Assembly: GCA_004431415.1 (NCBI GenBank)
Contig: QPMI01000469.1
Span: 1 to 64,000, forward strand
DNA from: Cyanophora paradoxa CCMP329
Lineage: Eukaryota > Plantae > Glaucophyta
Direction: 5' to 3'
Length of the DNA stretch: 64,000 nucleotides
Part shown: positions 1-64,000 of the stretch, piece after piece
Position numbering within the stretch: the stretch's first letter is position 1
Layout: the number at the start of each line of letters is the position of its first letter
Program-made: the position numbers and the translations under genes
The notes under the pieces: generated by a model
Told to the model about the DNA's origin: nothing
Seen by the model: the letters and a program-made list of their open reading frames with translations, nothing else
The model's database searches: none

Positions 1-850
1 CTTTTCAGCGCTTGCCACTATTAAAATCAAATCTAGCGCCTTTGATATAGTCCAGGTACGCTTCTCCAGTCAGTGAAAAGGCCGGGATCTTTTCCTGGCT
101 TCATGATCAATTCTCATGATCATCATGAACACTGCATGCATGGGTGCTCAGATCCTCACTGCGAGCCAAATTGAAACTCGGGGCCCATATTGCATACGCC
201 CGCGAGCATGCTGTTGGGGGTTCTCGAGGGCGCTGGATTTGATTATGAAGTCGGTTGAAGATAGTTCCGAGTCTGTGCACGTGCTGCCCTGCAACTTGGC
301 ACAAATGAAGTGTTGGCAATTGGGGCCCACTATTGCTTGGCGAGGCACCAGCACCTTTTCAGCGCTTGCCACTATTAAAATCAAATCTAGCGCCTTTGAT
401 ATAGTCCAGGTACGCTTCTCCAGTCAGTGAAAAGGCCGGGATCTTTTCCTGGCTTCATGATCAATTCTCATGATCATCATGAACACTGCATGCATGGGTG
501 CTCAGATCCTCACTGCGAGCCAAATTGAAACTCGGGGCCCACATTGCATACGCCCGCGAGCATGCTGTTGGGGGTTCTCGAGGGCGCTGGATTTGATTAT
601 GAAGTCGGTTGAAGATAGTTCCGAGTCTGTGCACGTGCTGCCCTGCAACTTGGCACAAATGAAGTGTTGGCAATTGGGGCCCACTATTGCTTGGCGAGGT
701 ACAAGCACCTTTTCAGCGCTTGCCACTATCAAAATCAATTCTAGCGTTTTTGATATAGCCTAGATACGCTTCTCCAGTCAGTGAAAAGGCCGGGATCTTT
801 GCTGGGCCTCATGATCATGATCAGTGATCATGATCATCATGAGCACTACA
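1..850. repeat. Tandem repeat, 354-bp unit, about 2.4 copies (continues off the left edge)
   Basis: CTTTTCAGCGCTTGCCACTA restarts at 1, 355 and 709. Near-identical ORFs are offset by 354 (107/461, 148/502). The third copy is diverged. Confidence 0.95.
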
Positions 851-854
851 CCGC

Positions 855-1500
855 CTGGCGACCCGCGCCACCGCCCGCCGCGCCTCCGCTCCGCCCCGCG
901 AGCCGCGCCGCCACCCCTGAGCCCCCGCCCCGTCCGACGAGCCGCGTCGCCGCCCGACGCGTTTCCGCCCCGCCCCGCGAGCCGCGGCGCCGCTCGCCGC
1001 GCCCCCGCCCGCCCGGCGACCCGCGCCGCCGCCCGCAGCGCCTCCGACCTGCCCGGCGGGCCGCGCCTCCGCCCGCCGCGCCTCCGCCCCGCCCCGCGAG
1101 CCGCGGCGCCGCCCGCCGCGCCTCCGCCCCGCCCGCGAGCCGCGCCTCCGCCCGCCACGCCTCCGCCCTGCCCGGCGAGCCGCGCCTCCGCTCGCCGCGC
1201 CTCCACCCCGTGCGGCGAGCCGCGCCTCCGCTCGCCGCGCCTCCGCCCCGCCCTGCGAGCCGCGTCTCCGCCCGCCGCGCCCCCGCCCCGCCCGCGAGCT
1301 GCGCCGCCACCCGCTGAGCCCCCGCCCTGCCGGAAAGCCGAGTCGCTGCCCGACGCGCCTCCGCCCCGTCCGGCGAGCCGCGTCGCCGCCCGCCGAGCCT
1401 CCGTCCCGCCCCGCGAGCTGCGCCGCCGCCCCGCGCCCCCGCCCCGCCCAGTGAGCCGCGCCGCCACCCTGCCCGGAGAGCCGCGCTCGCCGCGTCTCCC
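855..1500. repeat. GC-rich minisatellite, about 40-nt degenerate unit
   Basis: Repeated GCGAGCCGCGCC..CCCGCCGCGCCTCCGCCCCGCCC. It produces the spurious Arg/Gly/Ala ORFs in all frames. Confidence 0.85.
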
Positions 1501-2019
1501 ACCTGGCCGGAGGGAGCTGTGCCACCACCCGCTGTCTCGCTGAACCCGCCAGGCAAGTTAAGCGGGGGGAGAGAGGGGGGAGGGAGGAGAGCCGTGGGCG
1601 AGGGGAGGGCATACTCCGAGGGCGCTTCGGCGCGGCGGCGGCAGGGCTCTTGCGGCCGCGGGTGCACAGGCAGCCGCGAGGGCGGGCGCGGGGCGCTTGT
1701 CGTTGTGCGGCGCGGCGGGGCGGCGGGGCGCTCGAAGATCCTCTCCCGCGGCAGCGGGACGCCCGAAAATTCAAAATCCTCGAGAGCTGCGAGGGCGTCA
1801 GCAGCAGGCAGGCCGGGCTGTGCCGGGCAGGGCGTTCGGCACGGCGCACCGTCTCTGCGGGGCGGGGCGAAAGCGACGGGGCGGGGCGGGCGACGGCGAC
1901 GGGGCCGGGCGAAGCGACAGCGCCGGGGCGGGCCGGGGAGCCGGCGGGGCTGCACGGGGCTGCACGGGGCGTGCGCCCCGGGCCGCCGCCCGCCGATCCT
2001 ACGCCCCGCCGTGCAATCC

Positions 2020-4150
2020 ATGCTGCCGCCCTCCGCTCCCTCCGACCATCGCCCCGGGACTCGATCATCCTGCGCGACAGGAGCGCCTTGTCAGCGACGC
2101 GTACGCACACAGACCGCTCAACTCACCTCGTCTAGGCCTGAGCCTCACCAAGCTGTGGAAGAGGGGTCCAGAATTCGGAGCCTGGAGACGGCGCGCGCGA
2201 TCCAGCGCCTGGAACGCAAGCAAGAATCGTGAGACATGCGTTCGCGCGCCGCTGACGCAAAGCTATGGTCCGGTGGCCCACCCCGGCGATGGCGACGCGC
2301 TCGGCAGGGCGCGCTCGCCGCCAGCGGCGTGCCGGCACTCCATCGCCCGCTACGAAGGAGAGATCAACAGCGAGAAGCGTGCGGCAGTTCGCCTGTCCCC
2401 CCGTTCCCGGCCAGGCGGCCGCCGCACCTTGGCTCGGCTTGGGCGCAGGGCCAACCAACTGGGCCGACGGGGCTCACCGCCGGCGATCCCTGCGAAATCG
2501 AGTGAGCTGTACGTCACGCGTGGAACGCGGAGGGCACGGCATAGACGCACGTCGTCGGTTTGTGGAGGAAGGCAGGCCGTGAACGCAGCGCCGCACGGAA
2601 ACACGGCCACGCCAGGGCATAGACATGCAGCTGCGAGAACACGGGCCACATGCGCCTAGCTATAGCTAACGAAAGGGCCGCGCGCCGCATCTGCGAGCTT
2701 CCGCCAACGTGCTCGGCACCGCGGCCGAGCGAGCTGCGAAGGAGCATGGGACCGCTCAGGCTTCCTCGGAAAGCTGAGCCGAAGGGCGTCCTCAAGCATC
2801 CTCGATCGATATCGCTGTTGGTGTCGCTGCCGCTTTCGCCCAACAGCTGTGTACCCCGAATTCCGCGGCCTTGCACTTTGAAGAGCACGCAGGGCAAGAA
2901 CTGGCTGCGGCCTCCAGCACGGGACGCAATGCAATCTCGGTGCGTCGGCGCTGGGCTCTCCACCGCAGCGCATCCTGGTCTCCCTTACTCCACAATTTCA
3001 AACAGGTCAAACGGAGTCCGCACAGCTGCCGCGAACTTGACGAGCCTCGAGCGCGAACGACGTTCGAAGGTGCCTACTTGCATCCTCTCGCGTCCCCCGC
3101 CTGTCGCCGGCCTGATTTCAAACGCAGAGCGCTGCCCCAGGGCGGCGGGCGCCCGCTCGTGGCGAAGAGCGCTCGTGTACGCGTCGTTCTTGCCTCTTCA
3201 AGCGCCCTTGATCTGCATTCTTAGCCCGGCCGCCGCCGCCAAGTGTTCCTTCTTTTGGTCGGCTCGCGCAGAAAGGAGAAGGCGGCTGCCGATGCGAAGC
3301 AAGGTGCTTTTTCGTTTCATCTCCTTTGCCCCAATCCCTCATTCCGCTGGCGGTCCAGGGAACGGGGTGACTGGCCCGCGCGAGCAGAGCACCACCATCC
3401 AGTTCGCCTAGCGTCTTCTCCCGCAGGCCAGGTGCTCGCTCTTGTTTCCGTTACTCTCGCGTTGATGTTTTTGTGACGCCGGCCGCGTGCGCAGCGGAGC
3501 GGGTGCCGTTCTCGGACGCGTGGCTTCTGGACGGCCGCGGCCTCGGAGTTCCTTGTGCTTGCGGCCGCTGGGGCGCAGGTGCGGCAGGTGCGGTCGTTTG
3601 CCGGCGCGCATTCTTCTCTTCTTTCGGTTGACGCTCCGAGCTCAGCGAGCGCTGCGCCGTCGCGGCGACCGCGTTCCGGGCGCTCTCAATCTTGGTGTGG
3701 GCGCTCGGCGACAGGTGCGGTCTGTTTATTGGCGCGCGTTCTCTCTTCTTTTGATTGACATTCCTCTCCGTGCGCAGCGAGCGCTCTGCCTTCGACGTCG
3801 GGCACGGGCAAGGGATGCTGGAAGCGGGGACGGGCCTCCTGCTCTCTCCTTGCTGCGGTGCGCAGACGTCCCCTTGCTTCCCACTTCTCTCTTTATGCTA
3901 GGAGCCCGCTTATCCTGATGCGCGCAGCGCAGCGAGCGCGGCGACGTTCCGCAGCGAGTGCGGCGAGGCGCATTCTGCCTGGGCCGGAGGCGGGCTGCTG
4001 GCGATCGGCTGGGCATGCGCAGGCGGCGGACGATGCCGCAGGCAGGACAGCAGTACTACCTGCTGTTCGGCAGCTGATTGCAGTTAAAACGTTAGTTTTC
4101 CTTTTCTCGGCAACTAGCGCGGGGGACGACGCCGCTTGCAGGTCATTGCG
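2020..4150 (+). other. Putative intron-rich transcript; hypothetical protein or lncRNA
   Basis: Series of GT..pyrimidine-rich..CAG intron-like blocks (about 3070-3128, 3303-3357, 3431-3494, 3587-3645, 3715-3777). One splice path reads SNGVRTAAANLTSLERERRSK-SAAPGRR..KKEKAAADAKQ. No domain recognised. Confidence 0.3.
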
Positions 4151-4967
4151 TATTGTGTAAAGCCCTTACAGCCTAAGTTGCAGGCGGGCAGATTGGGGCA
4201 GATGAGCTCGAGGGCGCCCGCGCACGATCGGCCACGAGGCCGCTAGCTGTTTCACAGTGTGCGCACATCTACACGAGGGCGCCGCGCGGGCTCGGGATTG
4301 GCCCCCACGAGGGCGCTGAGCTGTGTGCGCATGCGCACATGTACTACGGTACGACCTAGGGGCGCCGGCGCCACGCGTACGCGTGCCCCGTCGAGCTTGA
4401 CGACCGACTCTCTCTCTCGGCGAGCTCGAGCCGCGTCGAGCTCAGGCCCATAGCAACGAGCTCGACGACCGTCGACCGGTACCGGCCACGCTGCTGGCTA
4501 TAGCTACGTATACGCCGGCGCAGTGCGTCCAGCTGCGTCGAGCGGCGCAGTGCGTCAAACTTCGAGTGCGTCGAGCGACGCAGTTTCGTGAAACTTGGCG
4601 CACTGCTTGAAACTGCGTGGAGATTTCGAGCAGTGCTTCATTTCCGACGCAATGCTTGAAATTCCCACGCAATGCTTGAAATTTCCGACGCAATGCGTGG
4701 GTGAGCCAAAAGTGCCGGGGTACGCGACGGCCCCTCCTGCACGGCGACGCCGCGGGGTGACGAACCTCGAGCATACACTCGACGGCGCGGCCTGGCTACC
4801 GGCCGAGGGTCGCCGCCGCCGACTTCAAGTTCGAGGACAGGAGAGCTCCGCTGACGGGCTTCAAGCTCGAGGACGGGAGAGCTCGGCCCGGAGGCCTCGG
4901 TCTCAGTCACCGGAAGGAGGGGAGGGGTACAGACGAGGAGAGCGAGCCGTCGCTACCCCGTCCATCT

Positions 4968-7004
4968 TTGCGAGGCTTCGATCGTCAAGCAGCTGACCGC
5001 ACGCTACGCGACTCTGTGGAACGGGCACGACGCCGGGCCCTCACGGATGACGGCCAATCTTCGCAGTCCTCGGCGTCCGACGGAACGTCGAACTCAAGAC
5101 GGAGCACGGCTTGGAGTGTCCCGCGCCAATACCAGCGACGGCTTGAAAAGGACTACGCTGACCGCCTCGCCAGTGATCGCGACAGACGTTCGCGTGCGGC
5201 CCGAGATCTGCACGAAGCCTCGCGGGAGAGGACGGCGACGACGCTCGAACGGCGACGCCAACTGGCAGAGATGGGCCGTACCCCGTCTGAGATCGACGCG
5301 CTCGTACCCCTGCCCTCTGTTCGGAACCGAACCCCGGAGGAGCGGCGCAGACGGCGACAATCCCGCAAGGCGCTGAACGCCAAGGCATGCCCCGTACCGC
5401 GGATGAAGCCTCCCAAGGGCAAGAATTCACGGCAGTCTCGATATGCCATTGCGCCCCCGTCGCATCTCGACGTTGCTGACGAGGAAGAGTACATGCACTT
5501 CCTGCAGCAAGAACGTGACCTCGGTCGTCCGCGACCTGATCCCACTTCTAGCAGCGCTATCGCCCCGCTGGACGAAGGTGAAGGCGCCCAGAATGAGCCG
5601 ACACACGTTCGCTTGCCGCGTGGCACCGTTGTCATGGACACCTGGAGCGAGGGCCCCGCCCCCTCGTTGACGTTCCTCCGCCACCGACGATCCGTGAACT
5701 TGTTTCCGATGGGACCGCGGTCATCATGGCTCAGGCTCGTGACCCTCTTTGCCAGATGGTGTTCGCACTTCTTCGCGAGAAGGAGAACCTGGCGCGCTGT
5801 CACTCCCACTACACTGCTGGTGAACGTGACCCGGAGGTGCTTGGGAGCTGCATTCTCTGCAAGTCTGCACGCGATCGCTTCGCTCGTGAAGCTACTCAGT
5901 ACACGATCGATGAGCAAGATACCGTACTGCGGTTGCCCTTGCTCCCACTATGCGGCCTCAGATCGTTGTACCCCAGAGTGGCGGGAGAAGATTGTTCACG
6001 CTTACCACGATGACTGGGCTCACCGTGGTGCCCCCATTGTTGCTCGGCGCATCGCCTCACGGTTTTGGTGGCCGGGCATGACGACTGCTGTCCATCGCTA
6101 CGTGAAGACGTGCCGACACTGTCAGTTTGCCAAGGCTCACAAGAAGCCGAAGTCACAATTCACTGTGATCGAGTCTGAGCATCCTGGCGACTTGCGTCAA
6201 GCCGATCACTTCCCTATGGCGCCCTCTGAGAACGGTCGACTTCACCGTTTCACACTTGTGCACATTGACGTCGACGCTTTTACCAAGTACCCTGAGATTT
6301 TGATGCTGACGGAGGCTGATGGTCGTGCCTGTGAGTGGGCTGCACAAACTGTGTACGCGAATCACGGCCCTTGCAAGCGGTATCTCACGGATAACGCCAA
6401 GGTCTTCACGCCTACTAGTCTCTGGGGCAAATTCTGGACTCGCCAGGGTACTCGGTTGATTTACGCTCCCACGTCCCACCAGTCCACGAACGGCGGTGCT
6501 GAGCGGCTTGGTGGCATTTACAAGCGCTTGGTGTATGCTCTTTGCGATGAGAACGGGGAGGACAATTCCCATTGGCCTTTCTATCATTATCGCGTGCTCT
6601 TCGCTCTCCGGACCACGATTCACGCTGCCACTGGTTTTTCACCCGCCGCTCTGCACTTTGGACGAGAATTGATGTTGCCTGGCGATCTTCGTCTCGACCT
6701 CACCCTGCGCGAACCTCACGAAGATCCCGTTTCTCTCTACGATTACGCTTTGTCGGTCGCTCGAGCCGCCCGCGACCAAATCTCTGCCGTCCGAGAACAC
6801 CGCAAACTTTACAACAAGAAGTTGCTTCGCTATGGCACTGGCCGTGAGCCGCATCGTGTTTTCAAGCCTGGTGACAAAGTGTTGTGCTGGATTATCAGCG
6901 CGAAGACCAGTAACGTCAAGCGCACTGGGCCTCGCAATGGTTGGACTGGCCCTTACACTCAAGTTGTTTGGCGTGGTGCACGTGGCCTTATAATTATAAA
7001 TTAA
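4968..7004 (+). mobile_element. Decayed Gypsy/Ginger-type retroviral-like integrase (H2C2 zinc finger, DDE core, GPY/F); no RT or RNase H visible
   Basis: HAYHDDWAHRG..RFWWPGM..CRHCQ zinc finger; ADH..DAFTK..YLTDNAKVF..TNGGAER core; WTGPY motif. The linker AQARDPL..IVVPPEWRE is split across frames near 5935-5975. Confidence 0.9.
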
Positions 7005-7422
7005 AGCTTCAGCTGGGCGGATCGAGCCTCGCGATCGGAGACAGTCGCCGAATCGGACAACTTGGAAAGGGTATGGGCAACGAGGGCCACTGTGGCACAG
7101 CGCTAGCCTGGAAACAAATTAAACTTCGAAACATTAATGCACCTGCCGCAGTGCCAGGCTGCAAAGAGGGTAGTGCACATGTGCAGCTGGGGCCCGGGGC
7201 GGGGCCGGGGGGGGTATATAAGCAGAGCCTTGTTTCCAATAATCCAGAGTTTAGAGAGTAAAGGTGTCAAGGGTGCCAAGTACAACGGTTAAGTTGAATT
7301 CGAACAGGGATAGATCATCTGACTCATGGCCCGGGCCCCCACAGTGTCACAGTGTGCTGTAAGCTTTGGCATTGATGCTGTTTTCAGTTCATCAAACAGT
7401 GACAGACTGCTCATGGTTATAA

Positions 7423-8377
7423 TTATAAAACATCGTCATCTCTTAATATTTCATCATCATCATCATCTATGGCCGCCTTGACACCTAAGTACCTCAATTC
7501 TGCTCGGAGCTCGTCATATCTCAAGAACTTTCGTAAGAGAGCTGTAAAAGAAAGGCTCAGAAGGGCAGCAATGCACATTTCTCTTGCTGGACAGTACCTG
7601 GAATTCCTCGCTGCTCTATGTCGCTCATCCGGGGAAGCTTGCCATTCTCTGACCGGTAGGACGCACTCCATAACGCGAGATCTTGTTTAAGGGCAGTGTA
7701 TTGACGCACTACACGAGTTGTCAGAGATTGCTTTACAAAGCGATTCGGAGAGTTCTCACATCGTTTCAATCCTTCGTGCCCCAGAACTTGTTCTAGCGTG
7801 GCCTCCTTTTGCCTGGGAGAAATTGAGTGTCAGTCCTTTCCGTTGCCGCACCTGCGAGCATCACCCACTCTTCTTCATACAGCTGCTGTTCCCTCTGTCG
7901 TCTCCGCCTTTGAGCCTCCTGTGTGCATGCATCCGATGAGCACATGAGGGCAGCATCGACGATTCGCAAGCCGACGCGCCTGCATCTTCAAGCGCGTCTC
8001 CTCACTCATTGTTGTGCCTTTGTTCCACGCGGACCTCCCTTTCAGGGCTTCGGTGACGCGCTCACGGTGGCCTGCGGCGCTCTTGATCAGCGGTGGCTCT
8101 TGACACCGTGCTTCGGCGCGCTGCTTCACGTACCGGCTACCCGCCAACGCGCTCTGAGCGACTCACGCATCTTCTCTATGGTCTCCGGGCTGTGCTTGCG
8201 CCGTCGGCGGGGTGTCTTTGGCTCGCTGGGGAGCTTCGGCGGCGCCTTGGCGTGCCGCTCGAGTTCAGCGCGCTGCAGGTGCCCTACTAAGCTAGCGACC
8301 GTGTTGCGCGCTAGCCTAAAGCACCGATCGCCCGTGGTCAACGCCGCCGGGCAGGAACACCACGCGATAGAGGACAT
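7423..8377 (-). CDS. NUMOD3-motif protein, probably organelle-targeted, with a C-terminal Sld2/RECQL4-N-like helical domain; multi-exon
   Basis: [14 protein letters not shown] and [17 protein letters not shown] (NUMOD3). Spliced C-terminus [43 protein letters not shown]; stop at 7423. Confidence 0.7.
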
Positions 8378-8587
8378 GTCGCGCGCTCGCTGCCGAAAGC
8401 GGCTGTGCGCGACGCACTGCGCGGTCACGTGGTTTATCCGCAGGGACTAGGCTCGGCCAGTCGCCAGGCTCTCCAAGGCGACGGTCGGCGGGCGGCGGGT
8501 GCCGGCGGCGGGCGGCGGGCGGCGGGCGCCGGGCGCGCGCGTGGGGGTACACGGAGAGGGCGACGCCAAGCAGTCCTGCCGCGGACG

Positions 8588-9835
8588 ATGCTGTCGATGC
8601 TGGGAAGGCGCTTGGCCGCTGCGCGGCCTGCCGCTGTCGGACGGCTCGGGCGCCCCGCCGCCGTCGCAGACGCGCAGCGCACGGCGCAGCTCGCGTGCGG
8701 GCGGCGCCACCTCTCGGCAACTAGCTACCTCATCCCGATCGTGCTCGAGCAGACGGCGCGCGGCGAGCGCTCGTACGACATTTTCTCGTACGCGCCGTCC
8801 CGCTTCACCGCCGCCCGCCCCCCGCGCTCACGCGCCCCGTCAGTCGCCTCCTTAAGGAGCGCATCATCTGTCTTAATGGACCGGTGCTTCATGCGATGCC
8901 TCAGGCAGCGGCGAGCAGCGCTGATAGCGCCACAGGTGACGGACGAGATGGCGGCTGTCGTTGTGGCGCAACTGCTGTTCCTCGAGTCCGAGAATCCGGA
9001 GAAGGAGATCTTTATGTACATTAACAGTCCTGGCGGCATCGTCTCGGCGGGTCTTGCTATCGTTGCGGCACAACCCGTCCCACAATGTCGCGCGCGTCGC
9101 GTCGCTCATCGTCGCCCGCGGCAGTATGACACCATGCAGTACGTGCGGCCGCCGATTGCAACGGTGTGCGTCGGGCAGGCTGCCTCTATGGGGTCCCTGT
9201 TACTTGCCGCGGGCTCAGCCGGGCACCGCCGCTCGCTTCCGAACGCGCGGGTCATGGTCCACCAACCCAGCGGAGGCGCCCATGGCCAGGTGTGTCCCCC
9301 GCCTACCCTGTCGCCCCTCCTGCGGCCGAAGCTGCAGAGCTGATGCCGGCGGGACCCTACCCGCGCAGGCGTCGGACATCGCCATCCACGCGCAGGAGAT
9401 TCTTAATCTTCGCAAGCGCCTAAACGAGCTATACTCCTTCCACACGGGCAAGACCGTCGACGAAATCGGCTAGTACCCCCGCACCCCTGCGCGTGTCCAC
9501 CTCTGACCGTTTAAACGTTTCCTAACCCTCGCAGAAAAAGTCATGGAGCGCGATTTCTTCATGACCCCTGAGCAGGCGTGCCGTGGTTTAAATAATTAGT
9601 CCTGAGCTCCCTCCTGCCGCTTTCTGATCCGGAGCACACCGCAGGCAAAGGACTTCGGCATTATTGACGAAGTCATCTCCAAGCGCCCCGTGCACTCCCC
9701 TTCATGCGCTCTCCTTGCTACCTCTCCCTCACGCATTCGACGTAGACGGATTCTTCCGAGAGCCAGAAGGCGGCGGACGGCAAGCCCTCCGAGAGCGACG
9801 CCGCGGCGACAGGCAAAAAGGGCAAGAAGGCGTGA
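8588..9835 (+). CDS. CLPP: ATP-dependent Clp protease proteolytic subunit, mitochondrial type; multi-exon
   Basis: [58 protein letters not shown]. Arg-rich presequence [14 protein letters not shown]. Confidence 0.95.
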
Positions 9836-9951
9836 TCCCCATGCCAAGAATGCGTAATCTCCGTTCTTGCAGCTTCCTAAGTGGTATCCGGGAGGTCTCC
9901 AAGCACGATTTCATGTATTTGGATACATGTGCGCGCAACTAAGAGCACAAG

Positions 9952-11926
9952 CTACTGCTTCCGGACGGCCTCGAGGATCTGAGAAAGGCAGAGTTGAATA
10001 TCAGGCGCGGGGGAGAGGAGGGGGGTGAGAGAGGTAGGGGGTGGGGGTGGGGGGTGGGAGGGAGTGGGGGGATGGGGGGAGGAGGAGGGGATGGGCGGAG
10101 GGGTGGGTGAACGGGGTAGGGGGGTCGTGGCCGACCTTCGAGAAGTAGAAGCGCGTCGATGAGAAGGACTCACGCTTCACCTCGAATCTAAGTTCTGAGT
10201 AAGGGGCGGAGAACGGAGGGCAGCGCGCTCCAAGCCAGAGGGTCGCACCCGTTCTCCTCCAGAATGCGACGGATCTCACTCTCAGCGTGCAAGTACGCAC
10301 GGGTCGCCTTGCTGGGACCGGGGAAGAGCGAGCCGACCCTGGGGGCACTCGGCGGGCGGGCAAACGGTAGGGGAGGGGGGTGGGGGTGGGGTGGGATTTG
10401 GGTGTGGGCGGGCGGGGGGGGGGGGGGGGGGGGGCGCACTTTTTGAGGAGGGCGAGGCCCGGGGTGTAGGGGGCGAACGAGACGATCAAGCGGCGATCTG
10501 AGAGGGAGGCCAGGTGCGCGATCATCTCCGAAGCCTTGTCCTGCATTTCGGAAGGCACGGTGTAAGGGGCGGTCTACATGAGCACTAAGATGAATTCGAC
10601 CTGGGGGTAGTGGATGAACACGTCCAGACAGCACACAGTGTCGTACTTGCCAGCGACGGACTCCAGGTCCTGAGCCAAGTCAATCTTCGGAGTACCTATC
10701 CACCGCAACCAAAGCGGTACCGAGGTGGTGAACTTCGGGTTTACGGCAGCGTCAGACTTCGGGGTAGCCTCCCACCGGGCCTGGGCCTCGCTCGTCTGAC
10801 GCGGTGGCCGTGAGCCGGGTGGAGAAGGGGGTATATGCAACACGGGCACCATGGCCGCTGAGATGTCCGACGCGGAAACAATCGCGCCTGCGATGAGAGG
10901 AGTCAAGAGGCCGGGGGAAAGAGGGTGGTCCGGCTGAGTCGCCCGAAACAGCGGCACGCAGGGAGGGGATGAAACCCCTCCTATCCGACCGGGGCTATCC
11001 GAGCTTTTTTTTGAGAGAGGATGAGGGTGGGAGATAGAGGGCAAGGGGAGGGGGGGGGGGGGGGGTGGAAAGGGGCTATGGCCGGAGTTCAGGAAGGGCA
11101 CCCTCGAGAGCAGCGGGGATAGCGAGCGAGCCGCAGCCGCAGCCGAGGTCGCAGAGGGTGCGCCCCTTCAAAGTCCCGTCTTCATCGGCGCGGAGCCACG
11201 CGAGCACGGTGTCCACGGTGACCTGGGCTCGGGGGGAGTGTCGGGCACATAGACTAGCGCGGATAATTGCCTGCGCTCGCCTGGTGGCCCTCACGGATGT
11301 CCTTCTGGACCTTGTTGACGTCCTCAGTCTCGCCGTAAATTCGGCGCCACCGATCAAAGCCTTCGGCGCGTTGGCTGGGGGCAGGCATAGTGGCGCATTG
11401 AGCGGACCTGTGTTGTTGAAGTACTCTTCAACGACCTTCTTGTCGTCGATATCGCTGGTGGTTTCGTTCTTCGTGCCGACGGCAAGGATCGCTAGGCCGC
11501 CCGCGACCGCCGCGACCGCCGGGAGAACCTCTGCGGTCTGCTCGATACGGGCGACAATTAGATCCGGCGAGGGGGGCGATTGGGTGCGCGGGACTGACTA
11601 CATCAATCCTGCATGCCAAATGCTATTTAAACGCGACGAACCTCAAGAGCGGCGAGCACTGCAGGGGCGGCAGGGGAAGCAGCCGCGAAGCCGCACCCGC
11701 ACCCGCACTTGCAGCCGGCGCGGCCGCTGCAGCTGCACGCCTCGCGAAGCTTCTCGCTGCTACCGAACGCGCTCGAGGCCGCGAACCGGATGGCGGAGGC
11801 GGATGGCACGACGCGAGAGGGGATGCCGCGAACGGGGCCAGCGCGGCAGATCCGCGAGCTGGTCGAGGCCACCGGCTGGGCCGGGGCGGCGCGCGGGGTC
11901 AGGGCTGCCGGGCTGGCGAACTGCAT
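9952..11926 (-). CDS. CHLM: Mg-protoporphyrin IX methyltransferase, plastid-targeted; multi-exon
   Basis: GFDRWRRIYGE, CDLGCGCGSL, SDISAAMV, YDTVCCLDVFIHYP, GSLFPGPSKATRAYLH, TRFYFSK. Transit peptide MQFASPAA. Confidence 0.95.
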
Positions 11927-12499
11927 CTCAGGAAAAAAAAACGATAGATCGATTCTGGGGTACATTATCTTCTTGGCTCGAAGCCGGAGTTGGCCCAAAG
12001 TTCGTGCTCGAAGCCGGAGTTGGCCCAATGCGATCGCGTCCAGGGGACGAGCCGGCGCCGCCAGCGGAGGCCGCGCAGGGGGCGGCACGCGCAGCAGGCA
12101 AGCGTCAGTCTAAGCAGAAAAAGCTCTTCGAGAATGAGTACGCAGTCTCGGAGACGAAAAGTCAGCAGCACGCGTTACGTAGTTGAGAATCCTGCGTACG
12201 CGGAGCGCTGCGATAATAATGCAGAGCACAAGAAACAGCGTTATGCGGATGACCCCGAAGCTCCTCGAGGAGGCGTAGACTAATTAGATCGTGTACGGTT
12301 GAATGCCGTCGGCCGTGATTGGAGTGACGGAGTCGTCCTCGCGGATCCGCCTCATTCCGTCGTTCGCCCGGAGCGCCGGAAGCCGGCCGTAGCTTACACG
12401 TGCGGTTCGATGGCACGACGTCTCGTTGTGCCGCGCACGGTCCGCACCACCGCGCACTTTGCTTGATCGCTCGCCGCTGACCTGGCGAGCACCGGCCAG

Positions 12500-12696
12500 C
12501 TCGGCCCGCGAGTCGCTCTCTGTTATCTGTGCGAAGGCTGAGGCACCCGAAAAGTTGGAATTCCAGGCTGAGGTCAATCGGCTGATGGTGCGCCCGCCAT
12601 TCTCGAGCTCGCACACCAGCGGCAGACCTGCCAAGCACGAGATCTGACTGCTCTACAGGATCTCATTATTGACTTGCTTTACAGCAACAAGGAGAT
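12500..12696 (+). pseudogene. HSP90: Truncated intron-containing fragment of an organellar HSP90 N-terminus
   Basis: VICAKAEAPEKLEFQAEVNRLM, intron, DLIIDLLYSNKE, then homology stops abruptly just before a dispersed repeat. Confidence 0.8.
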
Positions 12697-13076
12697 GCCG
12701 ATGTCAAGATCGGCATCGACTGCGCGAGAGAGAGAGGATTGCGATTAGGGGCGACGTGATCACAATTAGGAGCGATTACGATTAGGAGCCAGGGGGAGGG
12801 GGCGGCTCAGCCGATGGCACCTTCACTATTGGCGCGCTCTGTTTTGTGTATGACGTTTTTTACGCTCGGAGGTTTTTAAACCGTACTGTTGCGCACCAGA
12901 GACTCGAGTGCATGACGCCCAAGCTGGCGCTCTCTGATTTTGTTTCCGTGCTGCCACCCCATATGAGGGTGTTGGTCTTAGGGGCATGGAACCTCCATCG
13001 CTCTGCATGTGAAGGGCGATCAGGCGGAGTTTGTTGAAGAGGTCCGTCCACAGGCGGTCACGGGTTTGGCTATTGC

Positions 13077-13375
13077 GCATTTGGACACGTACTAAAACGC
13101 AGGTCCGGGCTACAAGTGTGGGAATGTACACTGCGGCCGCCGCGGCCGCGGGCCCAGCCCACCAGCAAGCTGGCCGGCTGGGCCCCGCGTGGCCCCCTAA
13201 GGAGAGTAACTTAGTAATGCGCCTCCCCGCGGACACTCTAGCCAGCTATAGCTACATGTGCCTGCACGTGCCACGGTGCACGGCGTTGTGCTGCATCGCG
13301 TCTTGTGGCAGCGGGGGTCGTCTCGGGGCGGTGGGGGGAGCCCCTACGGCCCCTGGGGGCCCGACATGGAGTCAG
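13077..13375 (+). mobile_element. Partial copy of MITE-like family A
   Basis: GCATTTGGACACG..GGGCTACAAGTGTGGGAATGTAC..GGCCCAGCCCACC matches the copies at 20563, 35656, 56641 (rc) and 62265 (rc). Confidence 0.75.
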
Positions 13376-13466
13376 CCTGCGGACGGGGGGCGAAAAAGGG
13401 GGTCAGATCGAAATCGAAAGGTCTTGAGATCCAAATCAAAGCAAACGGGGCGCACTCGATCGACGA

Positions 13467-13561
13467 GCCTTGGGCCTTCAGGTCCTTCGCCTTTCGTCAA
13501 AACCGTACAAGCTGGCTTTGGCGTGTCTTATACATACTATTACGTATACTCTTCTTCTTCT
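13467..13561 (+). mobile_element. Dispersed repeat family B with (CTT)n tail; SINE/LINE 3-prime-end-like
   Basis: CCTTTCGTCAAAACCGTAC..GGCGTGTCTTATACATACT(CTT)n, shared with 24988-25087, 35841-35886 and 56316-56416. Confidence 0.7.
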
Positions 13562-14759
13562 CCTCTTTCTGCCCGAGCGAGCAGCTTTTCAGGCCGAAGA
13601 TCTGGAGGATTCAAGATGATTGGCTCAACAAAACTTTGAAAGTCACTCCATGGAGCTCTATGTCCAGCCTGGCAGCGTGTCTTTGCTCATGCCCCTATCA
13701 GAAGTTCGAGGACCATGCAGACAAGTTAATGTACCGTACATGCCATGATGTGCAAGGACCAGTACCATGTTCAAGGACCTGATGCCAAAGTATCTCAAAG
13801 GACCTGATGCCAAAGTCTTTTAGCTATATATATATATATAGCTCTTCGAATTCTCGCTGCTCAAGAATTATCTGCAGCCGCGTTGTCTGCAACAGCCCCG
13901 CAGCAGCTCCGATCAGCACAAGCTGTTGACGTCTAGACACCGATTCGATGTTGACGTAGGATGGAGCTAGTCGCTCATCGATAACCGTTGAACCTCGGCA
14001 CGTGTTATGTACTTAGGGACCTCGGAGCGCACTACTTAATATAAGCTTGGCTTCGGCCCGAGGTTTGTGTGTTGTGTGATGGCGCGGGGCGAGGTATATA
14101 TATATATACGACGTATGCAGCTGCAGCACGCTAGGCGACAGATTGCTTATATAATTAAATGAAGATTGCGAGACACTGATCGCTATACGATAGGCGGTGT
14201 CTAGCGCCTTAAGCTTCAGCATCGGTTTTGGGCCCGCGGCCACTGCGCATGCTAGCGCTGCGCGAGCTGCTAGCTATATAGCCTAGCTATCCGTATACGT
14301 AAGCGTATACGTAGCAGTACTTACTACGTACTGTATTAGCCTAGGTAGCCTATAGCTATAGCTAGTAGTACCGTACGCGTATACGTAGTACGACAGTACT
14401 CAGTGACTACTAGGCTACTAGGGCTAGGGAATCGGCATCATGGCCGGCCCAGTGGCATATGCACTGCGGCATCATGGCATGCGCATGCGCACACATAGAT
14501 CCTTTTCAAAGTAAGCACCGTGGCACATGTACGTATACAGCTGCAGCTGCAGCAAGTTGCAACTTGCGCACGCGCATGCGGCCGCGCCGCGCGCGCAATT
14601 TGCACGTGCACCCCTTACCCCCTACCCCCTCTCGTCCGACAGTACCCCTCGGGCCAACCGTTGCACCAAAACAGCGGCGATAACAGCAGCAGCAGCAGCC
14701 CAGCAACAGCAGCCCTGCAGCAACACCAGTGTCCATTAGCACCGTTCTAGAAAGCCAGC

Positions 14760-15351
14760 ATGCCGCGGAAGGAGATCTTCTACTGTAAGTCGTGTCCCGC
14801 TCTGCCCTGGCACGCCCCCCGGCACGCTCCGGCACGCGCTCACAACAGCGCAGCCGACAAGTATTTCGACGACACATTCGAATATCGCGTGCGTTGCCTG
14901 ATCAGAAGCCGACGCGCCTGAACGATTCTCGCGTTGAGCGAGCCGCGCCTAAATCGATCACTGGGGCTAATACTCTGTCCTCCTATTCGCGCAGCACGTT
15001 ATTCTCACTCCGCAAGTTGCGAAATTGCTGCAGAGGACCTTCCCAAACAGGCTACTCTCAGAGTCCGAATGGCGCTCTCTGGGTGTCCAGCAGGTGCACT
15101 GCAGCATTGGATTTTCCGCATTTCGCCTGACCTGACGAACGCAACCTGCGCTGTTCTTCCTGCGGCGATCAGTCCAAGGGCTGGGTCGGTTCTCAACTTC
15201 CTAGCCGTTCGCCTCGCATCGCGCGCTTATGCAGACTGCGATTTCGTTTCAGGTACACTACGCGCTGCATAGGCCCGAACCTCACATCCTGCTCTTCCGG
15301 AGGCCTCTCAACTTCGCGGCAAGCCAACCGACGGCGGCTGGTGGAGCCTAG
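14760..15351 (+). CDS. CKS1: Cyclin-dependent kinase regulatory subunit; missed by the ORF track
   Basis: Spliced [68 protein letters not shown]. Confidence 0.93.
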
Positions 15352-15758
15352 GAAGTCATCAGGTTCAGTTCAGGATTCCTCCAGTTTTTAGTTTAGGATT
15401 CTCCAGCGATAACATGCTCTTTCGGCTTCGAAATGCACGCGGTACACGTTCTTGGCACAAATCACCACACTTCACTTAATGCACTCCATGTGCGAGATCG
15501 GCTTCAAGCGCGGCTTGAAGCTACGCACGCACTGCCGCGCGCACTCCGAGAACCGCTTTTCGAGAGAAGTGCTGGCTCGCGCATTGCACTGCAATCCTGA
15601 TGTATGCAAAGGTGGGGGCGACAGCTCCCCCTAATCGTAATCGCAATCAAAGACGTCCTATTTAGCTTCCCCCAACCCCCAATCGTACACGATATCGATG
15701 ATCGCAATTCAAAGACGTCGTATTTGTCCCCCCAAAGGGCGAAAGCGCGTTGCGACAG

Positions 15759-17159
15759 CTACAAGGCTGCTCCCACACACGTGGGTCCATTGAAAAAAAA
15801 AATCCCGTGGATGGGAGTGTCTTTTCCGCTGATGGCTTTAACGACTTCTGATGCTACTGTGCCGCCCATGATCGCGCTCATGGAAACTAGCTGCAGTGGG
15901 AGGCCAGATACGATTTCACTGCTCGTGGTGAGTGATCAGCGTATGTTCACATAAAAAAAACCGTGATGTGCATGGGTTGGCACCTCAATGATTTCTCGTT
16001 AAAGTAAGAAGACGGTCCGCTCTTCCCCTGAACCAGTGAGGCACCGGTATGGAGAAGGTACGAAACGTCTGACAAGCTGGGAAGACGTTTTTGCTGAGCT
16101 AGAAACTCCAAACATACTGCTCGGCTTGTAAGCAAAGCAGCACACCAGATATAAAGAACGAACCTAGAAACGAGAAGAATGCCTGATTGGGTCGCTGCTG
16201 TACAGACCAGACTCTCGAAAGCTGCTCTTGTAAGGAGCTGTGCTCTTGCGTCTTTCTCGTCACCTCGGTAAATTTCTCGTCCTTCCTTGTAATCGTAAGC
16301 TCCCTGCAACGAATCCTTACCACTTGCAGCTGCATCTACTTGCACACGCGGCGCACTCGATGAAATCGTGGTTCAAGAGGTCTTGGGAAAGAAGGCCGTA
16401 CAATCCGAGCCCGATCGCCGAAAGAAATTTCACTCTCTGCTTTCTACATATGTTGTTGAGAGCGATCTGCGATGAGCTCAAAATCAAAACTCTAGTCATG
16501 TCTTGCAATGCTCCTGCGACGCACAAGCTCTGGCAGGGGCATGTCGAAAGCACAGACAACAGTGAAGCCAGAAAAGAAATCGGGCGTCTTCGAGGCCACG
16601 CCATCCGAATCCGCACGCACCTCTACAAGCGGGTTCAGCGCTTGGAATCGACTGAGAGCCGCTTGCACCCGCTGCCTTCTGGTTCAGCTCAGGCGTGCAG
16701 GCATCAAGCAGTACGCGCTCGCCAGCTTCCCGACATCCGCTGCAGCGAAGACGAAAGTGGTGTGCAGATCATCCGAGGAGACAGCCCGGTGGTCGAGGAG
16801 CGTCAAGCGGCCAACGCCGGCCAGGACGAGGTTCTTGACAGCCTGTAGTCGGAGTGAGATTGCGGACGCACCGTCCGCGTGCGGCCGCGGACCTCGGCGC
16901 ACAGCCCGGTCACCCCGCAAACGAGGACGCTGGCGCTGCTCATCCTGCGCCAAGATGTCTCAGCGCGCCGCATCGCTTGGACTCAACGGCATTAAGAAAT
17001 CGCTGACGCTCGCTGCGCCTCAACGCCCCACAGGCGGATCTGCCGGTCGTACACCTGCGCCTGCGCGGGAGCGTTCGCCGTCGACAGTCCCAACCGGGCT
17101 CACATCCCTTCGCCTGCGCGCACCTCTATATCGGAGATCTCGCGCTCGGGGACCGCCAT
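15759..17159 (-). CDS. SAE1: SUMO-activating enzyme subunit 1 (AOS1); 3-prime end approximate
   Basis: EAQVYDRQIRLWGVEAQ, AVKNLVLAGVGRLTLLD, MGGTVASEVVKAISGKDTPIHGIFFFNG. Confidence 0.85.
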
Positions 17160-17520
17160 TGTCGAGCGCGGTAAAGCGGCCAGGGTATGGCCCAACCATC
17201 CTCAGCTTGCTGTACCCCCAGAGGTAATCTGCGAGGCCAATCTCTTTTCAAGGTCCGTCGCAGGCCCGCGTACGTCGGAGAACTGTGCTATCGTTGTGTC
17301 CGTCGCTGCAATGCCTGCAGACCTAGGTTGATAAGACCCTCGGCTCCCCGATTCTTTGACCGCCGGGCTGCATAGAAGAGCCAGCCCTTGATTCCCGCGT
17401 GCATGTAGATTAGTGTACATAACGTTTATACGAAGAATTCCTTCGCCCGACAACTGCACTCCCTTCACTTTCTTCCGCGTACGCCTTCTGACTTCTGCCC
17501 TTTTAGGGGCCGCGGTCGCC

Positions 17521-20398
17521 ATGGCGTTCGTCACGACGCCCACGCCAAGCCTCCGGGCTTCTGGTTCTGTGGCGGGATTGTCCTCCGCCCGTTCGGCAGC
17601 GGAGCCCTCGAAGCCGCAGCACCCACGGGCGGCTGCCGACCGAGCGTACGCAGCTGCCGGCGCCGGCCACCAGTTCCGTGGCGGGGAGACTTTCCTAGTT
17701 CGTCGTTCCTTCTACGGCGTGCAGCTGAAGAAGGCAACTTACTTTGGCCGTTTCGGGTCGAACGCCGATATTCCGGCTGTGCGTGCGTCGGCCCAGCCTG
17801 ACGAGGCTTGCGATGAGGACGTTCCGACCAGCAACGGAATTATGAAGGCCGATTCGACCCCTGCAAAATCGAGTCTAGCCGATAAGCTCAGTGCGCTCCT
17901 GGCGAAGCTCAAGTCGTACTTCTCGGACGCTTCAGAGGAGACCCCGGTTCTCGCTAACGCCGGCGCGGCTGGATCTGTACCTCAGCCCGCGGCCCCGAAG
18001 ACCGCTTGGAAGAAGGTGAGACAATCTGATCACGGGGTAACGCTCGATCTGAACTTGCGCGCGCGTACACGAAGTTAATTCCCATGCTCATCATGTTCTT
18101 CGCAATCCTTTTCAACTACACGGTACGAAAACGCGCTCGCTTTGCGGGCGTTGAAACTATCTCACTAACGGTGACGGCAGATCCTGTGCGTCGGTCCACA
18201 CCACGATTATTCCCCGCCGGTCGCCGGCAACCGCTCACTTTTGACCCGATTCGCAGTCGCGATACCAAGGACGTGCTCGTGGTTCGTTCGGGCACGATCT
18301 CGGCGGAAACGTTGTGCTCACAGCTGCGCGGTGACAGGTCACCGCCCCGGGCTCCGGTGCCGAAGCGATTCCGTTCCTGAAGACCTGGGTCGTCGTCCCT
18401 GCGGCTCTCGGCTTCCTCGTCTTCTACACCAAGATGTCCAACGTGCTCAGCCGAGAGAACCTTTTCTACAGCGCTGTGCGTTCCACGTGTTAAGTCTTGT
18501 GCTCGTGAGTCGATGCTGATGGAGCTGTCAGCTTGTGCCGTTTCTTCTCTTCTTCGGCCTGTTCGCTACTGTGCTTTATCCAGCCAAGGACTTGCTCCAC
18601 CCGACTGCTTCTGCAGACTGGCTGGCATCGATTCTTCCCGCCGGTTTCAGCGGCCCTATCGGTATGTCGGCCGCTGTCGACTTGGACCCCACCGCCCGCT
18701 GACCACTGCGTGCAGCCATCTATCGCAACTGGACCTACGGTCTGCCGTGCTGTCTTTCACTTTTGATCTTCACAGAAACTGATATTTTTCTTTTCTTCAG
18801 CCTTGTTCTACGTGCTCGCAGAGTTGTGGGGCAGTGTCGTGCTGAGCCTTCTCTTCTGGGGCTTTGCCAACGAGGTCAACCCCATCTCGTGTTGTGAGTC
18901 CGTTTTGCACACTGAGACTTCTCTCCAGATCTGCAAGGTCGAGGAAGCGAAGAAGTTCTATCCCCTCTTCGGGCTTGGGGCGAACGTGGCGCTTGTCGTC
19001 TCGGGTCGTGTGGTGAAGGTGCACTTCTGGCATTATCGAAGTAGTCAAACTATCTCAGTCGAATTCTTATCGCTCTTCCCGTCGTAGTATCTCTCAAATG
19101 TTCGCGACTCTCTCCCAGCGGGCGTCGATCCGTGGGGCTACTCTCTCAACGCTCTGATGGGCCTCGTGCTCCTCGGCGGTCTTATTGTCCTTGGCACCTA
19201 TTGGGCGATGAACCGCTGGGTTCTCACCGACCCAGAAATGTACACGCCGCCTGCGGCTGGCGCCCCTGTCAAGTCCGGCAAGAAGAAGAAGCCGAAGATG
19301 AGTGTCAAGGAGTCCTTCATGTATCTCGGCCAGAGCCCATACATCCGCAATCTTGCTGTTCTCGTCATCTCGTACGGCGTGTCCATTAACCTCGTGGAGG
19401 TCACCTGGAAGTCGAAGATCAAGCAAGCGTTTCCCAACCCGAACCAGTACTCATCCTTCATGGGCGACTTCTCGACCCTCACTGGCATCTGCACTCTCGG
19501 CATGATGCTTCTGTCCCGTGTCGTGTTCAAGAAGTTCGGATGGGGCACTGGTGTGTAATCTTCCGTCTTTTCCTGTATTTTTCGTCAGAATTTTTCTGAC
19601 GATTTTCGTGTAGCTGCGATGGTCACTCCTGGAGTGCTTCTGGCAACCGGGCTGTCCTTCTTCGGGCTCATTCTTTTTGAGGGTTAGCGCCCTTCTTATA
19701 CATTGCTGGCTTTGTCTCACTCTTTTCTTTGCCGCAGACTTCTTCACGCCTGTGACCCAGATGTTCGGCATCTCACCACTCATGCTCGCTGTTTTCTGCG
19801 GAGCAGCACAGAACATCCTTTCCAAGGCCACCAAGTACTCGCTCTTTGATCCCACGAAAGAGATGGCATACATCCCCCTCGACCCTGAGACCAAGGTCAA
19901 GGGCAAGGCTGCCATTGATGTTGTAGGCGCTCGCCTTGGGAAGTCTGGTGGTGCCTTCCTGCAGCAAGTCCTCATTGTCTCGCTTGGCTCTCTGAGCGCT
20001 TCCACCCCCGTGCTGGCTGCCTGCTTCCTTGTCGTCATTCTCATGTGGGTCCGTTCCACAAGCCAGCTGTCCAAGGACTTCAAGGTCAAGTCTGCCGAGT
20101 TCGAGAAGGAGCAGAAGAAGATTGCAGAGGCCGCTGCCGCGTCTGCACCTGCCATCGCCCCACGTGCTCCGTCCCCAGTACGTCACAAATTTGCCTGTTG
20201 TCATCTTGCTTCCTGTTAATAATTTGGCGGTAGAAGCGACAGGCGACGGTGGTTTGCCCTCAGTGCCTGGGCTCTGGGGTTGTATACCGGAAGGATCCCG
20301 CGGCGGGTTTCGTGGAGACTCCATGCAAGTTCTGCGAGGGGAGTGGCTCTGTGCCGGAGCCCGTTGCCCCAACTCAACCCGGTGTTGCCATCAACTAA
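17521..20398 (+). CDS. NTT: Plastid ATP/ADP translocase (NTT/TLC family) with a C-terminal DnaJ-type zinc-finger exon
   Basis: Transit peptide MAFVTT; [80 protein letters not shown]. The last exon (20234-20398) encodes [16 protein letters not shown]. Confidence 0.93.
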
Positions 20399-20562
20399 CA
20401 CTTCACCGCAAGACTCTCTCGACCAAATTAGTGTTTGCTCTCTTTTAAGTAGCCTTCCTAGGGTATGGGGTGGGTTTGGGGTATGGATGTCGACTTTTGT
20501 TTAGCCACTTTGAACGTGTCTTTTTGCATGGAGTGAGCAGTTACTGCTCAAAGCTACGCTTC

Positions 20563-20980
20563 GAGCATTTGGACACGATCTAAATCGCGGGGTTCTAAGT
20601 GTAGAATGTACTCGTGCACTGCAGCGACATGTGGCCCAGCCCACTAAGCTTGTGCCTGGCCAGGGGAACTCTGAGCCTTGCATGCGCAGGGGAACTATGT
20701 GCCCCCCCGCAGACACTGGGGTATCCCCTTGGGGGTACTATGTATCCCCTGCGTCTTGCAATTGGGGCTCGTGGCCCAAAACGGCGTGGCCCACTGCCCC
20801 ACCCGCTGTGCTGGCACTGGCACCTGTAGCCAGTGTCTGCGGAGGGCAACGCGTACGCAGGGTCTGGCCGGCTAGCCATGAGCTTGGTGGGCTGGGCCGC
20901 CCCCGCGGCAGGGGCACCACAGTGTACATCCCACACTGTTGTAGCCCCGACGTTGCGATTTAGTTCGTGTCCAAAAGCTA
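20563..20980. mobile_element. Most complete family A MITE-like element, about 420 bp, with long imperfect terminal inverted repeats
   Basis: Left end GAGCATTTGGACACGATCTAAATCGC..GGCCCAGCCCACTAAGCT; reverse complement of right end TAGCTTTTGGACACGAACTAAATCGC..GGCCCAGCCCACCAAGCT. Confidence 0.8.
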
Positions 20981-21165
20981 ATCGATTGGTGCATTGGTGT
21001 GCAAGAACAGCAGTGGGGCAGTTATTTCGAAGGAGCATAGATGATGGTGATCCGGTTGTTGGAGAGTGACATGGAAGATGTCGAGAAACACATGTACAGC
21101 AGTGGGGGCGCACAAATCTGATGGCCAGATATAGGACCACTGTGACGCTTCTGAGCCTGTCAAAA

Positions 21166-21935
21166 TCAGTCGGGAATTTTGTCCCTGAAAAACGATAAGG
21201 AGGTTGCGGAAAAGTAACACCGCAGCAAACAATTTCGTACACCTGGATTGAGTTGGAATTCTCAGTTCAAACAATGAGACAAAAGCAATGAGGATGGCAA
21301 AACACACTTCTGCCATTCGTGCCAGAATAACAGCTTTTGAAGTGTCTTGTATTTCTCCAGCGAGAAAGAATTCATCAAGAATGACGTATACCTTCACAGA
21401 TTCAGGTCATATGTCAATGCAAAACACAAGTGAAGCAGACCTTGTGAAAGTTAAATACGAGGTCTAGCTCGCAGACATTCCCGAAGTACTGGTCAAGAAC
21501 CTCGACCTGATTGCAGTCCACATTAGCTTTGCTTCTGCATCCCCAGTCTAACATGTGCTCACGAAGAGGTGGATGGACTCGAGGTACGAGAGCTCGTTAT
21601 CAGTCACGTCGACGCACAGGCTGAAGAAAAGCCCCGCGTAGCGCCTGTAAATGATTTTGTAATTGCGGAACTGAGTGACGGTGAGCGTCGCATTCGCATG
21701 CGCGTGCCGCACGGGATGTGCAGTACCTCGACGAAATTCGTGAACTTCGGTTCCCTGTGTGTCACGAGTCTGTGCACCTCTGTCTCTAATTGAGCCTTCT
21801 CGTCGTCTCCCAGCGGCATCCAGTACTTGGACAGCCGCGTCTTTCCCTGCCGGTTCTGCAGCAGAATGAACCGGATCTGCGCGCCGGCGCTCAGTACGCG
21901 ACGTTCTTCTGCGCTAAATGGAGCATCTGCACCAT
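21166..21935 (-). CDS. AP2S1: AP-2 adaptor complex sigma subunit
   Basis: [72 protein letters not shown]. Confidence 0.92.
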
Positions 21936-22202
21936 GCTGTCAAGACCCCGGAGCCCGTCGAAGTTCGCGGGCGCCGCTCGAGCGCGGGCGTACGGGTCGG
22001 GGCGCGCTGGAATGTAGTACAGGCGGGTAGTACTTTCGCTACAGTCGCGTCAGCCGTAGTAGCGCTGCTACCGGAGGCTAAGCGGCTACTAAGCGTATTA
22101 AGCGGCGAATAAGCGGCGTATTAAGCGCGGACGGGGGAGTACGCGTTTCTCAACGCCGCGTGGCCGACCCTCGCACAGCTGCAGGTTTCAGAGTGATCGG
22201 CG

Positions 22203-23773
<1,571 letters not shown>

Positions 23774-23879
23774 GCTGTTCTATTGCAAGTTGGAGAGATA
23801 CACACCTGTACAGCAGCGCAAAACCCAACCCAGGGGTGACTGCAGTTAGAGCCAAGCCGCCTTAACTTAGATAGAGAGC

Positions 23880-24610
23880 TACAATCGGAATTACGACTAG
23901 CCAATTGCTACTTGGCAAGGGAGCTAACCGAAGACAGTCTTGCTGCAGCTGGCCGTCCCTGGCAATTACGACCAGAGTTAAGACAAGAATTACGATTACG
24001 GTCCCACGGCCAAGCTCTGATAAGAATTTACGACTATGGTCACAATTACGATTGGGAGTCTAGGCGAGGGCTAGGTCGGTGGAGCTCGAGTAGACTGATC
24101 AGAATTACGATCAAGTTCAGTCAAGTTCTGGCCATGGACATATAATTTTATAAGCTTAACTTTTTAGTAAGATCGCGGCATGCAGGTCTTCACAAATTAC
24201 GAATTACGATCGCAAAGAAGCTAAGAATTACGACGATTACGACGCATAATCGCGATCGTAATTTTTCCAATCGTAACTCCTGCCCCCAGCGATCTAGACA
24301 TCTGACTCCCCCCGCCTCTGGCATAGATCGCTATCGTAATTCTTCCGATCGTAACTAGTACTTGCTGGTGTGGATGTGTCTACTGCATTTCTCTCTCTCT
24401 CTCTCTGATCGTAACTTCTCTAGCGATCGTAATTCTCTCCGGGCTTGGCTCTAGCGATCGCGATTCTTCCGATCGTAACTCTCTATCTAGGCCGCCTCCG
24501 GCGAATCGCGATCGTAATAATTTTAACGTCTATCCAAACGCCTATCGTAACTCCTGCGGCCGCCGGGCATAATCGTGATCGTAATTTTTCCGATCGTAAC
24601 TCCTGCGCCT
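23880..24610. repeat. ATTACG/CGTAAT-rich degenerate repeat block whose orientation flips near 24250 (family C)
   Basis: Many AATTACGA copies up to about 24245, then many ATCGTAA copies. A near-identical 39-nt unit occurs at 24245 and 24568. Confidence 0.75.
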
Positions 24611-24987
24611 ACGCAGGAACGTCCTCCTCTGCGTGGGCTCCGGCGTCGACGAGGCCCGGAGGCTGCCCCCGGAGGGTCCCCAGGAGTAGGTGTATTTTCA
24701 TTGCGTAGGCCGCCTTCGAAAGGATAGGCCTCGCAGACGGGGGTAGCTGGGTTCGCGCCTCGTTTTTCGAGGCTTGCGTTTCTGGCACTGCTCACTATAC
24801 TATCCCACTACGGGCCCGGCATCCCCCGGGTACCAGCACGAACTACGGTAGCATGTGGGCGTGTAGCTACCGTGTAAAGAGCAGGCAGCACTTATGCGTC
24901 ACTGGGCCTGCGCCTCTGGCCCCTTGCCAGAGCTGCCAATCTGCCTGTTTTTTCCCGCATCAGCACAAAATGTGTCTGGCTGGTTCA

Positions 24988-25087
24988 CTGTCAATTGTGC
25001 CTTGGGCCTTTGCAATTGGGTCCTTCACCTTTCGTCATAACCGTTCGGCTGGCTTGGGCGTGTCTTATACATACTCTTCTTCTTCTT
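24988..25087 (+). mobile_element. Family B repeat copy
   Basis: CTGTCAATTGTGC..GGGCGTGTCTTATACATACTCTTCTTCTTCTT. Confidence 0.7.
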
Positions 25088-25416
25088 GTGGATGGCTGCT
25101 GGCCAATGTGGGCAACCTCGAGGCTCCCGGCGAGCTTGAGGTCCCGCCAGACGCATTAGATTTGATCACATCTCGAGTTTAATCCAAGTTTGGTCTAGTC
25201 TAGGGTACAGGGGGTTGGACGATCGATGATCATGGCCATGGGGGGTTGGACGTCTTTGATTACGATTACGTCTGCATGCGCACTGCGGCACGTCTTTGAT
25301 TACGATTACGATTAGGGGTGGGGCCCGGGGCGACTGAACTAAATATATAAGGTCGAACGTCTTTAATTACGATTACGATTAGGGGGTTGGGTGACTGACT
25401 CCGAGGCTCTCAGCTC

Positions 25417-27465
25417 TCAGTGAGCTAAGCTGTGACCATCGCTCACCATCCTCGAGCTCTGCCCGGGCAGGTGCTTCTCTGGGTGGGAGGCTCGTCGATC
25501 GAGTGCGCCCCCATTGAAATGAGGGTTTTTCGATATCGCAATGATTGTAAATGATTGTTCATTATTACACCATTGCATGTACAAGTTCCAGAGGTCGTAC
25601 AGTGTGTTCGTGATACGGATGCACACGTGCGTTATGTGGACGGGTTTGATGCTGAGGTGGAAGCCATTTTAATTATCATTCGTTTCATTGAAGGAAGGTC
25701 GTTAATCAGATCCAGGCCCGTCCCCCGAGCTATTGCCATTGGAAGGGCCGACTTGTCAAATAGTGACTCCAGCATGTGACATCCTAGAACCATTGCAAGG
25801 TTTGGCAGCATACGATCCTGCTGATACTGCTCGAGAGTCGTGTCACTCCCTGGTGAAATGTCAGTTCACACCAACGTTTTGTAGGAGGTGATACGAACCA
25901 ATGTCCGCTCCATGGAAGCTTGCTGCCCTCAGGACTTTGGTGAGGGAAGCCACATCAGACAAGCCCAGGTTCAAACCCTGTCCCGCAAGCGGGTGCACTG
26001 TGTGTGCAGCATCTCTGCCAAAATGTTCAATGAGAACCCCAGAGACTGTGAAGGCATTCACCCACCCAATGACAACAATTCGACGGGAGAAGTATCTTTG
26101 GGCATGGGATGCGACCAAAGGGAATGCCTGTCGTCTTGTGTTTGCACTGACGATCCGGGGGGGAGCCCTCCATGAAGGAGATCGAGCTCGAGGCAGCCAT
26201 TGTGATAGCGGTGAGGGGCGTGGCCTTCGCGAGAATGCATTATTAAGTTCTGCAACAAATTCCTGGGCAGATGATAGTGAGCACAATGGCAGAAAGGGTC
26301 CAAAGGATGCAGACATCGTCACTCAAGGCAAGGACACGGTCGGCATGCTCAGATGGCAGCGACCACACAATGTTGCAGTATTTCTCTGGCATCTGGAGTG
26401 CGAAAACGATGAGAGAATCCAGAAAAAAAAGTGCCGAACTGATTTGGAAATGGGAGCTGACGGGAAGGAGCGCCAGGGGTCCGGATGGGAGGAAGCACTG
26501 CCACGCTGTAGAGGTTGGTTCCACACAGTTGACGGTGCAGATAACCGCCTTCTGACCGTACTTCCACTGCCAGCTGTCCAGACCCGCGGCAGTGCGCACT
26601 TTCGATTGCCGGCCATCTGCTCCAATTACGAGTCTGGAGCTGATGTGGTCGCCATTGTCCAGCTCAGCTGTCACGCGAAGGCCATTTTCTGTACGACTGT
26701 GAACACTGTCGAGAGCTACGGAAGACGGAAGGCACACCGGCAAGTGTCAGTTTTGCCACTTGCGAAGACCTGATCACTTGAATTCCGGCGACTTCTTCCA
26801 TGCGCGCATCAAGCGCCTGCGATATTACGTTGTTCTCGATGATGTGCCCGAGATGCGGCTCGCCGACATCGTCGGTGCTGTATCGAACACACCCGAACTC
26901 GTCCCAAACCTGCGCTCGAATAGCGGGCACGTCACCAACAGGTGCTTCGACATAGCGAGCGAGGCGGCGGCGAACCTGCATGTGTCGATATGGCGCAACC
27001 CGCATTGCCTTGATGGCGTCCCAAGCGCCAAGTTCTGCTCGCAAACGATGTAAAAATCTCGGCGGTGTAAAAGGTCTCAGCGATAAAAGTGGAAGTACTA
27101 CGCGCCTGCGAGTAGCCGCTCCGAGGTCGGTGTCACGGCGCAGACGCGCACGTCCGGAACCTCGGGGAGTGACATGCGTGCATGCGGCGTACGCGCATCC
27201 ACGATTCCGACGCGCATGCCAGGGATGCGCTCTGCAGTAAGCTGAGGATGCGCAGCCGCACTGCGGCATGTCGGATGAGCGGAGAGCGCTTACCGAGCGA
27301 GCATGCGAGGGCTGCGCCGACCATGCCCCCTCCGACGACAAGCACGTCGAGATCCTTGTGCTGCCGCATTGTTGCGGTGCCGGAGGACCGACGCGGCAGC
27401 TGCAACGACAGTCGCGCTTGCAGCGGCGACCGCATGCGGCCGGAGCTCGAGATCCGAGAAAGCAT
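25417..27465 (-). CDS. COQ6: Ubiquinone biosynthesis FAD monooxygenase (COQ6/UbiH family), mitochondrial
   Basis: DVLVVGGGMVGAALAC, RLVIGADGRQSKVR, TAWQCFLPSGPLALLP, DAAHTVHPLAGQGLNLGLSDV. Confidence 0.92.
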
Positions 27466-27831
27466 CCGCGTGGAGGCCTAGATTGCCAAGGAGACGTGTC
27501 GGCGCCGCAAGCGACGCGCAGCCGGCGCACGTGCGCGCTTGAAAGAGAAGCTTGCTGCAGTACGAGCGGATCTAATCTAAGTAGAACTAGCTATAGCTAG
27601 CGGGCATCGTGCAGCGTCGACGTCTACGTACGTATACCCGGCCCGGCTGCACAGTTTAAAAGGCATGCGCACACTTTGCATAACTAGTGCAGTGCACTTT
27701 TTTTATCAGGCAAACTATAGCTAGAAGTGAAGCCTGCACGGCACTGCGCATGCCGGCGAAGGCGCAATCTGCACGTGCTGCCCATGGCTGCGTTTTTGGA
27801 CACTCGCCGTGCTGGATAGCACTTTTCAACC

Positions 27832-27903
27832 GGCCTGATAGTATAACGGTTAGTACACGGCTTTCACACGGCCGAAATCCGGGTTCGATTCCCGGTCGGG
27901 CTA
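27832..27903 (+). tRNA. trnV-CAC: tRNA-Val, anticodon CAC
   Basis: Acceptor stem GGCCTGA/TCGGGCT plus discriminator A; D arm GTAT..GTAC; anticodon arm CGGCT-TT CAC AC-GGCCG; T arm CCGGG TTCGATT CCCGG. Confidence 0.92.
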
Positions 27904-28083
27904 TTGCACCGGTTCACGACATTCTGAACCTCGGGCTCGACTCCCCGGGGGAGGGGACCTCTGCTCGATCGTTTCTGACGCCGGCGACCGCTGCGCGCGC
28001 GAGTGGTTGGTTAATTATATCTTATATCGCGCGGCAATACGCTCGATCTCCGCATGCGCGGCATCACACACGCAGCCAGAGGG

Positions 28084-29197
28084 ATGGGCAGGTCGGCGCC
28101 CTCCATTTCTCAAGCTTGCTTGGCGCTCTTAAACTCTGGTCGTAGGGCACTTGGGCTCAGCCCGTCGCGCGTCGACGTTTGGCTCCTCGAAACGTCCGAA
28201 CCGGCGCTGCGCGACGCCGAGCTTCTCAAAGCGTACCGCTCGATGCTCAGCGCCGACGAGTCTGCTCAGCTTGAGCGCTTCGCTCTAGAGCGATCCAAGC
28301 AGGAGTATGCGACCTGGACATGCAATGATCTCTCCTACTGAATGGTCTGCAGATACCTGCTCACAAGGGCGCTGGTTCGTACGACGCTGTCACTCTACTC
28401 TCCCGATGTGCTCCCGCCAGCCTGGGCGTTTGGAAAGAACGAGTTCGGGAAGCCGTACATTCTGCATCCGCAAGAAGCCTCGAGACTGCGTTTCAATGTG
28501 GCCCACACAGGCGGTCTCATTGCCCTCGCTGTTGGCTCAGAGTGCGACATTGGGATCGATTGCGAGAATTCAACACGAGCCGCACGCTGCGAAGAGGTTG
28601 CGGTAAGATTATTTCGAGGCTTCTTCGCGCCATAATATTGCTCTAAAATGCTTCACCTGGATGAAAACAGGAGCGTTTCTTTTCAGAGAATGAAGTGGAA
28701 CTGTTAAGACAGACATCGGATGAAGTGCTCAGGAGACAAATGTTCATCGACATCTGGGTGCTCAAGGTCAGCTCTGAGCTTGTCTGGGTTTTCCTCTGTC
28801 GGGTTTGCTGGTACCGAGTGCCAGTACAGGAAGCATGTATAAAAGCTGTTGGTAAAGGCCTGTCTATGCCCTTGGACTCGGTATCGGTAAGGTTTGGCAA
28901 AGATGGAATGCAGTATCCTTCAGGTCCACTCTTTGTGACGGGATTAGGTCCCGCGACAGCAGTGGACTTGCGGTTATTCTCAGTATGTATCTCGCTGCTG
29001 CCCATGTTGATCTGAGTATCGCTAACAAGAATCTGCTGGACGGGCAGACTGGAGATCACTCGCTCGCATTGTGCTTGCTTGACGACGGAAAAATAAATTC
29101 AATGCGCACTGTTCAGTTCTTTAGAGCAGCACCCCTCCTATATCCCCATGATGCATTTTTCGGAGTTGCCCTGAGAGCATCCACCCTTGGAAGCTAA
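28084..29197 (+). CDS. Sfp-type 4-prime-phosphopantetheinyl transferase
   Basis: LLTRALVRTTLS, FGKNEFGKP, FNVAHT, IGIDCE, WVLK/EACIKAVGKGL. Confidence 0.9.
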
Positions 29198-30811
29198 TGC
29201 AGTTGTAGCTTTCTAGGCTAAGAATAATGAAATGCAGTTGTTGCTCTTTCTATGCTATGGGCACGCAGTGACTCCGGATCCCCCTCGCACTCGAAACCAG
29301 GACCGAAGTACCACTATTACGTGCTGTTTGGGATCCCGGATGGGGAAAAGAGTGTAACCCACAGGGTCCTTTGAGGCCCCTAGGGGAGGGACGTCGACCC
29401 CCGTCTGTTCGAGAAGGGATCCGGAGGTGCGACCATCCGATGATCCGATGATCTACAGCTGCATGCCTAGGCCTATGAGCCGAGCCGCTGAGCAGGCACT
29501 TCGAATTCACATCCACAGCTCAGGGGCTGTGCACGTGCAGCAGCGGATGAGGTTGCTCCTGCATGAGAGAGAGGATTGCGATTAGGGGAGATTACCGTAT
29601 ATAGTACGATTCAATGATTAGGAGCTAGGGGGGAGCTAGAGAGGGACGGCTAGATTTCATTTGTGATTACGATCGGAAGGGGTGGGGGAGGGGGGGGGGG
29701 GGGGGGGGGGTCAGGGGAGTCGATCGCGATTGCGATTACCGTAGTACAATTAGGGGGGGATATATAGCTATAGGGGAGTTGTATTGCCTCACTGCTTTCT
29801 GCCGTCAGGAGCCGGCGCCCCGAGTCGCTTTACCCGCAGTGCTTGGCCTTAGTTTCCCCAGCGCTTGCGCAGAGTGCTCGCTTTAGACCCCCACTACTTT
29901 TCATGTACCCCTCCCGGGCTTTTCCCCCGGGCGACACACTTGTACCCTAGACTTGTTCTTGCTCCCAGAATACTAGCTCAGCTCGCTCGCACCGCCAGCC
30001 CGCCAGCGCTGCGCAGCACGCATGGCGACGTCCAGCCACACCGGAAACTAAGCCCTTCCGAGTTCTGAGTTGATTGAGTAATATTTGTGACTACGGTTAG
30101 GGCCTGGGGACCCCGGAGGCTAGGGTAGTCGAGTGCGATTACGATTAGGGGCCCGGGGAGGCGAGGGAGGGGGGGGGGGGGGGGGAGAGGGGAGGGGGGG
30201 GAAGGGGGAGGGGAGGGGAGGGGGGGGGAAGGGGGGGAGGGGAGGGGGCTGTCGGGGGCTAGGAGAGGAGGTTGCGATTAATATTACGAATAGGGGCCCG
30301 GGAAGGCGAGAGAGAGGAACGTCGGAAAAGGAACCTTCTAGAGACTGAGATCTAGAGCTCTACTAGGCTAAATCTGGCGCAGGGCGGGCTGCTCGAGCTC
30401 ACGCTCCAAGCTCAGCGGCTGTTTGAGCTCCGCCGGGCCGGGCTCGGGAGCTCGGGAAGCGGCCGGCGCCGCGGGGGGGGGGGGGGGGGGGGGGGGGAGG
30501 GGCTCCCGGCTGCGGGGTGTCGGGGGGCTAGGAGAGGAGGTTGCGATTACGATTAGCTATAGATATATATAGGGGGGCGAAATCGCAAGAAAGCTACCTC
30601 CGAGCTCGAGGCTCTGCAGCACGCTGCATGCGCACATGCTAATCGTAATTGCAAAAAGCTATGTATACCTCTGCAGCTGGCCCAGTGCACGTGGTGCAAA
30701 TGCGATCTCCGTGCACGTGGGGAGGGGATCGACTCTGATCCTTTGTCCAACGGTATATATATATATATAGATATATAGATATATATATAGATATATAGAT
30801 CTACGTATATA

Positions 30812-31749
30812 CAATCTACCGATAGGATATCGATGTGTACATCGATCGATATATCGCCATCGCGATCGATATCCGGATCCGGATCCGGAGCCCCACGGCA
30901 GGTGCTTCGCGTCCACGTGCACGCCCTATATATATTAGCCCTGCCAACTGCGGAAATCCGGGTCGGCGATCGAAATTCGGGTCACGTCCGAGAAACGTCC
31001 GTACCCCGTGTTCATCGTGGATCAATTCACGCACACACCTCGACAGTGACGTCACGCAATTTTCCATCGAGTTCTCTCATGGATCAAATGTCCGACTTGT
31101 ACGCCGACATGTCCGGACGTGTGGAGGAATTCCGATCGTGGCTTCTCGAGGGAGACCGCTCTCCCATGGCCGTCGCGCGAATATCGAATTTCGGCTCTCC
31201 CGTGGGCGTCACGCGAAAATCGAATTTCTCTCGCGGATCGATTCCGGTATTTATACCCCGATTCGATCGCGAAACTCCAAATCTACCGATAGGATATCGA
31301 TGTGTACATCGATCGATATATCGCCATCGCGATCGATATCCGGATCCGGATCCGGAGCCCCACGGCAGGTGCTTCGCGTCCACGTGCACGCCCTATATAT
31401 ATTAGCCCTGCCAACTGCGGAAATCCGGGTCGGCGATCGAAATTTGGGTCACGTCCGAGAAACGTCCGTACCCCGTGTTCATCGTGGATCAATTCACGCA
31501 CACACCTCGACAGTGACGTCACGCAATTTTCCATCGAGTTCTCTCATGGATCAAATGTCCGACTTGTACGCCGACATGTCCGGACGTGTGGAGGAATTCC
31601 GATCGTGGCTTCTCGAGGGAGACCGCTCTCCCATGGCCGTCGCGCGAATATCGAATTTCGGCTCTCCCGTGGGCGTCACGCGAAAATCGAATTTCTCTCG
31701 CGGATCGATTCCGGTATTTATACCCCGATTCGATCGCGAAACTCCAACA
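30812..31749. repeat. Near-perfect tandem duplication of a 467-bp unit
   Basis: Identical ORFs at 30816 and 31283 (offset 467); about one substitution seen. Confidence 0.95.
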
Positions 31750-31814
31750 AGCCCTGGGCCCCTGCAGGTCCCAAACATCGGGCGAAGCCTCAGCCGCCCA
31801 CCTCCCGTCCCCCT

Positions 31815-32425
31815 TAATCATTGCGGCCCGTCGGAGGGGAGGGGAGGGCTGCTGATCATGATGGGGGGAGTTGTCCTGAGTGGAGTTGTCCTCAGAGAAT
31901 ATAATTCTGGAATTAGGGGAATTGGTGATCATGATAATATAATGAGGAGAGGAGTGGTGTTGCCAATCAGCTAGCTGTAGTTGAGCTCGAGGCCCTCAGG
32001 AAATTGACAGGAGATTGTTGAGGGGAGGGGCGAGGTTCTCGCGGCCAGGCGCATGCACAGAGCTTATAAATCGCTTAAACAGAGTCTCAATCATCGCGGC
32101 CCGTCGTGGCTGTTGCTGGGTCGGTGGCCCGCAGTGGGGCAAGGAGAGGGGAGCTAGGGGAGCTACGAGGGCTAGCTGCTGATCATGAAAGGGAATATAA
32201 TTATGGGGGGAGTTGTCCTGAGTGGAGTTGTCCTCAGAGAATATAATTCTGGAATTAGGGGAATTGGTGAGAATATAATGAGGGGAGGAGTGGTGCTGCC
32301 AATCAGCTAACTGTAGTTGAGCTCGAGGCCCTGAGGAAATTGACAGGAGATTGTTGAGGGGAGGGGCGAGGTTTTCGCGGCCGGGCGCATGCATAGAGCT
32401 TGCGGATCGCTTAAACAGAGTCTCC
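31815..32425. repeat. Imperfect tandem duplication, about 275-340 bp
   Basis: GGAGTTGTCCTGAGTGGAGTTGTCCTCAGAGAATATAATTCTGG..TCGCTTAAACAGAGTCTC occurs twice. Confidence 0.85.
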
Positions 32426-34610
32426 AATGCATACAGGATCGATGTCCAGGGCTGTGGAGGCGAGGGGGTGCGGAAATATGTGCAGGCCTGTCCATGGGAT
32501 CGAAAATTCGGCGTCGGCTGGCCATGGGTTCTCGTTCTCTTTCGCGGCCACAGAGCTTGCGGAAGGCTTCGTTTAGATCTCAAATGATAACTGTAGCGAT
32601 GGGCATGGGTGAGGACGCGAGGGTGCGCGGAAAGATGCGCAGGTCCGTCCAGAATCGAATTTTCGGGGACGGCTGGGTCCTCGCGGCCCGGCGCATTTAG
32701 AGACCGCGCGAAAGGCTTCTTCTACATCTCAAATGCTTATACTATTGATCCGCGCATGCGCCGCGGCGTCGGCGCGCGGAAAGTTGCCCGGGGCTGTGCA
32801 GGATGGAATTTTTGCTGTCGGGTACCTTCCTGCACTGTTCCGGCTCCGAAAAGCGGATATCTAGATTGCGCAGGCCGTGCTATGTCTATGCGCGCCAGTA
32901 CGCATCGATTGCGCGCGTCGGGGGACCGGACGGAATCGGCAGGATCAAAAGTTTGGCCGAGTCTTTGGACTGGAGCGTCGGCGGCGACCGAAATCGAGCT
33001 TGCAGCGGTGCGCGCGCTCTTGGCTGTCATTCTGAGCGCTCTGGCGCGTCCCTGGCGCGCCTTCGTCGCGGGACTGGGTCCCACTTTTTGGGGTTTCGCG
33101 ATCGAACCGCGGGGTATAAGTACTGGAATTGATCTTGGAGGGAAAGTTGATTTTCGTGCGGGGACCCAGGAGTCCAGACTGAATTTGAGGGGAGCCACGA
33201 CTCCAAAAATAAGTGTTACGTCCGTGTCGAGCCAAGTGACGTCGGAGATAGGGCTGGGTCCAGTGAGATCAGTGGAGGGTCGAGGGTCTTACTCCACTCA
33301 CTGAGTGAGGATTTTGGCTCACTCGTACAAAGAAAAATGTATGGGGCGAGTGAGCCGGATTTCAGCCCGCGCCGCGCGGCGGGGTATCTGGCTCCATGGA
33401 ATCACGACCCAGGCGCCCCACGGCCCCCACCTAACGATTTGGGGGTACTTTTGAGTCAGATGACTCAGATCTACATGCGTATAGCGTAGCGCTAGCAGCA
33501 CCGCGCGCGATGCTGACCATGACCAATTTGAAATTCGAAACGACCTCTCAGAGTCTCGACATTTTAGAAGCCCGCGGAAACAGCTGGCAGTTACGGCACG
33601 TAGCGCCTGCAAACACGGCGAAATCTGGGCCGTTTTAGGTCGTTTTAGGTCGTTTTTCGCGTATACGAAAACGTACCCCCTGCTCACTACAGTGACTGAG
33701 TGAGTGGGACGCAAAAAGCTCACTCACAAAGTAAGCCCGCGGACCTCACTGGGCGCAGCCCTAGTCGGAGACCGTTCGCCTTCATTGTGGAGGTTGTCAA
33801 CCTCGACGCTCGGACCAATCGGACTCGAGTGGAAAAAAAATAAATGGGCACGTTCACCATCGATTTACGGAAGAGGCTTCGCCCGAAAAGTGGGACCCAG
33901 TCCCGCCCGGTCCCGCGACGAAAGCGCGCCAGCGACGCCCCAGAGCGGTACAGAAAGAGAGCCGAGGGCGCGCGCACCGCTGCAAGCTCGATTTCGGCCG
34001 CCGTCGACACTCCAGTGCGAAGAGTCGGCCAAAAGTTTGACCCAGCCGGTCCCGTCCGGTCCCGCGACGCGCGCAATCGATGCGTTCTCGCGCGCATAGA
34101 CATAGCACGGCCTGCGCACTCCAGAGATCCGCTTTTCGGAGCCGGAGCAGTGCAGGAAGGCACCCGGCGGCGAAAATTCGTTCCTGCACAGGCCCGGACA
34201 TCTTTCCGCGCGCCCACGCCGCGGCGCATGCGCCGAACAATAGTATAAGCATTTGAGATGTAGAAGAAGCCTTCCGTACGCTTTTTAAATGCGCCGGGCC
34301 GCGAGGACCCAGCCGACCCCGAAAATTCGATCCTTGACGAACCTGCCCATCTTTCCGTGCGCCCTCGCATCCTCACGCATGCCCACCCCTACAGAATTCA
34401 TTTGAGAGCTTTTCCAAGCTTTGCGCAAGCACTCTGGGGGCGAAAGAGCACAAGAACCCAGCCGACGCCAAAATTTCGATCCTGCACTGGCCTGCACATA
34501 TTTCCATGCGCCCTCGCCTCCACAGCCCTCCACATTGATATTATATATATATATATATGCATTCGAGGCTCTCCAAATGCGCCTGGCCACAGGAACCTCG
34601 CTCCTCTAAT
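32360..34610. mobile_element. Large foldback element with imperfect inverted arms of about 730 bp or more; non-coding
   Basis: 32360-33090 is the reverse complement of 33885-34610. ORFs 32609+ and 33720- share GFFYISNAYTI..RVPSCT.PAPKSG. Confidence 0.85.
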
Positions 34611-35343
34611 GATGACGAGCTCGATCGCGAGCTCGAGGTGAGATCTAGGGGGGAAATGTATATATATATATATGCATGTATATTTCCCTCTAGATCTCAC
34701 CTCGAGCTCGAGATATTTGTTTTCCCCCTCTAGATCTCACCTCGAGCTCAAGCTCCACCGACCAATATATATATATATATGGCGGCAATGAATAGGAGGC
34801 GGCGAGCCGGGGGGGCTTCGAGAAAGCCCAACCTTTCGCACACCGTGGCACGCAAGCTTAAGAACCCACGGCTCGGCGGTGTACATGTACATGTAGAGGC
34901 GTGGCGAGGGGCTGCGACGGCCTGGAGCGGAAGCGCGGCGCGCAGCCGCCGCCGGGCCGGGCGCCCTAGGCCTGGCTCGCCGGGCGGAGCTCAGCCTCGG
35001 AGCTCGGCGGCCTGGCGGCATGACTTGGTGGATGGCCATGGGGCGGAGGCGCCAGGGGCGGCGGCGCGGCTCGCCAGACGGAGCGGAGGCGCTCGGGGCA
35101 GCCGCCGGGCACCATGGCTCGCCGGGTGGGGCGCAGCGTCGGAGCGCGGCGGCCTGGCGACGTGGCTCAGGCGGCGGATCCGGAGCGGCGTGCAGCCTAC
35201 GGTGCAGCCTCCGTGCAGGGACAGTCTACGCCTACCGAGCGCTGCCCACTTAGCCTCATTGACGCTAAGACAGACTCTCTGAGACAGGGGGGCTGACATA
35301 GCAGGCATGCATTGGCAGGGCTTACCACACGTGAGTGTGGGCT

Positions 35344-35504
<161 letters not shown>

Positions 35505-35955
35505 CTACAGCTAGCTATAGCTAGGCCTTGCAGTGGCACATGCATGCGCATGTACTATATATATATGGTATGGCGAATCATGATCAGGACGCAGCGGCCG
35601 AATTCGAATGCTCCTGCCGGAACAATTCAACCGTTGAACATTATTTAAGAATTGCTAGCATTTGCCAAGTTGGACACGATCACGACCTAAATTAGAATCG
35701 CAACGTCCGGGCTACAAGTTTGGCCACGTGCCACCAGGCTTCAATGTACACTGCGCCACTGTGCATGCTGCTGCGGGCCCAGCCCACCGAGCTCGCGCCC
35801 GGCCATGGCCCAGGGTCCTCCAGCTCCAGGCTCGGCCCACCCTCGCCTTTCGTCAAAACCGTACAGCTGGCCAGCTTGGGCGTCTCCTAGGACTGGTGCT
35901 TTTTGATTTCGATTAATATTGCTATTTCTTTTGTTGCTCGTTATATAACTCACGT

Positions 35956-36813
35956 CTAGTCGAGCAAAGCAATTGCCTCGATCTCAACAAGGGCAGCCTT
36001 CGGGAGGGCAGCCACTGCAAAGGTCGAGCGCGCCGGGGGATCCTTGGGGAAATCTGGCAGGCGATTTTAAATGTATTAGATCAAGCAAATAGCAATCTGA
36101 AATGACAGAATCGCTTACACTTTGCGTAGATGGCATTGACCTTCAGAAGGAAGATGTTAAGAATCGGTGACCGGACTCTATAGGGAGAATTTCGCACCTT
36201 GGCGAAGTCGTCAATCTTTGCAAGAAGAATGGTGGTTTTCACGACGTTCTCCAAGCGCGAGCCGCCCGCCTGCGCGCGCGCAGCTTCACTCCGGCGCGAC
36301 GGCGAGTCGATCCTCGAGGGCGCTCACCTCGATGATCGCTTTAAGGTTTTTAAGAGCCTGCTCAGTCTGAATCTCCACATCGGTCGCGCTCTCGAAATCC
36401 ATCGTCTGCAAGTGGACGGACGGACGATCGGCTAACGCGAGGCGCGTCGCGCTTCGCTCACCGCGGGGACCAGGCCGAGGCATCCGCTCACGTACAGAGT
36501 GTCCTTTGTCTTGATCGCCTGGCTGTAGGGCCCTGCACACGTGGTCGGTCATAAAGACACGTAACAATTGGCAGACCGCACCAACGGCGGACGGCGCAGC
36601 GTCCGTTTGGACGACTTGACGCATCGCACAGACGGTAGAATGCGTGAACACGCGGGTGGCGGCAGGGCGCAGGCTGATGCTGACTGTCTCGCCGAAGAAC
36701 TGCCGAGCGGCGGTGCGCGCGCTCTTGCCGGCGACGGGCTGGGCCGCAAGCTTCGACGCGGAGGAGGGGACGAGAGTCGACCGAGAGACGACTGGAGCCA
36801 CCGAGACGAACAT
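35956..36813 (-). CDS. RIDA: RidA/YjgF/UK114 reactive intermediate deaminase, plastid-targeted
   Basis: Transit peptide MFVSVAP; APSAVG/PYSQAIK, LYVSGCLGL, QTEQALKNL, PPARSTFAVAALPKAALVEIEAIA. Confidence 0.93.
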
Positions 36814-37071
36814 GGCGTGGTTTTCTGGTACCCTGGAGCAGCACCGCGCCGTGACCGCGCCGTGTGACCGCGGCGTGACCGCGCCGTGACTGCGGTGGCA
36901 CTGCCCGGTGACTGCCGGGTGACTGCCCAGTGTGACTGCAGTGCCCCGCACTGCCCCGTACTACCCCGCACTGGCGCGCACTGGCCCTGCAGTGCCCCGC
37001 ACGGCTCCACAGCCCCAGGCGACGGCGCAGGGAGCGTTGCCTAGTACTCCGCAAAGCCCTGCGGTGTTCGA

Positions 37072-37933
37072 ATGGAGGATTGGTACGGCTGCGAGGCGCT
37101 CGCTCAAAGAAATGCTTAGCTAAGCTGTTGCGTTGCAGGTACCTGAGAGACGCGCGTGAGCTCTGCACGAAGCTCAAAGCAGGCGGCAAGGCAAAGGAGC
37201 GTGCTCAGATTCTCATGGATCTGGCGCAAGCGAGTTTCCTCGGCGGCGAGGCGGTGCAGGCGTACGTCGGCTCCAGCGGGGTGCTAGAAACGCTTGTCGA
37301 GCTCGTAACAACGGACGAAACTTTGAGAACAGTACGTGCACAAAGCTTCCTTGGGAAATTTGTGCTGCTGAAAGCTGCGCCGCTAACCCGCCTGCCATGA
37401 CAGAAAGCTCTCGAGGCGCTGTGTGTGATCGGGCTCAATCACCGACCTATCCAGGATGCAATCCGTGACCTAGGATTCATTCGGACGTGCGCTGAACTCT
37501 TGGTAGACCCACAGGAGACCATGGTGCGGGCAATGCCGTTGTCTCCAGTTTTCATCCACGATCATGGATTAATATTTGCTGCCTCAGAGGATGTGGGCGG
37601 CCCAGACCCTTTTCGTGCTTTGCAAGTGATCTTATTTATTTCTTTCGAAATATGGCTGACTTTCGACAGGTGCGAACAATTTACTCAACCAAAAAGCAAT
37701 TCTGCAAGTTGATCACATAAAGGTTGGCCCAGTTCCCTTTCTCTACAGGAAACTGTTGACATAGCGCCTTGGGGTAGGATAAGTTGGAGGCTGTAGTATT
37801 GGATGGCTGGCAATCCTGGGATGGTAAAAGTTTCCTTTTATTTGCAACCAGAACCTCCAAGGTTCACTTGATTGCAGGGCACAACGAGGCAGAAGAGCTT
37901 CTGAAGATGTTGGGATTGAGAGAACTGGATTGA
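37072..37933 (+). CDS. ARMH2: Armadillo-like helical domain protein, ARMH2-like
   Basis: Spliced KERAQILMDLAQASFLGG..NHRPIQDAIRDLGFI..MWAAQTLFVLCANNL..LDGWQSWDGHNEAEELLKMLG. These motifs match human ARMH2 as recalled from memory. Confidence 0.7.
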
Positions 37934-38585
37934 ATGGGCAACAATGCTTGCTCTTTCTAGCTACGGGCGCACCGGACATGTACACCCCTAGCCATCGGCG
38001 TTTTTAACCAGTACCGAAGACTGACACCATGTGCTGTTTGGGAAAAGAGCGCAACATCGCTCCCCAAACAATCGGCAGGCTTTTCGATGCTTGCACTATG
38101 TCTTGGCGCGCTTGGCCCGTCTATGACTCGCAACTCTGTTCATGATCATCTATAGCTTGATCTAGATGTCCGTGTATGACGCCCCAAGGCCTAGGTGAAG
38201 CATCTTCTTTTGTGCTCGCATATCCCTTAACGTGTGCTCACGTGCACATATCCCTTCATGTGTTGCGCGAAACTGGGTATAGGCCAATAATGCCAAACAC
38301 GACCATGGCCATGCATGTGTTGCAAACGGTCAAGAGGGTAAGCATATGCACCGGGGACTGCAGCTCGACCTTTCGCCGTCCACAAATCCGTGTTGAAAAG
38401 CTGCCCAAGAGAGGTGCATATTCCTTCCCCCGCCCCCTCAAGGAATCCAGGGCCCCAAGGGCTTCTAGTGCGCTGCTGGCACTGATGCCTGATCGGAGCA
38501 CGGATCCGCGCCAGTCGCTGAAAGGGGGGGCATTCGTGTCATTGTTACATCCTCCAAGAGAACGGGACACAATGTTGAAGGCTGC

Positions 38586-38908
38586 TTAGATGGCCTTCGC
38601 CAGCCCGTGCTTCACGCACAGGCGGTTGAGCGCGGCGTCCGACTCGCCCATGCTGCGAACGAAGCCGCACAGGGCGAACGTGGTGTAGTCACCAGTGTAC
38701 AGGCCAGAGTTCGGGTCAACGTGGCCGACGTTGATCTGGACGGCGGCGTGGTCCGTGGCCGAGATCAGCCGGTTGGTCGCGGAGCTACGGAGAAGATGAG
38801 TGCGCGAACGATACAGGGCACTCGCGGCCATCGCCGAGGTGTATGCGGCGACACGCACCACTTCCGCGGGATGTACAGGTCCACAATCTTGCCCTCGTCG
38901 TTCTGCAT
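38586..38908 (-). CDS. RPS21: 40S ribosomal protein S21 (eS21)
   Basis: [51 protein letters not shown]. Confidence 0.97.
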
Positions 38909-39329
38909 GTTGATGTTCTGGCTTGAAAACGTTAGCTCTACGCTTCGGCGTACCAGCTACCTCGCGGGCGGACGCGCGGCGGCGGCGCACCTGCCCCCTA
39001 AGTGATCGCCAGTGGCCTCGCGTACCCGGCTGAATTCCCCGCCCCCCCACGCCCAAACTCTTGCTCACATCATGTGCCGTAGCGAGTGAGCACAAGCGAA
39101 CTTAGCTGTGAGCGCGATGCAAGCTGGGCTAGGGCCATACGGCAGCTAGCGGTCTCCGGGCGTCGCGCGTACTATAGCTAACCCCTCACGCACCGGCGCG
39201 TAGCTTAGCGCAAAGCTTCTCCTTCTAGGGATTACAGGTAACCGCGCGACTTTGAAGGCAGCGCCGACCCCTCCCGCTTCATCTCGCGTTTCCGAGCCTC
39301 GCCGCAGACGATCGAGGGCGTCTTTATCG

Positions 39330-41566
39330 ATGCTACGCGATCAAGGACGTCTTTACCTCGGCCACAAGGGCTACACGGAGTGGCCGGCTGCTGCCATCGA
39401 TGCCGCGGGACCGGCAGACGTGCGGGTGCTGTGGTTGGCAGGGAACAAGATCACAGCAATCCCTGGAGCCCAGCTAGCGAAGCTGGTGAATCTAGAGAAG
39501 CTTGACGTCAGCTGCAACCTGCTGGAGACCCTGCCGATTGAGCTGGGGCGGCTGGAGCGCCTGCGGACGCTGATTTGCCACCGGAATCCTTTCGGGGCGC
39601 TGCCGGAGGCGGGGAGGCCGCGGGGCACGGAGGATAGCAACGACACGCTGCAATACATGCGCTCGCCGCAGGCCGCGCGTGCGTGGGAGCCCGCCTTGGG
39701 CCCGGGCGCCTTGGGGCCGACCCGTTTTGCAGAAGCACTCGCAGGCGCGGTCCCAGCTGCTGCGGCGCGGACGGTGCGCCGGCCTTATTTAGTTTTAACA
39801 CGCCTCGCGCTGACAATGTGTCTCAGGCGGATGTACCGGGGACGCCTCCAGCGTCGGAATCGAGCGGGGGTGCAGCCTCGTTGCCGGCAGCCACCGCGAG
39901 CGCGGCAGCGGCAGGTGCACCGCGGCTTGGAGTAATAAATGATCACAGCCCGGCGAGTGCCGCGTTCGATGAGGGACCCGTCCCGCCGAGAGCTGTGCGT
40001 GTCTTAGCGCCGCTGCTTTGGCCAACGGTTTGCGGGGCCTGACAGCGCTCCCCCGCACACAGATGCTCCGGGAAGGAGGGTCTTTGTACATGTCTCACCG
40101 AAATATGTCGGCGTGGCCTGCGACAGCAATCAACGCCATCGGCCCCGCAAACGTGCGGGTGCTGTGGTTGGCAGGGAACAAGATCACAGCAATCCCTGGA
40201 GCCCAGCTCGCGAAGCTAGTGAACCTAGAGAAGCTTGACGTCAGCTGCAACCTGCTGGAGACCCTGCCGATTGAGCTGGGCGGCTGGAGCGCCTGCGGAC
40301 GCTGATTTGCCACCGGAATCCTTTCGGGGCGCTGCCGGAGGCGGGGAGGCCGCGGGGCACGGAGGATAGCAACGACACGCTGCAATACATGCGCTCGCCG
40401 CAGGCCGCGCGTGCGTGGGAGCCCGCCTTGGGCCCGGGCGCCTTGGGGCCGACCCGTTTTGCAGAAGCACTCGCAGGCGCGGTCCCAGCTGCTGCGGCGC
40501 GGACGGTGCGCCGGCCTTATTTAGTTTTAACACGCCTCGCGCTGACAATGTGTCTCAGGCGGATGTACCGGGGACGCCTCCAGCGTCGGAATCGAGCGGG
40601 GGTGCAGCCTCGTTGCCGGCAGCCACCGCGAGCGCGGCAGCGGCAGGTGCACCGCGGCTTGGAGTAATAAATGATCACTGCCCGGCGAGTGCCGCGTTCG
40701 ATGAGGGACCCGTCCCGCCGAGAGCTGTGCGTGTCTTAGCGCCGCTGCTTTGGCCAACGGTTTGCGGGGCCTGACAGCGCTCCCCCGCACACAGATGCTC
40801 CGGGAAGGAGGGTCTTTGTACATGTCTCACCGAAATATGTCGGCGTGGCCTGCGACAGCAATCAACGCCATCGGCCCCGCAAACGTGCGGGTGCTGTGGT
40901 TGGCAGGGAACAAGATCACAGCAATCCCTGGAGCCCAGCTCGCGAAGCTAGTGAACCTAGAGAAGCTTGACGTCAGCTGCAACCTGCTGGAGACCCTGCC
41001 GATTGAGCTGGGGCGGCTGGAGCGCCTGCGGACGCTGATTTGCCACCGGAATCCTTTCGGGGCGCTGCCGGAGGCGGGGAGGCCGCGGGGCACGGAGGAT
41101 AGCAACGACACGCTGCAATACATGCGCTCGCCGCAGGCCGCGCGTGCGTGGGAGCCCGCCTTGGGCCCGGGCGCCTTGGGGCCGACCTGTTTTGCAGAAG
41201 CACTCGCAGGCGCGGCGCCAGCTGAGGTCAAGACAGCCCGACCACCCCGCTCCGCGCCCTCGGTGCGCAGTCCATCGAGTTCTTCTAGTTTCCGTGATGA
41301 GGACTGCAGGATCCGCCGACGATCTATGTGGAACAAGCCACGCCGAAGGGCCCTGCGCCCGTCCGCACGATTCCCGAGGCGCCCAACAAGCTGGTGCGTG
41401 TAATCTCCAAGCGTCAGCCGTGACACGCATCGAGCGAGGGTCAAAGCAGGTCAACGGGAAACTGCAGAGCGTCTCCTGGGACGCGACTGAGGAGATGCAG
41501 CTCTCATCAGAGGCATTGGAGAAGGATGAGGCCCCAGCAGTCATGCCCTGCGAAGTCGTCAGGTAA
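39330..41566 (+). CDS. Leucine-rich-repeat protein built from three tandem 732-733-bp modules; 1-nt frameshift in module 2
   Basis: VRVLWLAGNKITAIP..LEKLDVSCNLLETLPIELGRLERLRTLICHRNPF starts at 39420, 40153 and 40885. Confidence 0.8.
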
Positions 41567-42358
41567 CGGAACCTGCCCGTAGGCACTCGAATGAGGAGGA
41601 GGAGTACTAAGCCGCCCGTAGGACCCCTCGGAAGCGGCTGGACCGAAGCAGCACAGGCGTTATTGACGGGCGGGTCGTTGCGGACCGGCCTGTCGAGCAT
41701 GCGGGAGTACACGCGCACTGGCGTGGCAGGGGGAAGGGCCGCAGCGCCCTGCAGAAGCTCAAAGCAGCGCTCTCGTGCCGGAAGGGCCCGAAGAAACAAG
41801 GTCGTTATGAGATCGTCTTGCTTTCGAGCTAAAAAACTCTTTCTTTCAAGTAGTTTTATAGCTGGTAGGTCTCTCTGCATTTCAAAGTGTTGTCCTACGC
41901 CAACCCCTTTTCAAACAAAAATCCGACCCCCCGTCCAACCACAAATCGATATCAAACTTGACACTTGCCTCAAGGCAGGCAGGGATCCCGAGAGGTGCAC
42001 GTGCAGGGTGGTTCGAGCTCTAAATCTGGTGTACCCCTCAATCATCTAGCACCCGGCCCTGCAAAACATCGGAACTTTTTGGATCAGGGCCTCGGCCTTG
42101 ACGTCGACGCACGTGCAAAGCAGCTGCAGCGCTCTAAGTGCGTAAGGCAATCAAGATTTGCTATCTTATTCAGTCAATATATATTCAAGATGATTCTTGC
42201 CAATTGCAAGTTGCATACGATGACAATTCTTTGTGAACATCTGACGCCCGGCCAGCCTGGCAGTGCTGTGGCACGCCGGATGCAGTGCAGCCGATTCCGT
42301 TGGAGAGCTCGAGTACCCCCCGCACACGCCTGCTGGGGGCCAAGCAAACAGGCTGCGC

Positions 42359-45025
42359 CTACTTGAGGGTGTCCACGGCGCTCGGGTCGAAGTCCTCCTC
42401 CCAGTCGTAGTCCATACCGGCGATGGTGACCGTGTCCCCGTTCTGAGGCACTGGGTCGGAAAGGGACCGGTTCGTGGCGCGAAGAGAAGGACGGCACCTG
42501 GACGCCGAGCTTGCGAAGCTGGGCGGAGATGCCGGTGGCCTCCAGAATGCGCTGGAAGCGGATAATCGCCTGCCGAAGGGAAGTCAGTCAATCAGCTGGC
42601 GCGCGCGGTGCGATTGCGGCGAGCAGCGCGGGCGCCTGGTAGTAGTCCCAGTTGGTCATCTTGACGACGCGCTCAATGTGCGTGCCCTCCACGACGAACT
42701 CGCCCTCGGCCACCCTGGAGCAGGCGTCAGGGGTCGCGTGGGGGAGCGAGGAGGAGGGACAGGGCGGGCTTTGTAACAGTGAAGCGGCGCTCGCTGGGCG
42801 CCATCGCCTCCTCGAGCTCGAGCTGCGGCGGACGGATTCACGGGGGGGCGGCGGCGCTCGAGCGGCCCCGCGCACCTCGCTGGCCTCGTCCGCCAATATG
42901 TCTTCCCGCGGCACGTTCTTCAGCACGCGGCTCACCCGCTGCGCAGCGTCGGTGCCGGCCGATCGCCGCCACGGCGCCCGCGGCGGCGGGCGGGGCCGGC
43001 ACCTGCAGGAGCTTGTCGAGCCCGTCGCCCGTGGCGGAGCTGACAGCCATGCATGGTATACGCTGATAGTTCAGCGCGGCCTCCACCTGCGGCGGGCGGC
43101 GGCGCGCAGTGAGGCGGAGCGGCCGGGGCGGGGGCGCGGTGTGTGCGGGCCTCGGGCCACCGGGCCTGCGCCTCGGGGAGGTCCATCTTCGTAAAAATCG
43201 CCGCTGCCGGCTGCCGGCACGTGAGCGGCGCGCTCTCGCAGGCCGGCCCTCCCCCAGGCCGGGGGCGGCGGCCTTGCCTTGTCCGCGATGCGGGGATTGA
43301 AGAGCGCCAGCTCCGTGCGGATCGCGTCAAAGTCACCCAGCGGGTCCTCCGACTGCGCTCGCGGCGCTCGGGAGGGGGCCGGCGTGGCATAGACAAGGGG
43401 GCGCGTCGGCGGGCACCTCGCCGTTGATGAGGTGGAGGATGAGGCGGCAGCGCTCCACGTGCCTGCGGGCCCGCGTCAGCTTCACGCACCCCGGCCGGCG
43501 TGAGGGCGGGGCGTACCTAAGAAACTGGACGCCCATGCCGACGCCGTCGTGGGCGCCCTCGAGGAGCCCCGGGACGTCCACCAGCACCGCCGTCTCTGCA
43601 AGCGGCGGCACGTGAGGCGCGGGCCGGCGGCGGGGCGCGCGGGGCCCGCTTCTGACCGTCCCCGTCGTTCAGGCGGGCCACGCCCAGATTCGGCGTGATG
43701 GTCGTGAAGGGGTAGTCCGCGATCTGGCGGCCCGCCCCGTCGAACGGGTTAGACGGACCGTGCGACGCGCAGGCGGGGCGGCGTGGCGCGCCTTTGGCTT
43801 GGCCGCCGTGAGAGCCGCCAGGAGCGTCGACTTGCCCGCGTTCGGGACCCCCACGAGGCCCACGTCCGCCTGCGCGGCGCTCCGTCGGCGGCGCAGGGTA
43901 GCGGGGGAGGACCCGGCGGAGGCCCGGCGCACGATCAGCTTCAGCTCGAGGTTGAGCCAGCGCTCCTCTCCGGGCTCGCCCTTCTCCGCAAGCCGCGGCG
44001 CGACGTTACGAGTGCTCTGCGGGGCCGCTTCAGCGCGCGACAGGGCGGGCGGGCGCCCCTCGCGGACCTTGAAAGCTGCATTGCCGCGGCCGCCGCGGCC
44101 TCCGCGTGCCACGACGGCCCGCGTCCGGTCCCCGGAAAGATCAACGACCAGCTTCCCTTCGGACGTCCGAACGACGGTCCCGGGAGGAACCCTCACAATC
44201 CGGTCGATGCCATAACTGCCCGCCTTGTGCTTCCCCTGCCCGTTCTTGCCACTGGTCGCGCGGAAATGCACCTGCAGCACCGTCTTTTATGGTAGCTAAG
44301 AGGCGCGCACGCGCCCCTCACGCACCTGGCCGCGGAACTTCAGCAGCGTGTTGAGCCCCGGGTCGACCTCGAAGATCACATCCCCTCCCTTCCCACCGGT
44401 GCCGCCTGTATCACATATTAGAAGCTCCAAGCGTGTACATCTTCAAGAACGAGGTGCCCGCCTGAAGGACCGCCGCGGGCCGTCTCTCGCAGGCGCAGGA
44501 AGGCAACGCAGCCGTTGCCGCCGTCCCCGCCCTTTACATTGATGTACGACCGATCGAAGAACATGTGGTCTTGATCGCCCCGCTTGCGCGGCGTGTCCTC
44601 ATCTTCGTCAAAGTCCTCGTCGGCCCACTGGGCGATTCACCAGTCAGATCGGCGCACGCTAGCTCAAGCTTGCGGGTGCGCACGTATTCGTCTTCTTCTG
44701 GCTCATCTTCAGCTACGTATTCGATCAACTCTTCGTAGACCTCCTCCTCCTCCTCCTCCTCGTCATGCTCCAGGCGCTTCTCGGGCGGGGACGTGATCGC
44801 CGCCGCCGCCTGCTGAAACGGAAGAACGGGCCTCAGCCGAAACCGCTGATCTATCCTACCAAAGAAAGATCTGTTTCGCAGCGCTGCACTGGCGGCCGGT
44901 GCGCGAAGTTGCACCGCACTCGATGGCCGTGGTCTGTGCCAGGCTAGATCGACGCCCTCTGTTTGCACACATCGTGTCTGCGAGTGCGCCGCGCTAGCGT
45001 ACACCGCGGGGATGAAGCCGTACAT
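42359..45025 (-). CDS. OBGC: Obg/CgtA GTPase, plastid-targeted
   Basis: [53 protein letters not shown], and a C-terminal [20 protein letters not shown] domain. Confidence 0.92.
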
Positions 45026-45344
45026 CTCAAGCGGAATCGGAAATCCTGCAGCACGGGTACACGTGCATTGTATTGCCAAGTTGCGCTACGCGTACGAGCG
45101 CTACTAGCTAGCTACGCATACGGCTATATTACATTGCAAGTACCGTCGGCACAAGCGCTAGTTATTACGCATACGGCTATATTACATTGCAAGTACCGTC
45201 GACACAAGCGCTAGTTATACTATGATAGCGCTATACACGTAGATCATCGGATGCATTTCTTTAGCTACTTCGCAGCAAGTCCGACGGTCAGTTTTCAATT
45301 TTTTGCAAGTTTGCAACTTGCGGCAATTGAAATTTGATTCGAAT

Positions 45345-46507
45345 TCAGAATTCTGAATTGAAAGACCCTTGCATATGACCACTTCCACCGATACCCACTG
45401 CCCTGCGAAAATCAGAGACGATGGCGCACATGCTGCACTTCTGCTGATCCCTTCGGCTTCTGCACAAGGCCTCAAGGGCACTCTGATCTGCTTGCGCCAG
45501 CGATCTTAACTGCTTCTTGTCGGCAGTGGCCCTCCAGATGGCCTCTGATACGCATGAATGGTCTGGTGGGAATGCATCGAGGTCGATGCTGCCCTGCACG
45601 GCCAGCACAGCCTCCAGTAGCCTGAGGGTCTGATGGGACATCCCTCTCCTCGACAGGCCCACAATGTTTAGTCCCTGCAGGGGAGCCTCATGCATGCTCA
45701 ATCAATGACTAATATCAGCTATCCTAACCTTCGGCTTGCTTGCCATGGAGAGGCTGTGGGGTAGCACGTCAGCCTCCTCCCTGCTGTGCCCACCGACGAA
45801 GGAGCCCTTGCCGACACAGACTCCGTCCCCTATGACGCCGGCGCCCCCGATACCGACAAAATCCTCCACATTCGCGCTTTCCCCTATGACTGTCTTGTTA
45901 GAGAGCACAACCTGCGTACTTGGTGACGAGATACAGGTAGAATTCAGAAGCCTGCAAGCGTACGTGCTTGCCAACGCTGGCACGGGGCCGCAGCTCACAG
46001 TCGGCGAGGAGAAGCGATCCAGGGCCAACATGTACATCCTGCCGGGCCTTTGGAATGCGCCACATGGATCGCAGCGTAGTGAGCACCTCGAGAATGCGAG
46101 CGTGCTCGCGGACGAGCGTGCGCTCTCCAATGCGCAGAGGATCCCCGCCCTGCTCGCAATCCACTGGTGAGACTCGCAGCTTGCGATGGGCGGCTGCAGG
46201 GGCGCGCACCCCCCGCGCCTCGATGCGAACGTGCGGGAACAGAACCGCGTCCCGGCCAACCCAGACGGGCCCGCGGATTGAAACGTGCGATTTCAGTTTC
46301 ACACCTTCCTCCAGCACCGCGCCTGCGCACGGAGTATTGAGCGCGGATCGCCAGCGCCGCTTCCGTGCGGCGGACGTGCGCACCAGGGCCGACATTGCAC
46401 CACGGCCCGACATGCACGCCGGACTTGAGCAATGCAGCGCGGCTGACGCTTGCCGTCGCATGTATGCGCGCCGGCGCAGCGACCGCGAGCGATGTCGCCC
46501 GCCGCAT
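45345..46507 (-). CDS. LpxA-like hexapeptide-repeat protein lacking the catalytic residues; start uncertain
   Basis: IHATASV..VHVGPWCNVGP, left-handed beta-helix hexapeptides, and DVLPH..GLNIVGLSRRG as in the LpxA C-terminal domain. Confidence 0.75.
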
Positions 46508-47424
46508 CGCCCGTGCGCGCCCGGCGAGTCAGCACCAACGCGCTTTAGATCCGGAAACGGCTTGCTACAGCTAGCTTGGCAATCTGAGAAGGGCCCGGAG
46601 GCCAGTGGAGACGGAGACAAAGGCAGCGGTGCGCGTGCCACTGCAGCTGGGCGCCAGTGGTTGGCCGTGGTGGTGTAGACAGAAGCCGAAAGTTGCAGCT
46701 GGCCGCCAGCGACGATGTCCTGCTACTGTATACGTACCCCCGCCTGACGTATATATATACGTACCCCGCCAGGCCGGCCTGTACGTATATATATACACAT
46801 ATATATACGTATACGAACGGTAAACCGTACCGTAGCTATAGTATACGCGTATACGTATATACGTACTACGGTATACGTAGCTATAGTATACGTACTAGCT
46901 ATATATAGTACTACGGTAGTACGTATACGTACATACGTATATATATACTATATATGATACTATGATATATATATATAGGGCGCGCCGGCACTAGTGCACG
47001 TGCTAGCGCTTGCGCATGCTCTACTAGGCTAGCTATAGCTATATACAGATCTCTCCGTATACGTAGCTTTTCGAATTCAAAGTTTTATATTACGTACCTG
47101 ATCCGATGCCATGATGATCTAGAATATTAAATACGGTACAAAATTTGGTCCGTACAATATCCAGGTTCTCAAAGTCCCTACGCCCTGTCATAGCATGTGG
47201 GGCCTTCGACACAGATTTTCCCGAGGCGTAGGGGGTGGGGCTCGTGAGGGGTGGGTGTGGACCCGGGGGGATGTGGCATCAGGAACAAGTTGATGGAAAA
47301 AAAACATGAGTATCATTTCGAATCGATGAGCAAGAAATTACGAAGGGGAAGAAATCCAAATTCACGATGTCGATGGGAATGGGATCAGATCCTGCACTAA
47401 GTCCCTGAGTCCTGGAGAGCACAA

Positions 47425-48148
47425 GCCCCGAGCTCTCGCGGACTGCGCCCCGCGGACATCTGCGGGCGGACATCTCAGAGATAGTTGCGAGAGCCGTCCG
47501 GCCGCGCCGCCGGCTCACCTGGCCCAAAGAGCGAGGCCCGCCGGACGAGCCCCGAGCTCTCGATCCGCTTCGGCGCCCTGCGGGCTGCGGGCGCGCGCCG
47601 CGGAGGGCATCTGCGAGCGGATATCTCAGAGATAGTTGCGAGAGCCGTCCGGCCGCGCCGCCGGCTCAACCGGCCCAAAGAGCGAGGCCCGCCGGACAAG
47701 CCCCGAGCTCTCGATGCGCTTGGGCGCCCCGCGGGCTGCGGGCGCGCGCTACGAAGGGCATCTGCGAGCGGATATCTCAGAGACCGTTGCGAGAGTTCGC
47801 CCGGCCGCGCCGCCGGCTCACCTGGCCCAAAGAGCGAGGCCCGCCGGACGAGCCCCGAGCTCTCGATGCGCTTGGGCGCCCCGCGGGCAGCGGGCGCGCG
47901 CTACGGAGGGCATCTGCGTGCGGATATCTCAGAGATCGTTGCGAGAGCCGTCCGGCCGCGCCGCCGGCTCACCTGGCCCAAAGAGCGAGGCCCGCCGGAC
48001 GAGCCCCGAGCTCTCGATGCGCTTGGGCGCCCCGCGGGCTGCGAGCGCGCGCTACGGAGGGCATCTGCGGGTGAATATCTCAGAGATCGACGCGAGAGCC
48101 ATTCGGCCGCGCCGCCGGCTCACCTGGCCCAAAGAGCGAGGTCCGCCG
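47425..48148. repeat. Tandem repeat, about 151-bp unit, about 4.7 copies
   Basis: CCGGCCGCGCCGCCGGCTCACCTGGCCCAAAGAGCGAGG recurs about every 151 nt; ORF starts at 47485, 47636 and 47787. Confidence 0.95.
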
Positions 48149-49277
48149 TCTGTGAAGGAACCCGTGAGACTTCAAGTGAACCTGCCGGGCGGGGCGAGCG
48201 CACCATGCACGATGTGAAGAAGACAGTCTTCAAGTGAGCACTTGCCGTCCGGGGGGCATTGATAGCCCCAGGCAGGGCGAGCTTTTTCAGTTCGCCTGAA
48301 TCGGACGTCCCACTGTGGCCAGCGCGGTCAGGGCGGCCAGCGCAGAGCCATCCACGCAATAGCGTACATCCTCTGATGCTTCAAGGAGACGATCGTCTAT
48401 CCAGGCCGGCCAGCGAGCCAGAGGCGCGCGATGGGAGTGTTCAAGCTCTGCGCGGTCCGTGAACGCGGCGCAAGACCGCGGCGCGTGAATAAGCGGATCG
48501 GGAGGGATGAACGATGTTGCGAGCCGCGGTGCGGGCGCGATGTCAGCCGCGGGCGCAGAGCTCGAGGAATTCACCTGAAGGCGCTCTCTCCCGACCGGCG
48601 CCCGGTCCCGAAAGGCAACCGAACTGTGCTGCTGCCTCGCGACTGCGTCTGATGTGCGCTGCACCTGCAGACTGCGCTTTACGAGCAGCTGTGGGCCCCC
48701 GTTGCGTATACCCCCCGCGGGTTGTTTTAGATCCGCGCTTCGAACGCGGCCCGAATTCGAATGCCAGCGCGAGTTAAGGCCTCGCGCGCGGTCGGGAGTT
48801 GAAAAACGCATGCGCGAGCATTTTCGGGTGCCCGGCGGCGCGCTCCGGCGACATGCATGGACTTGCATATGCACGATGTATGTCCCCGTTCTCGGCAACC
48901 GGGCGAGCTACGGGCTCGCCGCTAGCTCGAGCGCGTAGAGGAGGCCGTTCTTGGTTGTCTCCAACTCGTTCCGGCGGGCAATCCCGGTCGTGGCCGCAGG
49001 GAAACGGATTTGACGAGGCGGCATATGAAGGGGTATATACAAATTGAGCCGTTGGCGAATATTTCAGGACTAGGGAGGTAATTCATTTAGAGAGACTACA
49101 TATATGGCGCCGGCGGGCGGCCGCGCGGGTCCCGGGATTTGAATGCGCACTGCAGTTGACTAGTACTCGTCCGGTAAGCTTCACACCAAATCAAAAGGCT
49201 GAAGCACAGCAAGCGAATGGATATCGATAGTGGATATAGAATAAGCATTGGGGCGAACTGCACAAATTGCACATATC

Positions 49278-52201
49278 TCATGCGAAGGGCTCCTGCGGTG
49301 CATCACAGCCTGCTACAGCCAGGCTCTCATTCCAGTCGATCATAGTGCAGAACCTGCAGCCCATGAGGTCAGGGAAGTGGTGCGGCAGCGCACGGGAAGG
49401 CGGGGCGCACCAACGCTCTGGGAGGCTGTTAGGATTCTTCCAGTCCGGAAGGCGTCGCCACTTTCTGCACTGCCGGTTGTCGCACTGGACCCAGCCGCCG
49501 CCCTGCTCTGGCTCCGGGGTGGCCGCTTGCAGGGGCAGCTCTGCCACAGCGGCCGCCGCTCTGCGATCGACCCCTCAGCAACGCCCGAAGAAATTCGAAG
49601 CGGCCCCGCCCGACAAGCTCACCCATCGACCTTCTTTTTCTTGGCCTTGGTAGGCTTGCCCGCCGACCCGCCCTTGGCAGCGCCCTTGGAAGCCCCTTTC
49701 GGAGGCCCCAGGGGGGGCGCCGGAGCGACCCCAAAGGAGGTCGCAGGAGGGGCCGACACGAGGCACGCCTGCCTCGGCTGCCCCTTCTTCACCTGCGCGC
49801 CGCATCGCAACGCGATCGGCCCTTTGAAGTGCGCGCGCTGGCGCACCCCGTGCGCGAGGGGCGCGTCGTCGTCGCTTCCGCTGAAGTCGACGTCTGAGTC
49901 CTTCCCCCGCCTGGTGGGGGGGAAAGGGCGTCAGCCCCTCTACAAGCGGGGGCATCTCAGTCTCAGGGAGCAAGCGAACCCGTCTGAGTCAGAGTCAAGG
50001 AAGGAGAGGTCCGAGTCGTCGTCCTCCTGCGAGACCTGCTGCCGTGCCTTGGCCGACGCTGCCGCCGCAGCCGCCCGGCCCTGAGTCTTCTTTGACAAGG
50101 TGCCCCCCTTGGGAGGCGCGGGGGCCGGGGCAAGGGCGCCCGGCCAGCCGGAGGCCTGCGCGGGCGGCGTCAGGTCGCTGGGGCGGAGTGGAGGCGGGCT
50201 ATTGCACCTGGGACTGGGGAGCGATGGACCCCTTGTGGGGAGCCTGGGTGGGTCCCGCGGGGGCGGGGACTTGGGCCAAGGAGGGCGCAGGGCGAGGGTG
50301 CTTGGGCGGGCGCCCCCGGCCCCTCTTGGCGGGCGGAGCAGCGGCGGCGGCGGCAGCGAGGGTGGCAGGGTCGGCGGCGGGGGCGGCGGCCGAGTAGGTG
50401 TGAGGAATGGTGGCGGGGGAGGAGACGGTAACGTTGACGGTCGTCTTCTTCTTGATCTTCACGTTGCCCTGTGGGGCGGGGAGGAGGCGCTCGGTCAGGC
50501 GCGCCGCCGAACGCCCGGAAAGGAAGCGGGGGAGGGCGGCACCGTCTGCGTGGTGCGGACGGTGGTGCTGGTGACGGTCTTCTCCACGACGGTGCCCTCC
50601 GGCGCCGGCGACTGGAGAACGCTCAGCGAGGCCGGCGATAGCTTCACGTTCGGCATGCTGCGCGCCTGCCCTCAGCGGGGATCACGGAGGGGGCCGGGTT
50701 GGATGGCGCGAGGGGCGGACCTGTAGGGCATGGGCTGCTCGGGAGCGAGCACCGCCTGCTTGCCCTTCTCCTGCCGGATCTTCTCCGGCACCGGCGCGGG
50801 AACAGCGGCCGCCGGTGCCGCCTGTGCAGCCTTGCTCTTCGCCGCTCGGATCTGCAGCGGCGGGTGAGCGCATTGTGATACGCGGGGCACATCATGGACG
50901 GACGAGCTCCCAGGGGATGGCCCGGCAGCAGCCGTGCGGCGATTCGGGCTCAGCGTCCGGGCCTGCGGCGGCAACCGGCGCCGGCGGCGCCGCGGCCGGC
51001 GGCGGCGGCGACGCGGAGGGCTGTGCGCCGAGCGGCGGCGCTCCTGCTGCGGGCCCCCCCCGCTTCTTCCCTTTCTTCGCCGCAGGCTCCTCCGGAGCGA
51101 CCGGGACAGCCGGAGGGGGCCCCGACTCCTCCAGCAGCGACGCGACCGCGGCGATGGCCGCCTCGTCTGTCTCCTCCTGTGCCCGCCGCCAACATCAGAA
51201 TAGCACGTGGAGGGAAGAGGCGGGGCAATCACGGACCTCATCCACGGCGCGAGGCTGCGGGGGCTGGGTGGGCGCTGCGCGGACGGGGCGAGGGCTCAGT
51301 TCGAGAGAGGCCCCAAGGAGCGGGTGTCAAGCAGGAGGAGGCGCACGTGGGGCGGCAAGCGACTGCTTCCGTTTTAGCTTCCCACGCCGTGCCGCGTCCT
51401 CCTCGTCCGCACTAAGAAGCGCGCGCGTGAGCGTGAGGCGACCAGCGTGGGCCGCGGGGGCGCACCGCTGCGCCTCGGGGTCCGCTCCCCGCGGCGCGGC
51501 GGGCGGCGAGGACGTTGCGTGCCGGTCGGGGCTCCGGCTGGGGCTTCGGCTGTGTCCCGCGCTCCCGCTGGTGGTGCCCTCGCCCTGCTGGGCCCTGCGC
51601 GGAAGGCCGCGGGTGCGGGCCGAGGACGGAGAGGGGCTTCTCGAGCGCTCAGCCTGAGCCCGCTGTGGGCTCTTCTCCGGGCCGGTCCCGGAGCGACCCC
51701 GCCGCGACGATGCGTGCGCCTCTCCGGTCGGGACCGACCCGCGCCGCTCGGCCTCGGAGGCGGAGCCGTGGCTGTGCGGGGCGGAGGAGGCGGCGGCGAC
51801 GGCGGCGGCGGCGCCATCGCCCTGGGCGTGCTTGGCGAGGGCGGCCTGCAGACGCGCGAACTTGGCCTCCATTGCCTCGAGCTGCGGCACGGCGCTCTCG
51901 CTCTTCTCCAGGTTGTCGATCCAGCGCTCCAGCTCGTGTTGCGTGAAGTTCTGGTTCGACACGTACGCCATCTGGAAGTTCCGCTCGTGCTTTCCTGCGC
52001 CCCGAAGCTCAGGGGAGGGCGTGGGGAAAGCGGCGGGGCGGCGCCGCGCCGGCCGAACCAATGCGCAGGACGAGCTCCTTGGTGGTGGTCTGCGAGCCCA
52101 GGCGGTACGGCTTCGCTGCGTGCGCGACCCCCGCAATGTACGCAATGCGGTACACCGGCTGAGAGCCCGTGGCTCAGGGCGGCCGCGATGCGTTCGGAAG
52201 G

Positions 52202-52247
<46 letters not shown>

Positions 52248-54751
52248 GGGCGGACCTGCCCAGGGCCGCCCGAGGCGCGCGGGTCCTGCAGCTGGCCGAC
52301 CCCCACGCGGACTAAAAGGCCAGGCACGAAGCTGTCGAGGGCGCTGCTCTCCGCCACCTGTGTAGGAAATGAGGAGCGATCCGAGGAGCCGGCAGGGGAG
52401 CGCGCGCCTTCTCGAGCATGGAGCGGGTGACCCGCACACCGTTGTACCGCACCGTGTTCTCCACAATGCCCTTCGAGTCAAGCAGCGATGAGGTTGCGAC
52501 GGCGGCCGGCTCTGGGCTCAGCGCCGGCTCCTGCTTCACATCGGTAGCGTCCGGCTTGGCCGGTCTCGCCGGCGCGGGCGCCGGAGAAGACGCCGCCTCC
52601 TTCTTCACGTCGGGCTCGGAAGCAGGCAGTGGAGCCAGGGCAGGGGCGGGGGCCGCCGGCGCCGGGACTGGCGACGGGCTCGAGCGCTCGGAGTCCGCGT
52701 CCTCCGAGCGCCCCGGGCCCTGCCCGCGCTCCCGCTGTGACTCGCCTCTCTCGCGCCTGGCGGGGCCAATGGTCAGGCTCGCGCCGGGGGTGTACATGCT
52801 GCGCCGTTTCGCACTCGGAGCGCTCGCCGCCACGGTCGCCAACGCCACGGCGGCCCGAGCGCGTGTCCCCGAACGATATTCGCATGGGGCGCCCACCGCA
52901 GAGAACTCCCTGCGCTCCGTGGTGTCAGGGAAGGGAGCGGGGTGGCGAGGCGTGCGGCGGGCCTGCAAAGCGCCCAGGGCCCGCTGCGCCTCCTCCGGGG
53001 TCTCCAGCACCACAAACGCGTAGGGGCGCCCCATGAAGGTCTGCCGCATGCCCTCAGCGGCGGCGCGGGACGCAGTACGCCAAGTGGGCGGGGAGGGCGT
53101 GCCCGGATCTGCTTTAGCTTCCCGTACGGCGCGAAGAGGGGCCTCAGGTCCGAGTCGCGGACAGTGGGCGGGACCTGCTCGCGTAAACGGACAGCGGCGG
53201 GGGGAAGCGTCCGCCACACGCACGTTGCCGATGAAAAGCTCGTTCGACTGGGAGGGGGCCGGCGACGCGCGCTCCCGCTCCCTTTCCCGCTCCCGCTCCT
53301 TGTCTCGGTCCCGCTCCCGCTCCCTCTCCCGCTCGCGTTCGCGGTCACGGTCGCGGTCCCGCTCCCGCTCCCGCTCTCGGCCGGAGTCTTGACCGTCCTC
53401 CTTGCGCGCTCGCTTCTGGGAGGGGCCGTCCTCCGGGGGGGGGTCCTTGGCGCGCTCGCTCTTTATGGCCGCCGACCGCTTCTCTTCATCTGTGGCCCCA
53501 GAGGGAGGCTACGCGGCAGCCCAGGTGAGGCCCCGGGCCGCCGGAGCAAAGCGGGGCGGGGAGCGCAGGCGGACGGACCTTCCCAAAGCTGAGGCGGACA
53601 GCGCTGTTGGGGTCCTCCAGGCACTGAGAGGGGAGAAGCTTCGCCAATGTCTGTTCTAGCTCCAGCAATGCCTTTACCGCGTCCTCCTGAGAGCCGTAGT
53701 CCTGCCGTCGCGGCTCAGGGCCGTCACGTGCCGCGAGCGCGGCTGGGAAGGGGTAGCGGCACGCACCACGTAAGCAAAGGACCGCCCTTCGAAGGTCTGT
53801 GGCAGGAAAAGGGGATGAGATCAGAAGCTCTGGATTCGAGGGGCACAGAAGCACGCCACGGAAGCTAAAAGGAAACCCACCCGGATGCTTCGGATGTCAC
53901 CGAAGCGCGTGAAGATAGGACGCAGGAGCTCCTCAAACCCAAAGAAATTGACGTGGTTGATGTACAAGGTGCGCGTCGGCGGATTCGTCGCACTCCCGAC
54001 GGTCCCACGGTCCGACTCCTTGCGACCTTCGTCCCGCCCGCGCCGCTCCCGGTAGCGCTCGCGCTCGCGCTCACGTTCTCGATCCCGCTCGCGCTCACGC
54101 TCGCGCTCGCGCTCGCGTTCCCTTTCGCGCTCCCGCTCCCTCCTTTCGCGGTCCTCGCGCTCGCGCTCGCGCTCCCGATCCCGCCTCCGTTCTCGTTCCC
54201 GAGAACGAGAGCGGGAGCGAGAGTACGACCGCCTGGACCTGCCCGAGGGCGAGGCGCGTGCCCTCCGGTCGTGCATTCGGTCACGCTCCCGGTCCTCGCG
54301 ATCCCGGGGAGCGCTTCCGCGCACAGGACGCTCCCGTTTGCATCGGGAGCACACTGAAGTGTCTGCGGAATTAACCTCCAAGCAGCTGCGAGGAAGTGAA
54401 ACGCAGCGGCGGCAGCTTAGCTAACCGCTGCGGGCGGCGGGCCGTGCAGGGGCTCACCTTGACGATACGCAGACCCATAAAGGCTGTGCTCGTCGCGGGC
54501 GCTCTCTGGGCGCGCTCGACTGCATGTTCTCGGAGGGGGATGCGCAGGCGGGCGAGCTCATGGCGGCGACCTGCGACGCCACCGCCGCCAGCGTTCAGAC
54601 AAACTGTTGTCGCTCTGTTGCGCTAAGTTCGCACCTCAGCGCCTGGAACCTCGGGAATGGCGCCAGGCTCATCTTCGTGCGCTGGCGACTGCTCCTGTTC
54701 CGGCTCTACGGGCTGCTTTGCATCTTCGGGCGCGCCAGCTTCTTGCTGCAT
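49278..54751 (-). CDS. Large nuclear protein: RanBP2-type ZnF, RS/RE tracts, two RRMs, Plus3, AT-hook, CW ZnF; probably a single gene
   Basis: WVCVSSSCLEVNSADTSVCSRC; TRTLYINHV..FGDIRSIR; KLKQI..PYAFV; GLLVRVGVG..YRIAYI..FQMAYVSNQNFTQHELERW; KRGRGRPPK; WVQCDNRQCRKWRRLP..ERW/FCTM. Confidence 0.7.
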
Positions 54752-54928
54752 GCTGGCACAGCACCGCTGACCGACCTGCGGCCAAGGGGAGGAGAGGGGA
54801 GGGGGTACACCCTCACTGCAAAGGTCCGTTAGCAGGTCCACACGGCCGCGCAAGGATTGCAGTTGCAGCGCGATCGTCGAGGCATACATCGGATTCCAGC
54901 CCTAGAGGTATATACTGAGCAGTCGTAG

Positions 54929-56251
54929 ATGACCGGGGGAAAGGAAAACCTGTGCAGCGGCAACCAGGCGAGCCGCCGGTTCTCGTCCGTTCTGGCCAAG
55001 CAGCCCGGGGGGTCTGACGCACTGTCGCAGCTAGAGCATACGCATCGAGATGAGAAGAATGGCACTTCCGTAGAGCGACCCTCGAGCTCCAGGTCCGGCC
55101 GCCGAGATACGCAAGCGCCGTCAAAGGAAGTCTGAGAGTATCTGAACGTGCAGGGACAGCGGGAGAAAGTGGCAAGTGAACGATTTCGATATTGGCAAAG
55201 CATTGGTCAGTCGCCGCACCGCCTCGTGCTCGTGTCGCGCGTCCCTTGACATTCCGCAGGGCCGCGGCAAGTTCGGCAGCGTGTACCTTGCCCGCGAGAA
55301 GAGGACGAAGTATATAGTTGCTTTGAAGGTGCTTTTCAAGCAGCAGCTACAAAAGGCAGGAGTCGAGCACCAGCTCAGGCGGGAGATCGAGATTCAGGCA
55401 CACCTCCGGTATGCTCCGCGCGCGGCCCGCTTTGCGCCAAGGTGCTAATTATGCGTCAGCCATCCAAATATACTGCGCTTACACGGATATTTCTATGATC
55501 CGAGCCGGGTGTACTTGATTCTTGAGTATGCGTCGCGGGGCGAGCTTTACAAAGAGCTCCAGCGGTGTGGGAAATTCCCTGAACGCAGAACCGTCGATGT
55601 GCGCACACTGTTCTGACGCGCACATCGATCCTCTGTTTTTAACCCGTTTCGCAGTACATCCTCCAGCTGGCGCGAGCATTGATATACATGCATTCAAAGC
55701 ATGTTATCCACCGAGACCTGAAACCCGAGAACATTTTGATCTCCTCGACCGGGGAGCTCAAGATCGCGGATTTCGGCTGGGCCGTGCATGCCCCGAACTC
55801 AAGGAGGACCACTTTGTGCGGGACACTGGACTACTTGTCACCTGAAATGGTCCGACTGGTCCCCGAAATGGTTTATTTCCTGTGCTTAGTTCGAAGCAGG
55901 TGGAAGGCCGGGAACATGACGCCGCTGTCGACGTTTGGAGCCTAGGCGTGATGTGCTACGAATTTCTGGTGGGGCATCCACCTTTTGAGGCAGCTGGAAA
56001 TGATGAGACATTCAAGAAAATTTCGAAAGTAGAGATCCAGTTCCCACAATCAGTGCCGGAAGATGCACGAGATCTCATCAGCAAGGTGTGTCATTCCTGG
56101 CAAGTTGTACGTCCACTGCTGTCTGATCTTCCTTCAGCTGCTTGCTCGAGACTCCCAAAATCGGATGCCTTTGCAGGACATTTTCCACCACCCATTCTGC
56201 ACTAGGGTGCTGTCAGACCGGAGCAATCCTTCACCAGGGTCATCCGAGTAG
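54929..56251 (+). CDS. AURK: Aurora kinase with an N-terminal KEN box
   Basis: [74 protein letters not shown]. Confidence 0.95.
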
Positions 56252-56315
56252 ATTAGGATCCATTTCTCTTATCTAGAAAGGCTCCAGCCTCAATCCCCTT
56301 GGAGGCTTGCCCCTC

Positions 56316-56416
56316 CTGTCGATTGTGCATGGGGCCTTCGCTATAGGGTCCTTTGCCTTTCGTCAAAACCGTACAGCTGGCTCGGGCGTGTCTTATACAT
56401 ACTCTTCTTCTTCTTC
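56316..56416 (+). mobile_element. Family B repeat copy
   Basis: Same approximately 100-nt core plus (CTT)n tail as 24988-25087. Confidence 0.7.
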
Positions 56417-56640
56417 CCCCCTAAGGGGAAGGAATATAGCCTCCCTCGAGTGCATCGGTCTCAGCTGCAGTGCCCTCAGATCCAAATCAAAGTTCGTTGG
56501 CAGCGTCCTGCAGTGCCTCTGCACAAAGTTAGTGGGCAGCGTTACGATTAGGGTTGAGTGACTGGGGTTGGGGCATACGATTACAATTAGGGGGTTGAGT
56601 GACGTCGACTGGGCTGAGGTCGGACGTCTTTGATCGTGAT

Positions 56641-56652
56641 TAACTCCATGTT

Positions 56653-56686
<34 letters not shown>

Positions 56687-57015
56687 GCCCCAGGGCCCGC
56701 ATGCACAGGGGCTCCCGCCCGTGCACCGCCTCGAGACGACCCCCGCCGCCACAAGACGCGATGCCGCGCGCACCACGCCGTGCGGGCACACTGTGACATA
56801 TATATATAGTACATGTACGGTAGCTATTGCTAGCTAGCGCTATTGCTAGAGTTCCCGTGGGGATCCGGAGGCGCCTTACTCTCCTTAGGGGGCCACACAC
56901 ACTGTGACAGGGCCCGGCTGGCCGGGCGCGAGCTCGGTGGGCTGGGCCCGGCCCTACATTCCCACACTTGTAGCCCGGACTGGCGGTTTGAATTCAATGA
57001 TTCGTGTCCAAATTC
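56641..57015 (-). mobile_element. Family A MITE-like partial copy, reverse orientation
   Basis: Reverse complement of 13077-13375, including GCATCGCGTCTTGTGGC.GCGGGGGTCGTCTCG. Confidence 0.75.
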
Positions 57016-57805
57016 TAAAGGCCTCTTGTCAAGCTCCTCGAGCTCGGGCTCTTAAGCTTGTAGCCTCACGATCGGTGTGCCCGGGGAAGCCTCTCAGAGT
57101 CTCAGATCTAGAGTCTTCAACTTGTCTCTTACACTTTCAATGATCATTCAAAGCTCTTGTCAAAATTTGAAGTGAACTTCGGAACTTGAGCTGCAGTGTT
57201 CGCAGGGAGGCGCATGCTGGTGGGCTGGCCACATGTACATGGGCCCGCAGCTGCAGAGACGGCAGCTGCAGCACGCGCGCGCCGCGCGCGGCGCGGCGAT
57301 CGCGATCGCGATATCGATGCATATGCATATGGCGGCGCGGCCCGGCCCGGCCCGCGGCGATGGTGGCGCCGGCCATTTTGAGCCAGCCTGGCCTGCGCAG
57401 CGCTCAGGATCAGCTGCAGTGGCTAGCCGCTGAGCATGCACATTTGCCATGATGAGCCGCTGAGCCGCGGCGCGGTGCTTGCTATAGCGCTGCCGGGCTG
57501 CACTTCTCGAGCTCAGATCAGAGTCTCGCCGCGCCAGCGGGCCGGCCCCCTGGTCGACGGCGACCGGTACCCCCGCGGCCGGGCCCCACGGGGGCCGCCG
57601 CCCGCGCCGCCCCGCGGCCCCTCGCCGCCTCGGCGACGGGCTCGCTGGCGGTGGAGAACGGGGCGGGGCCGGGGCCGGGGCCGGCGCCGGCGCGGATGAG
57701 CCCGTCGCGGGAGGCGCGCTTCAGGCGATCGGTCGCGAGTTCTCGTACCCCTTTTTTGAATTTCGCGGGCTTTTGGCTCAGACCGCTCGAGAGGCATCAG
57801 CCGTG

Positions 57806-60800
57806 ATGGATGCCGGAAAAGCTGTCGAGGCGCACGCCCCGGGCAACGTGTGGCTGGCCTCGATAGATGGCGGCAGGGTCGTGAGCTGCGGCGCGGACGG
57901 CGCTGTGTGCGTATACGCCGTGTCGGACAGCTCTATCGTTCTCGAAGCCAAGGAGGTCGTGCACGACGCAGCCATCAGAGCAATCGCTTTCGATCCCAAG
58001 GCGCGTCTGCCGAGGGCAGTCTCCTCCAGTGGCTAAGTGTGCGCAGGACTCGCGCTTGGCGACGGTCGGCGAGGACCGCAAGACGCACGTCGTCTCATTC
58101 CCTTCCCTTCAGGATAAGCGCACCGCTCTCCGCTCGGGTGTCGCCGCGCGCGCGGCCGCTTTCAGCACGACCGGTCTCCTCGCGGTGAGCGTAACCCGTA
58201 TCGGAACACTTTCCGGATTCAAATTCTCATTCTGATACACCAGATTGGTGGCGAGTGCGTCCATCTAAATACAAGTCGACGTCTCGATGCGCACCGTTAA
58301 CGTTGTGGCAGCGACGACGTCGTGTCTATAATCAAATTGGCCGGTGATCAGCGTACATTCACGTTGAAAGTCACGACTCCAGTCCTCTCTGTGGCATTCA
58401 GCGCCGACGGCTCTCGCCTTGTGGTTGCTTCTTCGGATGGCTTGGTTCGTATTCACAAGGTTGAACAGGCCAGTGAATCGCTCCAGGAGGAATTCGCGGA
58501 GGCCTTATTCCCCAAAAAATCTCTTTCAACGTCTGTGCTGGCTCAAGTTCACTTCCATATGTTGTATCTGAGTGATCTTCCACAGGGCCCAAGGATCATG
58601 CCAGGTTGCTTTCAACTCGGCAGGCACCACCGTTGCTGTAGCTGGGGGCGCCGGTCCGTGTCCTTGATAATTCAGATTCGATGTTTCGATGACAAAGAGC
58701 AGACGTCGCTTTGTTGAGCAAACGCAGCTCTGGATCTTGGAAGCAATCGAGGCTTCAGAACGCTGAAGCTGTCGGTTCGACAACCCAGGTAATGCGTCTG
58801 TCGTAATACCTCCGGTTCCAACTTTTCTCAAGAGGGCAATGCAGGGAGTCGGATTCAGCTCTGATGGAAGCATGCTTGCTGTGTCGCGGGGCAAAACCCT
58901 TGAATTTTGGAATGTCAAAATCGCTTCTCTCATGCACAGGTACATAATCTCTTTAACGGACTCTTTGTGCTAGCTGGGTATGCTAGCACAAACATACACA
59001 ATCTATCTCCTGAGATGGGTATGCAGCTGTGACGCGCAGAAGCCAATTTCAAGCATACTATCTCCTTGGAACATCGACAGTCCGATTGTTGTGGTGCGTC
59101 AATTGCCAGGACTCTGTGTTGCATCTCATTCGTGGGCATGGCAGGCGGACAAAGGAGGCGGTCTCACCATTTTCAACCTGAAGATGGAAGCAGTCGTTCA
59201 AGACGAGCGTCTGGAGGTCCCTGCCGCTGCTGAGGTGCGGATAAGTGCACATGTTGTTTTCCCAGGATTAATTTTCGTGGATGCCGCAAATGATAAGGAC
59301 TGGCACGGTGCTGAGGAAGAAGAAGAGTACAACCCACAAGTCGTGGCCGAGAATCTGGTGGGCACTGAGGGCAACCCTGACCAGGAACATGATGTTGCCC
59401 AATCAATTGAGAACACGATTGATCTTGATCATGACGAGCATGATTCAAAAAGCCCGCTGAGAGCCCCTGTGCGCTTGCACACATCACGTAAAGAGATATC
59501 CAACGAAATAGGTGAGCGTAACTGAGCCACCTCAATACTTTGTTCTAACTAATTGCCTCCTTGGATGCTTCCGTAGCCGAGTGCCAGCCTGCAATCCACC
59601 CTGGTGCTACGCCGAAGAACAGAACGAATCGTCGCTTTCTTGGTAAGGCAACAGTGCGAAACATGGTTTTTATTTCTTACCACTCGTGATAGCATACAAC
59701 ATGGTTGGTTGCGTTATCACCAAGGAGGATGTCGAAGATGGTGTGTCGCACATTGAAATTGAATGGTGGGATCATGATTTCCATCGACCGATCAAGTTCC
59801 GTGATGAGTATAACTTCGATATGGCTGCGATGGGTCCGATTGTTGGTTGCACTTAGAGGTTTTTCTTTCTAATGGTCGATCTCGTGGGCAGGGAACGAGG
59901 GTGTGATTTTTGGGGGCCCGCCCAGCCCTGATGGCACTCACCCCAGTGCTATCTTCTACAAGCCATTTGATCCCTGGGCGTTGAAGAGCGATTGGACTTA
60001 CTATGCAGCAAACGCTATAGAGGAGGAGTTTGATGGTGAGCTTTTGATCTATCAAGCACGCCTGATTATTTTACACATTCTGCGTGTGCAGCTGTGGCGA
60101 TGGGCTCTGGTTGGGTTGCTGCATCTTCGTCTTCTAAATCCGCTGGACAACTGCTACGGATCATTTCATTGGGCGGTGTACAAATGCATGTGATTTCTTT
60201 AAGCGGCGCTGTGGTCGCACTAGCTGGCTCGGGAAATCGCCTTGCCGTGGTTCAACATCACACTGCTCCAGTCGATGGTGCAATGTCCTCATTGTCTCTT
60301 TCCCGTCCTCATTGTCTCTTTCCCCAATCGGCCCACTGAAAGAGCCTTTGCAGCAAGCCAGATCCAGATGGTTACGATGTACGAGGTTGGCACATCCATG
60401 AAGAAAGTCTTCACTGAAATGCTACCCCTTTCCCCAGGGGAGAAACTTCGATGGATTGGATTTTCTCCGTTCGGGGTCAGTGCATTTCCCCGATACTTTT
60501 GCTCCTTTGATTAGAGCTCACTTTTCCTTGTCTTCAGGTCGCAGCACTTGATACAAACCACATTCTTCGCGTTTACTCCGAGTCCTCTAGCACTTGGATT
60601 CCTGTTTTTGATGGGAACAGTGTGAAGAGCAGCGAAGATGCGAATGAACACTTCTTTATTGCAGGCATTGATGATCGGAAGGTCCACTGCGTGCATGTTC
60701 GGGTGTGCTTTGGCCTCCTGCTTTGAGATTCGCCCTGAAATTGCTTATCAATCCGGCAGAATGCCAGGTGGCCGGCAGTGGCCCCACGGCCTTCTGTCAC

Positions 60801-61797
60801 TGGGGTGAGCAGACAAGAGTCCTCCTGTTCCTCACGCGTGCTGCTTAGAGCCGAGCGCAGTACCCTCTGGCAATCCCTGTCCTTGGCAAGACGTCGAACT
60901 CTGCTGCTGATTTCGACTCGGAGTTGATCCTGGAGCGCATGAGGCTCACTGCACTGAGGTCCCAGCAAGAGGACCCCGCAAGTGTTCAAAGAGCCATCAC
61001 ATTGTTTGAAAAGACGCTCCTCACTCAACTAGTGGTGCGGGATGTGCATTTGGCTGTTGTGGCTCTGGAGTTGCTTGACTCGAGACTACAGAGCTTTGCC
61101 AAAAACGATTCCCTTGTTCGTGCTCTGGATCTGTTCGACCTGCTGCACCTCTCCAAGAGTCGAGACATTGCCATTCGAATGATGCAGACATTGCGCATGT
61201 CCGCCCTTGCTGAGAGGATGTACAAGTCACACCAGGTTTGTATGGCATGCTACAATCTCCTGGCAGTACTAGTTTCATTTCCGTGATTTCCTTGGCAGGA
61301 GAAAGAGGTTGCCGAAGCAGCAGCTCAGATGGCAGCCGCTTCTGATGTGCACACATCAGGACAGCCCACATCCGCCCACAGCCATGAGGGCCGCTTGCCA
61401 GAACAAGATGAGGATCAAGAGGCATCTTCACCCCCCCGACGCCAGGGTAGAACGACCTCTACAAAGGTGGCTGAGAAGCAGCAAGATGAACATGTTGTTC
61501 ATGTGGACGATTCTCCGAGTTCCTCGGAAGATGTTGCACCAGAACAGCTTCCAAAAACCGAGAGCAAGTGAGCCATGCAATGGTTTATTCGCCAGAAGTG
61601 ATGCACAGCTCAACCCGATCTGCAGGCCGGTTGATAAAGAAGCCCGCCCAAAAGCTCGCAACCCGTTTGCCAAGCTTTCAGCAAAACAGATGCCAGCAAG
61701 TGAGCCTGCAGCCCTGGGGAAGAAGACCACAGGAGAAGGAACTCGGAAGCGGCAGGTGACGATTGCCGACCGCCCTGCAAAAAAACAAAAGTCTTGA
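57806..61797 (+). CDS. WDHD1: WDHD1/AND-1/CTF4 replisome hub protein (WD40 plus SepB/Mcl1 middle domain)
   Basis: N-terminal WD40 repeats; QPAIHPGATP..RRFL/AYNMVG, FYKPFDPW..SDWT, LPLSPGEKLRWIGFS, WIPVFD, RALDLFDLL, RNPFAK. Confidence 0.88.
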
Positions 61798-62959
61798 ATA
61801 TAGATAGAGCTAGTTGTTAACTAGTAACACATTGTGGATCGCGGCCTCGAGTTGGTCACATCTGCGGCATGCGATGTTGATGTGATCCGCACCGCTTGAA
61901 AGCATGCAGGCCTACGTCGACGCGTGGTTACGAGGATCTTTTCATCAGCGCGGAGAGCATTAGCCTAGTAGGCTCATGAAGGAGTTCCGCTTATGCCATG
62001 GTGATTCGATTACGATCACGATTAGGATCACTTCGTCATTGTTCCGGGGGGGCCCGGGACCACATCGCGATCGATATCGTGGCCTTTGGTAATATCGAAC
62101 ACTCCTTGATCTTAGCTATAGTGATCATGACCGAAGACTCCTGGATTGGGAGTGTATATATATAGGGGTTCCAGATCCGTGTCTGCACACTCGCCCTAGC
62201 TATCCGGATGAAAATGAGAATTAATCTGGTGGGCACATATGGCATGTAGCTATATATATAGCTAGCTAGAGTGTCCGCGGAGCTATATATAGGGGGCCAC
62301 GCATACGCAGGGCCCGGCCCAGCCGGCGCGCGCGGCCGCAGTACCATAGAAGTACACCCAGTACACCCCACACTTGGTAGCCTGGGCTCAGTGTGACTTG
62401 TGGTTTGAATTCGTGTCCAAATGCTGCTAGTGAATCATTTTTGAATCCTTTTTTGTGTCACTGGGTACGTCACAGTGCTGCCCATGGCCAGTTGCAATTG
62501 ATGAATTCGAAGAATTCGAAACTTGAAATGAGAAAAGTAAGAATGAAAGATTCCTCCCCATGCAGTACGTATACATACGTATACGTATACGTGGCATCGG
62601 CTGTGATCATATGCATGCAGACCGGACATCGGATTCGTCGCGATCGCCCCCGCCGAGCTCGAGTCGATCATGCATGCCATGATGCATATGAATTTCCGAA
62701 TTCGGATTCACTGTCATTAAGAAACTTGAAACATGCCATATGCATGATAAGCCCGTGCCACTGGGCCATGGTACCTGTGTATTTTTTGACGCGACATTGA
62801 CACAAGATGTCGATCACTGAGTCAGCTGCAGCTAGCTATAGCTGTTTGACTGGTACTGTACGTACGTATACATGTACATGTAGCTGCGTATGCGAATCGA
62901 AATTGAGCCTCGGAGATTGAAACTGAGGTAAATTGAATAAGAGAGAGAGAGAGAGAGAG

Positions 62960-64000
62960 AAATGCAGTAGACACATCCACGCCAGCACTGCGGCAAGACT
63001 GGGTATGACAAAGCCGCAGAGGCCCCGAATGGGACGTGCAAGGCCCGTCAGGGACCCACTAGCGTGGGGAATGAGTGGAAGCCACGTACAGGACCTGGGC
63101 CACCACCCCCAGGGCGCCAGCAGAATGGAAAGCCAACCTATGTGGACACCCGACGGCGCCACAGAGGAAGAGCCTGAATCCCCGTGGGCTCTACTAGGCT
63201 AAGGAGAAGGAATACAGCCTGTGCATGCCCCGCTCCGGAAGGGACGCAAAAGATGGTGCCGCATCCAGTTGAGAGGCGTGCGGCGGTAGGGCACTGCAGC
63301 ACTGCGGCACTGCGGGGATACGTGCTGGGACGAATCAACTTTCGAACCCCAGATCATGATTGAAATTGTTGGCGATAGAGCATTTGGACAACAATCGAAG
63401 GCGAAATCAAGCTAATGCAGATGCTCTTTCTAGGTGACGGCAGATGGCTGGGCCCAATCATCTTTTTGTTTTCGATTTCCGACCCTGCAGACGGACAACA
63501 GAGAACCTCAAAAAATGATTAAAGGATGGTAAAAGGTCCAATATGTGATCTCACCCAAGGGCGGCTGCCTGCTGCTTGCCACTGATTCCAGTCGAATAAT
63601 TGGCTGTCCAGTGAGGGATCTTCGGATGAAGCCCTTGAAGGTCTGGATGGTGAATGCGCTTCAAGCTCTGGGGGATGCGGAAGCTGGTGGTTGTTGGCGG
63701 GGGCGTTTGGGATGTTGGAGATTCGGGGAAGGCCGGAGGGCGCCGTCCGTGAAAAGCTCTGTGAACCGACACGAAAAGGGACATCACAGAATCGAGCTGT
63801 GAGCTCTATGAAACGTGCTCTGAGAGACAGGGGCAGAGCTGATGGATCAAGCGGTTCGGGAGGGAGGTCGTGTTCTGAAGCGAAGGAAGCGGCTAGCTTC
63901 TCAAAAGTAGGCGAAAAAGGGCCTTGCCGCGAAGTAGCTTGCTGAGTTGTAAGCTCCTTCTGGAGCCGTGCAATCGTGCCCTCAAGGAGGGTGATCTTCG
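62960..64000 (-). CDS. Probable 3-prime part of a hypothetical coiled-coil protein entering from the right edge
   Basis: Open frame KITLLEGTIARLQKELTTQQ..HDLPPEPLDPSALP followed by intron-like blocks. No domain recognised; end uncertain. Confidence 0.3.

Follow-up and report, generated by a model that had tools for sequence, protein, structure and literature searches.

It is through the nucleotide transporters (NTTs) of the TLC family that plastids and obligate intracellular bacteria trade ATP and ADP with the cytosol of their host, and these carriers are central to ideas on how the primary plastid was integrated. In the literature searched, most of it open-access, no regulatory or accessory domain has been described on any NTT, and no mention of a zinc finger, a DnaJ motif or a C-terminal domain on a glaucophyte NTT was found. 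The study in which a Cyanophora paradoxa ORF of 2166 nt was expressed in Synechococcus and supported ATP export upon ADP challenge nowhere mentions a finger in its text (PMC11632070); that ORF and the coding sequence described below, likened here by length alone, are of equal length (2166 nt). The locus in question lies in a 64-kb window, the whole stretch of DNA that was analysed, and is the nuclear gene for the muroplast (plastid) ATP/ADP translocase of C. paradoxa, which belongs to clade A of the two glaucophyte NTT paralogues. Compared with the plant and chlamydial NTTs, its product adds a linker of about 40 aa followed by a C-terminal pair of CxxCxGxG motifs with a single predicted zinc ion.

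Modules of this kind are well known from elsewhere. In plants, Rubisco, PSI, PSII and cytochrome b6f receive help from free DnaJ-type finger proteins, and those plastid members that are devoid of a J domain work mostly as assembly factors or holdases. BSD2, OR, CYO1/SCO2, HCF222 and PSA2 each carry four repeats that bind two Zn. The same holds for LQY1, a membrane-anchored protein with a stromal finger and thiol/disulfide activity (PMC6805722). All six resemble the Cyanophora tail in being plastid CxxCxGxG fingers that lack a J domain; their anchor, however, consists of one or two helices, whereas the Cyanophora finger sits on a transporter. The DnaJ cysteine-rich domain itself (PF00684, 1exk) likewise has four repeats and two zinc centres, in contrast to the two repeats, and hence one predicted zinc site, of the Cyanophora tail, which also lacks the J domain, the G/F region and the C-terminal substrate-binding domains of DnaJ. 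Its zinc centre II nevertheless shares the layout of the tail, CxxCxGxG - two-stranded hairpin - CxxCxGxG, with the first cysteines of repeats 2 and 3 spaced by 22 residues versus 23 in the tail. A free-standing single-zinc version is found in anti-TRAP (PF15777; PDB 2bx9, 3lcz), whose mode of action is to bind a protein partner; this soluble, oligomerising bacterial protein has 53 aa, whereas the Cyanophora module forms the tail of a membrane carrier.

The carrier body places the gene in the TLC/NTT family. Residues 163-635 match positions 23-491 of the 491 positions of the TLC profile (PF03219; E 3.3e-201, 669.8 bits, the cut-off being 21), and single exons match it too. The AF2 model of the full protein (pLDDT 89.7) has the twelve-helix MFS-like fold of the solved NTTs and is placed by Foldseek on AtNTT1 (9j3l) with a TM of 0.95 and an rmsd of 1.4 Å, and on Chlamydia pneumoniae NTT1 (9j3n) with a TM of 0.93; simple hydropathy detects 11 of the 12 helices, the twelfth being taken from the solved fold. 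The assignment to the plastid-type TLC/NTT proteins made in a first-pass annotation, which had been drawn from the bare sequence, is thereby supported. The protein is 57-59% identical to both AtNTT1 (PDB 9j3j/9j3l/9j3m) and C. pneumoniae NTT1 (9j3n/9j3o), relative to which it also has an additional N-terminal extension of about 160 aa.

The coding sequence is distributed over 13 exons on the + strand, whose lengths total 2166 nt for a predicted product of 721 aa, identical to that of the public C. paradoxa gene model tig00020780_g13759.t1 (P0153). Exon 1 (17521..18015) carries the start codon and a 165-aa N-terminal extension, and is supported by the joint after 18015 and by a tblastn match to P0153 residues 1-166; the extension begins with MAFV, a transit-peptide-like start of the Phe type, and contains no Pfam domain. 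The TLC body begins with exon 2 (18075..18122), where TM1 starts, as indicated by the sequence, the transcript joints and tblastn. It continues in exon 3 (18181..18185), a micro-exon of 5 nt whose letters, ATCCT, stand between AG and GT in the genome and are present between 18122 and 18257 in transcript contigs X1, X7 and X14, and in exon 4 (18257..18281; sequence and transcript contigs). Exons 5 (18338..18475, profile positions 52-96) and 6 (18532..18661) rest on Pfam and transcript contigs, and exons 7 (18716..18739), 8 (18801..18874), 9 (18929..19018) and 11 (19614..19682) on transcript contigs; exon 10 (19088..19550), with its Lys-rich central loop, is supported by Pfam, transcript contigs and hydropathy. 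The first part of exon 12 (19738..20081) completes the helices of the TLC body and stops where the Pfam profile ends (residue 635). Its last part (20082..20177) encodes a linker, first Lys/Glu-rich and then Ala/Pro-rich (residues 636-667), and in the AF2 model the TM12 helix carries on into the start of this linker while the confidence declines.

Intron 12 (20178..20233, 56 nt) has GT at 20178-20179 and AG at 20232-20233 and is in phase 0, since a CCA (Pro) codon ends at 20177 and 2001 coding nt precede it. Exon 13 (20234..20398) follows in frame and encodes a predicted zinc-knuckle tail of 54 aa (residues 668-721, 100% identical to the corresponding residues of P0153 by tblastn) plus the TAA stop at 20396-20398. 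Its two CxxCxGxG motifs are CPQCLGSG (20255..20278; Cys675 and Cys678) and CKFCEGSG (20324..20347; Cys698 and Cys701). The 3' UTR extends over 20399..20636, with the X7 contig ending at 20636 and the X1 contig, which runs on into adapter letters, at 20624. As an annotation the finger exon is not new, for the public gene model already contains exon 13.

Is this exon really part of the transporter mRNA? The joint from 20177 to 20234 occurs in contigs of runs X1, X7 and X14, which come from three independent studies; it skips 56 nt bounded by GT..AG and is positionally unambiguous, and a DNA run (X15) is free of splice joints. Moreover, one X1 contig (record 2, 2427 nt) spans 17509-20624 in one piece, taking in the region around the start codon, the joints of all 12 introns and 3' UTR sequence. 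Because this contig is unbroken, the NTT mRNA includes the finger exon, and derivation of that exon from another transcript is rejected. Reading through intron 12 would lead to an in-frame TAA at 20217-20219 (ORF 19677..20219), and no form retaining the intron was seen among the transcript contigs, bearing in mind that assembled contigs drop rare variants. The first-pass annotation had thus correctly called the GT-AG intron, the junction and the in-frame splice to a tail with two CxxCxGxG motifs and a stop, as well as the fact that the three nearby acceptors (AG at 20232-33, 20235-36 and 20241-42) each keep the frame. It erred in stating that the ORF list misses the exon, since that list contains a 49-aa ORF with a GTG start (20249-20398) that makes up most of it.

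How closely does the tail resemble a DnaJ-type zinc module? Its best Pfam match is DnaJ_CXXCXGXG (PF00684), with 26.7 bits for exon 13 and 21.5 and 19.7 bits for the whole proteins P0153 and P0001, all short of the gathering score of 32.7. Anti-TRAP, which comes second in Pfam, in PDB sequence and in VIA-align, scores 24.1 bits with the exon and 16.5 with P0153, short of its gathering threshold of 32 bits, and the clade B tails have no Pfam match. Among PDB sequences the best match is that of E. coli DnaJ repeats 2-3 (1exk), and the tail is 53% identical over 36 aa to bacterial DnaJ repeats 2-3. When modelled alone, the tail has a core pLDDT of 84-90 and two strands between the Cys pairs, i.e. 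the CxxC - beta hairpin - CxxC fold of a zinc knuckle, as seen in the predicted model. VIA-align matched this model to 10 of 48,161 chains at Z>=2, of which eight are DnaJ-type finger proteins (DnaJ/Hsp40s, anti-TRAP and BSD2) and a ninth is UvrA2, with a similar zinc module; the Z values were 4.7 for DnaJA2, 4.1 for anti-TRAP, 3.8 for 1exk and 3.0 for BSD2. Foldseek returned the zinc modules of UvrA, DnaJ and anti-TRAP at an rmsd of 1.2-2.1 Å, and the nearest shapes in the ESM Atlas were clusters of the DnaJ cysteine-rich region (TM 0.58-0.60). All these fold matches are weak in absolute terms (Z <= 4.7, Foldseek E >= 0.03), which is unsurprising for a stretch of about 35 residues. The earlier proposal that the tail resembles one DnaJ-type zinc site is therefore supported by the PDB sequence, Foldseek, VIA-align and ESM Atlas matches alike. 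Since the four cysteines are invariant and the fold matches are zinc modules, we infer that they bind one zinc ion and that the beta-hairpin knuckle so formed resembles zinc centre II of DnaJ.

This likeness does not make the protein a DnaJ/Hsp40, and such membership is rejected: there are only half the repeats, two instead of four in the Cyanophora tail as in all tailed glaucophyte relatives, and no J domain (PF00226) was detected by Pfam at E <= 0.1 in P0153, P0001, P0122 or P0152. Nor could a sequence link beyond the motif to the J-less plastid fingers be detected in profile and word-sharing protein searches. The relatives of two clade A tails were three metagenome loci, each an ordinary bacterial DnaJ gene with no TLC nearby, and a profile of four tails found no free-standing close relative or C-terminal fragment at E <= 10 among 5.8 billion proteins of 33-105 aa. 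Residues 662-721 of P0153, compared with proteins of 397-1262 aa, recovered only P0153 itself among 33 word-sharing candidates, a blank that means little because P0001 also went unrecovered. The best score of an ESM Atlas feature search with the tail, 0.77 for phage clusters, is below a meaningful level.

The distribution of the module nevertheless reaches beyond this gene. Of the five glaucophyte NTT sequences found, four end in the Cys-pair tail, and these span two paralogue clades (Cyanophora, Cyanoptyche and one further transcriptome); NTT transcripts of other glaucophytes are built in the same way, and both paralogues (A and B) of one cell carry the module. The fusion is a glaucophyte-wide architecture on two paralogues and not a peculiarity of one gene. 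The clade B sequence of Gloeochaete ends without Cys pairs; the module may be dispensable there, or the sequence model may be incomplete. The tail is absent from about 265 other TLC proteins examined, and none of the plant, red algal, stramenopile and chlamydial NTTs examined has a C-terminal CxxCxGxG pair, in keeping with the earlier remark that the plastid NTTs known end without such a domain.

Eight residues (C675, C678, S681, G682, R686, C698, C701 and G705) are invariant across both clades. Among 34 aligned codons, 23 residues are identical, 18 of them via different synonymous codons, and because residues are conserved despite saturated synonymous change, the codon comparison shows purifying selection on the tail. 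A chance motif is rejected on the same grounds and because a six-frame scan of the whole window found only one CxxCxGxG pair, that of exon 13. In a careful tree of 40 rows, the Cyanophora protein falls inside the Archaeplastida NTT clade with 100/100 support, and glaucophyte clades A and B form one clade (UFboot 95 / SH-aLRT 84), which suggests a single gain of the tail in the glaucophyte stem; in a quick tree of 76 rows the two clades stand in a polytomy. The tether varies in length among orthologues and paralogues, the shortest having about 33 residues and the longest about 158.

On which side of the envelope membrane does the tail lie? Hydropathy analysis reveals a positive-inside pattern, with K/R counts of 9 for the central loop and 13 for the C-tail, and by the positive-inside rule and homology to bacterial NTTs, the tail should face the stroma. 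The tail and the Lys-rich central loop, six helices apart, would lie on the same side.

What might such a module do at the end of an ATP/ADP exchanger? Our best guess is that it serves as a tethered docking or chaperone-like module, with a redox switch as a live rival. The zinc knuckle would then be an autonomous protein-binding module hanging on a flexible tether outside the transport pathway proper, and would act like anti-TRAP and the J-less plastid fingers (BSD2, LQY1, OR), either docking a stromal partner to the carrier or handling the carrier's own stromal surfaces; redox sensitivity, if any, would stem from the zinc thiolates of the knuckle. Taken as a whole, this explanation, a clade A plastid NTT with a stromal zinc knuckle as a tethered protein-binding module, is one that we hold tentatively, as quite possible though a shade short of probable.

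Alternatively, the tail could be a redox/zinc switch, an idea raised in the first-pass annotation, and could gate or bias the exchange of ATP and ADP in the manner of an autoinhibitory tail or a ball-and-chain. A flexible tether is compatible with a ball-and-chain; we regard such a switch as unlikely, if still worth serious attention. Its chemistry, to which we would give the same low credence, would consist in oxidation of the zinc thiolates (in the dark or under oxidative stress) or their reduction by thioredoxin (in the light), leading to zinc release and refolding. We know of no case of redox control of plant or chlamydial NTTs. Thioredoxin acts in the stroma, the side on which the four invariant cysteines are predicted to be, and plastid DnaJ-type fingers such as LQY1 do have thiol/disulfide activity (PMC6805722). 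That an ORF of equal length supports ATP export (PMC11632070) would in turn make directional control physiologically meaningful. However, a roughly five-fold variation in tether length between the paralogues would be unusual for a precisely acting plug, and the invariance of Ser, Gly and Arg besides Cys points to a folded surface and thus to more than cysteine chemistry alone.

Could the tail act, instead, on the making of the carrier? Conceived as a cis-acting biogenesis or stability element, it would be a built-in holdase, an assembly handle or a quality-control mark, which we consider improbable. Equally doubtful is the corresponding role of helping a 12-helix carrier to enter, or stay in, the inner envelope membrane, given that NTTs of plants, red algae and chlamydiae insert without such a tail. 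The idea draws on the mainly assembly and holdase roles of the J-less plastid fingers and on fold matches that include not only BSD2 but also 8xkv_R, which was found by VIA-align and is a subunit of the Ycf2-FtsHi import motor in the inner envelope.

A very unlikely proposal is that the knuckle pairs or clusters carriers, or A with B paralogues, in the manner of anti-TRAP trimers: anti-TRAP is one of the top matches in both sequence and fold and the module is present on both paralogues of one cell, but the matched entries of solved NTTs are recorded as single chains. Finally, a mis-joined exon, an exon of another transcript or a recent functionless extension has nothing in its favour beyond the weak Pfam score and is almost certainly wrong, being refuted by the transcript joints of three studies (with none in the DNA run), by the identity to P0153 and the identical architecture in transcripts of other glaucophytes, and by residues conserved while synonymous change is saturated.

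A conserved, predicted stromal zinc module on both glaucophyte NTT paralogues offers a handle on whether ATP exchange is regulated, on the stromal contacts of the carrier and on the recruitment of DnaJ-type fingers to plastid membrane proteins. The heterologous expression study appears to have used the full precursor, tail included, when inferring ATP export capability (PMC11632070). That the tail is a light/dark control element, working by thiol redox or zinc release, or else a Rosetta-stone fusion, seems to us rather unlikely. If true, the former would couple the plastid ATP/ADP exchanger to the stromal redox state, and the latter would reveal a physical partnership of NTTs with DnaJ-type finger proteins. 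On either reading, nucleotide exchange would be actively gated at the envelope of the most cyanobacterium-like plastid, with consequences for the question of whether ATP left or entered early plastids.

The last intron of the nuclear gene for the plastid ATP/ADP translocase (NTT; 17521-20398, + strand) spans 56 nt, lies in phase 0 and runs from GT at 20178-79 to AG at 20232-33; a complete Pro codon closes the upstream exon at 20177, and the downstream exon opens in frame at 20234 to encode 54 residues followed by TAA at 20396-98. This finger exon holds two exact CxxCxGxG motifs on the + strand, CPQCLGSG (20255-78) and CKFCEGSG (20324-47), exactly as the first-pass annotation had described them together with the intron and its in-frame splice, and its remark that three nearby AG acceptors all keep the frame is equally borne out, the AGs at +3 and +9 being likewise frame-preserving. 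A six-frame scan of the full 64-kb window revealed no second pair of CxxCxGxG motifs. When the last intron is read through, a TAA is met at 20217-19. With joints adjusted to GT..AG, the gene comprises 13 exons on the + strand (17521-18015, 18075-18122, 18181-18185, 18257-18281, 18338-18475, 18532-18661, 18716-18739, 18801-18874, 18929-19018, 19088-19550, 19614-19682, 19738-20177 and 20234-20398) that total 2166 nt, i.e. 721 codons plus the stop. The third, 18181-18185, is a 5-nt micro-exon, ATCCT, between a flanking AG and GT, which completes the conserved 'ILRD' codons.

A run was typed as RNA when it contained some 60% of the words sampled from the gene, and as DNA at 100%; three RNA-like runs, each from a different study, were compared with 17300-21300 alongside a DNA run. 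The predicted joint 20177->20234 is present in contigs of all three RNA-like runs, at an unambiguous position and with the 56 nt between GT and AG skipped, and the micro-exon ATCCT was found between 18122 and 18257 in each of them; over 17300-21300 the DNA run lacked splice joints. Moreover, a single contig of 2427 nt (record 2 of run X1) spans 17509-20624 across every intron and joins the NTT body to the finger exon, which therefore belongs to the NTT mRNA; that it might be a piece of a neighbouring transcript, the possibility raised earlier, is thereby ruled out. The transcript contigs contain the spliced form alone, but rare variants are dropped from such contigs, so a minor intron-retaining isoform may exist. 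As regards the surroundings, the convergent neighbour (21305-21712, - strand) encodes a clathrin adaptor small (sigma) chain, with three exon-sized ORFs matching PF01217 and RNA contigs over 20977-21184 spliced at 21184, and is unrelated to the NTT. Between the two genes, short pieces at 20820-20937, whose loose ends fall at 20820 and 20937, turn up again on another contig in the DNA run and in RNA-like runs, and this stretch is probably a dispersed repeat.

In all features that could be assessed, the encoded protein belongs to the TLC/NTT family. Exons 5, 6, 10 and 12 match Pfam TLC (PF03219) individually, as do residues 163-635 of P0153 (E 3.3e-201), a 721-aa EukProt gene product of Cyanophora paradoxa (tig00020780_g13759.t1) whose numbering is used here. 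P0153 is identical by tblastn to the large exons of the window, including residues 668-721 (20234-20395), so the finger exon already stands in a public gene model; the window exons were searched singly, and the joined product was examined only as this database protein. Among solved proteins, Arabidopsis AtNTT1 and Chlamydia pneumoniae NTT1 come closest (E about 1e-182), and an AF2 model for residues 150-721, computed from an alignment of 72 sequences (mean pLDDT 89.7), superposes on ATP-bound AtNTT1 with a TM of 0.95 and an rmsd of 1.4 Å. Ahead of the TLC domain lies an extension of ~160 aa (17521-18015) that far exceeds the needs of a transit peptide; its MAFV start is consistent with the Phe-type transit peptides of glaucophytes, and no Pfam match was found in the first 160 residues.

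Which way does the tail face? In the twelve-helix fold, Lys and Arg number 9 in the central loop, 8 in the loop before helix 11 and 13 in the C-terminal tail, and the loops that alternate with these carry few positive charges. The termini of bacterial NTTs are cytoplasmic. The positive-inside rule and homology with these carriers together place the tail, by prediction, in the stroma. The spacer that separates the first cysteine from the last helix measures ~33 residues in P0001, a related transcript product, 49 in the window protein and roughly 130-160 in the paralogous clade B, which suggests that a flexible tether, free to vary in length, carries the module.

The best Pfam matches of the tail, DnaJ_CXXCXGXG (26.7 bits, cut-off 32.7) and Anti-TRAP (24.1 bits, cut-off 32), are both sub-threshold. 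The best PDB sequence match is the cysteine-rich domain of E. coli DnaJ (1exk), aligned through repeats 2 and 3, which jointly form its zinc centre II; a profile from four tails likewise retrieved 1exk first and anti-TRAP next. Modelled alone in AF2, the tail has a core pLDDT of 84-90 and forms two strands in the segment that separates its Cys pairs, and the same hairpin recurs in the 150-721 model (pLDDT about 80). Only 10 of 48,161 chains aligned with it in VIA-align at Z >= 2, eight of them DnaJ-type finger proteins: DnaJA2 (4.7), anti-TRAP (4.1), 1exk (3.8), S. pneumoniae DnaJ (3.7), DNAJA3 (3.0), BSD2 (3.0 and 2.4 in two entries) and Ydj1 (2.3), besides UvrA2 (2.0), which contains a similar zinc module, and one subunit of the Ycf2-FtsHi complex. 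The last (PDB 8xkv chain R, Z 3.5) belongs to the Arabidopsis inner-envelope import motor. Foldseek returned UvrA zinc modules (rmsd 1.2 Å over 34 residues), lambda Q, DnaJA2, 1exk, anti-TRAP and BSD2, every match with E of at least 0.03; an ESM Atlas shape search gave DnaJ CR clusters (TM 0.58-0.60), and a metagenome scan with clade A tails led to three ordinary bacterial DnaJ genes, one of which shares 53% identity with the tail over 36 residues of repeats 2-3. Sequence matches and predicted fold thus identify the tail as half of a DnaJ-type cysteine-rich module, for which a single zinc site is predicted. The protein does not qualify as a DnaJ, since the J domain is absent, two repeats stand in place of four and the Pfam score is below threshold.

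The exon 12 query yielded 2033 TLC matches among 1.84 billion representatives (HMMER), and only 3 of the best 150 carry a C-terminal Cys pair. The TLC-family search proposed in the first-pass annotation shows such pairs in glaucophyte NTTs of both paralogue clades: in clade A, P0153 and the 76% identical P0001 (683 aa, from a 3011-nt transcript contig of JGI sample 3300017104; CPQCLGSG ... CRVCTGSG); in clade B, the second C. paradoxa NTT, P0122 (853 aa, tig00000147_g9461.t1; CRQCGGSG ... CPACAATG), and Cyanoptyche gloeocystis A0A7S2JKH1 (P0076/P0151/P0152, up to 941 aa; CVRCNASG ... CPVCRGTG). The clade B protein of Gloeochaete wittrockiana, P0055, is alignable through the extension and terminates without the cysteines, reflecting either motif loss or an incomplete model. 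About 265 further TLC proteins that were compared, among them those of Camellia, Adiantum, Ascophyllum and many Chlamydiae, all lack the motif, in agreement with the expectation that plastid NTTs elsewhere end without such a tail. Clade B proteins also bear an extra extension of ~130-160 aa between TLC body and finger (P0122 672-797, P0152 729-885), devoid of Pfam matches, with a short conserved motif, (D/E)AVVALLE, in Cyanophora, Cyanoptyche and, more weakly, Gloeochaete. Invariant in the four tails are C675, C678, S681, G682, R686, C698, C701 and G705. When the window exon is set against the P0001 transcript, 23 of the 34 residues that align are the same, 18 of these 23 through different synonymous codons, which indicates selection on the protein; the fusion is real, expressed and under selection. 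In a thorough ML analysis of 40 NTTs, clades A and B are united (UFboot 95/SH-aLRT 84; 98% of bootstrap trees) and nest in the Archaeplastida NTT clade with 100/100 support. The simplest history is a single gain of the finger on the glaucophyte stem, prior to the A/B duplication, and the presence of a phase-0 intron where the two domains meet agrees with exon-level addition.

The sequence itself is already public. Expression in Synechococcus of a C. paradoxa ORF that equals the window CDS exactly in length (TRINITY_DN12309_c0_g1_i1:235-2400, 2166 nt) is reported to result in ATP export (PMC11632070), in a text from which 'zinc', 'DnaJ' and 'C-terminal' are absent. The C. paradoxa genome paper (PMC6704402) does not mention the fusion, and no description of it was found in a search of mainly openly accessible papers; an earlier mention in subscription journals is possible.

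What, then, might such a tail do on a nucleotide carrier? Our tentative preference, held at a little under an even chance, is for an autonomous protein-binding module that would act in the manner of anti-TRAP or of J-less plastid fingers, docking a stromal partner or handling the stromal surface of its own carrier. A membrane-anchored protein with a stromal finger is known in LQY1, where four repeats bind two Zn (PMC6805722). The first-pass proposal of a redox or zinc switch that gates exchange would draw on the same predicted zinc site and seems unlikely; a cis-acting element for biogenesis or stability of the carrier is somewhat more doubtful, and a module for oligomerisation decidedly improbable. 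That the tail is an artefact or a neutral extension is scarcely credible, given spliced RNA in three studies, identity with P0153 and residues kept despite synonymous codon change. Whichever role it serves, the NTT finger is a lineage-wide accessory domain of a familiar transporter, an architecture both solid and unexpected.
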